From contig DATCNH010000081.1 in the NCBI GenBank assembly GCA_036565345.1, forward strand, positions 2,118-66,117: 64,000 nucleotides of DNA. The letters run 5' to 3'. The translations under genes were made by a program, and so were the position numbers. Under the pieces are notes generated by a model. The model was not told the origin of the DNA. It worked only from the letters and a program-made list of their open reading frames with translations, and ran no database searches. Source of the stretch: Candidatus Limnocylindria bacterium (GTDB lineage Bacteria > Chloroflexota > Limnocylindria > P2-11E). Positions 1 to 64,000 of this stretch are shown in pieces. Position 1 is the first letter of the stretch. Each line of letters opens with the position of its first letter.

Positions 1-106
1 AGGGTCCCGCTCCCGATGGCGATGCGGACCGCGTCCAGACGGCGCTCGACGGCGGTGTCGCCCCCGGCGCCGAAGAAGAGGATGAGCGCAGTGGTCGTGC
101 CGCTGG
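1..106 (-). CDS. hypothetical protein, N-terminal fragment (continues beyond window)
   Basis: GTG at 104-106 overlaps the TGA of the upstream gene (GTGA). The minus-strand frame reads MTSGTTTALILFFGAGGDTAVERRLDAVRIAIGSGT, which looks like a protein rather than a GC artefact. Only 35 codons are visible. Confidence 0.3.
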
Positions 107-1504
107 TCACGCCCTCGACGATAGGGGGCGCCGGGCGAGGATGCCCTCGACGCGGAGCAGGAGCGCGAACGCGACCAGCGTCAGGATGAGACCGGCGAGC
201 GCGCGCGGCCCCGCGCCGGGTACCGAGCCGAGGACGGCGAGCCACTGCGGATCGGTCCAATCGAAGAGCCGCTCCGGGTGGAAATTCACGTTCACCGGTA
301 CGGTGTCCCAGCGCTGGTCATAGGCCAGCGCGGCGGCATTGAAGAGCACCACCGACCAGGCCGCGCTGGCGGCGAACACCACCTTCGCGCCGGTGCGCGC
401 AAGCAGTCCCTGGCCGATCCCCCAGGCGAGCGCGGCAAAGAGCACCGGGGCCTGATCGTCCAGGAACCGGGGCCCGAAGACCCGGCCGCCCCACCACTCG
501 GTGTAGGTCGCGTACAGCGCGAGCGTGCCGACCCAGACGATTCCGAGCCCCCGGAGCCGGCGCGCGGCCGGCCCCGGGCGTCGCCAGGCGAGCACAAGGG
601 AGAGCAGCGCGAACGCCAGGTACGGCGCGTAGACGAGCAGCCCGCGGCTGGGCGACAGGAGCAGCCCGTACAGGCCGACCGGGAGCGGGGTATCGAATGG
701 CTTGGTCCCATAGCCCTGCTCGAACGGCTGGCCGAACGCGAGCTGGTCGTACGCCAGGAGCGGAAGCAACCCGACCGCGGCCCCACCGAGAGTGACGATG
801 ACGCGGCGTCCGGCGCCGATGCCGAATGCGACGAGCGTGCCGGTCTGGCGGACGACGCCGCCCAGACCGAGGATCAGGCCGGCGGTGAGCTCGCGGCGAA
901 GCGTGACCGGGCCGTCGTGCAGCACGAGCCAGAGGGCCAGCGCGACGAACAGGTGGACGCCGGCGTGCTGCCAGAGGGCCTGCGAGGCCACCGTGCGCAC
1001 GCTCGTGGCGAACGCATACAGAAGGGTGAGGCCGAGCGCCCAGCGGGCGCCCACGAAGCGGCCGAGGACCGACCAGAGGAGCAGCGTCGCGAGCGCCTCG
1101 ACGATCGCCGCCGCGAGATGCCCGAGGTACAGCAGCGCGGTCGCGTCGTCCGGAGCCACCCCCGCGAGGACCGCGGGGATCAGGACCGGCAGCGCGAGGA
1201 TCGCCATGCCGGGGGGAAAGATCGAGCAGACCCGGTCGTTCGGGCCGGGCGGTGGGGGTCCGCCGGCGCTGCGCGGGGCGGTGGGCGGCGCGGTCGCGGT
1301 CGAGGCCCCGCAGGCACGGAAGAAGTACGCCTCGCGATCGATGCGATCCGGACGCGCGTCCGCCGCCGTGCCGGTGAATTCGTCGTACGTGACGTCCCCG
1401 GTGCGAACGAGGGTCCAGGCGAACAGCGTGTTCGGCAGCACGTCGGGCGACCAGATGAGCTGCAGGTTCGCGAATGAGAGCACGACGAGCAGGACACCAC
1501 GCAT
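107..1504 (-). CDS. polytopic integral membrane protein, GT-C-type glycosyltransferase-like (DUF2029/PMT_2-like)
   Basis: About 12 predicted TM helices and aromatic/Pro-rich loops (GYGTKPF, YAPYLAF). ATG at 1502-1504 (MRGVLLVVLSF...) preceded by GGTGGGTG; an alternative ATG lies at 1207. The 673-aa ORF in the track is over-extended through comF in another frame. Confidence 0.55.
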   Translation of the reverse strand: MRGVLLVVLSFANLQLIWSPDVLPNTLFAWTLVRTGDVTYDEFTGTAADARPDRIDREAYFFRACGASTATAPPTAPRSAGGPPPPGPNDRVCSIFPPGMAILALPVLIPAVLAGVAPDDATALLYLGHLAAAIVEALATLLLWSVLGRFVGARWALGLTLLYAFATSVRTVASQALWQHAGVHLFVALALWLVLHDGPVTLRRELTAGLILGLGGVVRQTGTLVAFGIGAGRRVIVTLGGAAVGLLPLLAYDQLAFGQPFEQGYGTKPFDTPLPVGLYGLLLSPSRGLLVYAPYLAFALLSLVLAWRRPGPAARRLRGLGIVWVGTLALYATYTEWWGGRVFGPRFLDDQAPVLFAALAWGIGQGLLARTGAKVVFAASAAWSVVLFNAAALAYDQRWDTVPVNVNFHPERLFDWTDPQWLAVLGSVPGAGPRALAGLILTLVAFALLLRVEGILARRPLSSRA

Positions 1505-1598
1505 CACCCACCGCGCCGGTGGCACCGCCGGCAAGCCGTTCACGTGGCGCACCCTAGCGGGTTGACCGGTGCCTCCCGGCGTCGTTCGGCGCAGGGAC

Positions 1599-2210
1599 CT
1601 ACTCGTCGAGGGCAACGACGTACGCGCGCACCGCCCGGGCACCGCAGGCGCGTGCCGCGGCGGCCGCGTCGCGAAGCGTCGCCCCGGTGGTGGCGACATC
1701 GTCCACCAGCGCCACCCGGCCGCCACGAAGCGCGCCGGCCGTTCCGACGAACGCCGAGCACACATTCGCCGCGCGGCCCTGCCGGTCCAGCCGGACCTGC
1801 GCGGTCCCGCCACGGATCCGGTGGAGCGCGGCGACGAGCGGCACGGCGGTGTGCTGCGCGGCGACCGTCGCGAGGAGCATCGCCTGGTCGTAGCCGCGCT
1901 CCCGTCGCCGCGCGGGATGGAGACGCACCGGAACGAGCGCGTCGAGTTGTGCGCCACGGGCCAGATCGCCGGCGACCGCGGTCGCCACGAGCATCCCGAG
2001 CTCCTCGGTGAGCGCGGGCTGATCGCCGTACTTCGCGCTGTGGATCGCTTCGCGCAGTGGTCCCGCGTACGCCCCGCAGCCGGTGATCTCCAGTCCGCCG
2101 ACGGATCGCCGCAGCGGCTCCAGGCCATTGCGGCAGTCCAGGCAGAGCCAGGACCCGGGCAGGCCGCAGCCCGCGCAGCGCGGCGGAACGAGGAGATCGA
2201 GCGCGCTCAC
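1599..2210 (-). CDS. comF: ComF-family phosphoribosyltransferase (competence protein ComFC-like)
   Basis: N-terminal Cys4 cluster (PPRCAGCG...CLDC) plus a C-terminal PRTase motif (VALVDDVATTGATL). GTG start overlaps the upstream stop (GTGA at 2207-2210). Confidence 0.8.
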   Translation of the reverse strand: MSALDLLVPPRCAGCGLPGSWLCLDCRNGLEPLRRSVGGLEITGCGAYAGPLREAIHSAKYGDQPALTEELGMLVATAVAGDLARGAQLDALVPVRLHPARRRERGYDQAMLLATVAAQHTAVPLVAALHRIRGGTAQVRLDRQGRAANVCSAFVGTAGALRGGRVALVDDVATTGATLRDAAAAARACGARAVRAYVVALDE

Positions 2211-2548
2211 GGATCTTCGAAGACGAGGTCGTCCCCGGCTTGCGTGCCCGTCCGGGCGCAGGTCCCGGCAGCAAGCTCGATAACATCACGTGCGCCCCGG
2301 GCCGCCACCATCGGTACCCACGGACGGATATCTGGAGCGACCTTCAGGACCCGGCCGCCGCCGTCGACGAAGATCGCGTCGATCGCGAAGCGCATGAAGA
2401 ACATCGTGATCGACGAGGTCTTGGTGATCAGCAGCGCCTCCCCGTCGGCGAGCCTGCGGTGCAGGATGAGCCCGATGCCGCGGGAGAGGAAGGTGTCCGC
2501 GGTGCGGCAGTCGGTGGCGACGATCAGCCCCCGGGCACGGTTCCGCAG
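2207..2548 (-). CDS. DUF192-family protein (start codon uncertain, possibly CTG)
   Basis: Frame reads ...RGIGLILHRRLADGEALLITKTSSITMFFMRFAIDAIFVDGGGRVLKV...VIELAAGTCARTGTQAGDDLVFEDP, matching the DUF192 signature (RGLMgR...GMLF...FWM...PLDiiFiD...ElaaG). The homologous region extends 47 codons upstream of the first ATG (2404) up to an in-frame stop at 2579-2581, with no ATG/GTG/TTG. In-frame CTG codons lie at 2546-2548 and 2525-2527. Confidence 0.5.
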   Translation of the reverse strand: MRNRARGLIVATDCRTADTFLSRGIGLILHRRLADGEALLITKTSSITMFFMRFAIDAIFVDGGGRVLKVAPDIRPWVPMVAARGARDVIELAAGTCARTGTQAGDDLVFEDP

Positions 2549-2558
2549 GCGCCGGCCG

Positions 2559-3473
2559 TTAGAACTGACCGCAGCTGCTCATCGCCGAGAGCGCGGCGGG
2601 CGCCAGGATGACGATGAAGAGCGAGGGGAAGATGCAGCCGATCGTCGGGAGCATGATGAGGATCGGAGCCTTCGCTGCCTTCGCCTCCGCGCGCTGCCGG
2701 CGCTCGCCGCGCATCTGCTCCGACTGGATCCGGAGGACCTTCGACATCGAAACGCCGAGCTGATCGGCCTGGATGATCGCGGAGACGAAGTTCGAAAGCT
2801 CCTTCTGCTCGACCCGCTCGGTGATCCCCCGGAGCGCTTCCTGACGCGACTTCCCGACACGCTGCTCCGAGGCGGCCCGCTTGAATTCCTCGGACAGCGC
2901 GCCCTTGAGCTTCTCGGTGACCTTCACCAGCGCCGCGTCGAAGCCCAGACCGGCCTCCACCGAGATGGTGAGTAGGTCGAGCGCGTCCGGAAGGGACTCG
3001 AGGATCTCCGTCGAGCGCTTGCCGGCCTTGTTCCCCAGGTAGAAGTCCGGCGCCATGAATCCGAACACGAGGCCGCCGACCACGCCGCCGAGGGTCTGGA
3101 CCGGATCGCTCGTCATGAGGTTGACCAGAGCCGATACTCCGACCGCGCCCACGATCGCGGAGAACCCCTTCACGCCCAGGAAGAATTCGGTGCTCGTCGA
3201 CTCCATGCCGGCCCGCTTTAGCCGAAGGGTGAGGGCCCGAACCGTATTCGTCGGGTAGAACCGGCCGACGAGCCCCGAGAGCGCGCGGATGATCGGCTTG
3301 ATGGTGCGGTCGCCGATCGGACGGTTGAGCTCGAGCTCCTCGAGACTGCGTGGACGGACGGCGATCTGCTGCAGGCGAGCCTGCACCGGATCGAGCTGGC
3401 GCCCGAGCTGGAGGGAGACGAAGACCATGAGCACACCGGCGCTGGCAAGAACGGCGAAGATGACGGCTTCCAT
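2559..3473 (-). CDS. tadC: Flp pilus assembly platform protein TadC (T2SSF domain)
   Basis: TM-T2SSF-TM architecture with ...ISVEAGLGFDAALVKV... and a C-terminal APILIMLPTIGCIFPSLFIVILAP. ATG start at 3473. Confidence 0.85.
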   Translation of the reverse strand: MEAVIFAVLASAGVLMVFVSLQLGRQLDPVQARLQQIAVRPRSLEELELNRPIGDRTIKPIIRALSGLVGRFYPTNTVRALTLRLKRAGMESTSTEFFLGVKGFSAIVGAVGVSALVNLMTSDPVQTLGGVVGGLVFGFMAPDFYLGNKAGKRSTEILESLPDALDLLTISVEAGLGFDAALVKVTEKLKGALSEEFKRAASEQRVGKSRQEALRGITERVEQKELSNFVSAIIQADQLGVSMSKVLRIQSEQMRGERRQRAEAKAAKAPILIMLPTIGCIFPSLFIVILAPAALSAMSSCGQF

Positions 3474-3487
3474 CTGGATCGGCCTTC

Positions 3488-4462
3488 CTAGACCCTGATG
3501 TCCGTGATCTTGCGGATGGCGAGGAAGCCGATGGTCATCATGACCGCCCCGACGACGATGAGGATCCGGCCGATCGTCTGGGTGAACAGCGGCTCCATGA
3601 ATGCCGGGTTGATCGCGTTGAGCGCGGCGCCGAGGCCGATCGGGAGGAACGCCACCAAGTAGCCGGACACCCGTCCCTGGGCGGTGAGGGTGTTGATCTC
3701 GGCCTTGATCCGGACGCGCTCCCGGATCGTGAAGGCGATCGTGTCGAGGATCTCGGCGAGGTTCCCGCCGACCTGCTGCTGGATGCCGATCGCGGTCACC
3801 ATGAGATCGAGGTCATCGCTCTTGATGCGACGGACCAGGTTGTGCAGCGCCTCCTCCATGCCGAGGCCGAGGTTGACCTCGCGAACGACCCGGCCCATCT
3901 CCTCGCTCATCGGCGCCGCCGCCTCGCGAGACACGAGCTCGATGGACTGCAGAAAGCTCGATCCGGAGCGCAGCGCGTTCGAGAGAAGGCTCGTCGTGTC
4001 GGCCAGCTGCTTGTTGAACGCCTTGAGGCGGCCACTGATCCGGCGACCGACCCAGATGCGCGGCAGGAAGTAGCCGAGCACGAACCCGAAGACCCCGGTG
4101 AGCGGATCCTTGAACACGAAGAGCAGGAGGCCGAGGCCGAGGGAGAGACCGATGCGGATGTAGTAGTACTCCGCCACGCGGAGCTGGAGGCTGGCGCGCG
4201 CAAGATCGCGCTGCACCTTCGTGGCGAATCGCTTGTCCTCGACGTCCGAGGAGAGCGTCGCGAACGGGTCCACTTCCTTCCGGGACCGCTTCCGCTTTCG
4301 GCTGCGACCGTCTGGCTTGTCCTTCGCCTGCTCGGACCCGCCGGCGTAGCGTGCCATGCGCGACTCGACGCTCTGTGAGCCGCCGCGGAACAACGACGAC
4401 GCGCCCCAGAAGAAGAGGAAGATGCCCATGAACAGCCCCGCCGGGATGGCGTACTGGGTCAT
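3488..4462 (-). CDS. tadB: Flp pilus assembly platform protein TadB (T2SSF domain)
   Basis: MTQYAIPAGLFMGIFLFF... start at ATG 4460-4462, which overlaps the cpaF stop (ATGA). T2SSF motifs ...LSNALRSGSSFLQSIELV... and a C-terminal TM. The 430-aa track ORF is over-extended. Confidence 0.85.
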   Translation of the reverse strand: MTQYAIPAGLFMGIFLFFWGASSLFRGGSQSVESRMARYAGGSEQAKDKPDGRSRKRKRSRKEVDPFATLSSDVEDKRFATKVQRDLARASLQLRVAEYYYIRIGLSLGLGLLLFVFKDPLTGVFGFVLGYFLPRIWVGRRISGRLKAFNKQLADTTSLLSNALRSGSSFLQSIELVSREAAAPMSEEMGRVVREVNLGLGMEEALHNLVRRIKSDDLDLMVTAIGIQQQVGGNLAEILDTIAFTIRERVRIKAEINTLTAQGRVSGYLVAFLPIGLGAALNAINPAFMEPLFTQTIGRILIVVGAVMMTIGFLAIRKITDIRV

Positions 4463-5856
4463 CGGAGCCCCTGGCTCATGTCGCCGAAGACCCCCTGTGG
4501 CAGGCGGATGCCGGCGGCCTCGAACTTCTCGGAGAACTTGGGCCGGATGCCGGTCGGCCGAAGCCGGCCGACGACCTTCCCGTCGACGTAGCCGGTCTGC
4601 TCGAAGACGAAGACGTCCTGGAGGATGATCGCGTCGCCCTCCATGCCCTGCACCTCGGTGACATGCGTCACCTTGCGCGACCCATCCTTGAGGCGCGAGA
4701 TCTGCACGATGACATCGAGCGCGCTCGCGATCTGTTCCTTGATCGCCCGCGACGGGAGGTCGACGCCGGCCATGAGGCACATCGTCTCGATACGGGCCAG
4801 CATGTCGCGAGGTGAGTTCGCGTGGCCGGTGGACAGTGAGCCGTCGTGACCGGTGTTCATCGCCTGGAGCATCGAGAGGGCCTCGCCACCACGGATCTCA
4901 CCGACCACGATCCGCTCGGGGCGCATCCGGAGGGCGTTCTTCACCAGATCCATGATCGTGACCGCGCCCTTGCCCTCGATATTCGCGGCGCGCGACTCGA
5001 GCCGGACGACGTGGTCCTGCACGAGCCGCAGTTCCGCAGCGTCCTCGATGGTGATGATCCGCTCATCCTCGGGAATGAATCCGGACATGATGTTCAAGAG
5101 CGTGGTCTTTCCTGAACCGGTGCCCCCGGAGACGAACATGTTGAGTCGGGCTTCGACGCACGCCCGGAGGAACTCCATCATCTCCTCGGTCGCGGTGCCG
5201 AACTTGATGTAGTCCTGGACTTGGATCCGGTACTTGGGGAACTTCCGGATCGTGACCACCGGACCGTTCAGCGCGAGCGGCGGGATGATGATGTTCACCC
5301 GCGAGCCGTCCGGGAGACGCGCATCCTCGTAGGGCTTCGACTCGTCGACCCGGCGGCCGATCGGAGCGATGATCCGTTCGATCACTCGCATGACATGGTC
5401 GTCGCTCTGGAAGGTCACATCGGACAGCTGGAGCTTTCCTTTCCGCTCGATGTAGACCCGGAACGGCCCGTTCACCATGACCTCGGTGATCGAGTCATCG
5501 TTTAGGAGGGGCTGGATCGGCCCGAAGCCAAGGATCTCGTCGACGATCTGGTCGAGCATCCGCTGGCGCTCGACCCGGGTGATGACCACGCCTTCCTCGT
5601 CGAGGTAGCGATTGAACATCTCTTCGATGTTCGAGCGGACCGCCTTCACGTCGGACAGGTCGAGGCGCGGATCGAGATTGTTGATGATCTTCGTCTGCAG
5701 CTGGACCCGTAGGTCGCGGTTGCCGTCCCGGGCCGGGGCGACGCTCTGGGTGAGGGGGCCGTTGTCATGCGGTGGCCGCCCGTCGGCCGAGGGTGGGGCG
5801 GCAAGCTCGGGAGTCCCGACCGGCCGGGCGCCTTCGATGCGCTTCAGAAGTGACAT
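4459..5856 (-). CDS. cpaF: Flp pilus assembly secretion ATPase CpaF/TadA
   Basis: Walker A (GGTGSGKTT), Asp box, Walker B and His box (VGEIRGGEA...NTGHDGSLSTGHAN). ATG at 5854-5856 (MSLLKRIEG...) preceded by AAGGG. Confidence 0.9.
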   Translation of the reverse strand: MSLLKRIEGARPVGTPELAAPPSADGRPPHDNGPLTQSVAPARDGNRDLRVQLQTKIINNLDPRLDLSDVKAVRSNIEEMFNRYLDEEGVVITRVERQRMLDQIVDEILGFGPIQPLLNDDSITEVMVNGPFRVYIERKGKLQLSDVTFQSDDHVMRVIERIIAPIGRRVDESKPYEDARLPDGSRVNIIIPPLALNGPVVTIRKFPKYRIQVQDYIKFGTATEEMMEFLRACVEARLNMFVSGGTGSGKTTLLNIMSGFIPEDERIITIEDAAELRLVQDHVVRLESRAANIEGKGAVTIMDLVKNALRMRPERIVVGEIRGGEALSMLQAMNTGHDGSLSTGHANSPRDMLARIETMCLMAGVDLPSRAIKEQIASALDVIVQISRLKDGSRKVTHVTEVQGMEGDAIILQDVFVFEQTGYVDGKVVGRLRPTGIRPKFSEKFEAAGIRLPQGVFGDMSQGLR

Positions 5857-5994
5857 CTCTACCCTTAACCCAACCTTCCAGCGCACGTTATCCGGTGCGG
5901 GGGCCGCCCGCAGGACCGGTCCCACGACCGTACGGTCTCGCCGGATGGACCGAAAGGGGTCCTTTCGGGCTATTTTTCGGCCGCGAAGGGCCTG

Positions 5995-7254
5995 TTACCG
6001 GGAGAACAGCCGCCGGCCGGCCCGTGCGACCGGTTTTTGTGGCACCGCACCGTCGGCGGCCGGCTCGCCGGTCCCCGAGAGCTTCCCGGCCAGGGTGAAG
6101 ATGTCTTTCGCGACCTGGCTGTCGCGATGGCTGATGACGAACGGCACCCCCCGGTTCACCGCCAGGACAAGCGCGCGGCCGTCGGAGACGATGGTGTGGG
6201 GCATCTTCCGCCCCAGGCTGCCCTCGACGTCCGAAACCTTGATCCCGCCAGAGCTGTCGTTCCGATTGGCGACGAGCTGGACCTTGGTCTCGTCATAGCC
6301 GAGCTTTTCGACGATCTCCATGAAGACCCGAACGTTCTTCAGGCTGGTGATCTCGAGGGTCATAAGGGTCAGGATGACGTCCGCGACATCAAGCATCGTG
6401 AGGACCTGCTCCTCGAAGGACGGCCAGGTGTCGACCACCACGTAGGCGTAGCTCTCGCGAAGCGTCTCGAGGACCTTCTTCATGTTGGCGCCGGTGATGA
6501 GCTCTTTGGCCTCCGGGGTCGGCGGCGCGAGCAGGACCTTGATCCCGGTCGAGTGCGATACGAGAACGCTCTCCATGACCTCGGCGTCCACCTGGTCGAA
6601 CGCTCCGACCAGGTCGGCGATCGTCTTCGCCTTCGGGCTCATGTTCAAGATGACCGCAATATCACCGAACGGGAGGCTTCCATCGACCAGGCAGACCGAC
6701 TGCCCGGTCAGCTGATGCAGCGCGACGGCGAGATTCGTCGAGATCGTAGTGCGGCCGACGCCGCCCTTCGGCGAGAAGAACGTAATGATCTTCCCTCGGA
6801 CCGAACTGCCGGCCGCCGGTGGCGGAGCGGCGACCTGCGGGATCGGCGCCGCCTGCTCGTACCGTGCCCGCTTCACCTTCTCGATCTCGTGGACATGGCG
6901 GATGGCGTTCACCAGCTCATCCGCGGAGAAAGGCTTCACCAAGAACTCGCGCGCGCCGGCGAGCATCGAACGGCGCAGATAGTCCTGCTCGTTCTGGACG
7001 CTCATCATGATGATCGGCGAGCCGGGAACGGTGTTCGCAATGATCTCGGTAGCGGTGATCCCGTCCATCCCGGGCATGTTGATGTCCATCAGGATGACGT
7101 CCGGGCGCAGGCGCTTCGCGAGCTCGACCGCCTGCTGGCCGCCGTCGGCCGACCCTGCGACGACCATGTCCGTCTCAAAGCCGATGAGCTTGGCGAGGTT
7201 CTCGCGCGTCTCGGCGATGTCATCGACGACGAGAATGCGGATCGGATCAGCCAT
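5995..7254 (-). CDS. cpaE: CpaE/TadZ-type ATPase with an N-terminal response-regulator receiver domain
   Basis: N-terminal REC (ILVVDDIAETRENL...DVILMDINMPGMDG) with the acidic pocket intact, followed by a MinD/ParA deviant Walker A (SPKGGVGRTTIS). Confidence 0.85.
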   Translation of the reverse strand: MADPIRILVVDDIAETRENLAKLIGFETDMVVAGSADGGQQAVELAKRLRPDVILMDINMPGMDGITATEIIANTVPGSPIIMMSVQNEQDYLRRSMLAGAREFLVKPFSADELVNAIRHVHEIEKVKRARYEQAAPIPQVAAPPPAAGSSVRGKIITFFSPKGGVGRTTISTNLAVALHQLTGQSVCLVDGSLPFGDIAVILNMSPKAKTIADLVGAFDQVDAEVMESVLVSHSTGIKVLLAPPTPEAKELITGANMKKVLETLRESYAYVVVDTWPSFEEQVLTMLDVADVILTLMTLEITSLKNVRVFMEIVEKLGYDETKVQLVANRNDSSGGIKVSDVEGSLGRKMPHTIVSDGRALVLAVNRGVPFVISHRDSQVAKDIFTLAGKLSGTGEPAADGAVPQKPVARAGRRLFSR

Positions 7255-7263
7255 CGGTCACGC

Positions 7264-7779
7264 TCATGATATGGGGCGGAGCTGGAAGACCAGCGCGATC
7301 AGCGCGCCGAGCCCAAGAGCCACGCCGTAGGGGATCCAAGTCTTCATCAGGGCGTGCATCGTATTGGGGGGATCCCCTGGCGCCGGCCGGCTCAGGCGGC
7401 GTAGGACGATGAAGACGATGGCGATGATGCCGCCGGTGAGCGCACCCCAGACCGCGGCCTGGAGCAGGAACGCGGTCCCCTTGAGGGCGCCCACGGCCAT
7501 GAGGAGCTTTCCGTCCCCGGCCTTCAGGCCACCTGCGGCGTAGAAGGGGTACGAGACCAAGAACCCGACGACGAGCCCGGCCAGATGGTCGAGCAGGCCC
7601 CCAGCGAGCGGACCGCCAGGAAAGCCCGCCGGCCCGGCGAAGCTCTCAGCGAGACCGAACAGGATCCCGACGAGCATCGCCGGATAGGTCGCGACGTTCG
7701 GGATGCGCCGGAACCGCCAATCGGTCCAGATGACCGTCAGGACGAAGCCGACCAGGACCGCATCCTCGGCGATCTCCAG
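7264..7779 (-). CDS. cpaA: prepilin peptidase CpaA/TadV (A24 family), likely non-canonical start
   Basis: The track ORF (7264-7677, MLVGILFGL...) is the conserved core. The same frame continues upstream as ...LEIAEDAVLVGFVLTVIWTDWRFRRIPNVATYPA and contains the family hallmark D-x-R-x-RRIPN plus the first TM helix. There is no ATG/GTG/TTG up to the in-frame stop at 7882-7884. The CTG at 7777-7779 would give MEIAEDAVLVGF... Confidence 0.7.
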   Translation of the reverse strand: MEIAEDAVLVGFVLTVIWTDWRFRRIPNVATYPAMLVGILFGLAESFAGPAGFPGGPLAGGLLDHLAGLVVGFLVSYPFYAAGGLKAGDGKLLMAVGALKGTAFLLQAAVWGALTGGIIAIVFIVLRRLSRPAPGDPPNTMHALMKTWIPYGVALGLGALIALVFQLRPIS

Positions 7780-7868
7780 CGCGTCGATGAGCCACCCCTC
7801 TCCGCTGATGAAAAAGGCGGCGCCCGCCGACTGCGGGCGCCGCCTGGACCGTATCCGGATCGGACCGA

Positions 7869-8027
7869 CTAGGTGAGGTTGTTACCGATGTTGCTGAAGA
7901 TGTTCTGGATCTGCCCGCGAAGGAAGATCATCGCAACGATGACCGCGATCGCGATGACGGCGATGATGAGTGCATATTCGACGAGTCCCTGACCGTCGTC
8001 GTCGCGGAAGAAGCGCTGAATGTCCAT
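7869..8027 (-). CDS. flp: Flp-family type IVb pilin precursor
   Basis: MDIQRFFRDDDGQGLVEYALIIAVIAIAVIVAMIF... carries the Flp motif G/QGLVEYAL followed by a hydrophobic helix. ATG at 8025-8027 is preceded by a perfect AAGGAG. Confidence 0.85.
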   Translation of the reverse strand: MDIQRFFRDDDGQGLVEYALIIAVIAIAVIVAMIFLRGQIQNIFSNIGNNLT

Positions 8028-8100
8028 TGGCTGTCTCCTTTCTTCGGTCCTGCTGGCCCTCACTGTCAGATACGGACGAGCAACCGAACAGTAGGAAAAC
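8028..8100 (-). promoter_or_regulatory. putative flp promoter/5'UTR region
   Basis: 73-nt less GC-rich spacer between the upstream hairpin and the strong flp RBS. No clean -35/-10 pair could be assigned by eye. Confidence 0.25.
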
Positions 8101-8104
8101 GGTA

Positions 8105-8122
8105 CTCCCCCGTTCGGGGGAC
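8105..8122 (-). terminator. GC stem-loop (CCCCC-GAAC-GGGGG) followed by a GTTTTCC tract; putative attenuator/terminator between the fused tadB/C gene and flp
   Basis: 5-bp all-GC stem with a tetraloop directly downstream of the 8158 stop. A U-containing tract follows on the coding (minus) strand. Confidence 0.35.
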
Positions 8123-8157
8123 GACCGGCATCAGGATAGGCCGCGGCGGTCTGCCGT

Positions 8158-9231
8158 CTAGGGGCCGCTGACCGAGAGGAGCGGCGGGCCGAGGAAGACG
8201 ATCAGGAGCGCCGGGAGGACGCAGAAGGTGAGCGGGAAGAGGAGCAGGACCGGCAGGCGGCGGGCGCGCGTCTCGGCCCGCCGACGCTCGCTCTCCCGGA
8301 GCGCGTCGGCCTGCGTGACCAGCAGCTCGGCGAGGGGGGAGCCGAAGCGTGAGGCGGCATCCACGAGCGCGGCGATCCGAGCCTCCTGCGGGCCGGCCGC
8401 GGCGAAGGCGGCGAACGCGAGACGGGGTGGCCGGCCCAGCCGGAGATCGGCGAGCAGCCGACGAGCCTCCGGGAGCCGGGCGACACGCGAGGCCCGCTCC
8501 ACGAGGGCCGCAAGCGCCTGCTCGAAGGTCAGTCCCGCCTCCAGACCCACGACGACCGCATCGACGAGCGACGCGAGCTCCGGCGAGCCCGCCGGCGGAC
8601 GGGTCAACCGCCGCAGCCACAGCGCACCGATGACTTCGAGGGCGATCGCCGCCACGAGCAGCCCACGGCCCCGCCCGGTGAAGATCGCGATGTAGTCCGG
8701 CGAGAGGATCGCGAAGGCGATCGCCCCGAGCGGCGCCAGACCGAGGAGCACCGCCGCCGACATGCGGCTCTGCGCGGTGAGCGCACTCCGCTCGTCGTCA
8801 AGGGCGAGGCGGCCACGCAGCAGTCGTGCGACCCGGCCGAGACTACGTCCGATCGGCCCGCCGGTGCGGGCGAAGGCGACCAGCACCACCGCGAACGGCG
8901 CCACATCCTCCTCGGGAATGACTCCGGAGTAGCTCGCGAGGGCGCGTCCCACCGGGTCTCCGATCGATAGGGTCGCCGCCGCACGCGCCGTCGCGCGTCC
9001 GAGCTCGCGAGGAAGCGCCGCGGCCACCTCGGAAAAGGCCCGCTCCAACGACAGTCCGGCGCCGAGGGCCGCACCGACCGCATCGATGAGGCCGGGGAAC
9101 GCGGCCCGCGCCTGCCGATCGGCCCCGCGCAGACCGGCGAGCCGGCGCCGGATGGCGTGCACCCGCGCGGCCGGCAGCAGGCCGCTCACGACGAGGATGC
9201 CGCCGCCCGCCAGGAGGGCCGCGGTCAGCAC
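8158..9231 (-). CDS. Tad platform protein with two T2SSF domains (fused TadB/TadC-like)
   Basis: N-terminal TM, T2SSF-like block 1 (...GAGLSLERAFSEVAAALPRELG...), central TM pair, T2SSF block 2 (...VVGLEAGLTFEQALAALV...RARRLPVLLLFPLTFCVLPALLIVFLGPP). GTG start at 9231. Confidence 0.7.
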   Translation of the reverse strand: MLTAALLAGGGILVVSGLLPAARVHAIRRRLAGLRGADRQARAAFPGLIDAVGAALGAGLSLERAFSEVAAALPRELGRATARAAATLSIGDPVGRALASYSGVIPEEDVAPFAVVLVAFARTGGPIGRSLGRVARLLRGRLALDDERSALTAQSRMSAAVLLGLAPLGAIAFAILSPDYIAIFTGRGRGLLVAAIALEVIGALWLRRLTRPPAGSPELASLVDAVVVGLEAGLTFEQALAALVERASRVARLPEARRLLADLRLGRPPRLAFAAFAAAGPQEARIAALVDAASRFGSPLAELLVTQADALRESERRRAETRARRLPVLLLFPLTFCVLPALLIVFLGPPLLSVSGP

Positions 9232-10337
9232 GCGATCGGCACGGGGCGCAGGACGTGATCGGCCGCCTCGGGATCCACCTCCACGATCTCGACGATCCGG
9301 CGACGGCCATCGGGGCCGCGCTCCTGGTGGACCACCAGCTCGATGCCCCGATGGATCTGCTCGCGGATCACCGCGATCGGCAGGTCCACGCCTCCCATGA
9401 GGGCCATCGTCTCCAGCCGGAGGAGTGCGTGATACGCGCTGTTCGCGTGCGCGGTGGTCAGCGAGCCGCGATGCCCGGTGTTCATCGCCTGGAGCATGTC
9501 GAGCGCTTCGCCTCCCCGGACCTCGCCCACGATGATCCGGTCAGGCCGCATCCGAAGCGCGTTCCGGAGGAGCGTGCGCACGTCGATCGCACCGGTGCCC
9601 TCCACGCTCGCGGGGCGCGTCTCGAGCGCGACCACGTTCGCCTGCGGCAAACGCAGCTCGGCGGCATCCTCGATGGTGACCACCCGCTCTTCGGGAGCGA
9701 TGCCGTGGGCCAGGGCATTCAGGGTGGTCGTCTTGCCGCTCGAGGTCCCGCCCGAAATGAGGATGCTCCGGCGCGCGGCGACCGCGGCCACGAGGAACGC
9801 GATCGTCTGGGCGGGGGCCGTCCCGGCACGGACGAGATCGTCCGGTCCGAGCGCACGCGGACCGAACCGCCGGATGGTGAGGATGGGTCCGGCGATCGCC
9901 ACAGGCGCGATGACCGCGTGGACCCGCGAGCCATCCGGAAGTCGGGCATCGACCAGCGGGTTCGCCAGGTCGATCCGTCGGCCGAGCGGCGCGACGAGCC
10001 GCTCGATGAGGACCAGGATCTCCTCAGGATCGCGAAACCGGATCGGGACCGGCTCGATCCGTCCGGCGCGCTCCACCCAGACCCCGCGAGTGCCATTCAC
10101 CATGATCTCGGTCACCCGCTCGTCGCGAAGGAGCGGGGCGAGCTCACCCAGTCCGAAAAAACGATCGTGGAGCCACCGCTCGACTGCGGCGAGCTCGACC
10201 GACGACAGGGCGACACGCTCGGCCGCCGCGCTCTCCCGGAGGATGATCCCAAGCTGATCGGCCCGTGGCCGCCCCTGCTCGCTCTCCCGCAACCGCGCCG
10301 CGACCGCGCGCTCGAGGCGGTCGCGCATGGCGGTCAT
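9225..10337 (-). CDS. second CpaF/TadA-family secretion ATPase
   Basis: Walker A GGTSSGKTTTLNAL, Asp box and His box (EVRGGEALDMLQAMNTGHRGSLTTAHANS). ATG at 10335-10337 overlaps the upstream stop (ATGA). Confidence 0.9.
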   Translation of the reverse strand: MTAMRDRLERAVAARLRESEQGRPRADQLGIILRESAAAERVALSSVELAAVERWLHDRFFGLGELAPLLRDERVTEIMVNGTRGVWVERAGRIEPVPIRFRDPEEILVLIERLVAPLGRRIDLANPLVDARLPDGSRVHAVIAPVAIAGPILTIRRFGPRALGPDDLVRAGTAPAQTIAFLVAAVAARRSILISGGTSSGKTTTLNALAHGIAPEERVVTIEDAAELRLPQANVVALETRPASVEGTGAIDVRTLLRNALRMRPDRIIVGEVRGGEALDMLQAMNTGHRGSLTTAHANSAYHALLRLETMALMGGVDLPIAVIREQIHRGIELVVHQERGPDGRRRIVEIVEVDPEAADHVLRPVPIAC

Positions 10338-11293
10338 GACGCGTCGATCGTCAGGAGCTCGGCGAGCTCGTCGTATGCCGCCCCGAGCGCGCCGCCGACC
10401 GGTCCGCGCGCGAGCAGCCCGTCAGCGACGGCCCGCTCATCCCGGGGAAGCACCCGGAACGCGCTCTCGATCGGGCCCTGCGCACCGATCCACCACACCG
10501 TTTCGGGCAGCCCCGCAGCGTCCCGGACCGCGCGCGACGCGGGATCGTCGTAGCCGAGAGCGAGCACGCGGTCGGCGACCAGGGCCGCGGCGCGGGCCAC
10601 CGGATCCGGCGCCGGCGGGGCATCGACGATGGCGATGTCCACCAGGTCGCGGGCGGCCGCCAGCACCGCGGCGGCAAGCTCGAGCGACGGCATCAACGGC
10701 GGACCGCCGATGATCGACAACCGCTTGCCGGCCTCGGTCGCCAGCACGGCCAGATGCTCGGCCCGGAGCTCGTCGGTGAGCGGCGCGACCTCCAGCCATG
10801 AGCGTGAAGCCGCCCCCAGCCACCAGCCGAGCGCGCCGGAGCCGGTCAGGTCGATGGCCAGCACGCTCCGCGACGCCGCGAGACGCCGAGCGAGGTTGGC
10901 CACCAGCAGCGTGCGGCCAACGCCCCCGCGACCGGAGGTCACGACGATCACACGGGTCGCGCCGCGGGCCGAACGCGGCGTGACGGCGGCGATGAGCGGT
11001 CCGAGCACCGCCGGATCGGTCGAGATCGCCGTGGCGACCGCGGCCCCTGACGCCGCCAGCAGGTCGCGCTGCGCCTCGGTCACCACGGCGACGCGCGGCA
11101 ACGTGGCCGGAAGCGACGCCGCGGCCGCCGCCGCGCCGCGGTCCCGAAGATCGACAAGGACGAGGTGTGGAGCGCCATCGCGATCGAGGTCGAGAACGCG
11201 TGCGGCTTCGTCGAGCGCCGATCCGCAGACCGCCGCCGCGATCCGCGGGGTCCGGACCGGCCGCCTGACCGCCCGATCGATCGGGGGCATCAT
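10334..11293 (-). CDS. second CpaE/TadZ-like ParA/MinD-family ATPase with a degenerate N-terminal domain
   Basis: Deviant Walker A VTSGRGGVGRTLLVANLA. Start assigned to ATG 11291-11293, which overlaps the cpaB-like stop (ATGATG); the track ORF starts at a GTG at 11374. Confidence 0.65.
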   Translation of the reverse strand: MMPPIDRAVRRPVRTPRIAAAVCGSALDEAARVLDLDRDGAPHLVLVDLRDRGAAAAAASLPATLPRVAVVTEAQRDLLAASGAAVATAISTDPAVLGPLIAAVTPRSARGATRVIVVTSGRGGVGRTLLVANLARRLAASRSVLAIDLTGSGALGWWLGAASRSWLEVAPLTDELRAEHLAVLATEAGKRLSIIGGPPLMPSLELAAAVLAAARDLVDIAIVDAPPAPDPVARAAALVADRVLALGYDDPASRAVRDAAGLPETVWWIGAQGPIESAFRVLPRDERAVADGLLARGPVGGALGAAYDELAELLTIDAS

Positions 11294-11712
11294 CGGGTCG
11301 AACGGAGCAATGGAACGAGCAAGTGACCGGAGGCCCGCGCCAGCGCGATCGCGGTGGCGTCCTCGGCCACGCACCCGACGACGAGCCCGCGTTCGTCCAT
11401 CGAGACCACGAGCAGGTCGAAGGCGATCGCCGTGGCCGACGCACGGTCACCGGTACGCAGCGCCAGCAGGTCGAGGCGGTCGCCCGGCCGAGCGCCGACG
11501 AGCGATGTCGCCAGCCACGCGGCGGGCAGCATGAGCGCCCAGGTGTCCGGGGTAAGCGTCTCGGCGACCGAGGCGCTGCGGGTCACTCCCGCATCCGTCG
11601 AGACGGGACCGAGCAGCACCGCGGCGGCAAGGACCAGCGCCCCCGCGACCGCCAACGCCGCACGTGGAGGGACGCGGCGGCGGCGGGCCAGGACGCTCAG
11701 CGATGGCAGCAT
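11290..11712 (-). CDS. CpaB/RcpC-like small membrane-anchored pilus assembly protein (tentative)
   Basis: N-terminal TM (AALAVAGALVLAAAVLLG), then ...GARPGDRLDLLALRTGD...LVVGCVAEDATAIALARASGHLLVPLL, resembling the C-terminal part of CpaB proteins. Position in the operon fits. Confidence 0.4.
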   Translation of the reverse strand: MLPSLSVLARRRRVPPRAALAVAGALVLAAAVLLGPVSTDAGVTRSASVAETLTPDTWALMLPAAWLATSLVGARPGDRLDLLALRTGDRASATAIAFDLLVVSMDERGLVVGCVAEDATAIALARASGHLLVPLLRSTR

Positions 11713-12149
11713 GCGGCTCCGATCGCGACGCGCTGGCGGTGACGATCCACCGTCAGAATCACCTCGATGGCCGGACCAGCATCGCGGATCGACAGGTCGG
11801 TCGGTGCTCCGGCACGGTTCTCGGCGGCGATCTCGCGCGCCGCGCCCAGCGCGGCCTCAGCGACGGCCGGATCCGCGACCAAGGCAGTGATCTCCGTGCG
11901 CCGAGCGAGCGAGCGGGGTCGCCCGCTCGCGTCCCGAAGGCCGAGGATGAGGGCCACCTGGGCATCGGCGAGCGCCGCTCCCGCCGCCTCCGCCGCGGCC
12001 TCAGCGGCACGACGGGCGTGCGCGTCCGAGAGGATGCGCTCCTGCGCATCCCGCAGGCCGACGATCGCCGCGGCGGCGATCCCGATGCCGAGGACCGCGA
12101 TCAGGAGCGCCTGCCCACCGTCGTCGGCACGGGCGGTCAAGGGGTCCAC
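11697..12149 (-). CDS. TadE/TadF-like pseudopilin (tentative)
   Basis: N-terminal DDGGQALLIAVLGIGIAAAAIVGL hydrophobic segment and no Flp G/XXXXEY motif. Lies between the cpaB-like gene and tadE. Confidence 0.4.
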   Translation of the reverse strand: MDPLTARADDGGQALLIAVLGIGIAAAAIVGLRDAQERILSDAHARRAAEAAAEAAGAALADAQVALILGLRDASGRPRSLARRTEITALVADPAVAEAALGAAREIAAENRAGAPTDLSIRDAGPAIEVILTVDRHRQRVAIGAACCHR

Positions 12150-12526
12150 TCGATCCGTCGGGCGGCATCGCCGCGGACCACGAGCTGCGGCAGGCCGATG
12201 AGCCCGAGGGGCGCCGCGATCGTGTAACGGAGGCTGACCCGCAGCAGGGCGCCCCGCGGCGCAGGACCGCGCTCCGCGACACCCGGGACCACCGCGATCG
12301 CTACCTTTGCCGGGTCGAGCGGCGCGACGGCGGCGGCGACCGTCGAGCGGATGAGCTCGTCGTCATTCGTGAGCGCGCCGATGCGTGCTCCTTCGGCCGC
12401 ACCCTGCTCCAGGGCGAGGCGCGCGATCCCAAGCTCGGCGATCGCGGTGATCGCGAACGCGAGAATGAGCAGCACCGGGAGAACGAGGGCGAGCTCCACG
12501 AGCGCCTGACCCCGTTGGTCCTTCAT
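12137..12526 (-). CDS. tadE: TadE-like pseudopilin
   Basis: Classic TadE N-terminus MKDQRGQALVELALVLPVLLILAFAITA. ATG 12524-12526 overlaps the hydrolase stop (ATGA). Confidence 0.75.
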   Translation of the reverse strand: MKDQRGQALVELALVLPVLLILAFAITAIAELGIARLALEQGAAEGARIGALTNDDELIRSTVAAAVAPLDPAKVAIAVVPGVAERGPAPRGALLRVSLRYTIAAPLGLIGLPQLVVRGDAARRIEWTP

Positions 12527-13656
12527 GGCCGCGCCAGTCCTGCGTTGCGGGCATTCGCCCACGTACGCACGAAGGGCAGCCGGCGGCGTCGAAGCGCCCA
12601 GCATGCGGCGATCAGGCAGACCGCGGCGAGCCCGAGGGCCCAGGGCATGACGGCGTCGGCGATCCGGCTCGTACGCGCCGCCTGCGCGATCTCGACACCA
12701 CGCATATCCGATGGGGCGGCGCGGCGCGCGACGGTGGTCGTGACCAGGTCGAGGGCGCGAGGATCACTGGTGATCGCACCGTGGCCGTCGAGCCACTCGC
12801 CGGCGCCGCGCGGAAGCAGAACCCGCGCGTCGACCCCGGGAACGGCCGCATCGCGCTCGATGACCGCGACGTCGCTCGCCATGCGCAGGTCCAAGCGCGC
12901 GATACCGGCGGCCGTCGCACCGAGACGAAGCCGCGCGAGGTCCTCGGTCGCCGGACCGGCGATGTCGCGGCCCTGCACGATCGAGGCGATCGCGCGAGCT
13001 TCCGGCCGAGCATCGCCCGCCATTTGTGCGACGACCTGCGCATAGCGGGCGGCGGTGGAGCCGTCGTGCGGAGCGGCGAGCGCGATATAGGTCCGCACGC
13101 CATCGCTCGCCGAGAGGCCGCGGGCGAGGGCGGTGTCGACCACCGCGCCACCCATGGAGTGCGCGATGAGGTGGACGGTGCCGTACCGCGTCGCCAGCTC
13201 GCGCACTTCGGCGGTCAGCGCGTCGGCGTTGTCGGACAGGCGGCCGACGGTGTCGTACGGGTGCTCCGGATCGGCGCCAAAGCGGCGGACCTCGTAACGC
13301 GGGTCGGCTCGCAGGCGGCCGATGAGCGCGTCCCAGGTCCGGTCGGAGCTCGAGGATCCGATGCCCGCGACCAGCAGGACCACCTCGCGACCGCTCCGGC
13401 CTGGAGCGACCTTCGGCGCGAGCTCCGGCAGATCGAGCGGACGAAGGGTCGTTCGGGACGGACGGACCGCCGCGCTGTCGACGTGCGGCGGTCCGTCATC
13501 TCCCGCGGCCGGGAACGCGCCTGCAGCCGGAAGGAGGGCCACGGCCACGCAGATCGCGCGAAGAAGTGTCCCGACCACGCCCCGCACTTCATTCCGGATC
13601 GCCCGCCCGCCATAGAGGACCGTGGGCCGGTACCCGGGTACCCAGAGCAGCCGCAA
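12523..13656 (-). CDS. secreted alpha/beta-hydrolase (lipase/esterase-like) with a C-terminal membrane anchor
   Basis: GxSxG nucleophile elbow (IAHSMGG), downstream acid/His regions and an N-terminal hydrophobic signal (VGTLLRAICVAVALLPAAGA). C-terminal TM AVMPWALGLAAVCLIAACWALRRRR. First gene of the second tad module. Confidence 0.7.
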   Translation of the reverse strand: MRLLWVPGYRPTVLYGGRAIRNEVRGVVGTLLRAICVAVALLPAAGAFPAAGDDGPPHVDSAAVRPSRTTLRPLDLPELAPKVAPGRSGREVVLLVAGIGSSSSDRTWDALIGRLRADPRYEVRRFGADPEHPYDTVGRLSDNADALTAEVRELATRYGTVHLIAHSMGGAVVDTALARGLSASDGVRTYIALAAPHDGSTAARYAQVVAQMAGDARPEARAIASIVQGRDIAGPATEDLARLRLGATAAGIARLDLRMASDVAVIERDAAVPGVDARVLLPRGAGEWLDGHGAITSDPRALDLVTTTVARRAAPSDMRGVEIAQAARTSRIADAVMPWALGLAAVCLIAACWALRRRRLPFVRTWANARNAGLARP

Positions 13657-13727
13657 CCCGGGCGTGGCGCGCTCCCGGTCATCGGGGATCCCGCCCTGCT
13701 TCGAGTGGTAGCGTCATCCGCGTGGGC

Positions 13728-14063
13728 ATGAAGATCTCATTGCTCGATGTACTCGCTCACGATCGAACACCGCTCCGAGCGCCACCCTCATGGATCAACG
13801 CGGAGATCGCCACCGTGAACGATCAGGTGGTGCTCCATGGCGGCGCCGGCAAGCTCGACGGCGCATGGCACCGCCAGGACAGCGACGAGTTCCTGCTGGT
13901 CCTTCGAGGCTCGCTGATCGTCGAATTCGGGCTCGGACCAGTGACCGCCGGGCCGGGGGAGGGAATCCTCATCTCCTCGGGGGAACGGCACCGCGCCACG
14001 GTCCCGGAGGACTGCCTGCTCTTATCGGTCGAAGGGATCGGGATGACGCGCGTCGAAGACTGA
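13728..14063 (+). CDS. cupin-domain protein
   Basis: MKISLLDVL... with cupin motifs (VLHGGAG...EFLLVLRGSLIVEF...PGEGILISSGERHRA). The track ORF is over-extended at the 5' end. Confidence 0.65.
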   Translation: MKISLLDVLAHDRTPLRAPPSWINAEIATVNDQVVLHGGAGKLDGAWHRQDSDEFLLVLRGSLIVEFGLGPVTAGPGEGILISSGERHRATVPEDCLLLSVEGIGMTRVED

Positions 14064-14107
14064 TGGCAATGCTAGGGTGCGCCCACGAGGTGGTTGGAGG
14101 GAATCCG

Positions 14108-15676
14108 ATGTCGCGGCGACTGCAGCTCACGAGCCTGCTCTTGGTCTTCACGATGGTCCTGGCGGCATGCGCGCCAAGCGCCGGGCCTGCACCATCGGGC
14201 GCGTCGGGCCAGCCCAAGAAGGGCGGCACCCTGATCCTCGCACGCGCCGGAGAGGTGACCAACCTTGACCCGCACAAGGTTCCGGCCTTCACATCCGCCC
14301 GGGTCTTCGAGCTTGTGTACAGCTATCTCATGCGGCTCGACGAGAACCTCGCCGTCCAGCCGGACCTCGCCGAGTCGATGCCCACGACCTCGGCCGACGG
14401 CAAAAAGGTCACGGTGAAGCTCCGCAAGGGGGTCAAGTTCCACAACGGCGATCCGCTCACCAGCGCGGACGTGAAGTACACGTTTGACCGCATCATGGAC
14501 CCGAAGACCGCGGCAGTCGCGCGTTCGTTCTTCGGCGACGTGAGCGCGGTCACCGCACCGGACGAGTCGACGGTCGTGTTCGATCTCAAGACGCCCAACG
14601 CGGCGCTCATCGCCTACATGGCGCACCCGAACACCGGCATCGTGTCGAAGAAGATCGGGGAGGCCAATGCCGACCTGTCGAAGAAGGAGACGGCGATCGG
14701 CAGCGGTCCGTTCAAGCTCGTCGAATGGGTCCCGGACAACTACATGCGCTTCGAGGCGAACAAGGACTACTACGTCGCGGGGCAGCCCTACCTCGACGGC
14801 GTGCGCATCAACGTCGTCCCGGACGAGACGGCACTGGCGGCCGCGCTTCGCACCAAGGCCGCCGATATGGCGATCGTCACCGACGCGAAGGTCGCGCGCA
14901 CGCTCAAGGGCGAGTCGGGCGTCACCCTGTCCGCGAAGCCGAGCCTCAGCTACAACCTGCTGTTCGTGAACACCACGCGCAAGCCGTTCGACAACCTCAA
15001 GGTGCGTCAGGCGATCGCCTACGCGATCGACCGCAAGGCGATCATCGATGCCGTCGCGTTCGGCGAAGGTGAGGCCACCGGGCCGATCGCACCGGCCCTG
15101 GCGAACTACGCGCTCCCCACGTCGCAGTACCCCCTGTACACCCGCGACGTGGCCAAGGCGAAGCAGCTGCTGCAGGAAGCCAACGTCGGCCCGATCACGT
15201 TCACGATGCTCACGCAGACGACCGAGCCGTCGTACGCGAAGGACATCGCGCAGCTCGTGCAGGCGCAGCTCGCGGAGATCGGCGTGACGATGAAGATCGA
15301 GACGCTCGAGTTCACCCAGTGGGTCGCGCGCTGGCTTAAGGCGGACTTCGACATGGCCCCCGGATTGAACGGCGGGGGCCCCGACCCGGACTTCTACCTG
15401 TTCCGGTACTTCACCGACGACGGGAATCTGAATTTTGTGACCGGCTACAAGAACCCGGCGTCGAGCGACTCGATCAAGGCGGCACGGGCGACGACCGACG
15501 TCGCCAAGCGCAAGGAGCTCTACACGACCGCTCAGAAGGAGCTCGTGAACGGTGTCCCGTTCATCTGGCTCTACGTGGGACGCGACTACAACGCGACACT
15601 GCCCACGACGAAGGGATTCATCCACCTGCCCACTGGATCGATCGTCTACCTGCGCCAGACCTGGCTGGACAAGTAA
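14108..15676 (+). CDS. ABC transporter substrate-binding lipoprotein, family 5 (DppA/OppA-like)
   Basis: ATG 14108 preceded by GGAGGG. Lipobox LVFTMVLAAC. SBP_bac_5-type sequence throughout (PDNYMRFEANKDYY..., FTQWVAR). Confidence 0.85.
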   Translation: MSRRLQLTSLLLVFTMVLAACAPSAGPAPSGASGQPKKGGTLILARAGEVTNLDPHKVPAFTSARVFELVYSYLMRLDENLAVQPDLAESMPTTSADGKKVTVKLRKGVKFHNGDPLTSADVKYTFDRIMDPKTAAVARSFFGDVSAVTAPDESTVVFDLKTPNAALIAYMAHPNTGIVSKKIGEANADLSKKETAIGSGPFKLVEWVPDNYMRFEANKDYYVAGQPYLDGVRINVVPDETALAAALRTKAADMAIVTDAKVARTLKGESGVTLSAKPSLSYNLLFVNTTRKPFDNLKVRQAIAYAIDRKAIIDAVAFGEGEATGPIAPALANYALPTSQYPLYTRDVAKAKQLLQEANVGPITFTMLTQTTEPSYAKDIAQLVQAQLAEIGVTMKIETLEFTQWVARWLKADFDMAPGLNGGGPDPDFYLFRYFTDDGNLNFVTGYKNPASSDSIKAARATTDVAKRKELYTTAQKELVNGVPFIWLYVGRDYNATLPTTKGFIHLPTGSIVYLRQTWLDK

Positions 15677-15681
15677 GGGAG

Positions 15682-15710
15682 GGCGGCGGGAAGGCCATCT
15701 TCCCGCCGCC
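15682..15710 (+). terminator. perfect 12-bp stem-loop (GGCGGCGGGAAG-GCCAT-CTTCCCGCCGCC) between the SBP and permease genes
   Basis: Seen directly, 6 nt after the TAA of the SBP gene. Typical intra-operon attenuator or mRNA-stabiliser position in ABC importer operons. Confidence 0.5.
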
Positions 15711-15719
15711 GTTCGCTCG

Positions 15720-16673
15720 GTGATCCGCTACCTCGGCATCCGGATCCTCAGCGCGATCCCGACCATGCTCGGCGTCTCCTTGCTCACGTTCCTCTTCATC
15801 CGGCTCATCCCCGGCGACGCCATCGCGGCGCGGCTCGGGACCTCCACCGCGCTAACGCCGGACCAGCTCGCGAGCCTCCGGGCCTACTTCGGTCTGGATC
15901 GGCCGCTGCCGCTGCAGTACTGGGATTGGATGAGCTCGCTCCTCCGGGGCGACGCCGGCTACTCGATCCGCACCGGGAGGCCGGTGCTCGTCGAGATCGC
16001 CGAACGCCTGCCGGCCACGCTCGAGCTGGCGGCGGCGGCGGCGGCCATCGCCGTGGCGGTCGGCATCCCGCTCGGGCTCGTTTCCGCGATGCGGCCGCGC
16101 ACCCGCCTCGATGTCATCGCGCGCGTCGGTGGGCTCATCGGCCTCTCGCTGCCGAGCTTCTGGCTCGGGACCCTCATCATCGTGCTGTTCTCGCTGTACC
16201 TCCGCTGGCTCCCGAATACCGGAGGCTACGTCGACTTCTTCCGCGACCCGGCCGCGAACCTGCGGCTCCTCATCTTCCCGGCGATCACCCTCGGGCTCGG
16301 CCTCGCGGCGGCAACGATGCGCATGACGCGCTCGGCGATGATCGACGTGCTCGGCGCGGACTACGTCCGCACCGCGACCGCGAAGGGCCTCCGGCGCTCC
16401 ACCGTCATCCGTCGCCACGCGCTGAAGAACGGGCTCATCATCGTCGTCACGCTCCTCGGGGTTCAGGTCGGACAGCTCCTCGGCGGCGCGGTCGTGGTCG
16501 AAGAGATCTTCTCGATCCCCGGGATCGGGCGGATGCTCCTCACCGCGATCGTGCAGCGGGATTACGCCCTGGTCCAGGGCGCCGTGCTCGTGATCGCGAT
16601 CCTGTTCGTGTTCGTGAACATCATCGTCGACCTTCTCTACGGCTACCTCGATCCGCGGATTCGCCTTGCGTAG
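15720..16673 (+). CDS. ABC transporter permease (DppB/OppB-like)
   Basis: GTG 15720 gives MIRYLGIRILSAIPTMLGVSLLTFLF... with the BPD_transp_1 signature. The track ORF is over-extended into the SBP gene. Confidence 0.8.
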   Translation: MIRYLGIRILSAIPTMLGVSLLTFLFIRLIPGDAIAARLGTSTALTPDQLASLRAYFGLDRPLPLQYWDWMSSLLRGDAGYSIRTGRPVLVEIAERLPATLELAAAAAAIAVAVGIPLGLVSAMRPRTRLDVIARVGGLIGLSLPSFWLGTLIIVLFSLYLRWLPNTGGYVDFFRDPAANLRLLIFPAITLGLGLAAATMRMTRSAMIDVLGADYVRTATAKGLRRSTVIRRHALKNGLIIVVTLLGVQVGQLLGGAVVVEEIFSIPGIGRMLLTAIVQRDYALVQGAVLVIAILFVFVNIIVDLLYGYLDPRIRLA

Positions 16674-17520
16674 GCCGGCCGGCCGATCGGTCGGGCTCAT
16701 CGGGATCGCCGCCGCGATCACGCGCGAGCCGGTCGCGCTCGTGGGCCTGGCGCTGGTCCTCCTGTATGCCGGCGTCGCGCTCACCGTCGGGATCCTTCCG
16801 CTGCGCGACCCGCTCCTCCTGTCCACGCACCGGCTCGAGCCGCCGTCGGCCGGATTCCCGCTCGGCACCGACGCGCTCGGGCGCGACCTGCTGAGCCGGG
16901 TCCTCTTCGGCGCCCGCCTCTCGATGCAGGTCGCCGTGTTCTCCGTCACGGCGGCGACCGTCGTCGGCGGGATCTGCGGCCTCGTGGCCGGCTATCTCGG
17001 CGGCGCGGTGGATCTCGTGATCGGCCGGGCGATGGATGTGCTCTTCTCGTTCCCGGCGATCCTGCTCGCGCTCGGCATCGTGGCCGCGCTCGGTCCAGAC
17101 CCGAGCAACGTGATCGTCGCCATCGCGGTGGTGTACACCCCGATCTTCGCGCGCGTCGTCCGCGGCCCGGTGCTCGCGCTGAAGGCGCGCGAGTTCGTGG
17201 AGGCCGCGCGCGCGGTGGGTGCGACGCGGACGCGCATTGTGCTACGCCACATCGTGCCGAACCTGCTGCCGACGCTCGTCGTCCAGGTCAGCCTGGCGCT
17301 CTCGTGGGCGGTGCTGACGGAGGGCGCCCTGTCGTTCCTCGGCCTCTCCGCGCAGCCGCCCGCGCCGTCCTGGGGCGTGATGCTCAGCGAGGGCCGGCAG
17401 TACCTGGAGTTCGCCACGCATCTCGCCATCTTTCCCGGCCTTGCGATCATGGTCGCCGTGCTTGGCTTCAATCTCCTCGGCGACGGGCTGCGCGACGCGC
17501 TTGATCCGCAGCACCGATGA
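16666..17520 (+). CDS. ABC transporter permease (DppC/OppC-like)
   Basis: N-terminal OppC_N-like region plus the BPD_transp_1 EAA-type motif. TTG start at 16666 overlaps the upstream stop; the exact start is uncertain. Confidence 0.8.
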   Translation: MRRPAGRSVGLIGIAAAITREPVALVGLALVLLYAGVALTVGILPLRDPLLLSTHRLEPPSAGFPLGTDALGRDLLSRVLFGARLSMQVAVFSVTAATVVGGICGLVAGYLGGAVDLVIGRAMDVLFSFPAILLALGIVAALGPDPSNVIVAIAVVYTPIFARVVRGPVLALKAREFVEAARAVGATRTRIVLRHIVPNLLPTLVVQVSLALSWAVLTEGALSFLGLSAQPPAPSWGVMLSEGRQYLEFATHLAIFPGLAIMVAVLGFNLLGDGLRDALDPQHR

Positions 17521-17984
17521 GGATCTCCCGCGCCGGCCCGGAGCACCTCGGGGCGATCCGCGAGCTCCTCGTCGCCTCCCCCCTCCTCCGGCGCTACGGG
17601 ACGACGAAGCGGGGCGCACGCGCGAGCCTGGAGGAGGCGCTCGGCGCAGGGGACACCCTCGTCGTCGCGCTGGAAGGGATCGAGGTGCTGGGTGTCGCCT
17701 GGGTCATTGCGACCCGAGCGCTGGATCGGTCGGCGTACCTTCGGCTGCTGCTCGTGTCCGAGGGCAGCCGCTCGCAGGGCATCGGCGGACGGCTCGTGGC
17801 CGACGTCGAGCGCAGAGCGCGTGCCGCGGGCTGCCGCCACCTCCTCCTCCTTGTCACAACGACCAACCGGCGCGCTCGGGCCTTCTATGTCCGGCATGGC
17901 TACCGACACTTCGCCGACCTCCCGGCGTTCGTTCGTCCCGGGATATCGGAGTCGCTCTACCAGAAGCGCCTGTCCGGGCGCTGA
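17517..17984 (+). CDS. GNAT family N-acetyltransferase
   Basis: Acetyl-CoA binding motif (SRSQGIGGRLVADVERRARAAG). ATG overlaps the dppC-like stop (ATGA). Confidence 0.7.
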   Translation: MRISRAGPEHLGAIRELLVASPLLRRYGTTKRGARASLEEALGAGDTLVVALEGIEVLGVAWVIATRALDRSAYLRLLLVSEGSRSQGIGGRLVADVERRARAAGCRHLLLLVTTTNRRARAFYVRHGYRHFADLPAFVRPGISESLYQKRLSGR

Positions 17985-18040
17985 GTCGCGGACCGCGCCC
18001 GGAGCGACCGCGCCGGGCCGCCACTCGGCGGGTCTCGGCG

Positions 18041-18775
18041 TCAGTGCCGGCTGCGGGCGACCTCCGCCGCGCTGTCGCGTGCGGCGAGCTCCACGGTGTC
18101 GTCGAGCGGCGCGAGGGCGACCTCGCCGTACCGCCGCGCGAGCGCCCAGCCGGTGAGCCGGTCGGCGAGCCAGGGGTTCTTCGGCAGCGCCGAGCCGTGG
18201 CAATAGCAGCCGATGAGCCGCCCCTGCACCGCGCCCTCGGTCTTGTCCTCGCCGTTGTTCCCGTGTCCGACGATGACCTGCGCGAGCGGCAACACGGCGG
18301 GCCCCAGGTAGGTCCGGCCGCTGTGATTCTCGAAGCCGATGAGCGTGTCGGCGCCTGCCCGTGCGAGCAGGTTCCCGACGAACCGCTCCTTCCCCGCCCG
18401 GGTCGTCACGTCGAGCACGCCGAGGCCGGCGATCGCCGGACCATCCTCGGGCACGTATTCGCGGCCGAGGAGCTGGTATCCGCCGCAGACCGAGAACACC
18501 GCGGCGCCGCCGGCGATCGACCGGCGGAGCGCCTCGCCGTTCGGCCCGGCGAGATCGGCGCCGACGAGGTCCTGTCCCTGATCCTGACCGCCGCCGAAGA
18601 ACCAGAGATCGGCCCAGTCGGGGTCGAACGTGTCGCCGAGAGTGTGGGAGCGCACGAGCGGCTCGATCCCCCGCCAGCGGGCGCGCTGCGCGAGGGCGAG
18701 GACGTTCCCCCGGTCGCCGTAGATCGACATGAGGTCGGGATACAGGTGGCCGATGCGCAGCTCCATGAGCCTCAA
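18041..18775 (-). CDS. gatD: lipid II isoglutaminyl synthase glutaminase subunit GatD (CobB/CobQ-type GATase)
   Basis: MRLMELRIGHLYPDLMSIYGDRGN... with the catalytic Cys context FSVCGGYQLLG and a C-terminal His. Directly downstream of murT. Confidence 0.8.
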   Translation of the reverse strand: MRLMELRIGHLYPDLMSIYGDRGNVLALAQRARWRGIEPLVRSHTLGDTFDPDWADLWFFGGGQDQGQDLVGADLAGPNGEALRRSIAGGAAVFSVCGGYQLLGREYVPEDGPAIAGLGVLDVTTRAGKERFVGNLLARAGADTLIGFENHSGRTYLGPAVLPLAQVIVGHGNNGEDKTEGAVQGRLIGCYCHGSALPKNPWLADRLTGWALARRYGEVALAPLDDTVELAARDSAAEVARSRH

Positions 18776-20202
18776 TCCTCCCAGAACTGCTTCACGTGGC
18801 CGAGCCGCGCGAGCGCGTCACGGAGCGCGAGCATGGCGGTGTAGGTCGTGAGCACGACGATCTCCTCGCCGATCGGCGCCTCGGCGATCGCGCGACGGAT
18901 GGCCACGGCCCAGCCGTCCACGACCACGATGAGCTCGGACGGAACGCCGGCGTACTTCAGCCGCAGCGCCATGTCGCGCGCCCGCAGGCCGGTGACGACG
19001 GCGTGCGTGATCCGCGGCGCCAGCGCTTCAAAGTCGGCGTCCCAGATCCAGGAAACGTCGCGGGAGTCGGCATCGCGGTCATTCAGGGCGGCAAGGATCC
19101 GCGGCCGCCGCCCGGTCTCGAGCAGCGCGCCGATCGCGGCGTTGAAGCCGGCGGGGTTCTTGACCAGCACGAGCCGCAGCGAGCGGCCGTCGGCGGCGAT
19201 CGCCTCGAGCCGTCCGAACGCCGGCCGGTAGCCGGCCAGGGCCCGCGTGGCCGTCGGCAGGGGGATATCCAGCGCACGCGCGGTCGCGAGCGCCGCGAGG
19301 GCGTTGTAGGCGTTGTACGCGCCGGGCACCGGGATGGCGATCGGATCCAGAACCGCCCCGACGGTCCCTGCGATCCGAAGCTCGGACCCCGCCGGACCGA
19401 GGAGCACCCGAGCGGCCGCGAGATCCCGCGGCGGGCGCGCCAGGCCGCAGCGCGTACACGACCAGTCGCCGACATGCGCGAGCACGATCCGGGTGTACGC
19501 CAGCGGCCCGTGACAGCGCGGGCAGCGGGTCGCGTCGCTGATCCCCTGGCTCGCCCGGTCCTCCGACGCCGTCGCGCCGAGCGCGCCGATCGCCGGGTCG
19601 TCGACCCCGAAGTAGAGAACCGGACCGCGGTGCGCGTTCCCGAGGTAGGCGACGATCGGATCGTCGGCGTTCAGCACGAGGGTGGTCGCGTCGGGCAACG
19701 GGCCGATCGCGGCGGCAAGTCGGCGGGCGAGCGCGTCGATCTCGAAATGGCGGTCCAGCTGGTCGCGGAACAGGTTGGTGACCACCAGGATCCGCGGATG
19801 CAGGCGCGCGAGGATCCGCGGAACCGAGGCCTCGTCCAGCTCGTAGATGCCCACGTTCGCGCGGGGCTCGCCGCTCCAGGTCGCATCGGCAAGGAGCGCG
19901 GCGGCGAGGCCTCGATCGAGGTTGGAGCCCGAGCGATTGTGGACCGGGGCCCAGCCGGCGGCCCGAACGATGTCCGACAGCATCCGGGTGGTCGTCGTCT
20001 TCCCGTTCGTCCCGGTGACCGCCACCGTGCCATGCGACAGGGCCCCGGAGACGCTGGCGACGGTGTTCGGATCGACCGCGAGGGCAACGAGACCCGGAAG
20101 CGAGGTGGCCCCCCGACCGAGGAGCTGGAGGGCGGATCGGGTCGCCTTGCCGGCGACGATCGCGGCGGTCGTCCTGAGCTGTCTCGTGCCGGTCCGGTCC
20201 AT
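18772..20202 (-). CDS. murT: lipid II isoglutaminyl synthase ligase subunit MurT (Mur ligase family + DUF1727)
   Basis: Mur ligase P-loop VAVTGTNGKTTTTRML and an internal Cys4 motif (CPRCHGPLAYTRIVLAHVGDWSCTRCG) typical of MurT. ATG at 20200-20202. Confidence 0.85.
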   Translation of the reverse strand: MDRTGTRQLRTTAAIVAGKATRSALQLLGRGATSLPGLVALAVDPNTVASVSGALSHGTVAVTGTNGKTTTTRMLSDIVRAAGWAPVHNRSGSNLDRGLAAALLADATWSGEPRANVGIYELDEASVPRILARLHPRILVVTNLFRDQLDRHFEIDALARRLAAAIGPLPDATTLVLNADDPIVAYLGNAHRGPVLYFGVDDPAIGALGATASEDRASQGISDATRCPRCHGPLAYTRIVLAHVGDWSCTRCGLARPPRDLAAARVLLGPAGSELRIAGTVGAVLDPIAIPVPGAYNAYNALAALATARALDIPLPTATRALAGYRPAFGRLEAIAADGRSLRLVLVKNPAGFNAAIGALLETGRRPRILAALNDRDADSRDVSWIWDADFEALAPRITHAVVTGLRARDMALRLKYAGVPSELIVVVDGWAVAIRRAIAEAPIGEEIVVLTTYTAMLALRDALARLGHVKQFWED

Positions 20203-20212
20203 GCCGCGCAGG

Positions 20213-20830
20213 CTAAACGGCGGCGGGCTGGACCTCTCGCACGAGGAGCTCAAGCTCGTCCACGGCGCGGCCGAGCCGCAGCGCCAGCGCCTTGGCGGTG
20301 TCGCCATTCGTGCTCGCCGCCTGCAAGCTGCCCTGCGAATCGAGGTGGGCCAGCAGGCCGACCGCCCGGCGCAGACGGGCGATCGTGAGCGAGGCAGGAA
20401 GCGTCCGGCGCAGCGCACCGACCCGATCCTCCAGTCGCTCGAGGCGACGGCGAAGCTCATCCTCCAGGTCCTCGACGGACATGCTGTCCAGGCGGCTCAC
20501 CTCGGATGCGAGGGCCGAGAGGTCGCGTTGGACGACCTGCGCGGCCTTCTCGAGCGAGTACCCCTTCTCCAGGGCCTGGCGGATCCGGATCACCTTCTCC
20601 ATGGCGAACACGTCGTAGTCATGGTCGTCGGAGGTCGAGGGCTTCACGAGGCCCTTCTTGGTCCAATAGATCAGCTGGCGGGGGGTCACGTTGCAGACCC
20701 GGGCAGCCTCGGCCGCGGACAGGCGCAGCCGCTGGATCACCTCGCCATCGTTCGCGATGAGCACCTGGGCCAGGGCGTCACGCCCCTCGAGCTCCGCCAC
20801 GATCCTCCCCTTTTCCCCACGAGCGCGCAT
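20213..20830 (-). CDS. MerR-family transcriptional regulator
   Basis: HTH (AAEAARVCNVTPRQLIYWTKKGLV) followed by a long coiled-coil region. Confidence 0.7.
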   Translation of the reverse strand: MRARGEKGRIVAELEGRDALAQVLIANDGEVIQRLRLSAAEAARVCNVTPRQLIYWTKKGLVKPSTSDDHDYDVFAMEKVIRIRQALEKGYSLEKAAQVVQRDLSALASEVSRLDSMSVEDLEDELRRRLERLEDRVGALRRTLPASLTIARLRRAVGLLAHLDSQGSLQAASTNGDTAKALALRLGRAVDELELLVREVQPAAV

Positions 20831-20936
20831 CCGCCCGACCGCCGTCGCGGGGGGCGACGATTGTGTCCGCGCCTGCCCAGCATGTCAAGAACAAAGACAG
20901 GTGGCCCATCCTGGACCACGAGACAGGGCTTGACTG

Positions 20937-21212
20937 CTAGCCGGGTCGCCTCTTGGAGGCCCCCTGGGGCGGCCCCAGCGCCTGGCGATAGGCCACCTTC
21001 ACCGTCGCGCGGTACAGCCGGATCGCGGACCCGTCCAGGTCGGCCCACAGCCGATCGACCTCGACCGCGACCGGGCGCTCGACCTCGGCGGCCACGCTCT
21101 TCACCGCGGCCTTCACCGCGGCCTCCCACCCGGAGCGCGCCGAGCCGTGGGCTTCAATGATCCGCACGACCGGAGTGAGGCTCTTCCGCGGACGCCGCGG
21201 CGTGGTCGGCAC
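20937..21212 (-). CDS. dodecin-family protein (flavin-binding, DUF1458)
   Basis: ...VVRIIEAHGSARSGWEAAVKAAVKSVAAEV...VEVDRLWADLDGSAIRLYRATVKVAYR matches the dodecin fold. The start is either GTG 21212 (1-nt overlap with the regulator stop) or GTG 21167. Confidence 0.55.
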   Translation of the reverse strand: MPTTPRRPRKSLTPVVRIIEAHGSARSGWEAAVKAAVKSVAAEVERPVAVEVDRLWADLDGSAIRLYRATVKVAYRQALGPPQGASKRRPG

Positions 21213-22606
21213 TAACGGGCCTTGGGCGGGTAGCCCTCGAGGGCGTACTCCTTGATCTTGGCGTACAGCAGGCGCCGGTAGATGCCGAGCATCTCCGCGG
21301 CCTTCGAGCGATTGCCGCCCGCGTCACGGAGGGCCTTCATGATGAGATCCTTCTCGAACTGGGCGACCGACTTCTTGAAGAAGGAGCTATCGCCCTTCAT
21401 CTCTCCCGCATCGTCGTCCTCGCCCTCACCGGCCTCGTGCTCGCCGAACGGCAGCTCGCGGCTGGTGATGATCTGGCCGCGCGACAGGACAACGGCGCGC
21501 TCGACGACGTTCTCGAGCTCGCGGACGTTGCCCGGCCAGTTGTATTCGATGAGGCGGCGGAGCGCCTCCTCGCTGATCGCCGCCGGCTGTGCGGTGGCGC
21601 TGTACCGGTGCTTCGCGAGGAAGTGCTCGACGAGCGACGGAATGTCCTCCTTGCGCTCGCGGAGCGGCGGCATGTGGATGTTGATGACGTTGAGCCGGTA
21701 GTAGAGGTCGTCGCGGAACTTGTTCTGCTCGACCAGCTTTTGCAGGTCCTTGTTCGTGGCGCACACGATGCGAATATCGACCTTGATCGACAGGTTCGAT
21801 CCGATCCGCTCGATCTTCCGCTCCTGCAGGACGCGCAGGAGCTTCGTTTGGGTCGGGACGCTCATCTCGCCGATCTCGTCGAGGAAGATCGTTCCCTTGT
21901 CGGCCATCTCGAAACGACCGCGCCGCTGGGCCATCGCTCCGGTGAACGAGCCCTTTTCGTGGCCAAAGAGCTCCGCTTCGAGCAGCGTCTCCGGGAGTGC
22001 GGCGCAGGACACCTTCACCAGCGGGCCGGAGCGGCGGTTGGAGTTGAAATGCAGCGCCTCCGCCACGAGCTCCTTTCCGGTGCCGCTCTCGCCGGTGATG
22101 AGGACCGTGGCATCGGCCTTCGCCACTTTCCCGACGGTCTTGTAGACCTCCTGCATCGCCGGGGAGTTCCCGACGATCCGCTCGGTCTGCACGAGCGAGC
22201 TGATCTCGTCGCGGAGGACCTCGACCTCCTGGGTGAGGTCCTGGTAGTCGAGGACCCGCTTCACGCTGTGCGAGATCTTCTCCAGCTCGAACGGCTTGGT
22301 GATGTAGTCGAACGCCCCAAGCTCCATCGCCCGGATCGCGGCGTTCGAGCTCCCGAAGGCGGTCATGATCAGGACCGCGGTCTTGGGGTTGGAGCCCTTG
22401 AGGCGCGAGAGCGCCTCGATGCCGTCGAGCTCCGGCATCCGGACATCCATGATCACCAGGTCGGGGCTCGATTCCTTGACCTTCTCGACGACCTCGACCC
22501 CGGTGGACGCTTCCTGCACGGCGAAGCCCTCATCGACGAGCAGCTGCTTCAGGAGCGAACGGATCGAGGCATCGTCATCGGCGACGAGGATCGTCTTCTG
22601 CGCCAT
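21212..22606 (-). CDS. sigma-54-dependent response regulator (NtrC family: REC + AAA+ bEBP + Fis-type HTH)
   Basis: REC (ILVADDDASIRSLL...LVIMDVRMPELDG), Walker A GESGTGKE, GAFTGA-type loop (EKGSFTGA), Walker B/arginine finger, and a C-terminal HTH (NRSKAAEMLGIYRRLLYAKIKEY). ATG at 22604-22606; the track ORF is over-extended. Confidence 0.9.
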   Translation of the reverse strand: MAQKTILVADDDASIRSLLKQLLVDEGFAVQEASTGVEVVEKVKESSPDLVIMDVRMPELDGIEALSRLKGSNPKTAVLIMTAFGSSNAAIRAMELGAFDYITKPFELEKISHSVKRVLDYQDLTQEVEVLRDEISSLVQTERIVGNSPAMQEVYKTVGKVAKADATVLITGESGTGKELVAEALHFNSNRRSGPLVKVSCAALPETLLEAELFGHEKGSFTGAMAQRRGRFEMADKGTIFLDEIGEMSVPTQTKLLRVLQERKIERIGSNLSIKVDIRIVCATNKDLQKLVEQNKFRDDLYYRLNVINIHMPPLRERKEDIPSLVEHFLAKHRYSATAQPAAISEEALRRLIEYNWPGNVRELENVVERAVVLSRGQIITSRELPFGEHEAGEGEDDDAGEMKGDSSFFKKSVAQFEKDLIMKALRDAGGNRSKAAEMLGIYRRLLYAKIKEYALEGYPPKAR

Positions 22607-22754
22607 CGTTCTGTACGGTTCCTTCCCACGAGATGGGCGGAGGCCTCGTTTGGCGCCCGCCGGCTCCCCAGAACGCAAGATTGTGTGTCGCCTAGCGTAC
22701 ATGTCAAGTCGCCGCTCGGCAGGCGCCCGGTCCGGAGACCTGACCGCGAACCGG

Positions 22755-24476
22755 TCAGGCCACGTCGTAGATCGCGCGGACGCGGGTGGCCGCGAGCGCG
22801 GTCGCCAGGGTGAGCGCGCCAGCCACGGCGATGAGGATCTCCGGCCCAATCGCGTCGGCGAGGAGCCCGGAGACCAGGATGATCGGGAGCCAGCTGAGGT
22901 TGGAGAGGGCGATCCGCGCGCCGAACACGCGGGCCCTCATCGCGGGCGGCGTCGCCTCCTGAAAGATCGTCACCGTCGGGACGTAGAAGATGACGTTCGT
23001 CAGCCCGAGCAGCGCGAAGAGCCCGAGGGCGATGGGGAACGCCGGCGCGAGGGCGATGAGCACGATCACCGCACCGGTGGCGGCGAAGCCGCCGACCAGC
23101 AGCCGGCCCTTGCGCACTCCGCCGAGATAGCGCGGGAGCACCGCGCTGCCGAAGACCGCGCCGAAGGCGATCGCCGCCTCGGCCGCGCCGTACTCGATCG
23201 CCCCGAGGTGCGGGTCGTTGTCCGCGAACCGGCGGACCACCAGGACCGGGCTGAGGCCGTTGATGACCGGATTCGAGACCTGGGCCGCGAGCGAGAACAC
23301 CGTGTTGGACCAGAGGACCGCGGACCGGCGAAGAAAGCGCAGCCCCTCCCGGGCATCGCTCACGACGCGCCCCAGCGTGACGCGGCGGGAGATCTCGGTC
23401 ACGCTCACCCGCGCGAGCAGCACGGCCGACAGCGCGAACGTCGCAGCGTCGATGTAGAACGCGCCTTCGCCGACCGTCGCGACCAGCAGGCCGCCAGCCA
23501 GCGCCCCGCCGATCTCGATCGCCCGGTCCGATGCGTACACGAGGGAGTTCCCGGCCGCGAGCCGGTCGGGGGTGAGGAGCGCCGGGACGAGCGCGATCCG
23601 GGCCGGGTTGAACACCGCCCCGCAGATGCCGGCAAGGAGGACGACCGCGAACGGCAGGACGAGCGGCGCGCCGGCGAGCAGCAGGACCGGGATCGTCGCG
23701 ATGAGGACGGCACGGACGATGTCACACCAGAGCATCGCGCGGCGGTGGCCCACCGCGTCGGCGATCGCGCCGCCGAAGAACCCGAAGACCGCGTTGGGGA
23801 TCGTCGCGATGACGACCGCCAGCGCGGTGAGGAACGCCGACTGCGTGGCCCGGTAGGTGACGAAGGTGAGCGCGACGAGGGTGATCGGATCGCCGAACCG
23901 GCTGATCACCTGCGCGAGCCAGAAGAACGCGAAATTCGGAGAGCGAAGCTCGAGGACCGGCGCGGAGCCGTCGGCCTCGGGCTGGACGAGGATGAACGGG
24001 ATGAGGAAGCCGCCGACCGCGATGAGGAAGTCGCCGACGCTGTACACGCCGCGGACAACGCCCACGGGGATGATGTCGGCAAGGAACCGCAGTTGGGTCT
24101 CGGGGCCAAGGACGACGTGGAGCGCGTCGGTCGGCAGCGCCGCGCCGACCCCCCGGGTCACATCCACGTCGTACGGCATCCCGGTGTTCACCAGTGCCAC
24201 GAGCACGTTGAGCGCGGTCCCCACCGCGATGAGCGCGGCACCGGGGACCCGCCAGTTGGCGAGCGCCACGAGCGCGACGCCGGCCAGTCCGGCGAGATAG
24301 ACCGCGAGCGGTGCGACCGGGACCACCGCCCCCACGATCCGCAGGCCCGCCGCGACCGCCAGCACCGGCCAGAGCCGCAGGCTGAGGAATGCGAGGCGCC
24401 GCCAGTCTCCGCCGAACGCGATGCCCGCCGCGAGCCCTGCGACTACTCCACTAACCAGCATGCGCGTCGCGGGCAA
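22755..24476 (-). CDS. MFS transporter (12-TM, roughly 22755-23954) fused in frame to an N-terminal ~170-aa DUF5317-like polytopic module
   Basis: The C-terminal two-thirds starts ...LRSPNFAFFWLAQVISRFGDPITLVALTF, the typical MFS_3 N-terminus. The N-terminal ~170 aa (GDWRRLAFLSLRLWPVLAV...LVNTGMPYDV...FLADIIPVGV...SVGDFLIAVGGFLIPF) resemble stand-alone small membrane proteins. No stop separates them; an internal start is possible. Confidence 0.6.
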   Translation of the reverse strand: MPATRMLVSGVVAGLAAGIAFGGDWRRLAFLSLRLWPVLAVAAGLRIVGAVVPVAPLAVYLAGLAGVALVALANWRVPGAALIAVGTALNVLVALVNTGMPYDVDVTRGVGAALPTDALHVVLGPETQLRFLADIIPVGVVRGVYSVGDFLIAVGGFLIPFILVQPEADGSAPVLELRSPNFAFFWLAQVISRFGDPITLVALTFVTYRATQSAFLTALAVVIATIPNAVFGFFGGAIADAVGHRRAMLWCDIVRAVLIATIPVLLLAGAPLVLPFAVVLLAGICGAVFNPARIALVPALLTPDRLAAGNSLVYASDRAIEIGGALAGGLLVATVGEGAFYIDAATFALSAVLLARVSVTEISRRVTLGRVVSDAREGLRFLRRSAVLWSNTVFSLAAQVSNPVINGLSPVLVVRRFADNDPHLGAIEYGAAEAAIAFGAVFGSAVLPRYLGGVRKGRLLVGGFAATGAVIVLIALAPAFPIALGLFALLGLTNVIFYVPTVTIFQEATPPAMRARVFGARIALSNLSWLPIILVSGLLADAIGPEILIAVAGALTLATALAATRVRAIYDVA

Positions 24477-25815
24477 GGGGCTCGCGCGCCAGCCGGCGCC
24501 GCAGCTCCGCCAGGGTCTCGTAGTTGATTGGCGGCAGGTCGCTCACCTCGAACGCACCGGGGCCGGCCTTCTCCAGGAGCGCCACGATCGCCCGGACGAT
24601 CCGCGGATCGAACTGGGTGCCCTTGTACTTTTCCAGCTGCTCGAGCGCGCGGTCGTGGCCGATCGCCTTGCGGTAGATGCGATCCGAGGTCATCGCCTCA
24701 TAGGCGTCGGCGACGATGATGATTCGCGCGCCGATCGGGATCTCCTCGCCCTTCAGGCCCTCCGGATAGCCGGAGCCGTCGAAGTTCTCGTGATGGCTCA
24801 GCACCAGCGGGACGAGCGGGCGGAGCGCGGCCGAGGGCTCCAGGATCGACGCACCGTAGATCGGATGGCGGCGCATCAGCTCCTGCTCGTCCTGATCGAG
24901 CCGCATCGGCTTCATCAGGATCTTGTCCTCGACCCCGATCTTCCCAATGTCGTGCAGCAGGCCGGCGAGCTCGATCTGCTCGATCTGCTTTTCCGGCATC
25001 CCCATGTCACGGGCGATCGCGCCGGCGATCCGCGACACCCGGTCGGCATGACCACGGGTGAATCCATCTTTGGCATCGATGGCCTGGGAGAGCGCGCTGA
25101 CCGTGCCGAAGAACAGCTCCCGGGTCTCGGCGTATTTGCTGAAGGAGTACCGGGCAAGATAGAGCGGCACCATGAACAGGCCGGCGGCCCACAGGCCCAC
25201 CTTGACTGCGATTTCCGCCATCAGCCAACCGAGGGGCACGAGCGCGATCAGTCCCACAAAAACGTTTCCGACGCTCAACGCCCAAGTCCGACTCATCGGT
25301 GTTCCAGTCCGCTGGCTGGCGACCACAACGCCCAGGAATAGGTTGACCGTGCTGAAGGCAGCGCCCGCGAGGGCGATCTGGGCAACAGTTCCCAGTGGAT
25401 CGCCGGGGCGCACCGCAGCGTCGGTGACTCGCACCGCGGCCCATGCGGCGAATCCAGAAAGCAGATAGTCAAACCGGTTGTACAGCGTGCCGTGAAAAGG
25501 AAGCTCCCGCCTGACGTCTCGCAGCTCGATCGTTCCAATGAGAGCGATCCAGCAAACCGCGAACGGATTCGGTAGCCCGCTGTCGAAGACCGCCGCAATG
25601 AGCGGCGCGGTCGTCGTATGCGCGACCACATTGCCTGGAAGACGAACCGGGAGTGCAGCCAGTGTGAGCGTGATCACGATCCAAAAGAAGAGCCGGCCAA
25701 GATCGAGTCCCTCTGGAAGTGGAATCGATACCCTGAGTAGGACTGCGAATCCGGCGAGGATGACGCCGTACACGAGCAGTCGAATGTTCGCGGGTACCCG
25801 AAGCAGATTGAGCAC
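24451..25815 (-). CDS. membrane-anchored HD-GYP domain protein (putative c-di-GMP phosphodiesterase)
   Basis: N-terminal ~7 TM helices. HD motif (LAGLLHDIGKIGV) and GYP motif (HHENFDGSGYPEG). Its 3' end overlaps the next ORF by 26 nt. Confidence 0.85.
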   Translation of the reverse strand: MLNLLRVPANIRLLVYGVILAGFAVLLRVSIPLPEGLDLGRLFFWIVITLTLAALPVRLPGNVVAHTTTAPLIAAVFDSGLPNPFAVCWIALIGTIELRDVRRELPFHGTLYNRFDYLLSGFAAWAAVRVTDAAVRPGDPLGTVAQIALAGAAFSTVNLFLGVVVASQRTGTPMSRTWALSVGNVFVGLIALVPLGWLMAEIAVKVGLWAAGLFMVPLYLARYSFSKYAETRELFFGTVSALSQAIDAKDGFTRGHADRVSRIAGAIARDMGMPEKQIEQIELAGLLHDIGKIGVEDKILMKPMRLDQDEQELMRRHPIYGASILEPSAALRPLVPLVLSHHENFDGSGYPEGLKGEEIPIGARIIIVADAYEAMTSDRIYRKAIGHDRALEQLEKYKGTQFDPRIVRAIVALLEKAGPGAFEVSDLPPINYETLAELRRRLAREPLARDAHAG

Positions 25816-25943
25816 GCGGGCAGGATAAGCGAGCGGCTGCTTAAACCAGGTGGCTGGGGCGATCCACTGGGAAATCCAGAATGAAAAGAGAGCCCGATGA
25901 GGGCTCTCTTCACGCGTTCTATTGATAGTCAGGAAAGTCTGGC

Positions 25944-26021
25944 TTAGAAGCCTGAGATTCCGGCGCCGCCGCCGAGGACGAGGGCAGCAAGGGCCGCGAC
26001 CGCTGCAATGATCCTACGCAT
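25944..26021 (-). CDS. candidate small ORF (25 aa, hydrophobic): MRRIIAAVAALAALVLGGGAGISGF
   Basis: ATG at 26019-26021 with a strong SD (GGGAGG) 11 nt upstream. Lies in an unusually AT-richer intergenic region. No homology could be assessed. Confidence 0.25.
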   Translation of the reverse strand: MRRIIAAVAALAALVLGGGAGISGF

Positions 26022-26192
26022 AATTGATATTCCTCCCTTCGGCAGAGCTACACCCGGTACTTCGGCACTCCCGGGCCGGCTCTTAAGGGGGTGATTAGAC
26101 CAGATACCGGATAGAAACACCCATCATTTGGACTAGATCAGGCGCCGCAGACGGCTACCGGCGGAGAAAACGCCGGAATCCGGCCTAATCCG

Positions 26193-26522
26193 TCAGATCC
26201 GTTCGTAACGGGCGACGTCGAGGACGAAGACGGTGGCTCCACCATACGAAACTTCGACCGGATAGGGCATGTAGAACTCGCCCGGCTCCATCACCGGGGG
26301 CATCGGGCTGATGTACTGATTCCGGGCATGGCAGGTCTCCCGGATGATGCCGAGGACGTCCTCGACCTGGGCTTCCTCCACCCCGACCAGGATCGAGCCG
26401 GTGCTCTGCTTCAGGAACCCGCCGGTCGATTGCAGGCGTGTCACGCGATATTCCTTGTCGGTGAGCGCGTTCACCAGCGCTCCCGCGTCCTCGGGATGGA
26501 CGAGCGCGACGACCAGCTTCAT
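26193..26522 (-). CDS. darA: PII-like c-di-AMP receptor DarA/PstA (DUF970)
   Basis: [62 protein letters not shown]... (109 aa). ATG overlaps the tmk stop (ATGA). The 417-aa track ORF is a frame artefact. Confidence 0.8.
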   Translation of the reverse strand: MKLVVALVHPEDAGALVNALTDKEYRVTRLQSTGGFLKQSTGSILVGVEEAQVEDVLGIIRETCHARNQYISPMPPVMEPGEFYMPYPVEVSYGGATVFVLDVARYERI

Positions 26523-27163
26523 GGCGTCCGCAGTGTACCGAGGAGCGGCTCGACCTCGCGACGGATATCGGTCGCGACGGCCGCCCGGTCGCGATCGCCG
26601 GCGACCACGACGATCCGGCCCGGCTCGGCGGCGGCGAGCCGGAGATAGCCGTCGCGGACCCGCTGGTGGAAGGCCTGCTCGTCCGCTTCGAACCGATCCC
26701 AGCCACGGCCGGTGCCCCGGGCCAAGCCGCGGGCCGCGGCGACCTCGATCGGGACGTCCAGGAGGAAGGTGCGGTCGGGGCGGACCGCACCGACCGCGAA
26801 CCGCGTGATCGCATCGAGCCCGGCCCGATCGGCCCCGTGTCCCGCGCCCTGGTAGGCAAGGGTCGAATCGAAGAAGCGGTCCACGACCACGATCGTCCCG
26901 GTCGCCAGCGCCGGACCGATGACATCGCGAACCAGCTGCGCCCGCGCCGCGCTGAAGAGGAGCGCCTGGGTGTTCTCGGCGAGTGGGATCTCCTGGGCGT
27001 GGAGGAGGATCTCGCGCACGCGTTCCCCCACCAGGGTGCTCCCGGGGTCCTGGAGCACGACGACCGTCTCGCCACGGGCGGTAAGCCACTCGGCCAGCGC
27101 GCGGGCTTGCGCGGACTTTCCCGACGCCTCGCCGCCCTCGAACGAAATGAGCAGGCCGCTCAG
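26519..27163 (-). CDS. tmk: thymidylate kinase Tmk, apparently initiated at CTG
   Basis: In frame: (L)[26 protein letters not shown]...[10 protein letters not shown]...[12 protein letters not shown] (P-loop, DRx motif, lid). The first ATG/GTG/TTG (GTG 27058) lies after the P-loop, and the frame stays open at least 60 codons upstream without a canonical start. The CTG at 27161-27163 overlaps the ycf45-like TGA as CTGA. Confidence 0.75.
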
Positions 27164-28674
27164 CGGTATATCTGCACCCGCCGGAAGGGCTCGTGTCCGG
27201 TGCTGCGCGACGACAGGTTCGCACGCTCGATGAGCTCGTGCTGGAGCTTGCGGATGTATGCGCCCTGCGGCTGAAGCTCCACGTCGCTCCGGCCTTCGAC
27301 GATCGCTTCGATCGCCTCGCGCGTCTCGTCGAGGGCATCTTCCTCGGGCCCGCGCCGCAGCTCGAACACGCTCGTGAGCGCGCTCGCGATCTGGGACGAC
27401 GAATTGCTGCGTGCCACGTAGATCGGGACGCCGTTCGACTCGGCATTCCGCAGGCGCGGAGTCTTCCGGCGGTAGTAGTTCTTGAGCGTGATCACCACAT
27501 CGGCCTCCTCGGGCTCGCGAACGATGGCGACCGGCAGGCCGAGGCCGCGGGCGGCGTCCTCGAGCCGGCTCCAGGAGAGCCCGAAGGGATAGACCTTCAC
27601 CATCTCGCGTGCCGCCGACGAGGGAGCACGTGGCGTGCTGCGGCGCTCGAGCGCTTCAGCCGGCTGGCGGGTCGGCTTGGTGGCGCTCACCCGGACATCG
27701 CCCTCCGGATCGCGCTCCCGCTGCTCGGGCGAGACCGGCAGGCCAAGGAGGATGGCGTCCACCGTCGCGGCGACGTCGAGATACAGCGCGACCTTCTGGT
27801 ACGCCTGGATCTCGACGAGCACCTGGAAGGTCGGCGGGCCCTTACGCTCCAGGACCGACTTCTGGGTGCCGCGCCGGCGGGCCTCCTCGTCGCCGAGGGT
27901 GACCGTCTGGATCCCGCCGACCAGGTCGGCGAGGGTCGGGTTCAGCATGAGGTTCTCGAGCGTGTTCCCGTGTGCGGTGGCGACCAGCTGAACGCCTCGC
28001 TCGGCGATGGTGCGGGCGGCCTGGGCCTCCTGCTCGGTACCGATCTCATCGATGACGACCACCTCGGGCATGTGGTTCTCGACCGCCTCGATCATCACCG
28101 CGTGCTGCAGCGCCGGTGTCGCGACCTGCATCCGGCGCGCCCGCCCGATCCCGGGGTGCGGGATATCCCCGTCGCCGGCGATCTCGTTGGACGTGTCGAC
28201 GATGACCACACGCTTCTTCAGGTCATCCGCCAGGACGCGCGCGACCTCGCGGAGCAGCGTGGTCTTGCCGACGCCGGGACGCCCAAGGAGCAGGATGCTC
28301 CGTTCGGACTCCACGACATCGCGGATGATCTCCATCGTCCCGTACACCGCCCGGCCGACCCGCAGGGTCAGCCCCACGACCTTGCCGGCGCGATTCCGGA
28401 GGGCGCTGATGCGGTGGAGCGTTCGCTCGATGCCCGCACGGTTATCCCCGCCGAACTGCCCGATCCGGGAGATGACGTACGCGAGGTCCTCGGCCGTCAC
28501 CTCACGGTGTGACAGCATTTCCTCGCGTCCGGAGAACCGGGCCTCAGGGATGCGCCCGATGTCCATGACGATCTCGAGCAGGCCCTCCAGCCCGTCGAGG
28601 CCGCGGATGCGCTGGCCCACATCGGGCGGTAGCGCATCGAGGATGACGTCCAGATCGTCCCGTTCCGTCTTCAT
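27160..28674 (-). CDS. R3H-domain AAA+ ATPase (Ycf45/SpoIIIAA-like)
   Basis: Walker [17 protein letters not shown], Walker [10 protein letters not shown], and a C-terminal R3H-like nucleic-acid-binding region. ATG at 28674 preceded by GGTGGTGAG. Confidence 0.75.
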
Positions 28675-29663
28675 CTCACCACCGCCGGCGCGAGCGCCGG
28701 CTCTTCGATGCGGACCGCGAGCTCCCTGACGAAAAGCATAGCCGTCGCCACCTCGCGGAACCCCTCGCCCACGAGCGCACGGGCGACGTGCTCTTCGTAG
28801 GAACGGACCGACGATGTGACCGGCCGGCCGGAGTCGAGCTCGCGCGACGCACCGCGGACCAGCTCGCGGGCCAGCTCGGTGTCGCCGCCGGCGGTCCGGA
28901 TCTTCACCACATGGGGATGGCGATCGAGCCCCCGGAAGCTCGCGGCAAAGCCTCGGATCCGCTGGCCGCCGTCCTCGCCGGCGATCATCGCGGTGGCCCG
29001 CCGCATCGTGATGGGGTTCCCGCTCACCAGATGCGGCGGATCGAACGCGCCGGACCGGCGGCCGACATCGAAGTCCTCGACCGTCAGCTGCTCGGCCCGC
29101 TGGACCGCGTGCGGCGTCGTCGCGACGTAGAAGCGGAAAAGGTCATGGGCGTCGACCCGTCGCGCGGGATGGCCCGGGAGCCGGCCTGACGGCGCGGCCA
29201 GCGGTGCCCGGGGTGCGGCGTACCAGGTCTCCCGGGTATAGGAATAGAAGCCGGCCTGGAAGAACGTCTCCCGCGGGCGTGTCTCGTCGGAGACCGCCCC
29301 AAATACCCGCAGCATCCCGCGCTGCGCGGCGGCGGCGGCGATGTGCGCGAGGAGCCGGAACGAACCCTCGGACCCGGACGGGTCGGGCAGTGCGGCGAGC
29401 GCCAGCACGACCCACTCCGGGCGTCGCCCGGCATAGACGAGGGACACGCTGCACAGCCGGCCGCGGTATTCCTCGAGGTACACCCGCAGGCGGGTCCGCA
29501 TGCCGAGCGTTCCGGGGAGGAGGGTGAGCCAGCCGGCGAACGCACCGGCGGCAAGCGCACGGGGCAGCACCGAGCCGACGATCGCCTCAGGGACCGCCGT
29601 CGTGTCCGCGAGGAACTTCGCGACCCGGGGCAGGTCCGTCGGCATGGCCGCACGCGCGGTCAT
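28671..29663 (-). CDS. hypothetical protein (possible GNAT-fold, two-domain)
   Basis: ATG 29661-29663 overlaps the pdxT stop (ATGA) and the gene's own stop overlaps the next start (ATGA). No firm family assignment could be made from the sequence alone. Confidence 0.45.
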
Positions 29664-30235
29664 CCGCCGGCCCCGAGCGCGAGGAAATAGGCGTGGAAGC
29701 GATCGTCGCGGGTGAGCTCGGGATGGAACGATGTCGCGAGCAGCCGGTCCTGGCGGACGGCGACGATGGCCCCGCCCGGCAGGGTCGAGAGGACCTCGAC
29801 GCCATCGCCGACGCGAGCGATGAGCGGGGAGCGAATGAAGACCGCATGGAATGGCGCGGCACCCAGACGAGGAACGTCGAGGTCGGCCTCGAACGATTCG
29901 CGCTGGCGACCGAAGGCATTGCGCCTGACAGTGAGATCCATCGCCCCAAGGATCGGATGCGGATGCCCCGGGACATCCCGCGCCAGGAAGATCGCGCCCG
30001 CGCAGGTGCCCCACACCGCCATCCCCGCTGCGATCCGCTCACGGAGCTTGGGGATGAACCCGTAGCGCTCCGCCAGCTTCCCGATCGTCGTGCTCTCGCC
30101 CCCCGGGATGATCAGCGCATCGATGGCGTCGAGCTGCTCCGGCCAGCGCACGTCGATCGCTGACGCACTCAGCCGGCCAAGGGTCTCAAGATGCTCGCGA
30201 AAATCGCCCTGGAGCCCAAGGACCCCTGCGCGCAT
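29660..30235 (-). CDS. pdxT: pyridoxal 5'-phosphate synthase glutaminase subunit PdxT
   Basis: MRAGVLGLQGDFREHLE...GTCAGAIFL...SFHPELT (class I GATase triad). Alternative ATG at 30244. Confidence 0.85.
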   Translation of the reverse strand: MRAGVLGLQGDFREHLETLGRLSASAIDVRWPEQLDAIDALIIPGGESTTIGKLAERYGFIPKLRERIAAGMAVWGTCAGAIFLARDVPGHPHPILGAMDLTVRRNAFGRQRESFEADLDVPRLGAAPFHAVFIRSPLIARVGDGVEVLSTLPGGAIVAVRQDRLLATSFHPELTRDDRFHAYFLALGAGG

Positions 30236-30249
30236 CTTCGTCATTGAAC

Positions 30250-30324
30250 GGTGACTGACCACTTACTGCGTCCGTGCGAAGCACGGCGAAGCAAACGAGT
30301 CAGTCACCCTTGGTGACTGACTCG

Positions 30325-30326
<2 letters not shown>
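30250..30326 (-). repeat. structured pdxS-pdxT intergenic element: three copies of GGTGACTGAC, two forming a perfect 15-bp inverted repeat, plus a small CGTGC-GAA-GCACG hairpin
   Basis: Seen directly: AACGAGTCAGTCACC-CTT-GGTGACTGACTCGTT (30294-30326) abuts the pdxS stop, and a third GGTGACTGACC lies at 30250-30260 next to the pdxT start. Confidence 0.4.
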
Positions 30327-31233
<907 letters not shown>

Positions 31234-31261
31234 GGTAACGCCTGACCCCTAAAATCGGTAC

Positions 31262-31798
31262 ATGGGCGTGGTAGACGCGAACGTCCTCGTGCTCAATCTC
31301 GATTACCAGCCGCTGAACGTGTGCAACGTCCGCCGGGCGGTGGTCCTGCTTGATAAGCAGAAGGCCGTGGTCATCGAGCAGAACGGCCACATCGTGACGA
31401 GTGAGCGGGCCAAGATCCCCTCACCCTCGGTCATCCGGCTCGCGTATCACATCAAGCGGCCGCGCCCGGTGGTGAAGATGACGCGCAAAGAGGTCCTGCT
31501 GCGTGATGACCACACCTGCCAGTACTGCGGGAAGCGGGGGCACGACCTCACCCTGGACCATGTGATCCCCCGTCACCGCGGCGGCCTGCACACCTGGGAG
31601 AACGTCGTGGCGGCCTGCAAGGGTTGCAACCACCGCAAGGGCGGCCGCACGGTCAAGGAGTCCTCGATGGCCCTCGCCCGCCAGCCGGTCCGGCCCCCGT
31701 CCACCCCGAGCTACCTCTTCTCCTCGTACATCCGGTCCGGGGAGCGCCAGTGGTTCAAGTTCCTCGGGGTCGAGGACGCGTCCGCCGCGGCCTCCTGA
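31262..31798 (+). CDS. HNH endonuclease family protein
   Basis: CxxC...H-N-H core: DHTCQYCGKRGHDLTLDHVIPRHRGGLHTWENVVAACKGCNHRKG. Confidence 0.8.
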   Translation: MGVVDANVLVLNLDYQPLNVCNVRRAVVLLDKQKAVVIEQNGHIVTSERAKIPSPSVIRLAYHIKRPRPVVKMTRKEVLLRDDHTCQYCGKRGHDLTLDHVIPRHRGGLHTWENVVAACKGCNHRKGGRTVKESSMALARQPVRPPSTPSYLFSSYIRSGERQWFKFLGVEDASAAAS

Positions 31799-31835
31799 CC
31801 GGCCTGGCATCCGAGTTGCCCGTTACGGCCGTTCG

Positions 31836-33020
31836 ATGAAGCTGTTGTTCACCAAACGCGGATACGCGCCGATCGGCGGCTCGGAGAGTCTCGCCTACCA
31901 GTTCGCGACCCGGCTGGCCGCCCGGGGCCATGACGTGCGCGTGGTCTGCGCCTGGCCCTCGGAAAAGGAGGAGGCGCGCTATCGCGGCGCATCGTTCTCA
32001 CCCGTCGTCCATGACGACCACCGCGTCTTCGTCGACCGCGGCGTCGAGGTCGTCCAGGTCCGCCCTCGCGGCGGCATCCTCGGCAAAGCGGCTGACGCGA
32101 CGACGCTCCTCGACCTCATGCGAGGTGACCTGCTCGAGCGCTACGCCGAAGACCGCGAGCTCATCCACAACGTCGGCCGCGAGTACCTCGACAGCTCGGT
32201 CGAGGTTGCCGAGGAGCTCTCGCTCCCCCTCGTGCTCACGCCCCTCGCGCATCCCGGGCAATTCCATGGCGGAGACGCGCCGTCGGACTTCGCGCGCTAT
32301 CGTCGGGCGAGCGCGATCACGACGATGACCGACTGGGAGCGCGACTGGTACATCGGCCAAGGGATCGACGCCGCGCGTGTGTTCACCACGGGGATGGGCC
32401 CGAACGCGTCCGGTGACGGCGACGGCTTGCGGTTCCGGGCGGCGCAGCACATCCCCGCGCATGCGCCGATCATCCTGTTCATCGGTCGGAAGGAGCGGTA
32501 CAAGGGCTTCATCCAGCTCCTCGACGCCACCGAGCCGGTCTGGCGCTCTTACCCGGATGCGCGGTTCGTGTTCATCGGCGTTCCCGGCTTTTACTCGACG
32601 TTCTTCGACGACTTCGCCCGCTACCACGACGAGCGGATCATCCACCTCGAGAACGCGAGCGCGGCGACGAAGGCCGACGCGCTCGAGGCCTGCCGGCTCT
32701 TCGCGATGCCGTCCCTGCACGAGACCTTTGGCCTCGGGTACCTGGAGGCCTGGCTGCATGGCAAGCCGGTGATCGGGGGAGACATTCCCGCCCTCCGCGA
32801 CGTCATCGACGACGGTGTAGACGGGCTCTGTGTCCGTCAGCGCGCCGACGCGGTGGCCTCGGCGATCCTCCGGCTGCTCGCCGATCCGGCCGAAGCGGCC
32901 GCGATGGGCCGTCGGGGACAGGAGAAGGTGCATCGCCGCTGGGATTGGGTCGCGGTGATCGACCGAGTCGAGGCGAGCTATGCCCGGGCCGCCGCCGAGG
33001 TGACCACGACCGCCGCCTAG
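31836..33020 (+). CDS. GT4-family glycosyltransferase
   Basis: GT-B fold; C-terminal EX7E-like region (FAMPSLHETFGLGYLEAWLHGKPVIG). Confidence 0.8.
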   Translation: MKLLFTKRGYAPIGGSESLAYQFATRLAARGHDVRVVCAWPSEKEEARYRGASFSPVVHDDHRVFVDRGVEVVQVRPRGGILGKAADATTLLDLMRGDLLERYAEDRELIHNVGREYLDSSVEVAEELSLPLVLTPLAHPGQFHGGDAPSDFARYRRASAITTMTDWERDWYIGQGIDAARVFTTGMGPNASGDGDGLRFRAAQHIPAHAPIILFIGRKERYKGFIQLLDATEPVWRSYPDARFVFIGVPGFYSTFFDDFARYHDERIIHLENASAATKADALEACRLFAMPSLHETFGLGYLEAWLHGKPVIGGDIPALRDVIDDGVDGLCVRQRADAVASAILRLLADPAEAAAMGRRGQEKVHRRWDWVAVIDRVEASYARAAAEVTTTAA

Positions 33021-33046
33021 GCATCTCGCCCGAGTAGCCTCCGGCG

Positions 33047-34153
33047 ATGCGGATCGTCATCGCCAAGAAGCTCCTGTCCACCGTCGGCGGTTCCGAGGCC
33101 CAGGCCCGTGCGCTCGGTTCGGCCCTGCGCGCGCGCGGGCATGAGGTCACGCTGCTCGGGATCCGCCCGGTCTGGCGGCGGCCAGGGATCCCGGATGCGG
33201 TCTACGCCGCACCACCCGGCGACGTCGAGGTCTTCGAGCAGGGACTTCGCTACGTCTTCGTCGCGAGCCGCGCGGCCGCGGCGGAGGCACTCCTCCCGAT
33301 CTCGCTCGCGCCGGCCGACCGACTCGCCCGCGCCTTCGCCGGCGCCCAGGTCGTGCACGCTCTGGCCCGAGAGTGGTCCGGACCGGCCGAGCGCGCCGCC
33401 CGATCCGTCGGCGCGGCATTCGTCGAGACGCCGCTCGCGCACCCCGGACAGCGGTTCTCTGGCGACGGGCGATCCGACCTCCGCCGCTATGCGCGCGACG
33501 ACGCCGTCCTTGCGCTTACTGAGTGGGAGGCCACTTTTTATCGGGAACGCGGCGCACGCAACGTGTACGTGACCGGGGTCGGTCCGATCCTCGGTGCGCC
33601 GCTGCCGGAGCTCGCGGCCGATCGCCAGACGATCCTCTTCGTCGGACGCAAGGAGCGCTACAAGGGCTACGACGCGATGCGGGCAGCCGCGCCGCTCGTC
33701 TGGTCGACGCATCCGGATGCGCGCTTCCACCTGATCGGACAGCGACGCTTCCTCGGACCCAGACCGCTTGGCGATCCGCGCTGGACCGAGCCGGGAATCG
33801 TGAGCGAAGCGGAAAAGGCGGAGGCGTACGTGCGATCGACGATCTTCTGCATGCCCTCCAGCCATGAAACTTTCGGTCACACCTATCTGGAAGCCTGGTC
33901 CGCCGGACGGCCGGTGATCGCCGGAGACATCGCGCCGCTGCGCGAGGTCGTGCGCGACGGGATCGACGGGCTCCATGCGGCGAACGAGCCGCAGGCGGTC
34001 GCCGCCGCGATCCGCGCGCTGCTCGACGATCCCACCGCCGCAGCACGCATGGGCGAATCGGGTCGCGCCCGGGTCGCCGAGCGATGGACCTGGGATCGGA
34101 TCGCCGAGCGGACCGAGGCGGCGTACGCGAGCGCGAGGACGTTCCTACACTGA
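33047..34153 (+). CDS. GT4-family glycosyltransferase (tandem paralogue of the preceding gene)
   Basis: Collinear similarity to 31836-33020 (TPLAHPGQ.F.GDG...FVGRKERYKG...MPS.HETFG..YLEAW..G.PVI.GDI..LR.V..DG.DGL). Confidence 0.8.
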   Translation: MRIVIAKKLLSTVGGSEAQARALGSALRARGHEVTLLGIRPVWRRPGIPDAVYAAPPGDVEVFEQGLRYVFVASRAAAAEALLPISLAPADRLARAFAGAQVVHALAREWSGPAERAARSVGAAFVETPLAHPGQRFSGDGRSDLRRYARDDAVLALTEWEATFYRERGARNVYVTGVGPILGAPLPELAADRQTILFVGRKERYKGYDAMRAAAPLVWSTHPDARFHLIGQRRFLGPRPLGDPRWTEPGIVSEAEKAEAYVRSTIFCMPSSHETFGHTYLEAWSAGRPVIAGDIAPLREVVRDGIDGLHAANEPQAVAAAIRALLDDPTAAARMGESGRARVAERWTWDRIAERTEAAYASARTFLH

Positions 34154-34157
34154 CCCG

Positions 34158-35189
34158 ATGCGTGCGGTGATCGGACAACGGCGGCTCCTCGACCGGCTTG
34201 GTGCGCAAGCCGCGCGAGGCGAGGTCGCGCACGCCTATGGGCTCTTTGGTCCGCGGGGTATCGGCAAGCACACGGTCGCGCTTCGCCTCGCTCAGAGCCT
34301 CAACTGCCTCGAGGATGACCGGCCTGCGGGCGGATGCGGCCGCTGCCGATCCTGTCTGAACATCGAGCACGGGGTGCATCCCGATGTCCGCCTGATCAAG
34401 CGGGAGAAGGACAAGGACGGCAAGGATCGGAAGGACATCGTCATCGAGCAGATCCGTGAGATGCAGACCGACCTCGCGCTGCGACCCCTCGAGGGACGGA
34501 CCCGCGTCGTGCTCATCGACGACGCTGCCGAGCTCAACCTCTATGCCCAGGATGCGCTCCTCAAGACGCTGGAGGAGCCGCCGCGGCACGCGCTGCTGCT
34601 CCTGCTCACCCAGACCCCCGCGGCGCTCAGCGAGACCATCCGCTCGCGGCTGCAGCTGCTCCCGTTTCGGCTGGTCGCCCACGCGGAGCTCGCGGCTGCC
34701 CTTCGCGAGCGTTTCGGTGCGGGAGCCGAGCGGTTCGCGGCACCGGCGAACGGCCGCCCGGGCCTGGGGATCGAGCTTGCGACCGACGAGCGGGGCATTC
34801 GCACGTCCCGGGCGGCGCTCGAAGCGGAGCTCTACAAGCTCATCGGCAGCGGTCTCACCGATCGCTTCGCCTGGGCCGCCGATCTCGCTGATGACACTGA
34901 CAACCGGCGGCGCGCCGAGAACATCGACCGGCACTTTGCGCACTGGTCCGAGCTGCTGCGTGACGCGGCGGTCGCGTCGCGCGGCCTCGCCGATCGACCG
35001 CTCCGGCCGGACCGGGCCACCGAGACCGGCCGGCTGGCCACGGCGGTGACGCCGCGCGAGCTCGTCGACGCGGTGCTGCTCATCGAGCGGCTCCGGCGGG
35101 ACCTGTTCTGGAACGCGAACGCCCGAGCGATGCTCGAGCTCTTTGCGCTGAAGCTCCCCTACCTCGCGGGCGTCGGAGCGCGGGCATGA
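34158..35189 (+). CDS. holB: DNA polymerase III delta' subunit HolB
   Basis: AAA+ clamp-loader motifs (AHAYGLFGPRGIGKHT, zinc module CGRCRSCLNIEHGVHPD, SRC-like RSRLQLLPF). ATG 34158 overlaps the GT4 stop. Confidence 0.8.
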   Translation: MRAVIGQRRLLDRLGAQAARGEVAHAYGLFGPRGIGKHTVALRLAQSLNCLEDDRPAGGCGRCRSCLNIEHGVHPDVRLIKREKDKDGKDRKDIVIEQIREMQTDLALRPLEGRTRVVLIDDAAELNLYAQDALLKTLEEPPRHALLLLLTQTPAALSETIRSRLQLLPFRLVAHAELAAALRERFGAGAERFAAPANGRPGLGIELATDERGIRTSRAALEAELYKLIGSGLTDRFAWAADLADDTDNRRRAENIDRHFAHWSELLRDAAVASRGLADRPLRPDRATETGRLATAVTPRELVDAVLLIERLRRDLFWNANARAMLELFALKLPYLAGVGARA

Positions 35190-36220
35190 GCAAGACCGTC
35201 GTCGGCGCGCGGTTCACGACCGCCGGTCGGATGTATTTCTTCGAGCCCGGATCGGTCACCGAGTACCGCGTCGGCGACTGGGTCATCGTCCAGACCGAAC
35301 TTGGCCAAGACGCCGCCCGGGTCCAGATCCTTCCCACCAATTCGCCGATGGTCCAGGTCGATCCTCCGCTCGGTCACGTCCTGCGAAAGGCGAGCGCGAC
35401 CGACAAGTTCGAGATGGCCAAGCACAAGCGCCGCGAAGCGGACTCCACGCTCGAGGCGAAGTCGGTGGCGCAGCGGCACCGCCTTCCGCTGAAGGTGCTC
35501 GGCGCGGACTGGCAGTTCGACGGCGCAAGCCTGGTGATCTTCTACTCGAGCGAGCAGCCGAATCTCGACCTCGGCGGGTTCAGCGAGGACCTCGCAGCTC
35601 ATTTCGGCACGCGCATCGAGCTACGCCGACTCGGTGCGCGCGACGAGACCAAGGTGATGACCGGCGTGGGCACCTGCGGTCAGGAGCTCTGCTGCTCGAG
35701 CTGGCTCGACAAGTTCTCGAACATCTCGATCCGGATGGCCAAGGAGCAGGATCTCCCGCTCAACATGAGCAAGCTCACCGGGGTCTGTGGACGGCTGAAG
35801 TGCTGCCTCATCTACGAGCTCGAGACCTATCAGGAAGTGAAGGGAAAGCTCCCGAAGCTCGGCGAGACCTTCCACATCCCATCGTGCGTCGGCGGATCGT
35901 GCGGCTCCGGTGGCTGCGCACAGGTACAGGGTGCATCGATGACGAAGGAGGCGATCGTCGTCGGCCTACTCGACGGCGGCCGGGCATCGTTCACCGCGGA
36001 GGAGCTCGGAGTCACGTTCGATCCGGTGCCCGCGCATACCCGCGGGGTCGGCACCTACGGATCGGATGAGGTTCCCCGCCTCGAGCGCCCGACCCCGCTC
36101 CCCAGCCCGGACATGCCGGGGACGGGACCGCGGCGCCGGCGGCGGCGCGGTGGGCGGCGGCGCGGACCGGGACCGGCCGGCCGCTCGGATCAGGGCGGGG
36201 CGTCAGCGCCGACCGACTAA
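35186..36220 (+). CDS. ricT: PSP1 C-terminal domain protein (RicT/YaaT-like)
   Basis: PSP1 signature with conserved Cys (GTCGQELCCSSWL...CGRLKCCLIYE). Gene order holB-ricT as in Firmicutes. Confidence 0.8.
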   Translation: MSKTVVGARFTTAGRMYFFEPGSVTEYRVGDWVIVQTELGQDAARVQILPTNSPMVQVDPPLGHVLRKASATDKFEMAKHKRREADSTLEAKSVAQRHRLPLKVLGADWQFDGASLVIFYSSEQPNLDLGGFSEDLAAHFGTRIELRRLGARDETKVMTGVGTCGQELCCSSWLDKFSNISIRMAKEQDLPLNMSKLTGVCGRLKCCLIYELETYQEVKGKLPKLGETFHIPSCVGGSCGSGGCAQVQGASMTKEAIVVGLLDGGRASFTAEELGVTFDPVPAHTRGVGTYGSDEVPRLERPTPLPSPDMPGTGPRRRRRRGGRRRGPGPAGRSDQGGASAPTD

Positions 36221-36246
36221 GGTCGGCGTGGACCGCGTGTGGCGGA

Positions 36247-37227
36247 TCAGCGCACGCGACGCACCACGAAATCGGCGATCGCGGAGAGCGCATCCCGTTC
36301 CGGTCGGTCCGGAAGCTGCTCCAGCGCCGCGCAGGCCGCGCGGTGGAAAGCCAGCGCGCGGTCTCGCGCCCGCTCGACACCTCCGGAAGCGCGGATCGTC
36401 CGCAGCAGGTCGCGGACTTCCGGCTCGGCCTTCCCCACGGCGACGATGCGTGCGGCCAGGTCGGCGTCGTTCCCGCTGGCTTCGACGGCGTAGATCATCG
36501 GCAGCGTCGGGGTGCCCTCGGCGAGATCCTGACCGACCGACTTGCCGAATTCGACCTCATCGCCCGCGACATCGAGGACATCGTCGGTGATCTGGAACGC
36601 CAACCCGAGATTGGTGCCGTAGGCCCCCAGGGCCGCGACATGCGCGGGATCGGCGCCGGCGAGGAGCGCGGCGCCCTGGCAGCAGGCCGCGTACAACGAC
36701 GCGGTCTTGAGCTCGATCCGTTCGAAGTACGCGGCCTCGGTCGGTAGCGAACGGGTCGCCGTCACCTCGGTGAGCTCGCCGTCGCAGAGCGCGAACACGG
36801 TCTGCGCGACGATGGCGATGACCGCCGGATCGGGGAGCACCGCCGCCAGCGCGTAGGCCTTGGCGAACAGGTAGTCGCCGACGATGATCGCCACATCGTC
36901 GCTCCAGGTGACATTGACGGTCGCGATGTTCCGCCGCAGCTCGGCCCGGTCGACGATGTCGTCATGGACCAGCGAGGCGGTATGCACCAGCTCGAGCGAC
37001 TGCGCGAGATTGATGACGATCTCGCGGTCGTGCGCGGTGCCGAATCGCGCCGCGAGGAACACGAGCGTCGGCCGGAGGAGCTTGCCCGGAGATCCGAAGA
37101 GGTGCTGCACCGCGGCGGCAAAGGTCGGATGACCGCCGCGGCCGACGTCGAGCAGCCGCCGCTGCAGCTCTTCGAGCTCGCGTTCGACGGGGGCGTAGAA
37201 CGACTGGTCCGCAGGTGGCGCATGCAC
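36247..37227 (-). CDS. trans-polyprenyl diphosphate synthase (IspA/IdsA family)
   Basis: FARM (LVHDDIVD) and SARM (FQITDDVLD) motifs. The most plausible start is GTG 37225-37227 (MHAPPADQSFYAPVERELEEL...), which lies at the 3' boundary of the upstream group II intron. No canonical start exists further downstream before the conserved GK..RP helix. Confidence 0.7.
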   Translation of the reverse strand: MHAPPADQSFYAPVERELEELQRRLLDVGRGGHPTFAAAVQHLFGSPGKLLRPTLVFLAARFGTAHDREIVINLAQSLELVHTASLVHDDIVDRAELRRNIATVNVTWSDDVAIIVGDYLFAKAYALAAVLPDPAVIAIVAQTVFALCDGELTEVTATRSLPTEAAYFERIELKTASLYAACCQGAALLAGADPAHVAALGAYGTNLGLAFQITDDVLDVAGDEVEFGKSVGQDLAEGTPTLPMIYAVEASGNDADLAARIVAVGKAEPEVRDLLRTIRASGGVERARDRALAFHRAACAALEQLPDRPERDALSAIADFVVRRVR

Positions 37228-39187
37228 TGGTAGGTCAGTGGCGCGGTATCGCACGAAGGCGACCCGTTTCCACTGACCCCCTTTCAAACCGGACGTGCGG
37301 TGTTCCCGCATCCGGCTTAGCGATGGCCTTCTCGTGCAGCACTGACGGCTTCGGGTAGCGAACCGTCCCACGCAACCGGTGCAGGCCTTGGCCCCAAAAC
37401 CACTCCTGGGTCCACTGGGCAGCGCGACCGGCTCGGAGGTTGCGCCCGGCTCGCCGCACGAGGAAGCGGCGTAGCCGAGTACTCACGTAGCGGTCGATGT
37501 CCAGGAACTTGCGAGCGGCGTTGCCGCTGCGGAAGTACTCGCCCCAGCCGCGGAGCACCGGGTTGAGTCGCTCGATCAGGACGCGGACGTCCTTCACCCC
37601 GCTGGCCCGTGGATCGGTGAGCTCATGCACCCGTCGGCGGACTCGTCGCATGCTTCGCGGCGAGGGCCAGCGCTGCAGGTAGTAGCGGCGATAGCCGCGT
37701 ACAAGAAGCTTTCCCGAGACGCGCTTGCGCAGGTAGTGACCGAGGAACTCGAACCCTGCTTGCCCGTGGCTCAGTTGGAGGGTCCGCGTCTTCTCCGGGT
37801 GGAGCTGCAGTCGCAGCCGGTCGAGGATGACCCGCACCCTCCGCTCGGCCTCAGCCAGCGCTTCGGGTGATCGGGTGAGCACCACGAAGTCGTCGGCGTA
37901 TCGGACGAGTGTTCCAAGCTGCGCGCAGCGCCGCTCCCAGACCAGATCGAGCCGGTGCAGGTAGATGTTGGCCAGCAACGGGGAGATCACCCCGCCCTGG
38001 GGAACGCCCGCGACGGTCTCGCGGAGCTGTCCGTTCACCAGCACCCCTGCACCCAGCCACCGGCGAATGAGCTTGAGCACCTTGCGGTCGCTGATCCGCG
38101 TTGCCACCAGCACCATCAGGCACTCGTGGTCGAGCGAGCCGAAGAAGTCGGCCAGATCGGCGTCGAGGACGTACTCGGCACCGTCATTCGCCGCTTCGCG
38201 GATCGCTTCGAGCGCGTGGACGGCGGAGCGCTTGGGCCGGTAGCCGTACGAGGACCGACAGAAGTCGGCCTCGAAGATCGGCTCGAGCACCAGCTTGGCC
38301 GCCATCTGCGCGATGCGATCTTTGACCGTGGGGATGCCCAGGGGGCGCATGCCACCGGCCGGTTTGGGGATCTGCCGCCTCAGTACGGGAGACGGTCGGT
38401 ACCTGCCAGAGCGGAGCTCATCCGCCAACTCCTCCAGGAGCCGCGCGATGCCGTACCCCTCCGCCACCGCAAGCGTCACGCTATCGACGCCCGCAGCACC
38501 GTGATTGCGCCGGACGCGCTGCCATGCCTCCTGCAGGATGTCAGGCCTGCAGATGCGGTCGAAGAGGGCATGGAAACGACGACCCGGTTGTCGCTTCGCT
38601 GCGACGAAGAGCGCGCGCTGGAGGCGACGGACGTTGTCGCTGGGAGCGATCCCCGCGGGGTGGTTGGGTCCGGAGGACCGGACCATGCCCGCGCCCGTAC
38701 CGTTCGCGCGCGCGTGACCAAAGTGAGGGCCCTTCCCTCCGGACAGGTTCTGTTGCCTGCCCATCGTCGGTACTACGACCCCCTCGGACTCCCGCTGCGC
38801 ACCGCTCGACTTCGCCATCGGCTTATACGTGCGGTCCTGCCCTGACCAAGGCGGCGCAGACGGGTCTCTCCTGTTCCGCATCGAACCTTGTGCGCGTGCC
38901 GTTCCCTCTACCCCGGGGAGACCCACGGCGCCGTTTCCGGACGGGTGCGCCGCGGACGTGGCCTTCGCCGTGACGTGCGCGGCTCGGCTCTCCCATTGTT
39001 TCTTTGACGAGGCGGCAGGATTCACTTCATGTTGCGGCCCGCGCGCTTGCTCCCTCCAAAGAGGCTCTTGACGCCCCGCTCGGACGACAGACCTCTCGGT
39101 CTGCGTCTGGGGCCTGCTACCAGGCGTTCCGGTACTTACCTGCGCGGGACCTCCACCCGCTGGCTCGATGCAGCTTCCAGGACGCAC
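37222..39187 (-). mobile_element. complete group II intron (~1.97 kb) with internal RT/maturase ORF
   Basis: 5' end GTGCG (revcomp of 39183-39187). Domain V recognisable at about 37285-37319 (AAGCCGGAUGCGGGAACACCGCACGUCCGGUUU, with AGC triad and GAAC loop). A domain VI-like stem GGGGUCAGUGG...CCACUGACC-UA-CC with a bulged A follows. The intron-encoded protein ORF sits in domain IV. Boundaries are +/- about 5 nt. Confidence 0.8.
37235..38686 (-). CDS. group II intron-encoded reverse transcriptase/maturase (no endonuclease domain visible)
   Basis: N-terminal RRLQRALFVAAKRQPGRRFHALFDRICRPDIL..WQRVRRNHGAAGVD, RT blocks 1-7 with YADDFVV, and a maturase X domain. No Cys/His HNH module. Start taken at ATG 38684-38686; the track ORF is extended through domains I-III. 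Confidence 0.85.
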   Translation of the reverse strand: MVRSSGPNHPAGIAPSDNVRRLQRALFVAAKRQPGRRFHALFDRICRPDILQEAWQRVRRNHGAAGVDSVTLAVAEGYGIARLLEELADELRSGRYRPSPVLRRQIPKPAGGMRPLGIPTVKDRIAQMAAKLVLEPIFEADFCRSSYGYRPKRSAVHALEAIREAANDGAEYVLDADLADFFGSLDHECLMVLVATRISDRKVLKLIRRWLGAGVLVNGQLRETVAGVPQGGVISPLLANIYLHRLDLVWERRCAQLGTLVRYADDFVVLTRSPEALAEAERRVRVILDRLRLQLHPEKTRTLQLSHGQAGFEFLGHYLRKRVSGKLLVRGYRRYYLQRWPSPRSMRRVRRRVHELTDPRASGVKDVRVLIERLNPVLRGWGEYFRSGNAARKFLDIDRYVSTRLRRFLVRRAGRNLRAGRAAQWTQEWFWGQGLHRLRGTVRYPKPSVLHEKAIAKPDAGTPHVRFERGSVETGRLRAIPRH

Positions 39188-39215
39188 CACGCGTTTCAGT
39201 CTAGGAGCGCGGCGG

Positions 39216-41582
39216 TCACGGTCTCCTCGTCGGTTTTGGCACCGGCGTGGGTGCGGGTGGTGGCGTGACCGGGATGGCCCCCGGACTTCCTGACGGAACC
39301 GGCGTCACGCTCGGGCGGACCGGGGCGTAGCCGCAAAGGTTCCAATTGAACCGCCCGTAGTTGTGGAGCCCCGCGGCGGCCTCGCGACCCCAGCGGTCGA
39401 TGTCCTTCTGCCAATCGGGGAATGGCGTGGTGAGCCGGTAGCCGCAGGAGGTGTAGATCGCGCGGTCGTCCGTCGTCGGCTCGGTGCCCTGGACGAACTG
39501 CTCGGTCCAGCGGAAATTGGACGGGCAGTACGGGCCCGGCAGCCTGCCCGATCCGTTGCCGCCGGTGAGCGCCGGATTGACGCACACGACCCGATCGACG
39601 ATACCGGCGGGCCGCTTGAAGTCGTCCGGGGGCAGCCCACCGACGACCGTCTTCATGTAGTCGCGCCACAGGATGCCGGGACCGAGGGCCGACGAGATCC
39701 CGTACATCACCTCGTTGTTCGAGTTCCCCATCCAGACCGCGGTCAGCCGCTGCGGGGTGTAGCCGATCGCAAGCACGTCCTGGAGGTTGTCGGTCGTCCC
39801 GGTCTTCAGCGCCGCCGGGCGCCCGATGCTGGTGAACGGACCGAAGACGAAGGAGCCGCGCACCGGGTCGGTGTTGTCCTTCAGGATGTTCGTCATCACG
39901 TAGGCGTAGCGCTCGTCGAGTACCTGCTTGGTCTCGGGCTTCGAGTAGTCCTTCACGACCTTGCCGTCGCGGTCGACGATCTTCAGGATCATCGTCGGCT
40001 CGATCCGTCGGCCTCCGTTGGCGACGACCTGGTACGCGCTCGCCATCTCGATCAGCCGCATCTCGCCGGCGCCGATGCCGAAGGAGATCCCGAGCTGGGA
40101 TCGGTCCCAGTCACGCTGGATGCCGAGCTGATGGATCGTGTCGATGATCCCGTCGACGCCCACGATCCGGGCGACGTTCAGCGCCGGCAGGTTGAGCGAC
40201 TCGCGGAGCGACTGGCGGATCGTCGTCGGCCCATGCTGCTCCTTCGTCGCGTCTCGCGGCTTGTATTGCGTACCGTCGCCACTCGGCATGGTGAACTCGA
40301 TGTCGTTCAACACGGTCGCGGCGGTCATGTTCGCCTTCAGCATGCCGGCGAGGTAGGTGAACAGCTTGAACGTCGATCCCGGCTGGCGAAGCCCGATCCC
40401 CGCCACGTCGTAGTCGCCCTGGACCTGCGGCGATCGGTCGTAGTAGTCCTTGCTGCCGACGTAGGCGAGGACCTCCCCGGTCGTCGGATCCATGGTGATG
40501 AGCGCGGCGTTGTTCACGTTCGAGCTCTTCAGGTTGTTGACGTGATCCCGCACCTCTTTCTCGGCCAGCTGCTGCATGTTCCAGTCGAGGCTGGTGTAGA
40601 TGCGGTAGCCGCCACGATAGGCGGCCTTCTCGCCGAGGACATTGATGATCTGCTCGCGCACCCGGAAGGTGAAGTGCGGCGCGTAGAGCGATGTGCTGGC
40701 CGGTGTGACCTTGATCGGCTCGTTCTTCGCCGCAGCCGCTTGGGCATCGGTGATGTAGCCCTGGTCGACCATCGCGTCCAGCACCAGGACGCGCCGGGCG
40801 GCGGCGGCGGCCGGGTTCTGGATCGGGTCGTACTCCGAGGGCGCCTGGGGAAGACCGGCCAGGAGCGCCATCTGCCCGAGGGTCAGCTGGCGAAGGTCGC
40901 CGACCCCGAAGTACGTCTTCGCGGCGGCCTTCAGGCCGTACGCCTGGTTCCCGTAGAAGATCTGATTGAAGTACATCTCGATGATCTGCTGCTTGGTGAA
41001 CGTGCGCGTTGCCTCGATGGCGAGCATCGCCTCCTTGATCTTCCGAGTCAGGGTGGGCTCGTCACCGAGCAGCCGGGTCTTGATCAGCTGCTGGGTGATC
41101 GTCGATCCGCCCTGGGCGATCCCGCCCTTGGCGAGGTTCGCCTGCAGGGCGCGGGCGATGCCTCCGACGTCGATGCCGGGATTCGTCCAGAAGGAGTGAT
41201 CCTCGATCGCGACCGTGGCGTCCTGCATGAGCTGGGGAACGTCCGCCAGCGCGATGAGCTCGCGCCGCTCGTCCTCCAGGGTGTACAGCAGGTGCTCGCC
41301 CGACCGGTCATAGATGAACGTCGACAGCGGGACGGGGACGGTGGCGAGGTCGTGGGCCGCCGGAAGATCCGCTGCGAAGTAGCCGAGGAAGGCCGCCGCA
41401 GAGCTGCCGGCGAAGATGCCGAAGGTGATGAGGACCGCGGTGAGGATGCCGGCGACCGTCCCGAGCTTGGACGCGGGGGCGTACCGCCGGGACAGCCGTC
41501 CGCCCTTCCGGTGGGGAAAGCGGTAGCTGCGGTAGGCATGGCCGAGGCGAACGCTGCGGTGGGAGGTCGCCATGGTGTTCAC
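39216..41582 (-). CDS. ponA: class A penicillin-binding protein (PBP1A-type transglycosylase/transpeptidase)
   Basis: GT51 motifs (EDHSFWTNPGID, GGSTITQQLIK), SxxK (STFK), SxN, KTG(T), and a Pro-rich C-terminal tail. Confidence 0.9.
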   Translation of the reverse strand: MNTMATSHRSVRLGHAYRSYRFPHRKGGRLSRRYAPASKLGTVAGILTAVLITFGIFAGSSAAAFLGYFAADLPAAHDLATVPVPLSTFIYDRSGEHLLYTLEDERRELIALADVPQLMQDATVAIEDHSFWTNPGIDVGGIARALQANLAKGGIAQGGSTITQQLIKTRLLGDEPTLTRKIKEAMLAIEATRTFTKQQIIEMYFNQIFYGNQAYGLKAAAKTYFGVGDLRQLTLGQMALLAGLPQAPSEYDPIQNPAAAAARRVLVLDAMVDQGYITDAQAAAAKNEPIKVTPASTSLYAPHFTFRVREQIINVLGEKAAYRGGYRIYTSLDWNMQQLAEKEVRDHVNNLKSSNVNNAALITMDPTTGEVLAYVGSKDYYDRSPQVQGDYDVAGIGLRQPGSTFKLFTYLAGMLKANMTAATVLNDIEFTMPSGDGTQYKPRDATKEQHGPTTIRQSLRESLNLPALNVARIVGVDGIIDTIHQLGIQRDWDRSQLGISFGIGAGEMRLIEMASAYQVVANGGRRIEPTMILKIVDRDGKVVKDYSKPETKQVLDERYAYVMTNILKDNTDPVRGSFVFGPFTSIGRPAALKTGTTDNLQDVLAIGYTPQRLTAVWMGNSNNEVMYGISSALGPGILWRDYMKTVVGGLPPDDFKRPAGIVDRVVCVNPALTGGNGSGRLPGPYCPSNFRWTEQFVQGTEPTTDDRAIYTSCGYRLTTPFPDWQKDIDRWGREAAAGLHNYGRFNWNLCGYAPVRPSVTPVPSGSPGAIPVTPPPAPTPVPKPTRRP

Positions 41583-41612
41583 CGTACCGTTTGCACGCGA
41601 TGTGCCACTAGC

Positions 41613-42086
41613 TCAAGCGGACGGCGAGCTCCCGCGCAGCCGAGCGATGACCTTCTTCCACGGCGTCGGCGGCCTCTGGACCGCGGCGGCGCGGAGGCGG
41701 CGCTGTGCCTCGCGGGCGTCCCCCTCCCAGGACTCGACGATCTCCCGGTCGGCGTCCTTGAGCGACCCGGCGGGCCCGCGACGCTCCATGGCCGATTCGG
41801 CCGCGGGCAGGCGCGCGTACAGATCGGCGGTGAACGCGGCGGCCTGCGGGATCTCCCGCCCAAGCGTCTCGGCGTGGAGCGCGTACTGGCCGTTCTCCAG
41901 CACGAAGGCCTGCTTGGTCTGGTCGAACATCGCGGTGAGCTCGAGATCCGCCGCGAGCTCGCGGTCCACCGCCGCGACGGCGCGCTCGAGCTCGGCCTGG
42001 ACCGCCGCCGGGCGACGGGGGGTGCGGGTCAGCCGGTAGCCGGCGGCCGCCAGCACGAGCAGGACGATCGCCGCGATCGGGGCCAT
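41613..42086 (-). CDS. hypothetical membrane-anchored protein upstream of ponA
   Basis: N-terminal TM (MAPIAAIVLLVLAAAGY) followed by a charged helical region; no family recognised. An alternative start lies at 42119. Confidence 0.4.
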   Translation of the reverse strand: MAPIAAIVLLVLAAAGYRLTRTPRRPAAVQAELERAVAAVDRELAADLELTAMFDQTKQAFVLENGQYALHAETLGREIPQAAAFTADLYARLPAAESAMERRGPAGSLKDADREIVESWEGDAREAQRRLRAAAVQRPPTPWKKVIARLRGSSPSA

Positions 42087-42189
42087 CGGCCCATCGTACC
42101 GAGCCACCGCGACCGGCATTCGCCCTCCCCGCCAACCCGAGCATGCACCGTATGCGGCATTTGTATGCCTGATATGTATACTAGCTCAC

Positions 42190-43395
42190 GTGCCGCGGCC
42201 GTTCGTGAAGACCGCCCTGCCCGCCCCGCATTTCCCGCTCGGCGGCCCGGTCCCGGCGGCCGACCTCGTCGGCCGCGAGGCCTACATCCGGCGGGCCGTC
42301 ACGCGCCTGGGCGATGGCGATCACCTCCTCATCGCCGGCCCACGGCGGATCGGGAAGACGTCGGTGCTGCTTGAGGTCCTCCGCCGGCTGCGTCGGAAGG
42401 GCGCGCTCACCGCCTACGTCGACTGCCTCGGATCGACCGATCTCCGGAGCCTCGGCGAGCGGCTCGTGGACGCGCTCCTCGAGAATGTTTCCGGCGTCGA
42501 GCGCTCGTTCGAGCAGGCGAAGGCGATCGCCGCCGGGATGCGACCCACGGTGAAGGTCCGCTACGAGCATCTCGAGCTCGTCCTCGAGCTGGCCCGCGAG
42601 AAGAACGCGCAACGGTTCTTCGAGGGGGCGCTCGATCTGCCAGCGGCGCTCGCGGCGAAGAGCGGAAAGCGCGTCGTCGTCGCGTTCGACGAGTTCCAGG
42701 CCGCCGGACAGCTCGGCCCGCGGGTATTCGATGTGATGCGGACGCGCTTCCAGGCGCAGCGCGGGGTGGCCTACGCGTTCCTCGGATCGGAGGAGGGCAT
42801 CCTGGAGCAGCTCTTCGGGGAGAAAGGCAACGCGTTCTACCGGTTCGCGCTCCCCCAGGATCTCACCGACGCCGGGGGCCACCGCTTCGGGATCGATCCG
42901 GACGATTGGCTGACCTACATCCGCGACAAATTCGCGCAGCGGAAGATCGCCATCGCCGACGCCGAGATCGACCGGCTGCTCGACGCGACCGGTGGGCATC
43001 CCCAGGACACGATGCAGCTTTGTGGAGCGCTGTACTACCTCATGCGCGACGCCGGCCTACGCACCGTCACCGGCGATGCGATCTCGGTCGCCACGGAACA
43101 GACCCTGCGCGAGCTCGAGCGGCCGTTCGCGCTGCACTGGGCCGATCTCGCGAAGGGCAAATACCTGCAACAGATCGCGAAGCGGGTCGCCCACCGGGCG
43201 GTCCTATACGCGAGCGAGAAGGATGGGGTCGAGGTCCCCCGGACCGAGGTCCTGCGCGCGCTCGAGGCGCTCCAGGCACGCGGCCTGGTGGCGCGGCTCG
43301 GCCGCGGGCGCTACGAGTTCGTGGAGCCACTCTTCGGCGAGTTCGTCCGCCGGCTGGACGAGCGCGGCACGGCGGCTACTGTTCTTCGCGGATGA
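42190..43395 (+). CDS. AAA-family ATPase (archaeal-ATPase/DUF234-like)
   Basis: Walker A LIAGPRRIGKTSVLLEV, Walker B VVVAFDEFQ, and a C-terminal wHTH-like region. Confidence 0.7.
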   Translation: MPRPFVKTALPAPHFPLGGPVPAADLVGREAYIRRAVTRLGDGDHLLIAGPRRIGKTSVLLEVLRRLRRKGALTAYVDCLGSTDLRSLGERLVDALLENVSGVERSFEQAKAIAAGMRPTVKVRYEHLELVLELAREKNAQRFFEGALDLPAALAAKSGKRVVVAFDEFQAAGQLGPRVFDVMRTRFQAQRGVAYAFLGSEEGILEQLFGEKGNAFYRFALPQDLTDAGGHRFGIDPDDWLTYIRDKFAQRKIAIADAEIDRLLDATGGHPQDTMQLCGALYYLMRDAGLRTVTGDAISVATEQTLRELERPFALHWADLAKGKYLQQIAKRVAHRAVLYASEKDGVEVPRTEVLRALEALQARGLVARLGRGRYEFVEPLFGEFVRRLDERGTAATVLRG

Positions 43396-43592
43396 GCATT
43401 CCGAGCGACGACCTCCGGCCGGGCACCCGCGTGCGCTACAGCCCCGCGCACTCGGACGAGTGGCGCGAGGGCGTGCTCGTCCACGCATCACCCAACGGCG
43501 AGGAATGGCTGGTGAAAAGCCGCTTCGGGGATTTCTGGATGAGCCTCGCGCGGTTGTTCCCCGCCGACCCGGGTGAGGTCAGCGCGCACTAG
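43392..43592 (+). CDS. small protein (66 aa) translationally coupled to the AAA ATPase
   Basis: ATG overlaps the ATPase stop (ATGA). Sequence: MSIPSDDLRPGTRVRYSPAHSDEWREGVLVHASPNGEEWLVKSRFGDFWMSLARLFPADPGEVSAH. Confidence 0.4.
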   Translation: MSIPSDDLRPGTRVRYSPAHSDEWREGVLVHASPNGEEWLVKSRFGDFWMSLARLFPADPGEVSAH

Positions 43593-43595
43593 GGC

Positions 43596-43640
43596 CGTGG
43601 ACCGGCGCGGGAAGCGATGATCGCCGCTCCCGCACCGGTC
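43596..43640. terminator. imperfect GC-rich inverted repeat between convergent genes (putative bidirectional terminator)
   Basis: GCGGGAAGCG...CGCTCCCGC between the stop at 43592 (+) and the stop at 43651 (-). Confidence 0.3.
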
Positions 43641-43650
43641 CCCGAACTCG

Positions 43651-43920
43651 CTAGACGGTGACGCCGCGGCGGCCGCCCATCCGACGCCAGATCAGGAGCG
43701 CGATGATTGCGCCGATGATCGAGCCGATGATCCCTGCGGCGTTCAGCTCAAGCGAGCCGCCGAAGAGGAGCGCCGCCAGGGTCCCGCCGATGAACGAACC
43801 GATGACCCCAAGGACCATCGTGCCCACCCAGCCCATCGAGTCCGGGCCGGGAACGAGCGCGCGCGCGATAAAGCCCGCGATGAGCCCCATGATTAGGAAG
43901 AGAATCAGACCCACGGTCAT
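43651..43920 (-). CDS. GlsB/YeaQ/YmgE-family transglycosylase-associated stress membrane protein
   Basis: Gly-zipper TM repeats (GLILFLIMGLIAGFIA...GTMVLGVIGSFIGG...GIIGSIIGAIIALLIW). Confidence 0.7.
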   Translation of the reverse strand: MTVGLILFLIMGLIAGFIARALVPGPDSMGWVGTMVLGVIGSFIGGTLAALLFGGSLELNAAGIIGSIIGAIIALLIWRRMGGRRGVTV

Positions 43921-44044
43921 ACCTCCGCTGCACCGTCGCGGTGCGCCAGCCGAACCGGTTGCAGGAGTCATGCCGAACTGCCGAGCCGCTGTTCGCCACG
44001 CCAGGGCCCGAGCGCGGAATCCACGTCGCGGGTTCGTCTCGCCG

Positions 44045-44485
44045 CTACGGACCGTACGGGCGCGCGATGCGCATGAAGCGGCCGGCCTCTACCGGCTCCC
44101 AGCCGAACTTCACGTAGAGGCCGTGGGCGTCACGCGTCGCGAGGGCGAACCCGCGCTGCACCTGGAGGTCGGGATGCTCGACGACCGTCCCGATGAGCCA
44201 GGTCGCCAGGCCGCGGCCGCGGTACGCCGGCAGCACGAACACGTCGCAGAGCCAGGCGAACGTGGCGAAGTCGCTCACCACGCGGCCGAATCCAATCTGC
44301 GTCCCGCCCCGGCAGGCCTCGCCTTCGAACAAGCCGAAGTTCAGGGACGCCGCGATCGAGCGCGCCACCAGCTCGCGCGGCACGCCGTTGGCCCAGTACG
44401 ACTCATCGTGCAGATAGCGCCAGATCAGGTCGATGTCGAGATGCGCCGGGTCGGTCGAGATAGTGAATCCGTCGCGTTCCCACAT
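44045..44485 (-). CDS. GNAT family N-acetyltransferase
   Basis: MWERDGFTIS...CDVFVLPAYRGRGLATWLI (motif A). The track ORF is over-extended upstream. Confidence 0.6.
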   Translation of the reverse strand: MWERDGFTISTDPAHLDIDLIWRYLHDESYWANGVPRELVARSIAASLNFGLFEGEACRGGTQIGFGRVVSDFATFAWLCDVFVLPAYRGRGLATWLIGTVVEHPDLQVQRGFALATRDAHGLYVKFGWEPVEAGRFMRIARPYGP

Positions 44486-44496
44486 TGCGTCGCTAC

Positions 44497-44889
44497 TCAG
44501 CCGTCGAGGTCGTAGTCCAGGATGAACGCGTGGTCCTCCAGGATCTGGAAGCGTCCCCGGATCGCGCGTAGCTCGCCGGTGCCCGAGCCTGGCACGATGG
44601 TCCAGGAACCGGCCTGCTCGCTGCCGTTGGCGGTCGCGGCATGCATCAGGAGGAACGTGCCCCGTCGCTGCTCGAGGGTGCAGTCGATCAGCTCGAGTCC
44701 GACGTAGGCGGCCGGACCGTCGCCGTCGACCTTGAGCATGATGCTCTCCACCACTCCGGAGCCGGCCATCTCTCCGGTGAATGTCTTGACAAGACGGGTA
44801 TGGCTCATCGCGCCGCCGTCCCATGCCGCGGGCGTCGCCACCTGCGTGTCGACCGTGAAGACGCCGTGCGCGTGTCGGGCCAGCTCCAT
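44497..44889 (-). CDS. DUF3224-domain protein
   Basis: ...FTGEMAGSGVVESIM...GLELIDCTLEQRRGTFLLMHAAT...GSWTIVPGSGTGELRAIRGRF... pattern. Confidence 0.55.
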   Translation of the reverse strand: MELARHAHGVFTVDTQVATPAAWDGGAMSHTRLVKTFTGEMAGSGVVESIMLKVDGDGPAAYVGLELIDCTLEQRRGTFLLMHAATANGSEQAGSWTIVPGSGTGELRAIRGRFQILEDHAFILDYDLDG

Positions 44890-44993
44890 GCCAGAACTGT
44901 AGGTCCGAACCCGGGTCGATGCCCGACCATCGGTCGCACATCAGGTCGCCGCCTCGCACGTTGGTATCGTGTCGTGCAGCAGGGAGGGACAGG

Positions 44994-45443
44994 GTGGCAG
45001 CTGCGTTCGTCGTGCGGTCGGTGGATCAGGCCGACCGCAAGCAATGGGAGCAGCTCTGGGAGGGGTACAACGCGTTCTATGAGCGCGTGGTCTCCCCGGA
45101 GACGACGAAGGTGACCTGGTCCCGATTCTTCGACGACCGCGAGCCGGTGCACGCGCTGGTCGCGGAGCAGGACGGGGCGCTCGTGGGCCTGGTGCACTAT
45201 CTCTTCCACCGCAGTACGTCGATGATCGAGCTCACCTGCTATCTGCAGGACCTGTTCGCGGCCGGCAGCGCCCGCCGTCGCGGGGTGGGTCGCGCGCTCA
45301 TTGAGGCGGTCTACGAACGGGCACGCGCTGCGGGCGCACCCCGGGTGTACTGGCAGACGCATGAGACCAACCAGACCGCGATGCGGCTGTATGACCAGGT
45401 CGCGGAGCGCTCTGGATTTCTGGTCTATCGCCGTGCGGTCTGA
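44994..45443 (+). CDS. GNAT family N-acetyltransferase
   Basis: GTG 44994 preceded by GGGAGGG. Motif A RRRGVGRALIEAVYERARAAG. Confidence 0.7.
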   Translation: MAAAFVVRSVDQADRKQWEQLWEGYNAFYERVVSPETTKVTWSRFFDDREPVHALVAEQDGALVGLVHYLFHRSTSMIELTCYLQDLFAAGSARRRGVGRALIEAVYERARAAGAPRVYWQTHETNQTAMRLYDQVAERSGFLVYRRAV

Positions 45444-45464
45444 TCGATCGCGGATCTGGACGAG

Positions 45465-45536
45465 TACCCCCGCGCGGACTCGAACCGCGGCTTCAGGCTT
45501 CGGAGGCCTGCACTCTATCCACTGAGCTACGGGGGC
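45465..45536 (-). tRNA. tRNA-Arg (anticodon CCG)
   Basis: Cloverleaf by eye: acceptor GCCCCCG/CGGGGGU, D-arm GCTC-AGTGGATA-GAGT, anticodon stem CAGGC/GCCTG with loop CU-CCG-AA, T-arm CGCGG-TTCGAGT-CCGCG, discriminator A. CCA is not encoded. Confidence 0.8.
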
Positions 45537-45587
45537 AGGAGGCGGGACGCGGATGCGGCGGGACAGCCTTGATTCTACCCTTGCGGT

Positions 45588-46331
45588 GTGACCCAAACAT
45601 CGGCGGAGCGCGACAAAGAGCTCTCGCTCATGCAGCACCTGGGCGAGCTGCGTGGCCGCCTCATGGTCGCGTCGTTCGCGGTCCTGGTGACGACCGCCTT
45701 CTCCTTCGTCTTCGCCACCCAGATCATCGAGATCCTGAAGGCGCCGTCGGGTGTCCAGCGCCTCGTCGCGCTCAGCCCGACCGAGAACTTCACCACCTAC
45801 ATGCGGGTGTCCCTGTTCAGCGGGCTTGCGCTCGCGATGCCGGTGCTGCTCTACGAGGTGTACGCCTACATCGATCCGGCACTGCGGCCGCATGAGCGCC
45901 GCTTCCTGCTCACCCTTGGCCCGTTCGCCCTGATCCTGTTCGTCGGGGGGATGGCGTTCTGCTACTTCGTGCTGCTCCCCAGCTCGATCAAGTTCCTCAT
46001 CAACTTCGGCAGCGCCGTGATCGAGAACCAGCTCCGCGCCTCGGAATACATCTCGTTCGTCACGACCTTCATCCTCGCGATGGGCCTGGTGTTCGAGATC
46101 CCGATCATCATCCTGGGGCTCACGAAGGTCGGGGTCCTGAAGCGTTCGTGGCTGGCGAAGCAGCGCCGGTATGTGTTCCTGCTCGTATTCGTCGTCGGCG
46201 CGATCATCACGCCAACGCCGGACCCGTTCAATCAGACGATCGTGGCCGTCCCGATGTATCTCCTCTTCGAGCTCGGTCTGCTGCTCGCGCGGCTTGGCGG
46301 CGGTCCCAAAGCGCCTCGGCCCGGCGCTTGA
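45588..46331 (+). CDS. tatC: twin-arginine translocase subunit TatC
   Basis: HL.ELR motif (MQHLGELRGRL), 6 TM helices and conserved P/E residues. GTG 45588 or ATG 45630 as start. Confidence 0.85.
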   Translation: MTQTSAERDKELSLMQHLGELRGRLMVASFAVLVTTAFSFVFATQIIEILKAPSGVQRLVALSPTENFTTYMRVSLFSGLALAMPVLLYEVYAYIDPALRPHERRFLLTLGPFALILFVGGMAFCYFVLLPSSIKFLINFGSAVIENQLRASEYISFVTTFILAMGLVFEIPIIILGLTKVGVLKRSWLAKQRRYVFLLVFVVGAIITPTPDPFNQTIVAVPMYLLFELGLLLARLGGGPKAPRPGA

Positions 46332-47679
46332 TCTCGGCCTCCGCGCCCATCGCCGTCGGCTCGTAGTAGCGGCGGCCGCCGAGCGGATCGGGGAGAAACG
46401 TCTCCTCGGGCGCGACATGGTCGGCCGCATCGTGCGCGTAGCGGTACCCCTTCCCATATCCGAGCCCGTGCATCAGGCCGGTGACCGCGTTGCGCAGGTG
46501 CAGCGGTACCGGGTCGGCGCGCGTGTCCTCGAGGTCGGCCATGACCCGGGCCTTCGCCGCCTTCACCGAGTCGGACTTCGGCGCGGTCGCCAGATACAGC
46601 GTGGCTTCCGCGAGCGGGTAGTAGCCCTCGGGCATCCCGATGAGGTGCACCGCCTGCTGGGCGGCCGACGCGAGCACGAGTGCCTGCGGATCGGCGAGGC
46701 CGACATCTTCCGCCGCGAGAATGACCAGGCGGCGTGCGATGAAGAGGGGATCCTCCCCCGCGTCGATCATCCGGAGGAGCCAGTAGAGCGACGCGTCCGG
46801 GTCGGAGCCGCGCACGCTCTTGATGAAGGCCGAGATCGTGTCGTAGTGCGCGTCGCCGGCGCGGTCATAGCTGAGCGATCGACGCTGCAGCGCTTCCTTC
46901 ACCGCGGCGAGGTCCACCTGCCTGGTGCCATCGGCGGCAGGCGTGGCCGCATCCGCGGCGAGCTCGAGCGCATTCAGCGCGACTCGCGCATCGCCGTTCG
47001 ACACGACGACGAGCGCGTCCAGGGCGTCTCGGTCGACCGACACCGCACCGCCCAATCCGCGCTCGGACGCGAGCGCCCGCTCCACGATCGCGCGGACCTC
47101 CGGCTCGCCGAGCGGCTGAAGCACGAAGACCCGCGTCCGCGAGAGCAGCGCGGAGATCACCTCGAACGACGGGTTCTCGGTCGTGGCTCCGATGAGGGTC
47201 ACGTCGCCGGCCTCGACATACGGGAGCACGGCGTCCTGCTGGGCCTTGTTGAAGCGGTGGATCTCGTCGATGAATACGACCGTCCGCTCGCCGGACACGC
47301 CGCGGGCGGCCTTGGCCTCCAGGATGACGCGGCGGAGGTCCGCGACGCCGGACGAGACCGCCGACAGGGCGACGAAGCGGGCCTTCGCACGGCGCGCGGC
47401 GATCGCGGCGAGGGTCGTCTTCCCGGTGCCCGGCGGACCCCAGAGGATCATCGACGGCACCTGACCGGCGTCGATGGCCTTCCGCAGGACCCGGCCGGCG
47501 CCGACGAGCTGCTCCTGACCGACGTACTCGTCGAGGTCGTGCGGCCGCATCCGCGCCGCGAGCGGCTGACCGGCGACCACCGCTGGGTCCTCGCTTCCGT
47601 CGCCGTCGGCACCGGTCAGGTCCGCAAAGAGCGGTGTCGTGTCCGGGCGCGCGGCCGGTCGCCGCGAGCGGTGGGGCAT
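46228..47679 (-). CDS. rarA: replication-associated recombination protein RarA/MgsA (AAA+)
   Basis: Walker A LWGPPGTGKTTLA, Walker B VVFIDEIHRFNK, sensor motifs, and a MgsA_C region. ATG at 47677-47679. Confidence 0.85.
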   Translation of the reverse strand: MPHRSRRPAARPDTTPLFADLTGADGDGSEDPAVVAGQPLAARMRPHDLDEYVGQEQLVGAGRVLRKAIDAGQVPSMILWGPPGTGKTTLAAIAARRAKARFVALSAVSSGVADLRRVILEAKAARGVSGERTVVFIDEIHRFNKAQQDAVLPYVEAGDVTLIGATTENPSFEVISALLSRTRVFVLQPLGEPEVRAIVERALASERGLGGAVSVDRDALDALVVVSNGDARVALNALELAADAATPAADGTRQVDLAAVKEALQRRSLSYDRAGDAHYDTISAFIKSVRGSDPDASLYWLLRMIDAGEDPLFIARRLVILAAEDVGLADPQALVLASAAQQAVHLIGMPEGYYPLAEATLYLATAPKSDSVKAAKARVMADLEDTRADPVPLHLRNAVTGLMHGLGYGKGYRYAHDAADHVAPEETFLPDPLGGRRYYEPTAMGAEAEIKRRAEALWDRRQAARAADRARRGDTSGRPRSSD

Positions 47680-47695
47680 GGCCGGAGTATCTGCC

Positions 47696-47736
47696 TTGAC
47701 AGGGACCGGTCGCGCGTCAGAATCATATAAAGATTC
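47696..47736 (+). promoter_or_regulatory. putative arsR promoter (TTGACA-17nt-CAGAAT) overlapped by the inverted repeat GAATC-N7-GATTC (candidate ArsR/SmtB operator)
   Basis: Perfect -35 hexamer at 47696-47701, a 17-nt spacer and a -10-like hexamer. The inverted repeat at 47720-47736 overlaps the -10. Lies in the AT-richer divergent region between rarA and arsR. Confidence 0.4.
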
Positions 47737-47782
47737 ATTTGCGGATCGCGGTACGGAGAATCCGGAGCAGGAGGCACGCCTG

Positions 47783-48085
47783 GTGACGCATGCGAGCATG
47801 GCCGATCTCCGGGCCTACTACCGGGCGCTCGGGGATGAGACCCGCCTGCGCATCGTCCAGATCCTCGCGACCGAGGGAGAGTGCTCACTGACCGATCTCG
47901 TCCTGCGGCTCCGGATCTCGCAGCCGCTGGTGTCGTGGCACATGCGCCGGCTGCGACGCGCGGGGATCATCACGACCGTCCGCAAGGGCCGCGAGGTCCG
48001 CTGCTCGTTCGATCGGGAGCGCTTCGGCCAGCTCCACGAGCGCGGCTATCGCATCCTTGTGAATCCGGCGACGAGCGAGCGATGA
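47783..48085 (+). CDS. ArsR/SmtB-family transcriptional regulator
   Basis: wHTH (ETRLRIVQILATEGECSLTDLVLRLRISQPLVSWHMRRLRRAGII). GTG 47783 with GGAGCAGGAGG 9 nt upstream; an alternative ATG lies at 47798. Confidence 0.75.
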   Translation: MTHASMADLRAYYRALGDETRLRIVQILATEGECSLTDLVLRLRISQPLVSWHMRRLRRAGIITTVRKGREVRCSFDRERFGQLHERGYRILVNPATSER

Positions 48086-48696
48086 GTCATGGCGTCCTGC
48101 CCAAGGAGATCGCCGCCGGGACTCGGCTCGGCCTCGCGCCGCTCGCACGCCGCCTGCACGCCCTTGGCGTCACCGCGAACGGAGTCACGATCGTCGGCCT
48201 CGCGTTCACCGTCGCCGGCTCGATCCTCCTCGCCTCGGAGCGACCGATCGCCGCGCTCGTCGTCCTGCTCGTCGGGACGCTGGCCGACACGCTCGATGGC
48301 CAGCTCGCGCGTGTCGCCGGGGGCGGGACGACGTTCGGCGCATTCCTTGACTCCACCCTCGACCGGGTATCCGACGCGGTGCTCGCAGCGGCGATCGCCT
48401 GGCTGGGCGCGGTCCGAGGCGACCAGCTCCTCTTCTGGGCGGCGATCATCGCCCTCATCAGCTCGTTCCTGGTGAGCTATGTCCGCGCCAAGGCTGAGTC
48501 GATGGGATTGAAGGCGGATGTCGGTCTCGCACCGCGCGAGGCTCGCCTGACGATCCTCCTCGTCGGCATCGGGGTCTGGGGCGTCTTCGATCTGTTCGGC
48601 GTGTTCGGCCTGGCGGTGATCATCGTCGCACTCCTGTCCACGGTGACCTGGCTCCAGCGCGTCGCCCATGTCGCGGCGCTGCTCAAAGCGAGATGA
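48082..48696 (+). CDS. CDP-alcohol phosphatidyltransferase (phosphatidylinositol-phosphate synthase-like)
   Basis: CDP-OH_P_transf motif DTLDGQLAR...G..LDS..DR..D within a 5-6 TM protein. ATG overlaps the arsR stop (ATGA). Confidence 0.8.
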
Positions 48697-48770
48697 CGGC
48701 GGCCCGCGCGGCCGCAACTGCCCAAAAGGGCCAACGCGGCCAAGGCGGCCCGAAAAGGACGGTATCCGGT

Positions 48771-49970
48771 ATGGCAACGACCACGAAGGCCACGAAAACG
48801 GGAGCGCGCCGGACGCCGCTGCGATCCTCCGCACGAACGGCACCGGTCGCGCGCAGTCGGTCAACCAAGCGCACCCGGCCGATCCGAGTGGCGATCATCG
48901 GCGTGGGCAACTGCGCGAGCTCCCTCGTGCAGGGGGTCCATTACTACCGCAACGCCAAACCGCAGGACTCGGTTCCGGGGCTCATGCATGTCGAGCTCGG
49001 GGGCTATCACGTGCGGGACATCAAGTTCGTGGCGGCGATCGACGTCGACCGGAACAAGGTGGGCAAGGATCTCGCTGATGCGATCTACGCCGCGCCGAAC
49101 AACACCTACCGCTTCGCCGACGTCCCGAAGACCGGCGTGAAGGTCTCGCGCGGGATGACCCACGACGGGATCGGCAAGTACCTGTCCTCGGTCGTGAAAA
49201 AGGCCGACGGCCCCACCGACGACATCGTGCAGATCCTCCGGGACCGTAAGGTCGACGTCGTCGTGTCCTATCTTCCGGTCGGAAGCGAGGAGGCCACGAA
49301 GTGGTACGTCGAGCAGATCCTCGATGCCGGTTGCGCGTTCATCAACTGCGTTCCCGTGTTCATCGGACGCGAGCCGTACTGGCAGAAGCGGTTCGCCGCG
49401 AAGCGGCTGCCGATCATCGGCGATGACATCAAGTCGCAGGTCGGCGCGACCATCACCCACCGGGTGCTGACCCGACTGTTCATGGACCGGGGGGTCCGGC
49501 TCGATCGGACGTACCAGCTGAACTTCGGCGGGAACACCGACTTCTTGAACATGCTCGAGCGGGAGCGCCTCGAGTCCAAGAAGATCAGCAAGACGAACGC
49601 GGTCACGAGCATGCTCGACTACGAGATCGCGCCGGAGAACGTGCACGTCGGGCCATCGGACTACGTACCCTGGCTGCTCGACCGCAAGTGGTGCTACATC
49701 CGGATGGAGGGCACGACCTTCGGCGACGTGCCGCTCAACGCGGAGGTGAAGCTCGAGGTCTGGGATTCCCCGAACAGCGCCGGGGTGGTCATCGACGCGA
49801 TCCGCTGCTCCAAGCTGGCGCTGGACCGCGGCCTCGGCGGCACGGTCGTGGCGCCGGCCGCGTATTTCATGAAGTCGCCGCCACGGCAGATCCCGGATGA
49901 CCAGGCGCGGGAGCTGCTGGACGCGTACATCGCCGGCACGAGCTCAGACACGCTCACCGGTACTCCGTAA
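48771..49970 (+). CDS. ino1: myo-inositol-1-phosphate synthase (Ino1, bacterial/archaeal type)
   Basis: NAD-binding [16 protein letters not shown] plus the conserved core ([32 protein letters not shown]). Confidence 0.85.
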
Positions 49971-49973
49971 CCG

Positions 49974-50879
49974 ATGCTCGGGAATATCGTCCACGGCCTC
50001 GGGTACTGGGGTTGGCGGATCACCGCGGCGGCCGCTCAGCGGCTGCCCTCCCGCCCGCTCTACGCCGTGGCGGTGCTCGGAGGCGAGCTCACCTACCTCG
50101 GATGGGCCGCCAAGCGCCGGATCGCCAAGCACAACTTCGCGATCGTGCTGGGCCGCCCGTTGGACGACCGCGAGGTCGCACGTGTCGCGCGGCGATCGTT
50201 CCGCAATTTCGCGAAGTACCTCGTCGAGATCATGCGGTTCCCCCGCCTCAGCGTGAGCGACTTCGAGCGGCTCGTGCGGATCGAAGGCTGGGAGCACCTC
50301 CGCGCGGCGATGGCGCACGAGAAGGGCCTGATCTTCGTCTCGATCCATTTCGGGAACTTCGAGCTCGGCGGCGCGCGCATCGCGGACGAGATCCCGCTCA
50401 ACGTGATCGCCGACGAGCTCGACAACGCCAGGCTGATGGACCTGCTGGTCGGCAACCGAGCGCACAAGAACATCACCCTCCTGTCGCCTGAAGGCGCGGC
50501 GAAGAAGGTCCTCCGGGCCCTTCGCCGGAACGAGATGGTGGGGTTGCTGATGGATCTCGGGCCGCGCGCGCACGAATTCGACAACGTCGAGGCGAGCTTC
50601 TTCGGCCGGCGGACGGTGTTCCCGGCGGTCGCCGCGAGCCTCGCCCGGGTGTCCGGCGCGCCGATCGTCGTGAGCGCCTGCGTGCGGGAGCGCAACAACA
50701 CCTTCACCGGCATCGCCCTCCCGCCGATCTTCGTCAAGCGGACGCAGCAGGCGGCGGCGGACATCGAGCTCGCGACGGGCCAGATCGCCGCAGGTCTGGA
50801 GAGCTTCGTCCGCCGCTGGCCGGACCAGTGGTACATCTTCCGGCCGATGTGGCCCCTGCCCGTGGCGGCGACGCCGTAG
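49974..50879 (+). CDS. LpxL/HtrB-family lipid acyltransferase (PatA-like)
   Basis: Lip_A_acyltrans family features (N-terminal hydrophobic anchor, HFGNFELGG block). Confidence 0.75.
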   Translation: MLGNIVHGLGYWGWRITAAAAQRLPSRPLYAVAVLGGELTYLGWAAKRRIAKHNFAIVLGRPLDDREVARVARRSFRNFAKYLVEIMRFPRLSVSDFERLVRIEGWEHLRAAMAHEKGLIFVSIHFGNFELGGARIADEIPLNVIADELDNARLMDLLVGNRAHKNITLLSPEGAAKKVLRALRRNEMVGLLMDLGPRAHEFDNVEASFFGRRTVFPAVAASLARVSGAPIVVSACVRERNNTFTGIALPPIFVKRTQQAAADIELATGQIAAGLESFVRRWPDQWYIFRPMWPLPVAATP

Positions 50880-51724
50880 CGGCGACGGCGGGGCTCGTCG
50901 CGTTCGCGTCCGAGCGCATCGCGCCGGCGCTCCCGGCCTGGTCGCACGGTCCGGTGGCCGTGCTGGGCGGCGAGATCGCCTACCGGGCGGCACCGGGCGC
51001 CCGGGAGGCCGTGCGCCGGAACCTCGGCGTCGTCTGTCCCGATCGGCGGGATCGCGAAACGCTCGTCCGCAGGACGTTCGTCGCCCAGGTGCGCCACTAC
51101 CTCGAGATCTTCCGGCTGGCCCGCCTCCGTCCGGATCAGCTTGCGCGCGAGGTCACGGTGACCGGGTGGGACGGGTTCGTCGCTGCGCATGCCCGAGGGA
51201 ATGGGGTGATCATCGCGAGCGCGCATCTTGGGCCGGTGTCGGTGTGTGGCCAGATCTTCGCCGCCGCAGGCTACCCGGTGACCCTGCCGATCGAGCGGGA
51301 ATCCGGGGCGCTCGCCCGAGCGGTGAATCGAGCGCGCAGGGCGATGGGCATCCGTTTCGTCGAGACCGAGTCGGCCCTCGGAGTCCATCGCGTGCTCCGC
51401 CGCGGCGAGATCCTCGCGATGCTCGCCGACCGCGCCGTGACCGGCGTCGGCGTCCGCCTCCCGTTCTTCGGCCGGGAGGCGCTCCTGCCTTCGGCTCACG
51501 TCGCGCTCGCCCTGCGCACGGGCGCCGCGCTCGTCCCGGCATTCGCTCGGCGCGATGGGCCTCGGCTGTTGGCCCAGATCCTTCCCGAGCTCGAGCTCCG
51601 ACGGAGCGGCGACCGGGATGCTGACGTACGCGCCGGCGTCGCGGCGTTCGCCAGGCTCCTGGAGGATCACGTCCGGCAGGCGCCCGAGCAGTGGTCGGTC
51701 TTCGAGCCGTTCTGGGAGCGGTGA
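50828..51724 (+). CDS. second LpxL/HtrB-family lipid acyltransferase (paralogue)
   Basis: Collinear with the preceding gene (SAHLGPVSVCG...). Start is GTG 50828 or 50849, overlapping the upstream gene's end. Confidence 0.7.
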   Translation: MVHLPADVAPARGGDAVAATAGLVAFASERIAPALPAWSHGPVAVLGGEIAYRAAPGAREAVRRNLGVVCPDRRDRETLVRRTFVAQVRHYLEIFRLARLRPDQLAREVTVTGWDGFVAAHARGNGVIIASAHLGPVSVCGQIFAAAGYPVTLPIERESGALARAVNRARRAMGIRFVETESALGVHRVLRRGEILAMLADRAVTGVGVRLPFFGREALLPSAHVALALRTGAALVPAFARRDGPRLLAQILPELELRRSGDRDADVRAGVAAFARLLEDHVRQAPEQWSVFEPFWER

Positions 51725-51730
51725 CCTACG

Positions 51731-52504
51731 GTGTCGGGAGTGAGTAGGACGACGTCCGATCCGGGCCGCGGTAGGGCCGATCTCCAGCTGCACTCCGACC
51801 TCGGAGACGGCCTCGCCTCACCGGCCGAGATCCTCGACACCGCGGAGCGGGTCGGCCTCGACGTCATCGCCCTCACCGACCACGACGACATCCGCGGCGC
51901 GTTCCAGCTCCGCGACGTCGCGGCGCGCCGGAAGAGCCCGGTCGAGATCGTCACCGGGATCGAGGTCACCACCCGGTCCGGGCACCTGCTGGCCCTCTTC
52001 GTGGAGACCGACATCCCGATGTTCCGTCCGCTCGCCGAGACCGTGCTGGCGATCCACCGCGCCGGCGGACTGGCGGTCGTTCCGCATCCGCTCTCCTATC
52101 TCACCTTCTCGGTCGGCGAGCGGGCGCTGCGCCAGCTCGCGTCGCTCGGCGATCCGGGCACGTTCATCGACGGCATCGAGCTCCGGAATCCCTCATACGC
52201 CGGACGCGTCCGTGACGGCCGCGCAGCCCGCCTGAACCGGCACGTGCTGCGGGTCGCCGAGACCGGATCGAGCGACGCCCATCACGGCCACCTCGTGGGC
52301 ACCGCGTGGACCGCGTACCCGGGACGGGACGCCGCCGCGCTGCGAGCCGCGATCACCGCACGGACGACGACCGCGCACGGCCGCGACTGGACGCTACGCG
52401 AACATCTCGACGGCGTCGCGACCCAGCAGTGGCGCTCGATGGTCCGCGATCCATACAAGCGCGCGCGGAGGCGGATCGGGCCGAAGCGCGCGAGGCGTCC
52501 ATGA
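51731..52504 (+). CDS. PHP-domain metal-dependent phosphoesterase
   Basis: Full PHP motif set: LHSDLGDG, DVIALTDHDDI, GIEV, AIHRAGGLAVVPHP, GIELRNP, GSSDAHH. Its stop overlaps the pimA-like start (ATGA). Confidence 0.75.
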   Translation: MSGVSRTTSDPGRGRADLQLHSDLGDGLASPAEILDTAERVGLDVIALTDHDDIRGAFQLRDVAARRKSPVEIVTGIEVTTRSGHLLALFVETDIPMFRPLAETVLAIHRAGGLAVVPHPLSYLTFSVGERALRQLASLGDPGTFIDGIELRNPSYAGRVRDGRAARLNRHVLRVAETGSSDAHHGHLVGTAWTAYPGRDAAALRAAITARTTTAHGRDWTLREHLDGVATQQWRSMVRDPYKRARRRIGPKRARRP

Positions 52505-53616
52505 AGATCGGCATCGTCAGCCCCTACGCCTATCCGCGCCCGGGGGGCGCGAACGCGCACATCCGCGAGACCTACGAGCGCCTTCGCGAGCTCGGCCACG
52601 ATGTCCGGATCGTCACCGCGCCATGGGGCGACGACCCGCCGGCGCAGGACGTCATCCAGATCGGGCAGGCGATCGCGGTCCCCTACAACGGCAGCGTCGG
52701 CCGGATCACGCTATCGGCACGTTTGGAGTTCCTGGTCACGAAGATCCTCGACCGCGAGCGGTTCGACATCATCCACCACCACGAGCCGCTGGTGCCGCTT
52801 CTCTCGGCACAGATCCTCGACCGCGCGACCTGCCCGCAGGTCGCGACGTTCCACGCGTTTGGCGGGTTCTCGTTCAGCTATTGGCTCGGCCGGCCGATCG
52901 GACGGCGCTACATGGGCAAGCTCGACGGACGGATCGCCGTCTCGAGCGCGGCCCGCCACTTCATCTCCCGCTACTTTCCGGGGGACTATCGGATCATCCC
53001 GAACGGGGTGGACGTCGACTTCTTCGCGAATGCCCGGCCGTTCCCGGAGTACCGCGACGGGAAGACGAACATCCTCTTCGTTGGTCGACTCGAGCCGCGC
53101 AAGGGCGCGATGCATCTCCTCCGCGCCTACGCCCAGCTGAAGCCGCGATGCCCGCAGACGCGGCTCATCATCGCCGGCCGGGGGCCCGAGCTCGGGGAGC
53201 TCCGGCGCTTCGTGCACCGGACCGGCCTCGCGGACGTGCTCTTCGCCGGCCGGGTCGACGATATCGACAAGGCCCGCTTCTATAAGACCGCCGACGTGTT
53301 CTCCGCGCCGAGTACGGGCCAGGAATCGTTCGGCATCGTCCTGCTGGAAGCAATGGCCGCCGGGACCCCGGTGGTCGCCAGCGACATCCATGGCTATAAA
53401 AAGGTCGTCCAGCGCAACGTCAGCGGCATCCTCGTCGAGCCCAAGGACCCCGCGGCGATCGCTGCGGCGATCGAGCGCCTGATCGCCGAGCCGGAGCTGC
53501 GGGCGCGGCTCGGCAGCGCCGCCGCGGCGCGCGCCCACGAATTCGACTGGAAGCACGTGACCGAGCAGCTCGTGTCGTTCTACGAGGAGGTCATCGATGC
53601 GCGCGCCCGCGCTTGA
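52501..53616 (+). CDS. pimA: GT4 glycosyltransferase, PimA-like (phosphatidylinositol mannosyltransferase-type)
   Basis: MKIGIVSPYAYPRPGGANAHI... N-terminus typical of PimA/MshA-type GT4, and a C-terminal E-x7-E region (FSAPSTGQESFGIVLLEAMAAGTPVVASDI). Confidence 0.75.
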   Translation: MKIGIVSPYAYPRPGGANAHIRETYERLRELGHDVRIVTAPWGDDPPAQDVIQIGQAIAVPYNGSVGRITLSARLEFLVTKILDRERFDIIHHHEPLVPLLSAQILDRATCPQVATFHAFGGFSFSYWLGRPIGRRYMGKLDGRIAVSSAARHFISRYFPGDYRIIPNGVDVDFFANARPFPEYRDGKTNILFVGRLEPRKGAMHLLRAYAQLKPRCPQTRLIIAGRGPELGELRRFVHRTGLADVLFAGRVDDIDKARFYKTADVFSAPSTGQESFGIVLLEAMAAGTPVVASDIHGYKKVVQRNVSGILVEPKDPAAIAAAIERLIAEPELRARLGSAAAARAHEFDWKHVTEQLVSFYEEVIDARARA

Positions 53617-54796
53617 CGGCATCCGGGTGCTCGAGCTCGGGAACTTCATGGCCGGCCCGTACGCCGGAACCCTCCTCGCCGATATGGGCGCCGACGTCGT
53701 CAAGGTCGAACCGCCCGACGGCGGGGACCACAGCCGGGCGCTTGGACCATTCCCCGCGCCGGGCGCCGATGGCGCGGGGTTCCTGCGCCTGAACCGGAAC
53801 AAGCGCGGGATCGCCCTCGACCTCAAGGCTCCGGGGGGAGCCGCGGCGTTCCGTGCGCTCGCGAAGGGGGCGGACGTCATCATCGAGAACTTCCGGGCGG
53901 GAACGATGGACGGCCTCGGGCTCGGCTACGCGAGCCTCGCCGCGGACCACCCTGGCCTGATCTACCTCGCGATCACCGGCTTTGGCCGGACCGGCCCGTA
54001 CCGCGACCGGGCCGGCCTCGACCTCATCCTCCAGGCCGAGAGCGGCCTCATGAGCGTGACCGGCGAGCCGGATGGTCGGCCGGTGAAGATCGGGGTCCCC
54101 GCGGTCGACCTCGCCTCCGCGCTCTACGGCGCGTACGCGGTGCTCTCCGCGCTCATCGCCCGCGGGAACGACGGTCAGGGACAGCTCATCGATCTCTCGC
54201 TCATCGAGAGCGGGGTCTCGCTCGCGATCTGGGAGTCGGGGGTATATCTCACGACCGGCGAGATCCCGGCGCGGCTTGGCTCGGCCCACCGGGTCATCGC
54301 GCCGTACCAGGCGTTCCGGACCGAGGACGGCCACGTGGTCCTCGGGGCGACGACCCCGGCGGCATGGCAGGCGCTCCGCGGGCTCGTCGGGACGGATCGG
54401 CTGCCGGACGACGACCCGCGCTGGCGAGATCCGACCAGCCGGCACCGACACGCGGCCGAGCTTGCCGCCATCATCGAGGGTGTGACGACGACGCGGACGA
54501 CGGAGGCCTGGATCGCCGATCTCGAGGCGGCGCGGATCCCCTGCGGCCGGCTGAACGACTACGCGCAGGTCTTCGCCGATCCGCACCTCCAGGCGCGCGG
54601 GCTCTTCGTCGACCTCCCGCATCCCACCCTCGGGTCGGTGCGCGCGATCGGCTCGCCGGTCCATCTGAGCGGCACCCCGCCGATCATGCGTAGCGCGGCG
54701 CCCGGCTTGGGCGAGCACACCCGCGCGGTGCTCGCCGAGGCGGGCCTCGCCACCGAGACGATCGACACCCTGTTCGCCAGCGGAGCGGCCCGGTGA
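53597..54796 (+). CDS. CoA transferase family III (CaiB/BaiF)
   Basis: IRVLELGNFMAGPYAGTLLADMGADV..., the catalytic Asp context, and GAMD-like regions. RBS GAGGAGG. Confidence 0.85.
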   Translation: MRAPALDGIRVLELGNFMAGPYAGTLLADMGADVVKVEPPDGGDHSRALGPFPAPGADGAGFLRLNRNKRGIALDLKAPGGAAAFRALAKGADVIIENFRAGTMDGLGLGYASLAADHPGLIYLAITGFGRTGPYRDRAGLDLILQAESGLMSVTGEPDGRPVKIGVPAVDLASALYGAYAVLSALIARGNDGQGQLIDLSLIESGVSLAIWESGVYLTTGEIPARLGSAHRVIAPYQAFRTEDGHVVLGATTPAAWQALRGLVGTDRLPDDDPRWRDPTSRHRHAAELAAIIEGVTTTRTTEAWIADLEAARIPCGRLNDYAQVFADPHLQARGLFVDLPHPTLGSVRAIGSPVHLSGTPPIMRSAAPGLGEHTRAVLAEAGLATETIDTLFASGAAR

Positions 54797-55581
54797 CCCC
54801 GGGACCCGAGATCGTCCGCGAGCAGCGGGGCGAGGTCGCCTGGGTGACGTTCGACCGCCCGGAGGCCCGCAACGCCTTCACCTACGACATGTACACCCGC
54901 CTCACCGCGCTCTGCCTGGAGCTCGCGGCCGATGCTGCGACCCGCGTCGTGGTGTTCCAGGGCCGGGGAGACGAGGCATTCGTATCGGGGAGCGACATCC
55001 GGCGGGTGGGCGAGATCCGGACCCGCGACGACGCGATCTCCTACGAGCAGCACATCGAACGCGCGATCGGCGGCGTGGAGCGCATCCCGAAGCCGACGAT
55101 CGCGCTCATCCGCGGCGTCGCGACCGGCGGTGGTGCGGCGATCGCGCTCGCCTGCGACCTGCGGGTCGCCGCGGAGAACGCACGGTTCGGCGTTCCGATC
55201 GCCCGCACGATCGGGAACACGATGTCGCTCCGGAATCTCGCCCGGATGATCGAGGTGGTGGGTCCCGCGCTCACGAAGGACCTGCTCTTCACCGCGCGCC
55301 TGGCGACCGCCGACGAGGCCCGGCGCGCAGGCGCGTTCAGCGAGGTCGTGCCGCTCGCGTCGATCGAGGCACGGGTGGCCGCGCTCGCGGCGCAGATCGC
55401 GGGGAACGCCCCGCTCACCGTTCGTGCGACGAAGCTCGGCGTCCTGCGGATCATCGAAGCCGCGCGGGAGCGGATCGGCGCCGGAGAGGACATCGTCGAG
55501 CTCGCGTACACCTCCGCGGACTTCCAGGAGGGCGTGGCCGCGTTCCTGGAGAAGCGCCGGCCGGAGTGGACCGGCCGCTAG
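54793..55581 (+). CDS. enoyl-CoA hydratase/isomerase (crotonase fold)
   Basis: Oxyanion-hole motifs (VFQGRGDEAFVSGSDI, ALIRGVATGGGAAIALACDLR). Confidence 0.85.
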   Translation: MTPGPEIVREQRGEVAWVTFDRPEARNAFTYDMYTRLTALCLELAADAATRVVVFQGRGDEAFVSGSDIRRVGEIRTRDDAISYEQHIERAIGGVERIPKPTIALIRGVATGGGAAIALACDLRVAAENARFGVPIARTIGNTMSLRNLARMIEVVGPALTKDLLFTARLATADEARRAGAFSEVVPLASIEARVAALAAQIAGNAPLTVRATKLGVLRIIEAARERIGAGEDIVELAYTSADFQEGVAAFLEKRRPEWTGR

Positions 55582-55621
55582 GATCCAGGCGGACCGGGCG
55601 CCGGACGCGAGGACCGGACCG

Positions 55622-57080
<1,459 letters not shown>

Positions 57081-57091
<11 letters not shown>

Positions 57092-57797
57092 GGTAGGCGC
57101 TCCGCACCTTCGGGTCGCTCGCGATCTCCGCCGCCGTCCCGGCCATCGCGATCCGGCCGTTCTCGAGCACCGCGGCGGTCGCCGCGACCTCGAGCGCGAG
57201 GTTGACGTTCTGCTCGACGATCAGCACCGTAACGCCCCCGGCGACGATCTCGCGAATGACCCGGAACACCTCGTCGACCAGAAGCGGCGCGAGCCCGAGC
57301 GACGGCTCGTCGAGCATCAGGACCGCCGGCTTCCCCATGAGGCCCCGGCCGATCGCGGCCATCTGCTGCTCGCCGCCGGAGAGCGTCCCGGCTAGCTGCG
57401 AGCGCCGCTCGGCGAGCCGCGGGAAGAGCGCATAGATCTCGGCAAGGGTCTTCGCCCGTTGTGGCCGGCTGCGGGTGCTGTAGGCGCCGAGGAGCAGGTT
57501 GTCCTCGACGGTCATATTCGGCCAGAGGTGCCGCCCCTCGGGGACCTGGATCACACCGAGCTCGACGATGCGGTGCGGCGACCGGCCGTCGATCCGCTCG
57601 CCGGCGAACCGGACCTCTCCCTCGAGCGCGGGCAGGATGCCGGACACGACCCGCAGCGTGGTGGTCTTCCCCGCCCCGTTGCTCCCCAGAAGCGTCGCGA
57701 CCGAGCCGCTCGCCACCGAGAAGGTCACGTCCCAGAGCGCCTGGACGTCACCGTAGGCCGCGGCGAGCGAGCGCACCTCGAGGAGCGGCTCGGTCAC
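57081..57797 (-). CDS. livF: branched-chain amino acid ABC transporter ATP-binding protein LivF
   Basis: Walker A GSNGAGKTT, signature LSGGEQQ, Walker B LMLDEPS. Confidence 0.85.
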
Positions 57798-58534
57798 GCG
57801 ACGGCTCGATCGCCGAGATAGGCCTTGATGACCGCCGGATCCTTCGCGATCTCGGACGGCGTCCCGAGCGCGATCCGCTTCCCCAGATCCATGACCATGA
57901 TCCGGTCGGAGAGCGACATGATCGCCTTCATCACGTGCTCGACCATGACGATCGTCACCCCGCCGTCGCGGATCTTCCGGATGAGATCGATCATCCGGGC
58001 GCTCTCGGTCGGGTTCAGGCCCGCGGCCACCTCGTCGAGGAGGAGCACCTCCGGCGCGGTGGCGAGCGCTCGCGCGACCTCCAGCCGTTTCCGCCGGGCA
58101 AGCGTGAGAGACCGCCCGAGCGTGGTCCGGTGCGGCGCGAGCTCGGTGACCTCGAGGATCCGCTCGACTTCGGCATCCGCGGCGGCACCCCGGAGGCGAT
58201 GGCGGCCATAGAGCAGCCCGACGGTGACGTTCTGGGCGACGGTCATCTCCGGGAAGGGCCGAACGATCTGATGCGTCGTCACCACGCCGCGGGCGCAGAC
58301 CGTATGCGCCGGGAGCCCGGCGATCTCCTGGCGCGCGAGGGTGATCGATCCGCCGCTCGGCTTGTAGATGCCGGACATGAGCCGGAACAGTGTCGTCTTG
58401 CCCGCACCGTTCGGCCCGATCAGCCCGAAGATCTCACCCTCGCGGATCTCGAAGTCGACCGCGTTCACCGCGACCAGGCCACCGAACCGTTTGGTCACCG
58501 CGGTCCCGACGAGGAGCGGTGCGCCAACGGTCAC
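57794..58534 (-). CDS. livG: branched-chain amino acid ABC transporter ATP-binding protein LivG
   Basis: Walker A GPNGAGKTT, signature-like region, Walker B LLLDEVAAGLN. Stop overlaps the livF start. Confidence 0.85.
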   Translation of the reverse strand: MTVGAPLLVGTAVTKRFGGLVAVNAVDFEIREGEIFGLIGPNGAGKTTLFRLMSGIYKPSGGSITLARQEIAGLPAHTVCARGVVTTHQIVRPFPEMTVAQNVTVGLLYGRHRLRGAAADAEVERILEVTELAPHRTTLGRSLTLARRKRLEVARALATAPEVLLLDEVAAGLNPTESARMIDLIRKIRDGGVTIVMVEHVMKAIMSLSDRIMVMDLGKRIALGTPSEIAKDPAVIKAYLGDRAVA

Positions 58535-59529
58535 GAGAGATCTTCCCGCGGGCGGACGAGCGAGCGCGCCATCCGGCCACCCCGCCCGATCACGCCGGCC
58601 ACTCCCAGAGGCTCGAACATGACGATGACCACGAGCAACACCCCGTAGATGAGGGCTGGCAGATACGGGTTGCGTACCAGCGAGCTGATCTGGTCCTGGA
58701 CCGTCGAGTAGAGGATCGCCCCGAACACCGGACCCCAGACCGTCCCCAGGCCGCCGACGACCGGGATGAGCACGATCGCGATCGACTTGTCGAAGCCGAA
58801 CATCGTCGCCGGATCGAGGAACTGCTGGCGCGCGGCGTAGAGCGTGCCCGCGGTCGCGCAGAAGAACGCCGAGATGGCGAGGGCGATCACCTGCAGCCGC
58901 GCGGTCGGCACCCCGGCGGTCTCCGCGGCGTCGGCGTCCATGTTGATCGCGAAGAGCCCGATCCCGAAGCGGCCGGCACGGATGTACATCGTCGTGAGCA
59001 TGACGACGACGAACACGACGACGGTGGCGTAGTGCACGATGACCGGGTCGTACAACGGCAGTGAGATCCCGGTGACCCCCTTGGTGAAGGTCACGCCGAA
59101 GATGTCGTCGAAGTTCACGAAGAACAACCGGGTGGCCTCACCGACGCCGATCGTCGCGATCGCAAAGTAGGGCCCGCGCAGGCGGAGCGTCGGCATGCCG
59201 ACGAGCACGGCATACCCGGCGGCGACGAGACCGGCGACCGGCAGCGTCAGGAGCGGATCCACCCCGGTCTGTGACCAGAGGATCCCGGTGACATACGCCC
59301 CGATCCCGAGGAAGGCCGCGTGGCCAAAGGAGATCTGGCCGGCGTAGCCACCGATGATGTTCCAGGCGGAGGCGAGGATCGCGTACCAGAGGAGATTGAA
59401 GGCGATCCGCTGCAGATTGAAGGACCGCTCGTCGAGCACCGGGATGAGCGCGATCCCGGCGGCGACGACCAGCACCAGCAGGACCTGGAGCCCGAGAATG
59501 GCGCGCCGGGAGAGCCCGAACCGGCCCAT
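58531..59529 (-). CDS. livM: branched-chain amino acid ABC permease LivM
   Basis: BPD_transp_2 polytopic protein with 4-nt overlaps to its neighbours. Confidence 0.8.
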   Translation of the reverse strand: MGRFGLSRRAILGLQVLLVLVVAAGIALIPVLDERSFNLQRIAFNLLWYAILASAWNIIGGYAGQISFGHAAFLGIGAYVTGILWSQTGVDPLLTLPVAGLVAAGYAVLVGMPTLRLRGPYFAIATIGVGEATRLFFVNFDDIFGVTFTKGVTGISLPLYDPVIVHYATVVVFVVVMLTTMYIRAGRFGIGLFAINMDADAAETAGVPTARLQVIALAISAFFCATAGTLYAARQQFLDPATMFGFDKSIAIVLIPVVGGLGTVWGPVFGAILYSTVQDQISSLVRNPYLPALIYGVLLVVIVMFEPLGVAGVIGRGGRMARSLVRPREDLS

Positions 59530-60407
59530 CAGGCGAGTCGCCGGCGGCGGATGAGCGAGGCCAGGCCGCCGGGCAGCACCACCAGGACCAGCACGAGGAG
59601 CACGAACGACACCAGATTCTCCAGCTGCGGCTTGGAGAGCGTCACCGTGAGGCTCTCCGCGAGCGCCAGGAAGAATGCCGCGAATGCCACACCGGGGACC
59701 GATTCCAGGCCACCGAGGACGATGATCGTGAAGCTCTTCAGCTGGAGGATCCCGAATGGATTCGACGGATCGAACGGGAACACCAGGGTCAGGAGCGCGC
59801 CGGCGACGCCGGCGAGCGCGGTCCCAAGGCCGAAGGCGATCATCGCCACCCTCCGGACATCGATCCCGGCGAGGCGGCAGGCGTCGCGGTCCTGGGCGAG
59901 GGCGCGGATCGCGCGACCGAGGAACGTGCGGCGAAGGAAGAGCTCGAGCGCAAAGAGGATGACGACACCGGCGATGAACACGAAGAGCCTGGTGTAGGCG
60001 ATCGTCACGTCACCGAGGCGGATGACCTCCTGGACGTAGACCGGCCGCACCGCGCGGACATCACCCCCGAGGAACAGGCTCGCGCCGGCCTGCATGACCA
60101 GCAGGATGCCGAACAGCAGGAGCAGCGAGATGACCGGCTTCTGGCCGGCGACCCGCCGGACGAACGCGAGCTCGAGCACCGCCCCGAGCACGAAGAACAC
60201 CGGCGCGACGATCACCGCGCCGAGGAGCGGATCGAGGCCGAACGTCTCCCAGAGGAAGAACGTCGTGAACGAGCCGAGCATCATCGCGCCGGCATTCGCC
60301 AGGTTGATGATCTTCATCACGCCGTAGATGAGCGCCAGCCCGTAGGACATGGTCGCGTACAGGCCCGCGACCAGAAGGGCGCTGATGAGCGCCTCGAGGA
60401 CACGCAT
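59529..60407 (-). CDS. livH: branched-chain amino acid ABC permease LivH
   Basis: BPD_transp_2 polytopic protein. Confidence 0.8.
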   Translation of the reverse strand: MRVLEALISALLVAGLYATMSYGLALIYGVMKIINLANAGAMMLGSFTTFFLWETFGLDPLLGAVIVAPVFFVLGAVLELAFVRRVAGQKPVISLLLLFGILLVMQAGASLFLGGDVRAVRPVYVQEVIRLGDVTIAYTRLFVFIAGVVILFALELFLRRTFLGRAIRALAQDRDACRLAGIDVRRVAMIAFGLGTALAGVAGALLTLVFPFDPSNPFGILQLKSFTIIVLGGLESVPGVAFAAFFLALAESLTVTLSKPQLENLVSFVLLVLVLVVLPGGLASLIRRRRLA

Positions 60408-60453
60408 CAGCGAGGCGCACGCGGGCGCGGCTCACGGCGAAACCGCGGCGGCG

Positions 60454-60478
60454 GCCCGCCGGGGCGATCCGCCCCGGC
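60454..60478 (-). terminator. 11-bp GC stem-loop (CCGCCGGGGCG-ATC-CGCCCCGGCGG) between the SBP and permease genes
   Basis: Seen directly, about 25 nt after the SBP stop (60502). Same architecture as the dpp operon hairpin. Confidence 0.45.
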
Positions 60479-60501
60479 GGCGCCACGTCGCGTTGGCTCG
60501 G

Positions 60502-61758
60502 CTATTTCTGCGGGTATGGGACCGTCGGTGTGCCGGTCGCCTGGTCCTTTGGCCAGATGAGGATGTGCGACCCACTCGGCGCGTTCTGGGTCATGACGTA
60601 CGCGTTGTCGGCCTGCCCGCTCTTCCCGAACTTGATCGTTCCGCCGGGGAAGATGGAGTTGTCCCAGGTCGTGTTGAAGAGCACGTCGCGGATTTTCGTC
60701 TTGTCGACGGTCTGGACCTTCTGGACCGCGGCGAGCAGGATGCGGGCGCACTCCCACCCTGACGCGGCGTACCACTCGGGCGAATCGCCGGTCGACTTCC
60801 AGGTCTCGAGCCACTTCTTGACGTTGTCGCCAGGCTGGAGGCTGTCGAACCAGGTCGCGGCGATGATGTAGTCGCTCGAATCCTTGAGCGCCGTGCGCGC
60901 GGCCTTCTCCGGCCCGCGGGGGCCATAGGTGAGGTACTTGTGATACAGCCCGAGCTGCTTGTATTGCGTCTGCATCGTGATGTAGTCGTTCACGCGCGCA
61001 TCGACCATGAACGCGTCGGCCGCGGCATCCTTCACCTTGTTCAGCAGCGACGTGTAGTCCTTGCCGTTCAGGTCGAAAGCCTCGCTCAAGACGATCTTGA
61101 ACCGGTCGGGGCTCGCCGTCTCACCGGCCTTCAGACCGGCGGTGAACTCCTTCCCGTGCGAGGTGTTCTCGTAGGCCACCGCGATCTTCAACGGCTTCGG
61201 CAGCTTGCCGGCGTCCTGCTGGGTCTTGATGAAGTCGAGCTGGGTGGCCGCGAGCTTCTCGATCGAAGCCAGGACCCCGACGGCCCAGGTGTTGTCGGCG
61301 TAGATGGACGATGAGGCGCCGCCGCCACCGATGTACGGCATCTTGTAGCGGTTGGTGACCTTCACTTCCTGAGTGACCGTGGTCGTGTTGTAGCCACCGA
61401 GGAGCAGATCGACGTTGTCCTGGGTGATGAGCTTCTCGTAGAGCTGGCCACTCGTCGCGGCATCGCTCTTGTTGTCTTCGATCTTGAGGTCGATCTTTAC
61501 CTTCTTCGATCCGACGGCGAGACCGCCGGCATCGTTCACCTGCTTGATGTACAGCTCGTACGCGTCCTTCATGAACTTACCGGGCGTCGAGTCGGCGCCG
61601 GTAAGCGGCAGCGCCGCGCCAAGATGGATCGTGTCTGGAACGTTCGCCGCCGGGGCACCGCTCGCGCCGGCGCCGCCACCGGTCCCCGCCCCGCCGCAGG
61701 CTCCGAGGACGATGATCGCCGCGAGGGCGATCGCCACACTGATCGGGATCCGCCGCAT
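60502..61758 (-). CDS. livK: ABC substrate-binding lipoprotein, LivK/BraC (Peripla_BP_6) family
   Basis: ATG 61756-61758 with AGGAGG upstream. Lipobox IVLGAC. K/T-rich mature domain with visibly lower GC than its neighbours. The track ORF is over-extended. Confidence 0.85.
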   Translation of the reverse strand: MRRIPISVAIALAAIIVLGACGGAGTGGGAGASGAPAANVPDTIHLGAALPLTGADSTPGKFMKDAYELYIKQVNDAGGLAVGSKKVKIDLKIEDNKSDAATSGQLYEKLITQDNVDLLLGGYNTTTVTQEVKVTNRYKMPYIGGGGASSSIYADNTWAVGVLASIEKLAATQLDFIKTQQDAGKLPKPLKIAVAYENTSHGKEFTAGLKAGETASPDRFKIVLSEAFDLNGKDYTSLLNKVKDAAADAFMVDARVNDYITMQTQYKQLGLYHKYLTYGPRGPEKAARTALKDSSDYIIAATWFDSLQPGDNVKKWLETWKSTGDSPEWYAASGWECARILLAAVQKVQTVDKTKIRDVLFNTTWDNSIFPGGTIKFGKSGQADNAYVMTQNAPSGSHILIWPKDQATGTPTVPYPQK

Positions 61759-61870
61759 GCCATCCTCCTGGTCCCGCCTTAGGTCGATGCGGGTCGGCGC
61801 CATTATGCCCGCGAGCGGGCGGCGCTCGTGTATGGGCCGGGGGTACCAAGGTACCGTCGCCTCGGTGGAC

Positions 61871-62866
61871 CTAGGGGCAGGCGCCCCACTGACGCGCCGC
61901 GCCGGTGCCGATCCGCCATACCGCCGCGTTCGTTCCGTCGGACCCGACGATCCAGATCGTTCCACGTTGCGCGAAGACCGCCCTGAGCGTGCAGGACGTC
62001 GCCAGGTCGATCATCTCCTGGACGTCCCCGTCGAGCCGGATGACCGTCCCGCGATCGCCGACGACCCAGGTCGCCGTCCCGACGAGCGCGGCCGCGCGCA
62101 GGGTGATGCCGGCGGGGCCGGGCCGGGGTCGCCAGCCGTCGCGATACCGCAGGATCGTGCCGCCGTCGCCCACGGCGACGACGTCGTCCACCGCCCGGCC
62201 GGCGATCGCGCGGAGCGTCCGGTCCGTGCCGGTATCGATCGCTCGCCAACCGGCGTCCTCCAAGCGATAGGCGACCCCACGCGCACCGACGACCCAGGCC
62301 GACGCCGGTCCGAACGCCGCGACGCCCTCGAAATCCTCCTCCAGTCCCGCGGCGTGCGGGAACCAGCCGGCGGCGGTCCGGCGCACGACCGTCCCGCGCG
62401 ACCCGGCGGCGAGTGCGCCGTCCGGCAGCAGCGAAATGGCGCGCAGGTCATCGAGCCCCACCGCGTCGGTGCGGACCTGGCGGGCCGCGTCATCGATCGT
62501 GACCACGCCGCCCGCCCCGCCCACGGCGATGAGCTCGCTCCCCTGGCAGACCGCGGCGCGCAGCGAGCGCAGCGTCGGGTCGATGAGCTGCCAGGCGTCG
62601 CCGTCGAACCGGCCGATCCCGCCACCGTCGGAGACGACATACACGCCGTCACCGGCGACGCAGCCGGCGGAAAGGGGCTGGCGGAACACTAGGGGACCGG
62701 TATCCGGGGGATCGGTCGGGACCGGCGTCGGCGAGGCGGAGCGGGAGGGCACCGGGGACGGTGCCGGCGATGACCTGAGCCGGGCCGCGCCACCGCCGGC
62801 CAGGATGGCAAGGACGACGAGTACGACCGCGGCAGCCGTCGCGAGCGCCGTGGCCCGCGACATCAC
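61871..62866 (-). CDS. secreted beta-propeller repeat protein (BNR/Ycf48-like)
   Basis: N-terminal signal/TM plus a Pro-rich linker, then about six repeats of a G..G.V.R..DG.W-type blade motif. Confidence 0.5.
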   Translation of the reverse strand: MMSRATALATAAAVVLVVLAILAGGGAARLRSSPAPSPVPSRSASPTPVPTDPPDTGPLVFRQPLSAGCVAGDGVYVVSDGGGIGRFDGDAWQLIDPTLRSLRAAVCQGSELIAVGGAGGVVTIDDAARQVRTDAVGLDDLRAISLLPDGALAAGSRGTVVRRTAAGWFPHAAGLEEDFEGVAAFGPASAWVVGARGVAYRLEDAGWRAIDTGTDRTLRAIAGRAVDDVVAVGDGGTILRYRDGWRPRPGPAGITLRAAALVGTATWVVGDRGTVIRLDGDVQEMIDLATSCTLRAVFAQRGTIWIVGSDGTNAAVWRIGTGAARQWGACP

Positions 62867-63792
62867 ATCGCTTCGAGCCGGCGGATGCGCTCCTCGATCG
62901 GGGGGTGCGTGTCGAAGAGCTTGTCGAATCGGATCGGGCGGTCCTTCAGCGGGTTCGTGAAGTAGAGCGAGGCGGTGGCCTTATTGGCCACCTCGAGCGG
63001 CTCGCGATCGGCGCCGATCTTCCGGAGCGCGTTCGCGAGCCCCTGCGGATAGCGGGTGAGGAGCGCTCCGGACGCATCGGCGAGGTACTCGCGCTGTCGC
63101 GAGACCGCCATCTGAACCAGGCCCGCGATGACCGGCGTGAGGACCGCGAGGGCCAGGCCGACGATCAGGATGAGGCCACCGGCATTGCCCCGATCGCGGT
63201 CGTCGCGACCCCGGCCGCCGCCCCAGAACATCGACCGGAGCAGCCAGTCCGACAGGAGCGCGATCGTCCCGACCATGACCGTCACCAGAAGCATCACCCG
63301 GATGTCCCGGTTCCCGACGTGCGACAGCTCATGCGCGATGACGCCTTCGAGCTCCTGACGGTCGAGCTTGTCGAGGAGACCGGTCGTCACCGCGACCGAT
63401 GCATGCTTGGGATCGCGTCCCGTCGCGAAGGCGTTCGGCGCCGAATCGTCGATGAGGTAGAGCGCCGGCGTTGGGATGCCGAGGCCGATCCCGAGCGTCT
63501 CGACGATGTTCCGCAGCTCGAGCTGCTCGTCCGGTCCGACCGGTCGGGCGCGACTCTGCGCCAGTACGATCTTGTCCCCCGCGAAGTACGAGACGAAGGC
63601 CGAGCCGCCGGAGAAGGCGAGCGCGACCGGCAACATCGCAACGCCGCCCTGCGGCAGGAACAGCTGGCCAAAGAGGTACGCGAGGGCCCCGACGACGAGC
63701 GCGAAGCCGACGATGAGCAGCACGGTGCGTGTGCGGTTCTGGGCCTGCGCCTCGTAGATGCTGAGCCGGGGCACGAGCGGGGAGCCGGTCAC
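62863..63792 (-). CDS. htpX: zinc metalloprotease HtpX (M48 family)
   Basis: HEXXH (VIAHELSHVGNRD), a downstream Glu (QREYLAD), 4 TM helices, and a C-terminal HPPIEERIRRL. Confidence 0.85.
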   Translation of the reverse strand: MTGSPLVPRLSIYEAQAQNRTRTVLLIVGFALVVGALAYLFGQLFLPQGGVAMLPVALAFSGGSAFVSYFAGDKIVLAQSRARPVGPDEQLELRNIVETLGIGLGIPTPALYLIDDSAPNAFATGRDPKHASVAVTTGLLDKLDRQELEGVIAHELSHVGNRDIRVMLLVTVMVGTIALLSDWLLRSMFWGGGRGRDDRDRGNAGGLILIVGLALAVLTPVIAGLVQMAVSRQREYLADASGALLTRYPQGLANALRKIGADREPLEVANKATASLYFTNPLKDRPIRFDKLFDTHPPIEERIRRLEAM

Positions 63793-63795
63793 GGT

Positions 63796-64000
63796 CAGCT
63801 GAACTTCACCTGTGGGAGCTCACGCTCGGTCGGGTCGGTGAGCTCGAAATACTGCTCGGGACCGAATCCGAACATGCCACCCAGGACGCTCGTTGGGAAG
63901 GTTTGGAGCGCCGTGTTGTAGTCGCGCACGTTGCCGTTGTAGAAGCGCCGCGCAAACGCGATCTTGTCCTCGGTCGCGGTGAGATTCTCGGACAGATCCT
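63796..64000 (-). CDS. lemA: LemA family protein (C-terminal part; 5' end outside window)
   Basis: ...DLSENLTATEDKIAFARRFYNGNVRDYNTALQTFPTSVLGGMFGFGPEQYFELTDPTERELPQVKFS*. Conserved lemA-htpX pairing. Confidence 0.7.

Follow-up and report, generated by a model that had tools for sequence, protein, structure and literature searches.

The window analysed here, a 64-kb stretch of DNA, contains a complete group II intron of 1963 nt on its (−) strand (37225–39187), which is inserted in a polyprenyl diphosphate synthase gene. Upstream of the intron lies ponA, encoding a class A PBP (39216–41582, (−) strand; stop codon at 39218–39216), which was identified by its Transgly and Transpeptidase domains and by a match to TIGR02074 (508.6 bits); its true start is likely ATG 41573, where the arrangement TACGGT-N7-ATG gives the 785-aa product that is called in a related locus (L084). 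Downstream of the intron, exon 2 of the synthase gene runs from codon 2 (CAT) to the stop codon (36247–37224, (−) strand; PF00348, 218 bits). The same insertion is also found in assemblies from two other samples.

The first-pass annotation had described a complete group II intron with an RT/maturase that lacks an endonuclease domain, and this description was borne out by matches to Rfam, Pfam and NCBIfam models. A covariance-model search identified Rfam group-II-D1D4-4 (RF02003) at 39162–39027 (81.4 bits versus a gathering score of 49), and D1D4-6 partially matched domain I. A local search with RF00029, which models domains V and VI (DV/DVI), placed both domains at 37320–37222, as annotated, with a score (34.4 bits, E = 2e-4) that did not reach the gathering score of 40. 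Reading of the sequence agreed with the annotated 5′ boundary, GTGCG beginning at 39187, whereas the annotated 3′ boundary of 37222, at which the RF00029 alignment also ends, is off by 3 nt and was corrected to 37225 from intron-less alleles and EBS3 covariation. A search for the intron-less homing site, as had been proposed, retrieved three syntenic loci (L081, L082 and L083), two of which (L081 and L082) read TAGACT-N7-GTG CAG/AAG GCG, compared with window junctions of ...cgcGTG|GTGCG...CCAGTG|CAT GCG; by this comparison, the insert measures 1963 nt and CAT is host codon 2. Both splice sites are further defined by EBS1-IBS1 and EBS3-IBS3 covariation. The insertion point thus lies between codon 1 (GTG, 39190–39188) and codon 2 of the synthase gene, so that the annotated distance of 28 nt from ponA is correct, but the intron splits the start codon of the isoprenoid gene from its second codon instead of merely abutting that gene. 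The alignments to TIGR02749 and TIGR02748 start at profile position 4 and at synthase residues 8 and 9, and orthologues begin M/V-Q/K-A-P-P. The terminal GUG of the intron (37225–37227) is in frame with exon 2 and is taken by gene callers as the synthase start, as in NCBI protein P0001 (MHAPPADQ...). An intergenic insertion (39187–37222) would end in the canonical AU and would equally begin 28 nt past the ponA stop codon, but it can practically be dismissed, since the covariance model needed three inserted nucleotides to reach that AU, splicing there would remove a codon that is kept in all orthologues (M/V-Q/K/H-A-P-P), EBS3 covaries with the base immediately after the RUG triplet, and gene calls in the intron-less L081 and L082 start at the GTG matching 39190.

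The intron-encoded protein (IEP) occupies 37235–38686 ((−) strand; 483 aa counted from a conserved AUG; stop codon TGA at 37237–37235). It matches RVT_1 (1.2e-35), GIIM (1.2e-13) and TIGR04416 (392 bits; cut-off 300) and carries the YADDFVV motif reported in the first pass; the domain profile search returned RVT_1 and GIIM only, with no D/En domain. Because the motif is YADD and not FADD, the intron falls outside Toro's g2 group, and the solved RTs nearest to the IEP are group IIC enzymes (7uim and 6ar1). Towards its 3′ end, the ORF extends into DV and DVI. It had also been said to read straight through domains I–III into the IEP, and an open frame of 651 codons indeed extends from GTG 39190 through these domains into the RT. 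Its first 168 codons (38687–39190, (−) strand), from the host GTG through domains I to IVa, constitute a leader frame that is in frame with the RT ORF. The frame that starts at the host start codon is free of stop codons over nt 1–345 in 80 of 95 related introns, and among 83 introns the leader frame is fused to the RT ORF in 30, including the window copy, stops within 40 nt of the RT-frame start in 39, usually within 7 nt, and contains early stops in 12. At these stop/start junctions, the sequence is AUGGUGA in 16 introns, UAGGGCAUG in 7 and AUGA in 5. Judged from these frame statistics, the ORF through domains I–III is a selected feature of the whole lineage. The window copy has a G+C content of 67%, at which a 115-codon stretch is open by composition with a probability of about 0.05, and the intron sequences are related, but a mere by-product of high G+C content and shared ancestry is scarcely conceivable, since the other two frames are open in 0/95 introns each (265 and 361 stop codons in frames 1 and 2 over nt 1–345, versus 37 in frame 0), indels cause different introns to read aligned RNA in all three phases while the frame left open is in every case that of the host start codon, and the leader frame ends at defined places beside RT-frame starts.

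The predicted ribozyme begins with a domain I of 314 nt (38869–39182), supported by the Rfam D1D4-4 match and RNAalifold, which is closed by a helix between nt 6–10 (UCCUG, 39182–39178) and nt 315–319 (CAGGA, 38873–38869) and contains no extra domain; its consensus fold from 25 introns comprises 97 pairs, 45 of which show compensatory changes. Domains II and III, with approximate limits of 38802–38861, were placed by consensus folds with compensatory pairs, and an upstream AUG (38818–38816) sits in the domain III loop. The structured 5′ part of domain IV (38658–38793) folds in a DIVa-like manner (RNAalifold, 19 introns; 55 pairs, 25 compensatory) and contains the conserved RT start codon in an invariant GGGCAUG. 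Domain V (37287–37318; AAGCCGGAUGCGGGAACACCGCACGUCCGGUU), located by the RF00029 alignment, carries the AGC triad and is the sole DV-like match in the window, which also has a single intron 5′ end. Domain VI (37229–37281) was delimited from the same alignment and from direct reading of the sequence, and its bulged A (37231), presumably the branch point, lies 6 nt ahead of the 3′ splice site. All of these elements lie on the (−) strand. Since the intron ends in UG, without the usual AY, and 28 of 97 relatives begin with UUGCG or UCGCG and not GUGCG, the splice-site chemistry may be unusual.

The exon-binding sites were identified by covariation. EBS1 (CACG, 38974–38977), in a hairpin loop of domain I, forms four Watson-Crick pairs with IBS1 (CGUG, 39188–39191), the last three bases of which are the synthase GTG start codon. 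A 4-bp pairing of this kind, with U-A, C-G and U.G pairs at −3 and G-C, U.G, A-U, C-G and U-A pairs at −4, is supported by covariation in 49 of 53 introns, and the pairing was recovered blind as alignment columns 315/316; across the lineage, EBS1 reads 5′-CAYN and pairs with four bases that end in the start codon (N′RUG). EBS3 (G, 38908), whose partner is the C (37224) that opens exon 2, corresponds to a single alignment column that is 85% paired with exon-2 position +1 through five pair types, the next-best column being 64% paired. A simple k-mer test detected no consistent EBS2-like complement to positions −5 to −18 beyond permuted controls, and positions −5 and −6 showed no covariation. The 4-nt IBS1, the lack of a detectable EBS2 and the IEP without an endonuclease domain suggest a compact, IIC-like ribozyme, and the window intron is intact and probably active. 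The subthreshold RF00029 score, the extension of the RT ORF through DV and DVI, and the failure to find a second copy in the 64-kb window or in sequence collections would be expected of an inactive relic; this is nevertheless very unlikely, as the canonical GUGCG, the AGC triad and the bulged A are all present, the EBS1-IBS1 pairs and the G-C pair of EBS3-IBS3 are complete, the YADD RT and X domain are intact with an open leader frame, the interrupted conserved prenyl synthase stays intact and in frame, and the insertion recurs in the two other samples.

The relatives comprise about 95 introns from at least 10 phyla, in unrelated host genes including nadD, dnaX (aligned from profile position 1), smpB, ilvE and a gene for a DtxR-family regulator; cultured carriers are Embleya sp. 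NBC_00896 (two copies), Mycobacterium simiae, Sorangium and Nannocystis. Their 5′ flanks end in ATG, GTG or TTG, and exon 2 is open for at least 100 codons in 56 of 68 loci, with third-codon-position GC periodicity. In a neighbour-joining tree, 86 of 87 start-codon introns fall into one clade, outside of which lie 40 relatives with other or undetermined targets; distant relatives (≤47% identity) sit after hairpins or terminators, which are IIC-type targets. Folding of 88 sites revealed no hairpin in the flanks of the lineage (mean z −0.28), and an upstream terminator hairpin is likewise absent at the window intron. Instead, a TANNNT hexamer is located 6–8 nt upstream of the start codon at 55/55 genome-contig sites and 31/37 metagenome-contig sites, compared with chance rates of 0.65% at random positions and 1.1% at all RTG triplets of the same loci. 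A TANNNT located some 12 nt before the start codon is a published signature of leaderless genes, and the host range of the lineage agrees with the phyla in which such genes abound (PMC3160421). Genes were regarded here as leaderless if TANNNT stands approximately 6–8 nt before the start codon, leaving no room for a Shine-Dalgarno sequence (PMC3160421, PMC3898074). Position −4 is C in 41 of 55 sites, which fits the pyrimidine at −1 and purine at +1 of the transcription start described by Cortes 2013 (PMC3898074). The host gene shows the same geometry, with a −10-like hexamer, TAGACT (39198–39203, (−) strand), that precedes the GTG by 7 nt both in the window and in the intron-less L081 and L082, and at least 10 other window genes share this TANNNT-spacer-start-codon architecture. 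We infer that TAGACT is the promoter of a leaderless polyprenyl synthase mRNA and that GTG 39190–39188 would be the whole 5′ exon of its transcript, the leaderless status of the targets being read from sequence geometry. The covariation at −4 lies upstream of this putative transcription start and must act on DNA or on read-through RNA. No terminator was found between ponA and the intron in 37100–39400, and with ponA only 28 nt upstream, read-through transcripts with a long 5′ exon are likely.

This distribution could arise without promoter targeting if any exposed CRUG were hit and only copies behind leaderless starts survived, because there the RT is translated and the host gene is kept. Base pairing indeed accounts for just 5 nt of specificity, and in one locus (L106) the insertion lies directly behind the terminal AAUG of another intron. 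This account has little probability, however, since none of the roughly 95 clade copies is at an internal CRUG, in-frame internal Met codons would also allow translation and should be far commoner, and no intron occupies the other CGTG leaderless-type starts of the window, indicating that insertion is rare and not promiscuous; the L106 tandem can also be explained if one promoter-proximal site was hit twice. Alternatively, TANNNT may be a DNA element read by the protein or RNA of the intron RNP, its promoter function being irrelevant and leaderless genes being hit only because they provide TANNNT-N6-8-CRUG. The frequency of the hexamer at the lineage sites accords with this proposal, as do the longer stretches shared by same-genome copy pairs (TAGAATCCCG in L008/L009 and CTACGGTG in L042/L086) and the use by IIC relatives of a second determinant beside a short IBS1. 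We regard it as rather improbable, since no intron segment complementary to the −10 hexamer region was found beyond permuted controls and the variable 6–8 nt spacing together with C at −1 better fits promoter-to-start geometry than a fixed contact; moreover, TAGAAT, TAGGAT and TACGGT recur generally, so that the shared stretches may be coincidental. Recognition by the RNP overlaps with promoter targeting in that the RNP could read a promoter feature.

Our preferred interpretation, which we consider probable, is that an intact and probably active IIC-like intron lies between the synthase GTG and codon 2 and is a member of a monophyletic lineage that has the start codons of leaderless genes as its niche. 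Transcription would start at the start codon, leaving an RNA 5′ exon of AUG or GUG only, and the intron would be expressed from the host promoter and start codon. Ribosomes initiating at the host start codon would read the leader frame through domains I–III and either continue into the RT ORF, as predicted for the 651 codons of the window copy, or stop near the RT-frame start, so that the RT would be translated through the ribozyme by fusion or stop/start coupling. Ribozyme folding and the translation of domains I–III should be in competition. After splicing, GUG would be joined to CAU again, which would re-create the leaderless mRNA. A possible reason for the choice of target is that IBS1, at −1 to +3 of the transcription start, would be single-stranded in the RNA-polymerase open complex.

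The terminal GUG of the intron, in frame with the host ORF and preceded at 7 nt by the UGA of the RT frame, could also permit re-initiation on unspliced RNA. The host protein might even be made mainly without splicing, by re-initiation or internal initiation at the terminal AUG or GUG, with splicing serving mobility only. In the lineage, the 3′ triplet is ATG in 49, GTG in 3 and ACG in 1 of the introns, and thus a start codon in 52 of 53, non-start triplets being confined to copies with broken leader frames. The RT-frame stop codon lies 7–41 nt upstream of the triplet in 14 of 83 introns, copies beginning with UCGCG or UUGCG are located in essential genes such as nadD and smpB, and a 3-nt 5′ exon should be weakly held. 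Against these observations, the RT ORF stops 100–120 nt upstream, before DV, in most relatives, the terminal triplet lacks a preceding Shine-Dalgarno sequence and is positioned at the foot of domain VI, and UCGCG-type introns at two sites in one genome (L008 and L009) imply that precise excision is required. Expression of the host protein mainly from unspliced RNA is therefore unlikely, although it retains an appreciable probability.

The settlement of a lineage behind the start codons of leaderless genes is apparently undescribed so far; no account of such a target choice was found in the reviews and papers on group II introns within reach. More tentatively, and with somewhat less than even confidence, we propose that the clade represents a fourth target specificity of bacterial group II introns, after homing sites, terminators and attC: an IIC-derived clade that would recognise leaderless first codons, translate its RT from the borrowed host promoter and start codon, carry a spare start codon at its 3′ end and splice from a 3-nt exon, and that would be the first bacterial intron family with a protein expressed from the upstream exon. 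If this holds, the start of a leaderless gene would be a new site choice for a retroelement and would show how such an element lives in essential genes (dnaX, nadD, smpB, ilvE and the prenyl synthase gene) across at least 10 phyla. It would also raise the question of how a ribozyme with non-canonical ends (5′ G/U-U/C-GCG and 3′ UG) can splice when its 5′ exon is 3 nt long. Because gene-calling programs place the host start at the terminal AUG or GUG, annotation hides these introns and makes the host protein seem uninterrupted; their insertion sites would mark predicted leaderless transcription starts in uncultured lineages, and the short, simple targeting rule could serve promoter-proximal gene targeting.

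Among known introns, those of group IIC (B.h.I1, O.i.I1, GsI-IIC and the Eubacterium rectale IIC intron) are similar to the window lineage in having an IEP without an endonuclease domain, a compact ribozyme, of which some 500 nt precede the RT start codon and some 125 nt follow the RT conserved region, a 4-nt IBS1, a single-pair EBS3-IBS3 and no detected EBS2, and a second determinant, immediately upstream of IBS1, that is not recognised by base pairing; the relatives located after terminators also match Rfam D1D4-4. In the window lineage, however, the upstream determinant is a −10 hexamer plus start codon and not a terminator or hairpin, the introns end in RUG and lie inside coding genes, some of them essential, whereas IIC introns hide after terminators, and a frame starting in the 5′ exon leads into the RT ORF by fusion or coupling. 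RmInt1 (class D, IIB3), which homes into a long specific site by means of EBS1, EBS2 and EBS3, likewise has an RT/maturase IEP without an endonuclease domain, and the first-pass annotation had called the N-terminus of the window IEP RmInt1-like; at the level of features, this label was not supported, given the 4-nt IBS1, the EBS2 that was not found, the IIC affiliation of the nearest solved RTs and the position of distant relatives behind terminator hairpins. The yeast mitochondrial IIA1 introns aI1 and aI2 belong to the organellar IIA introns, have an endonuclease domain and follow long 5′ exons; their RT ORF shares the frame of the upstream exon and is translated through domains I–III. The window RT ORF is likewise in frame with the upstream exon through these domains, and the lineage would be a bacterial counterpart to such organellar introns; in contrast, the exon part of its frame is the start codon only, and many relatives are stop/start coupled and not fused.

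The IIC-attC introns (e.g., S.ma.I2) resemble the window lineage as a specialised IIC-type offshoot with a non-standard and highly specific genomic niche and a built-in means of keeping the downstream gene expressed, which in their case is an outward-facing promoter (PMC3001079). Their target is the integron attC hairpin and not the start of a leaderless gene, and downstream expression in the window lineage would use splicing or the terminal start codon and not an internal promoter. The IIB1 start/stop-codon lineage (Avi.groEL type), as summarised in a 2025 paper (PMC12584367), also inserts within or next to the initiation or termination codon of a housekeeping gene, and insertion leaves a usable codon behind in both lineages. 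According to the same paper, it combines a IIB1 ribozyme, with a 300–700 nt insertion at the base of domain I in all members, with an RT for which DIVa supplies a separate Shine-Dalgarno sequence and start codon. The window intron is set apart from it, as so described, by a domain I that, at 314 nt, is too short to hold such an insertion, by the lack of an endonuclease domain and by its IIC-like exon recognition.

Exactly one group II intron was identified in the 64 kb window, on the minus strand; domain V and the intron 5′ end each occur only once. This agrees with the first-pass annotation, which had described a group II intron with an RT/maturase, a 5′ GTGCG and no endonuclease domain as the only such element in the window. 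The Rfam model group-II-D1D4-4 matched 39162–39027 with 81.4 bits (gathering score 49), and a more permissive local Rfam scan returned a partial D1D4-6 match as well as RF00029 (domains V/VI) at 37320–37222, the latter with 34.4 bits (E = 2e-4), under its gathering score of 40. The covariance models thus placed domains V and VI where they had been predicted, RF00029 doing so below threshold, but the 3′ coordinate moves to 37225 on the evidence presented below. The intron begins with GTGCG at 39187, and its long ORF contains the RVT_1 and GIIM domains, scores 392 bits against TIGR04416 (cut-off 300), carries the RT motif YADDFVV and lacks an endonuclease domain.

The downstream polyprenyl synthase is 100% identical to an annotated protein of a Candidatus Limnocylindria MAG, and its orthologues, which are 89–94% identical, start with M/V-Q/K-A-P-P-A/T-D. 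Two such orthologues lie in syntenic intron-less loci, in which the synthase gene follows ponA after 23–25 nt. The intron-less homing site that the first-pass annotation had proposed to look for was found in three syntenic loci, with the junction reading ...ctccTAGACTgaagcgcGTGCAGGCGCC in L081 and ...TAGACTcaacacGTGAAGGCGCC in L082 and L083, whereas the window junctions read ...TAGACTgaaacgcGTG/GTGCGTCC...CTACCAGTG/CATGCGCCA (slashes mark the boundaries). The insert is therefore 1963 nt long and is positioned after the GTG start codon, with CAT as codon 2. An intron end at 37222 would remove codon 2, and the RF00029 model reached this position only via three inserted bases, to finish on AU.

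The presence of GTG on both sides of the insert leaves a 3-nt ambiguity in the DNA comparison alone, which was resolved by RNA covariation across about 75 relatives. In 49 of 53 introns, a domain I hairpin loop, 5′-CAYN, pairs with the start codon plus the base preceding it, and both partners vary, the pairs being U-A (42), C-G (4) and U·G (6) at position −3, and G-C (40), U·G (6), A-U (2), C-G (1) and U-A (1) at position −4; in the window copy, EBS1 is CACG (38977–38974, minus strand) and IBS1 is CGUG (39191–39188, minus strand). A blind scan of all alignment columns returned both EBS1–IBS1 columns as controls and revealed no covariation at positions −5 and −6. In 85% of introns, and with five pair types, the EBS3 column (window 38908, G) pairs with the base that immediately follows the terminal RUG, compared with 64% for the runner-up column. 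The intron is therefore 39187–37225, and the terminal GUG (37227–37225) is intronic; splice registers shifted by −1 to −3 nt over the repeated start codon were ruled out by the relative L056, whose 3′ triplet is ACG, and by the EBS1 and EBS3 covariation. The feature itself stands, but its earlier 3′ end at 37222 and its description as merely abutting the synthase gene are both superseded on the evidence of the intron-less loci and covariation.

Domain I (39182–38869, minus strand, like all intron features below) is closed by the helix UCCUG/CAGGA, and its RNAalifold model from 25 introns comprises 97 pairs, 45 of which show compensatory changes. Domains II and III (about 38861–38802) are followed by a DIVa-like structured region (38793–38658; 25 of 55 pairs compensatory). 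The AUG at 38818, which is taken by gene callers, sits in the domain III loop, and a lineage-invariant AUG (GGGCAUG) is located at 38686, with homology to solved RT structures starting about 40 residues past it; no Shine-Dalgarno sequence precedes either AUG of the window copy. The RT frame continues through domain V (37318–37287) and domain VI (37281–37229, bulged A at 37231), in which it stops at UGA 37237–37235.

As first noted from the sequence, the ORF reads through domains I–III into the RT, giving 651 codons from GTG 39190. In the frame that the host start codon defines (the leader frame), nucleotides 1–345 contain 37 stop codons across 95 introns, compared with 265 and 361 in the others; the leader frame is stop-free over this stretch in 80 of the 95 introns and the other two frames in none, the composition-based chance of an open frame being about 0.05. 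Owing to insertions and deletions, the aligned RNA is read in any of the three codon phases, depending on the intron, yet the open frame is always the one that the host start codon defines, which points to selection for being translated as such rather than for a peptide or an inherited sequence. How the leader frame ends was counted over the 83 introns with both ends placed. It is fused to the RT ORF in 30, including the window copy, and terminates within 40 nt of an RT-frame start in 39, with three recurrent endings: AUGGUGA (16 introns), which lies in the loop of domain III, UAGGGCAUG (7), located at the conserved start of the RT, and AUGA (5); early stops are found in 12 copies, which look decayed, and a stop with no nearby start codon in 2. 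Open leader frames are also kept by the 28 of 97 relatives that start with UUGCG or UCGCG, not GUGCG (e.g., L008:2632, L012:2186, L021:2628 and L030:2647), which occupy more than one site per genome (L008 and L009 belong to one genome). Group II introns very rarely begin with a nucleotide other than G.

The last triplet of the intron is ATG in 49 cases, GTG in 3 and ACG in 1, and non-start triplets (ACG in L056; AAG in L092 and L110) occur only where the leader frame is broken or the flank mutated. Because the host ORF continues in the frame of the terminal triplet, annotation pipelines take this triplet as the start of the host gene and overlook the intron. The public annotation (P0001, the NCBI polyprenyl synthase protein) begins at the terminal GTG (37225–37227), so that the gene looks uninterrupted and the intron intergenic, a trap that recurs throughout the lineage. 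In the window copy, the RT-frame UGA lies 7 nt before the terminal GUG, a proximity that would allow termination and re-initiation; a comparably close RT stop is present in 14 of 83 introns, and most RT ORFs stop before domain V. The terminal triplet can form 3 bp with EBS1, but the case for mimicry of IBS1 is weak, as covariation with EBS1 is limited to two of the seven CAC-type introns ending in GUG.

A search with the intron-encoded protein yielded 80 loci each from genome and metagenome contigs, at 39–64% identity. The further copies envisaged earlier did not materialize as near-identical ones: across the genome and metagenome contigs, protein identity did not rise above 64%, and the window intron's own locus was found again in two other assemblies only. 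Where both ends could be placed, the 5′ flank ends in ATG (43), GTG (10), TTG (1) or ATT (1). Each of the 55 sites whose flank is long enough has the hexamer TANNNT upstream, at a spacing of 6 nt (36), 7 nt (16) or 8 nt (3), against a chance rate of 0.65% at random positions and 1.1% at all RTG triplets in the same loci. The metagenome set replicated this result (31 of 37 exact, the remainder one mismatch away), and six further sites, initially missed owing to a 5′ insertion in domain I, fit the pattern. Position −4 is C in 41 of the 55 sites; no other position up- or downstream of the insertion site is conserved. The hexamer is present in the intron-less alleles and is therefore host-derived.

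The ORF following the intron is in frame with the terminal RUG, remains open for at least 100 codons in 56 of 68 loci (12 and 24 in the other frames) and shows G+C periodicity at third codon positions. The host genes are mutually unrelated and include nadD, dnaX (aligned from profile position 1), smpB, ilvE (Mycobacterium simiae) and genes for a DtxR-family regulator, an ArsR-type regulator and an L,D-transpeptidase. Leaderless genes have a published signature, a TANNNT about 12 nt before the start codon combined with a −1 pyrimidine and a +1 purine, and are abundant in Actinobacteria, delta-Proteobacteria, Acidobacteria, some beta-Proteobacteria and Chloroflexi (PMC3160421, PMC3898074); the hosts of the start-codon introns match these phyla. 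In M. tuberculosis transcription-start tables, ilvE has an internal start site only, which is not informative.

At least ten other long ORFs in the window start with TANNNT-N6-8-ATG/GTG, several coinciding with independent gene calls in related contigs. Such starts lie at 41573 (−), 42190 (+), 33047 (+), 34158 (+), 25815 (−), 20202 (−) and 1543 (−), and the genes include ponA (785 aa), an ATPase (401 aa), a glycosyltransferase (368 aa) and the DNA polymerase III delta′ subunit (343 aa). The host thus appears to use leaderless mRNAs widely, and ponA probably starts at 41573 rather than 41582. The same IBS1 (CGTG) occurs, with no intron, at the leaderless-type starts 1543 (−), 25815 (−), 42190 (+) and 13722 (+); the intron is therefore far below saturation of its potential targets.

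Several relatives show individual peculiarities. At L106:69, one intron begins directly behind the terminal ...CTACCAATG of another copy, and at about 4480 in L052 a second group II 5′ end (GTGTGTCCAGCG...) directly follows domain V of the first intron, apparently a nested intron disrupting domain VI. At L013, from 4646 onward, the dnaX frame behind the intron stops after 128 codons, which may be due to a frameshift or an assembly error or be connected with the frameshift site known from dnaX. A c-di-GMP-I riboswitch (61 bits) at L066:2958–3051 (−) adjoins a distant relative. In the window, a tRNA gene at 45465–45536 (−; RF00005, 67 bits) is unrelated to the intron. The cultured Embleya sp. 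NBC_00896, a practical experimental organism, carries at least two copies, L042 (NZ_CP108776) and L086 (NZ_CP108777:1249443–1255933), both behind CTACGGTG...ATG; the RT on the second replicon is not among the seven features tabulated for this 3.1 Mb record in a plasmid collection, whose table is incomplete.

Sequence comparison establishes the splice-site pairings, the invariable presence of a promoter-like hexamer, selection on the leader frame and the start codon at the intron's end. From these we infer that transcription would start at the host start codon, that ribosomes loading on the 5′-terminal codon would translate through the ribozyme, delivering or directly making the RT, and that subsequent splicing would restore a leaderless mRNA. 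Read-through transcription from ponA is also likely, because no terminator was found near the window intron. An endonuclease-less RNP needs single-stranded DNA, and positions −1 to +3 of the transcription start are single-stranded in the RNA-polymerase open complex; these positions would correspond to IBS1, and we speculate that the hexamer is read via the open complex. Possibly, the hexamer is instead read by sequence-specific contact. Its association with the introns could also have arisen by selection after insertion, but none of about 95 copies lies at an internal CRUG. Other determinants were sought with negative results: domain I complements of at least 5 nt to flank positions −18 to −5 (EBS2) were no better than with flanks permuted among introns, a broader search of 10 introns with G-U pairs permitted did not reveal a consistent site either, and DNA folding of −34 to −1 at 88 sites revealed no upstream hairpin (mean z −0.28). 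An E. coli-type sigma-70 scan returned nothing, a result that is uninformative where the host lacks a conserved −35 element.

Homing sites, terminators and attC sites are the three target specificities of bacterial introns in the review of Zimmerly and Semper (2015; PMC4424553), and the special contexts given in a 2020 intron-neighborhood survey and a 2025 specialist paper (PMC12584367) include none like start-codon targeting. The accessible literature, which largely leaves aside subscription journals, so that a prior description is possible, contains nothing linking group II introns with leaderless genes or IIC-like start-codon targeting. Toro's g2 group is excluded by the RT motif YADD. The window intron is likewise not a member of the IIB1 start/stop-codon family of Michel et al., which is set apart by a 300–700 nt domain I insertion and by a Shine-Dalgarno sequence and start codon in DIVa dedicated to the RT (PMC12584367).

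The closest solved RTs are of group IIC (7uim, 4e-60; 6ar1, 1e-57), with IIB and IIA representatives ranking lower. Relatives of at most 47% identity (L140, L075 and L064) sit after hairpins or T-rich terminators, and their EBS1 loops match their different flanks, which validates the EBS1 assignment; the Rfam D1D4-4 match is common to these and the start-codon introns. In a crude neighbor-joining tree of 144 RTs, 86 of 87 start-codon introns fall in one clade, together with 17 unlabelled members, copies whose 5′ flank had not been placed at that stage; of 16 then checked, six match the target rule fully or almost so, whereas the others lack a readable 5′ flank in their locus, and the seventeenth, L110, is a decayed copy. 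The class C label is withheld, as the lineage was set against solved RT structures rather than a curated class tree, and it differs from group IIC in the defining target feature, the terminator. Because its nearest RTs are IIC, its distant relatives lie at terminators, D1D4-4 is shared and the start-codon introns form a single clade, we read this as an IIC-like lineage in which the start of a leaderless gene would have replaced the terminator as determinant.

Follow-up and report, generated by a model that had tools for sequence, protein, structure and literature searches.

Group II introns usually end in AY. The introns of groEL are said to turn UAA into UAG by using the first G of the intron, and the lineage of Michel et al. 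2007 reportedly consists of IIB1 introns located at start and stop codons, with an insertion of 300-700 nt near the 5′ end of domain I. Introns of group IIC have intergenic targets, where they insert downstream of terminator or attC hairpins (PMC1702495, PMC12584367), and the IIC-attC introns give the downstream gene expression signals in the form of outward promoters (PMC3001079). The intron-encoded proteins (IEPs) of bacteria are described as free-standing open reading frames (ORFs) in the domain IV loop (PMC4424553). In C.te.I1 of Clostridium tetani, the annotated starts of the downstream ORFs lie inside domains V and VI (D5 and D6) and would be lost on splicing (PMC3919590).

The window (the whole stretch of DNA that was analyzed, 64,000 nt) contains a group II intron of 1,963 nt (39187-37225, minus strand), located between the GTG start codon and codon 2 (CAT, 37224-37222) of a polyprenyl diphosphate synthase gene. 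The best explanation as a whole, to which we assign a probability of about 0.8, is that the intron separates GTG from codon 2, that insertion at a start codon is a trait of the family to which it belongs, and that the intron takes part in translation as proposed below.

Location and boundaries of the intron

The features of the locus are as follows.

39216-41582, minus strand: ponA-like class A penicillin-binding protein gene, upstream (ORF; Pfam Transgly and Transpeptidase)
41573, minus strand: probable ATG start of the ponA-like gene, with the start-site motif TACGGT-N7 ahead of it
39218-39216, minus strand: TGA stop of the ponA-like gene
39198-39203, minus strand: TAGACT, a -10-like hexamer that precedes the native GTG by 7 nt (putative promoter)
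39188-39191, minus strand: IBS1 (CGUG), the last 3 nt of which are the native synthase GTG 39190-39188 (empty-site comparison, EBS1 covariation)
37225-39187, minus strand: group II intron, from 5′ GUGCG (39187-39183) to ...CCUACCAGUG (37225) (Rfam matches, homology breakpoints)
38974-38977, minus strand: EBS1 (CACG) in the hairpin loop GCCG-CGCACGUCA-CGGC, covarying with the last 4 nt of exon 1
38908, minus strand: EBS3 (G), after GGGGUA, pairing with the first exon 2 nucleotide in all copies tested
37235-39190, minus strand: open frame of 651 codons from the host GTG to TGA 37237-37235 (ORF list, RVT_1, GIIM, TIGR04416, stop counts)
37285-37319, minus strand: domain V hairpin with AGC triad and 2-nt bulge (Rfam alignment, fold)
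37229-37281, minus strand: domain VI with bulged branch-point A 37231, 2 bp below the A and then the 4-nt tail AGUG (fold)
37225-37227, minus strand: intron-terminal GTG, the annotated synthase start (NCBI protein P0001, 326 aa), available as a start only in unspliced RNA
36247-37224, minus strand: exon 2 of the polyprenyl (hepta- or solanesyl-type) diphosphate synthase from codon 2 CAT, with C37224 as IBS3 and the stop at 36249-36247

The ponA-like gene is called as 785-786 aa in orthologous loci, and the synthase is recognized by Pfam polyprenyl_synt (218 bits), with TIGR02749 and TIGR02748 aligning from residue 8-9. The final three nucleotides of the intron, GTG 37227-37225, are in frame with the synthase, and the minus-strand translation from 37227 (GTG CAT GCG CCA CCT) reads V/M-HAPPADQSFYAPVERELEEL. 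Other in-frame GTG and ATG codons occur further upstream within the intron (ORF 36247-37371), without homologue support. The initial annotation had assigned the GTG adjoining codon 2 to the intron and had seen the stop of the intron ORF a short way upstream; both observations were borne out, with 7 nt between TGA 37237-37235 and the GTG.

A second GTG, 39190-39188, forms the end of exon 1 and comes to lie in frame before CAT upon splicing. Four orthologous loci (L001-L004) are intron-free and read TAGACT-N6-7-GTG-CAG/AAG/CAC-GCG-CCT, and the orthologous synthase proteins begin M-(Q/K/H/R)-APPAD. Because the window has the same sequence as these empty sites plus one additional GTG and the intron, the native start is taken to be the last three nucleotides of exon 1, restored by exon ligation. 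This comparison, which the initial annotation had proposed as a check, gives GTG-CAN as the ancestral start, that is, the GTG of exon 1.

The 3′ splice site is ...CCAGUG/CAUGCG (37225/37224), with exon 2 starting at 37224. In four other copies that are approximately 82% identical and occupy unrelated sites, homology breaks exactly at GUGCG and after RUG. The EBS1-IBS1 and EBS3-IBS3 interactions are paired in 54 of 55 cells (98.2%; 12 compensatory; 0 of 500 shuffles), compared to 22-66% in slid controls. The EBS1:IBS1 combinations among the copies are CACG:CGUG, CAUC:GAUG, CAUG:CAUG and CACU:GGUG, and EBS3:IBS3 is G:C in 3 and U:A in 8 of 11 rows, to which L023 (G:C) and L026 (U:A) can be added. 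The initial annotation had placed the splice site at ...CCAGUGCAU/GCGCC (37222/37221) with exon 2 from about 37221, which is 3 nt off. With that start only 63.6% of the cells are paired (201 of 500 shuffles), and the branch A of D6 would be at -10 rather than -7. The breakpoints, the EBS3-IBS3 pairing and D6 all point to 37225/37224 instead.

On this evidence the intron lies exactly between the start codon and codon 2, and splicing is predicted to rebuild GTG-CAT-GCG as it stands in the intron-free orthologues; the ligated junction would be expected to read ...CGCGUG/CAUGCG (...AAACGCGUG/CAUGCGCCACC). Sequence comparison is the basis throughout. The arrangement recurs in three more contigs (L005-L007) and agrees with the synteny of the orthologues. 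Some metagenome contigs are possibly chimeric across the intron repeat, as L009, L020 and L031 have one flank in common and not the other.

Class of the intron

Rfam RF02003 matches the intron at 39162-39027 with 81.4 bits (cut-off 49), and RF00029 matches at 37320-37222 with 34.4 bits, under the gathering cut-off of 40. The D5/D6 fold has an energy of -51.2 kcal/mol (z = -5.35) with a bulged A at 37231, and the IEP scores 392.8 bits against TIGR04416 (cut-off 300), matches the RVT_1 and GIIM profiles and carries a YADD motif. The intron therefore has what is looked for in a mobile group II intron: a GUGYG 5′ end, D5/D6 with a bulged A, a reverse transcriptase (RT)/maturase, and EBS-IBS pairing. 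The AY 3′ end was not present in any of the copies found, all of which end ...A(A/G)UG. The best solved-structure matches of the IEP are IIC RTs (7uim, 207 bits; 6ar1, 199 bits). EBS1 and IBS1 form four covarying pairs, sometimes five or six, and IBS1 comprises approximately 4 bp. No EBS2 was found, and among the copies the variable base of the upstream TAGNCT has no covarying column in the intron. Neither a terminator-like site within the intron nor, by inspection, a consistent hairpin in 12 exon-1 sequences was seen.

Several candidate elements were rejected. CACGCG 38898-38893 fits as EBS1 in the window but fails in other copies, and the loop CACG 38977-38974 was taken instead. When TAGNCT was considered as IBS2, its 6-bp match to GGUCUG in the window was found to sit in a hairpin stem and to lack covariation, and the spacing is 6 or 7 nt. 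An upstream target hairpin of the IIC type is present in three exon-1 sequences and not in the rest, and an Rfam match to IRES_Bip was spurious.

Start codons at both ends of the intron

The family trait was seen at about 19 insertion sites and also in relatives with encoded proteins of no more than 63-66% identity. All copies found have the 3′ end ...CCUACCA(A/G)UG, in which A/G is the sole variation and both variants give a start codon. While a single in-frame start codon beside a splice site is unremarkable as a chance event, an end that is constant in all copies is a different matter. The 12 distinct exon-1 ends are ATG or GTG, with one ACG. About 19 distinct exon-2 sequences run on from the intron RTG, most of them recognizable as gene N-termini, and Pfam models align from residues 4-19 for five of the ten exon-2 products tested. 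L014 and L015 have GTG in exon 1 and ATG at the intron end, and L008 and L028 have ACG in exon 1, compared to ATG or GTG in intron-free homologues, with the downstream ORF intact. EBS1 with CAC occurs with terminal GUG in four cases and AUG in two, while CAU occurs with AUG in eight cases and GUG in none. EBS1 (CAY-N) pairs with N-RUG, so that start-codon targeting is encoded in the ribozyme. No description of such a start-codon intron family was found in the literature searched, the closest paper, Michel et al. 2007, having been judged without its text.

The TAGACT hexamer is conserved, despite a variable spacer, in three intron-free orthologues (L001, L002 and L004). At 11 of 12 intron sites a TAGNCT-like box stands 6-7 nt ahead of the start codon; no -10-like box is present in L032. 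Within the window, 15 of 16 TANNNT-N6-7-RTG sites lead into an ORF of at least 100 codons. TAGNCT is read here as a -10-like box in leaderless-promoter geometry, with a putative promoter function, and the intron RNP may partly recognize it. A search of the intron for sigma-70 consensus promoters found none. At the intron sites TAG..CT is more uniform than at the other candidate leaderless starts of the window.

The open frame and its translation

The frame of the host start codon is open across the whole intron in nearly every copy and runs to a stop in D6, which in the clade of the window lies 7 nt ahead of the terminal start codon. In the window, its 651 codons span D1-D3, the RT/maturase region (conserved part from ATG 38818) and D5, and extend into D6. 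No stop is present in the first 372 nt of frame 0 in 12 of 13 copies, compared to 0-6, mostly 2-5, in the other frames. The frame is kept in three ORF-less derivatives and one shortened copy, and the indels in D1 are of 3 nt. The relatives with 63-66% identical IEPs, one of them from a MAG labelled Anaeromyxobacteraceae, have ORFs of 664-674 codons from the exon ATG with no internal stop, while their other frames have 3-8 stops; in distant relatives the distance from the stop to the terminal AUG is 8 or 26 nt. The exceptions are L010, with one frame-0 stop in D1, and L014, which has lost the frame. Database proteins begin M-VR(R/P), which corresponds to a start codon followed by GUG-CGN, and the exon-fused IEP of the window is predicted to begin M-VRPGS..., MVRPGSCIEPAGG. 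Gene callers choose internal IEP starts, giving 509-527 aa.

In the mechanism that we propose, the target genes would be transcribed as leaderless mRNAs from the -10 box 6-7 nt upstream, with a 5′ exon that may be as short as 3 nt. The intron would take the host initiation codon to translate its RT as an exon-fused product, and ribosomes ending in D6 would reinitiate at the terminal RUG, giving host protein from unspliced RNA as well. Initiation and 5′-exon pairing would be mutually exclusive because the start codon is itself IBS1. As a counterpoint to this model, ribosomes crossing D1-D3 would unfold the ribozyme. Tentatively, and at somewhat less than even odds, we suggest that these introns form a bacterial family of the Chloroflexota (Limnocylindria) and some other high-G+C lineages that is adapted to leaderless translation, with CAY-N homing, an exon-fused RT, a stop in D6, a terminal AUG/GUG through which the ribosome would be returned to the host gene, and translation initiation and splicing in direct competition.

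Alternative explanations

The most serious alternative, which we regard as unlikely, accepts the same boundaries and gives neither the terminal RUG nor the open frame of D1-D3 a role in translation. RUG would instead serve the ribozyme or homing (as an IBS1 mimic, for example), translation of the IEP would begin at an internal ATG in D4, and host protein would come from spliced RNA only. The third nucleotide of EBS1 is associated with the antepenultimate nucleotide of the intron, which hints at a link at the RNA level, and the internal starts of the gene callers and the clash between translating D1-D3 and ribozyme folding also speak for it. However, selection for pairing with EBS1 predicts CAU with GUG (a G-U pair) and no CAC with AUG, and the reverse is seen. 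In addition, stops are missing in frame 0 only, in relatives down to 63% IEP identity, deletions and 3-nt indels keep the frame, the stop is conserved close to RUG, and the downstream ORF of L008 is intact despite ACG in exon 1.

It is improbable that high G+C and shared ancestry, rather than selection, account for the open frame across the whole intron. The window has approximately 68% G+C, where long spurious ORFs are common, and the copies are related by descent; even so, the other two frames of the same nucleotides mostly have 2-8 stops, which differ between copies, and a rough Poisson estimate of the probability of zero stops is approximately 0.05 for the window, 0.03 for L037, 0.01 for L040 and 0.0015 for L036.

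Very improbable is the model of the initial annotation, in which the sole start of the synthase is intronic and deleted by splicing, and translation of the synthase requires unspliced RNA or a promoter within the intron. GTG 37227-37225 is indeed intronic, in frame, and the start in the public annotation (P0001), and the RF00029 alignment reaches 37222. It is not the sole usable start, however, as exon 1 ends in a GTG in frame with exon 2 and the empty sites show the ancestral GTG-CAN; the start that splicing was thought to remove would be restored by exon ligation. EBS3-IBS3 and the homology breakpoints also argue against the model, as does the lack of a consensus promoter in the intron. Host expression would not be coupled to intron retention, as had been supposed, since spliced and unspliced RNA, both reading GTG-CAT, are predicted to encode the identical 326-aa protein.

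Least probable of all is an intron located before the start codon, as an element GUG-GUGCG...CCUACCA with GTG 37227-37225 as the native start of exon 2: the GTG repeat at both junctions leaves the empty-site comparison ambiguous by 3 nt, but GUGCG is invariant while the preceding triplet (GTG, ATG or ACG) varies along with EBS1, the covariation of EBS3 is with the nucleotide that follows the terminal RUG and not with the first nucleotide of RUG, the GTG of exon 1 in L014 and L015 differs from the ATG at the intron end, and in D6 the branch A would be followed by only 3 nt.

Discussion

An intron-borne start codon does not mean here that splicing kills the gene. With host protein that would be equal from spliced and unspliced RNA, a retroelement can reside in housekeeping genes with almost no burden, and such introns are missed in annotation because gene callers see an intact gene and a separate RT gene. 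Targetrons directed at start codons could be designed with the help of the 4-nt target rule (N-RUG plus one nucleotide). If the proposed mechanism is true, the family would be a bacterial counterpart of the organellar exon-fused intron ORFs and would offer a natural case of competition between splicing and translation initiation over four shared nucleotides. How leaderless translation, reinitiation and ribozyme folding affect one another would then be directly testable.

The situation that the initial annotation had supposed for the window is that of C.te.I1. There, however, a shifted 5′ splice site fuses the upstream and downstream ORFs, whereas exon 1 in the window has an independent start and there is no fusion to ponA. 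The organellar exon-fused intron ORFs ("core creep") are similar in that the ORF 39190-37235 begins at the host GTG and frame 0 is open, but in organelles long exons are fused, while here the host gives only the start codon and the fusion is predicted from sequence. Like the IIC introns B.h.I1, O.i.I1, GsI-IIC and IIC-attC, the window intron has a compact ribozyme, an apparently very short IBS1, EBS3-IBS3 pairing and an En-less IEP; in contrast to them, the insertion sites of its family follow start codons and lack a consistent hairpin upstream. In the groEL introns the first G reportedly remakes a stop codon, whereas here the last 3 nt recreate a start codon. Finally, both the IIB1 start/stop-codon lineage and the window family settle in the translation signals of housekeeping genes without disrupting the host ORF. 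In contrast to that lineage, D1-D3 of the window family measure approximately 370 nt, the Rfam D1-D4 model aligns from intron nucleotide 26 without an insertion, IBS1 is approximately 4 bp with no EBS2 found, and IIC-type RTs are the nearest matches of the IEP.

Intron boundaries and the synthase start codon

All of the relevant features at this locus are on the minus strand:
39218-39216, minus: stop codon TGA of the upstream gene, which encodes a ponA-like class A penicillin-binding protein
39190-39188, minus: host GTG (end of exon 1), 25 nt downstream of the ponA stop
directly after the host GTG, minus: GUGCG, the canonical group II intron 5′ end
39162-39027, minus: intron D1-D4 region (Rfam RF02003, 81.4 bits)
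38977-38974, minus: EBS1, the four loop nucleotides that directly follow CG in the hairpin GCCG-CGCACGUCA-CGGC
G38908, minus: EBS3, whose partner is the nucleotide immediately behind the terminal RUG
within the intron, minus: RT/maturase (TIGR04416, 392.8 bits; RVT_1 and GIIM)
37320-37222, minus: D5/D6 (Rfam RF00029, 34.4 bits, sub-threshold against a cut-off of 40)
downstream of the intron, minus: polyprenyl diphosphate synthase gene (Pfam, 218 bits)

Four independent lines of sequence evidence (orthologues, diverged copies, covariation and D6 geometry) indicate that the intron is 39187-37225. In four intron-free orthologous loci (L001-L004), ponA and a synthase that is 89-94% identical are adjacent, and the sequence reads ...CCTAGACT-N6-7-GTG-CAG/AAG/CAC-GCG-CCT..., with orthologous synthase proteins starting M-(Q/K/H/R)-APPAD. 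The window reads ...CCTAGACTGAAACGC-GTG-(GTGCG...CCTACCAGTG)-CAT-GCG-CCA, which is the ancestral sequence plus an intron with one GTG at either side, and therefore CAT is synthase codon 2 and not intron sequence. In diverged intron copies at unrelated sites (about 82% identical, 1,963-1,964 nt), the match to the window begins precisely at GUGCG and breaks off directly behind the terminal (A/G)TG.

Covariation was assessed in 11 intron copies whose flanks differ. EBS1 pairs with the final four exon-1 nucleotides (CACG:CGUG, CAUC:GAUG, CAUG:CAUG, CACU:GGUG), and together EBS1 and EBS3 were paired in 54 of 55 cells, 12 of them compensatory. This pairing was equalled by none of 500 shuffles, slid controls gave 22-66%, and EBS3-IBS3 fit in two further copies as well. 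The exon-2 start of the initial annotation, which placed the 3′ splice site at 37222/37221, gave 63.6% pairing, a value matched by 201 of 500 shuffles, and sliding this partner by -3 gave 100%. The D5/D6 fold is stable (-51.2 kcal/mol, z = -5.35), and the predicted D6 has a bulged branch A at 37231 with two base pairs beneath it and a 4-nt tail, AGUG. Branch A lies at the canonical -7 from 37225/37224, as opposed to -10 from the earlier site, which is thus replaced by 37225/37224. The RF00029 alignment (37222-37320), below the gathering cut-off, runs 3 nt past the true 3′ end. The exon-1 and intron-terminal triplets differ (GTG versus ATG) in the copies L014 and L015; these copies, the invariant GUGCG and the covariation resolve the 3-nt ambiguity of the GTG repeat.

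The initial annotation was right that GTG 37227-37225 is in frame with the synthase and intronic. It is the last three intron nucleotides, 7 nt beyond the intron-frame stop TGA 37237-37235, and is the start in public annotation (P0001, a 326-aa Candidatus Limnocylindria MAG protein, 100% identical). The proposal that splicing strips the synthase of its start fails, because the last three nucleotides of exon 1 are the native GTG of the synthase gene and ligation gives GTG/CAT GCG..., the ancestral start. The intron-free orthologues, which had been suggested as a check on that start, agree: GTG is native and CAN is codon 2. Since the start survives splicing, host expression needs neither intron retention nor an internal promoter, and a consensus scan of the intron detected no promoter. 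The same protein would be predicted from spliced and unspliced RNA. Overall, the earlier observation is partly confirmed and its interpretation largely refuted, and the locus is of more interest than first proposed, for another reason.

Public records show the IEP and synthase as two ordinary separate genes, with the intronic GTG as the synthase start. At the same locus in GCA_036741455.1 (L006:3038-4087), the synthase is called in two pieces (250 and 83 aa), which suggests a frameshift or assembly error there; the window copy, unlike that one, is intact. Rfam and ARAGORN identified just one further feature in the window, a tRNA-Arg (CCG) at 45464-45536, minus strand.

Putative leaderless context of the host start codon

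A TAGNCT-like hexamer lies 6-7 nt ahead of the start codon in 11 of 12 upstream flanks, and TAGACT is also conserved in the intron-free orthologues, with a variable spacer. This spacing is inferred to represent the -10 box geometry of leaderless mRNAs. TANNNT-N6-7-RTG occurs at 16 sites in the window, and at 15 of them an ORF of 100 codons or more follows:
41573, 34158, 33047, 31262, 42190, 45588, 20202 and others: TANNNT-N6-7-ATG/GTG gene starts

Among them are starts that agree with independent gene calls for ponA (785 aa), DNA polymerase III delta' (343 aa) and a glycosyltransferase (368 aa), and the sequence pattern suggests widespread leaderless transcription in this genome. The ponA start is probably ATG 41573, not GTG 41582. 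No intron position was found that covaries with the variable hexamer base, so the hexamer is probably not IBS2. A transcript beginning at the start codon would have a 5′ exon of only 3 nt.

A family of introns at start codons

Scanning genome and metagenome collections for a D5/D6 pattern yielded 20 further loci, and the start-codon arrangement is a family trait, not a coincidence. Every copy has the 3′ end ...CCUACCA(A/G)UG. Among the 12 distinct upstream flanks, one ends in ACG and the rest in ATG or GTG. About 19 distinct downstream flanks run on from the intron RTG, and most are recognisable gene N-termini. Host genes include cysteine desulfurase (M/KRVYLDHAATTPV), adenylate cyclase, cytochrome oxidase subunit II, an MFS transporter, a SLOG/LOG protein and methylmalonyl-CoA mutase, and Pfam models align from residues 4-19 in 5 of 10 downstream genes tested. 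ORF-less derivatives span 569-829 nt. Relatives with IEPs only 63-66% identical, one of them from a MAG labelled Anaeromyxobacteraceae, have the same layout, with exon ATG/GUGCG and, where it is on the contig (L037, L038, L040), the 3′ end ...CUACCAAUG followed by exon 2.

Two of these distant relatives, L037 and L038, are the same intron at two sites with the last 12 exon-1 nucleotides identical (GATGGGCCCATG), which may reflect chimeric assembly or, in that clade, the need for a longer target. The metagenome contigs L009, L020 and L031 have one intron flank in common and the other different; they are probably chimeric assemblies across the multi-copy intron repeat, and single-contig flank-to-flank inferences therefore need caution. 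The third EBS1 nucleotide was associated with the antepenultimate intron nucleotide (CAC with GUG 4, CAC with AUG 2, CAU with AUG 8, CAU with GUG never; Fisher p about 0.015, uncorrected for phylogeny), and by inspection of shared D1 signatures CAC with GUG is present in three sequence subgroups.

An open frame through the whole intron

The longest ORF of the window intron runs from the host GTG (39190) to the TGA in D6, 651 codons. Over the first 372 nt (D1-D3), the host-start frame has zero stops in 12 of 13 copies, compared with 0-6 stops, mostly 2-5, in the other two frames. The exceptions are L010, with one frame-0 stop, and L014, in which the frame is lost. Intron lengths are 1 mod 3 in most copies, and two D1 indels are each exactly 3 nt. 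Five ORF-less or shortened derivatives with intact ribozyme ends were observed (L013, L021, L019, L014 and L031, of which L014 is 569 nt). The host-start frame is retained in four of the five, up to the same stop region near the terminal start codon: the ORF-less L013 (805 nt), L021 (802 nt) and L019 (829 nt), and the shortened L031 (1,841 nt, 123 nt under its full-length relatives). In a variant longer by 1 nt (L009, L020, L031), the stop TGA overlaps the terminal ATG (AATGA). In the distant relatives, ORFs of 664-674 codons extend from the exon ATG with zero internal stops; their 5′ part has 3-8 stops in each of the other frames. Many database proteins of the family are called at 620-672 aa with the N-terminus M-VR(R/P), i.e., a start codon and then GUG-CGN, the intron 5′ end.

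Proposed mechanism

Beyond the demonstrated insertion site, boundaries, EBS-encoded start-codon specificity, terminal start codon and whole-intron open frame, we propose that translation of the RT starts at the initiation codon of the host, which the intron borrows, and gives an exon-fused product. Translation would then end in D6 and restart at the terminal RUG, which would allow host protein synthesis from unspliced RNA as well. The start codon doubles as IBS1, so ribosome binding and 5′-exon pairing would be mutually exclusive.

Two copies, L008 (1209-3172) and L028, have ACG at the exon-1 start position, where EBS1 (CAUG) predicts CAUG. Intron-free homologues (L033, L035) carry ATG or GTG at this position and continue with AGC-TAC-GAC. 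The ORF downstream of the ACG-flanked copies is still intact for at least 265 codons. Here the intron terminal ATG may have become the start on which the host gene depends, a single supporting anecdote for the mechanism.

Comparison with known systems

Searches of an open-access library gave no description of this family, and its novelty is therefore provisional. PMC12584367, summarising Michel et al. 2007, records a IIB1 lineage that occupies initiation as well as termination codons in housekeeping genes and includes groEL stop-codon introns in which the stop is recreated by the intron's first G. A 5′ insertion of 300-700 nt defines that lineage, and the window intron lacks it. The short IBS1, EBS3 pairing, compact core and closest solved RTs (IIC types) resemble group IIC; however, IIC introns target terminator or attC hairpins. 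In C.te.I1, annotated start codons in D5/D6 are lost on splicing (PMC3919590), which is the situation envisaged by the initial annotation and is not the case here. Bacterial IEPs normally stand free within domain IV (PMC4424553); the proposed exon-fused RT would depart from this and resembles the exon-fused "core creep" ORFs of organelles (PMC8393795).
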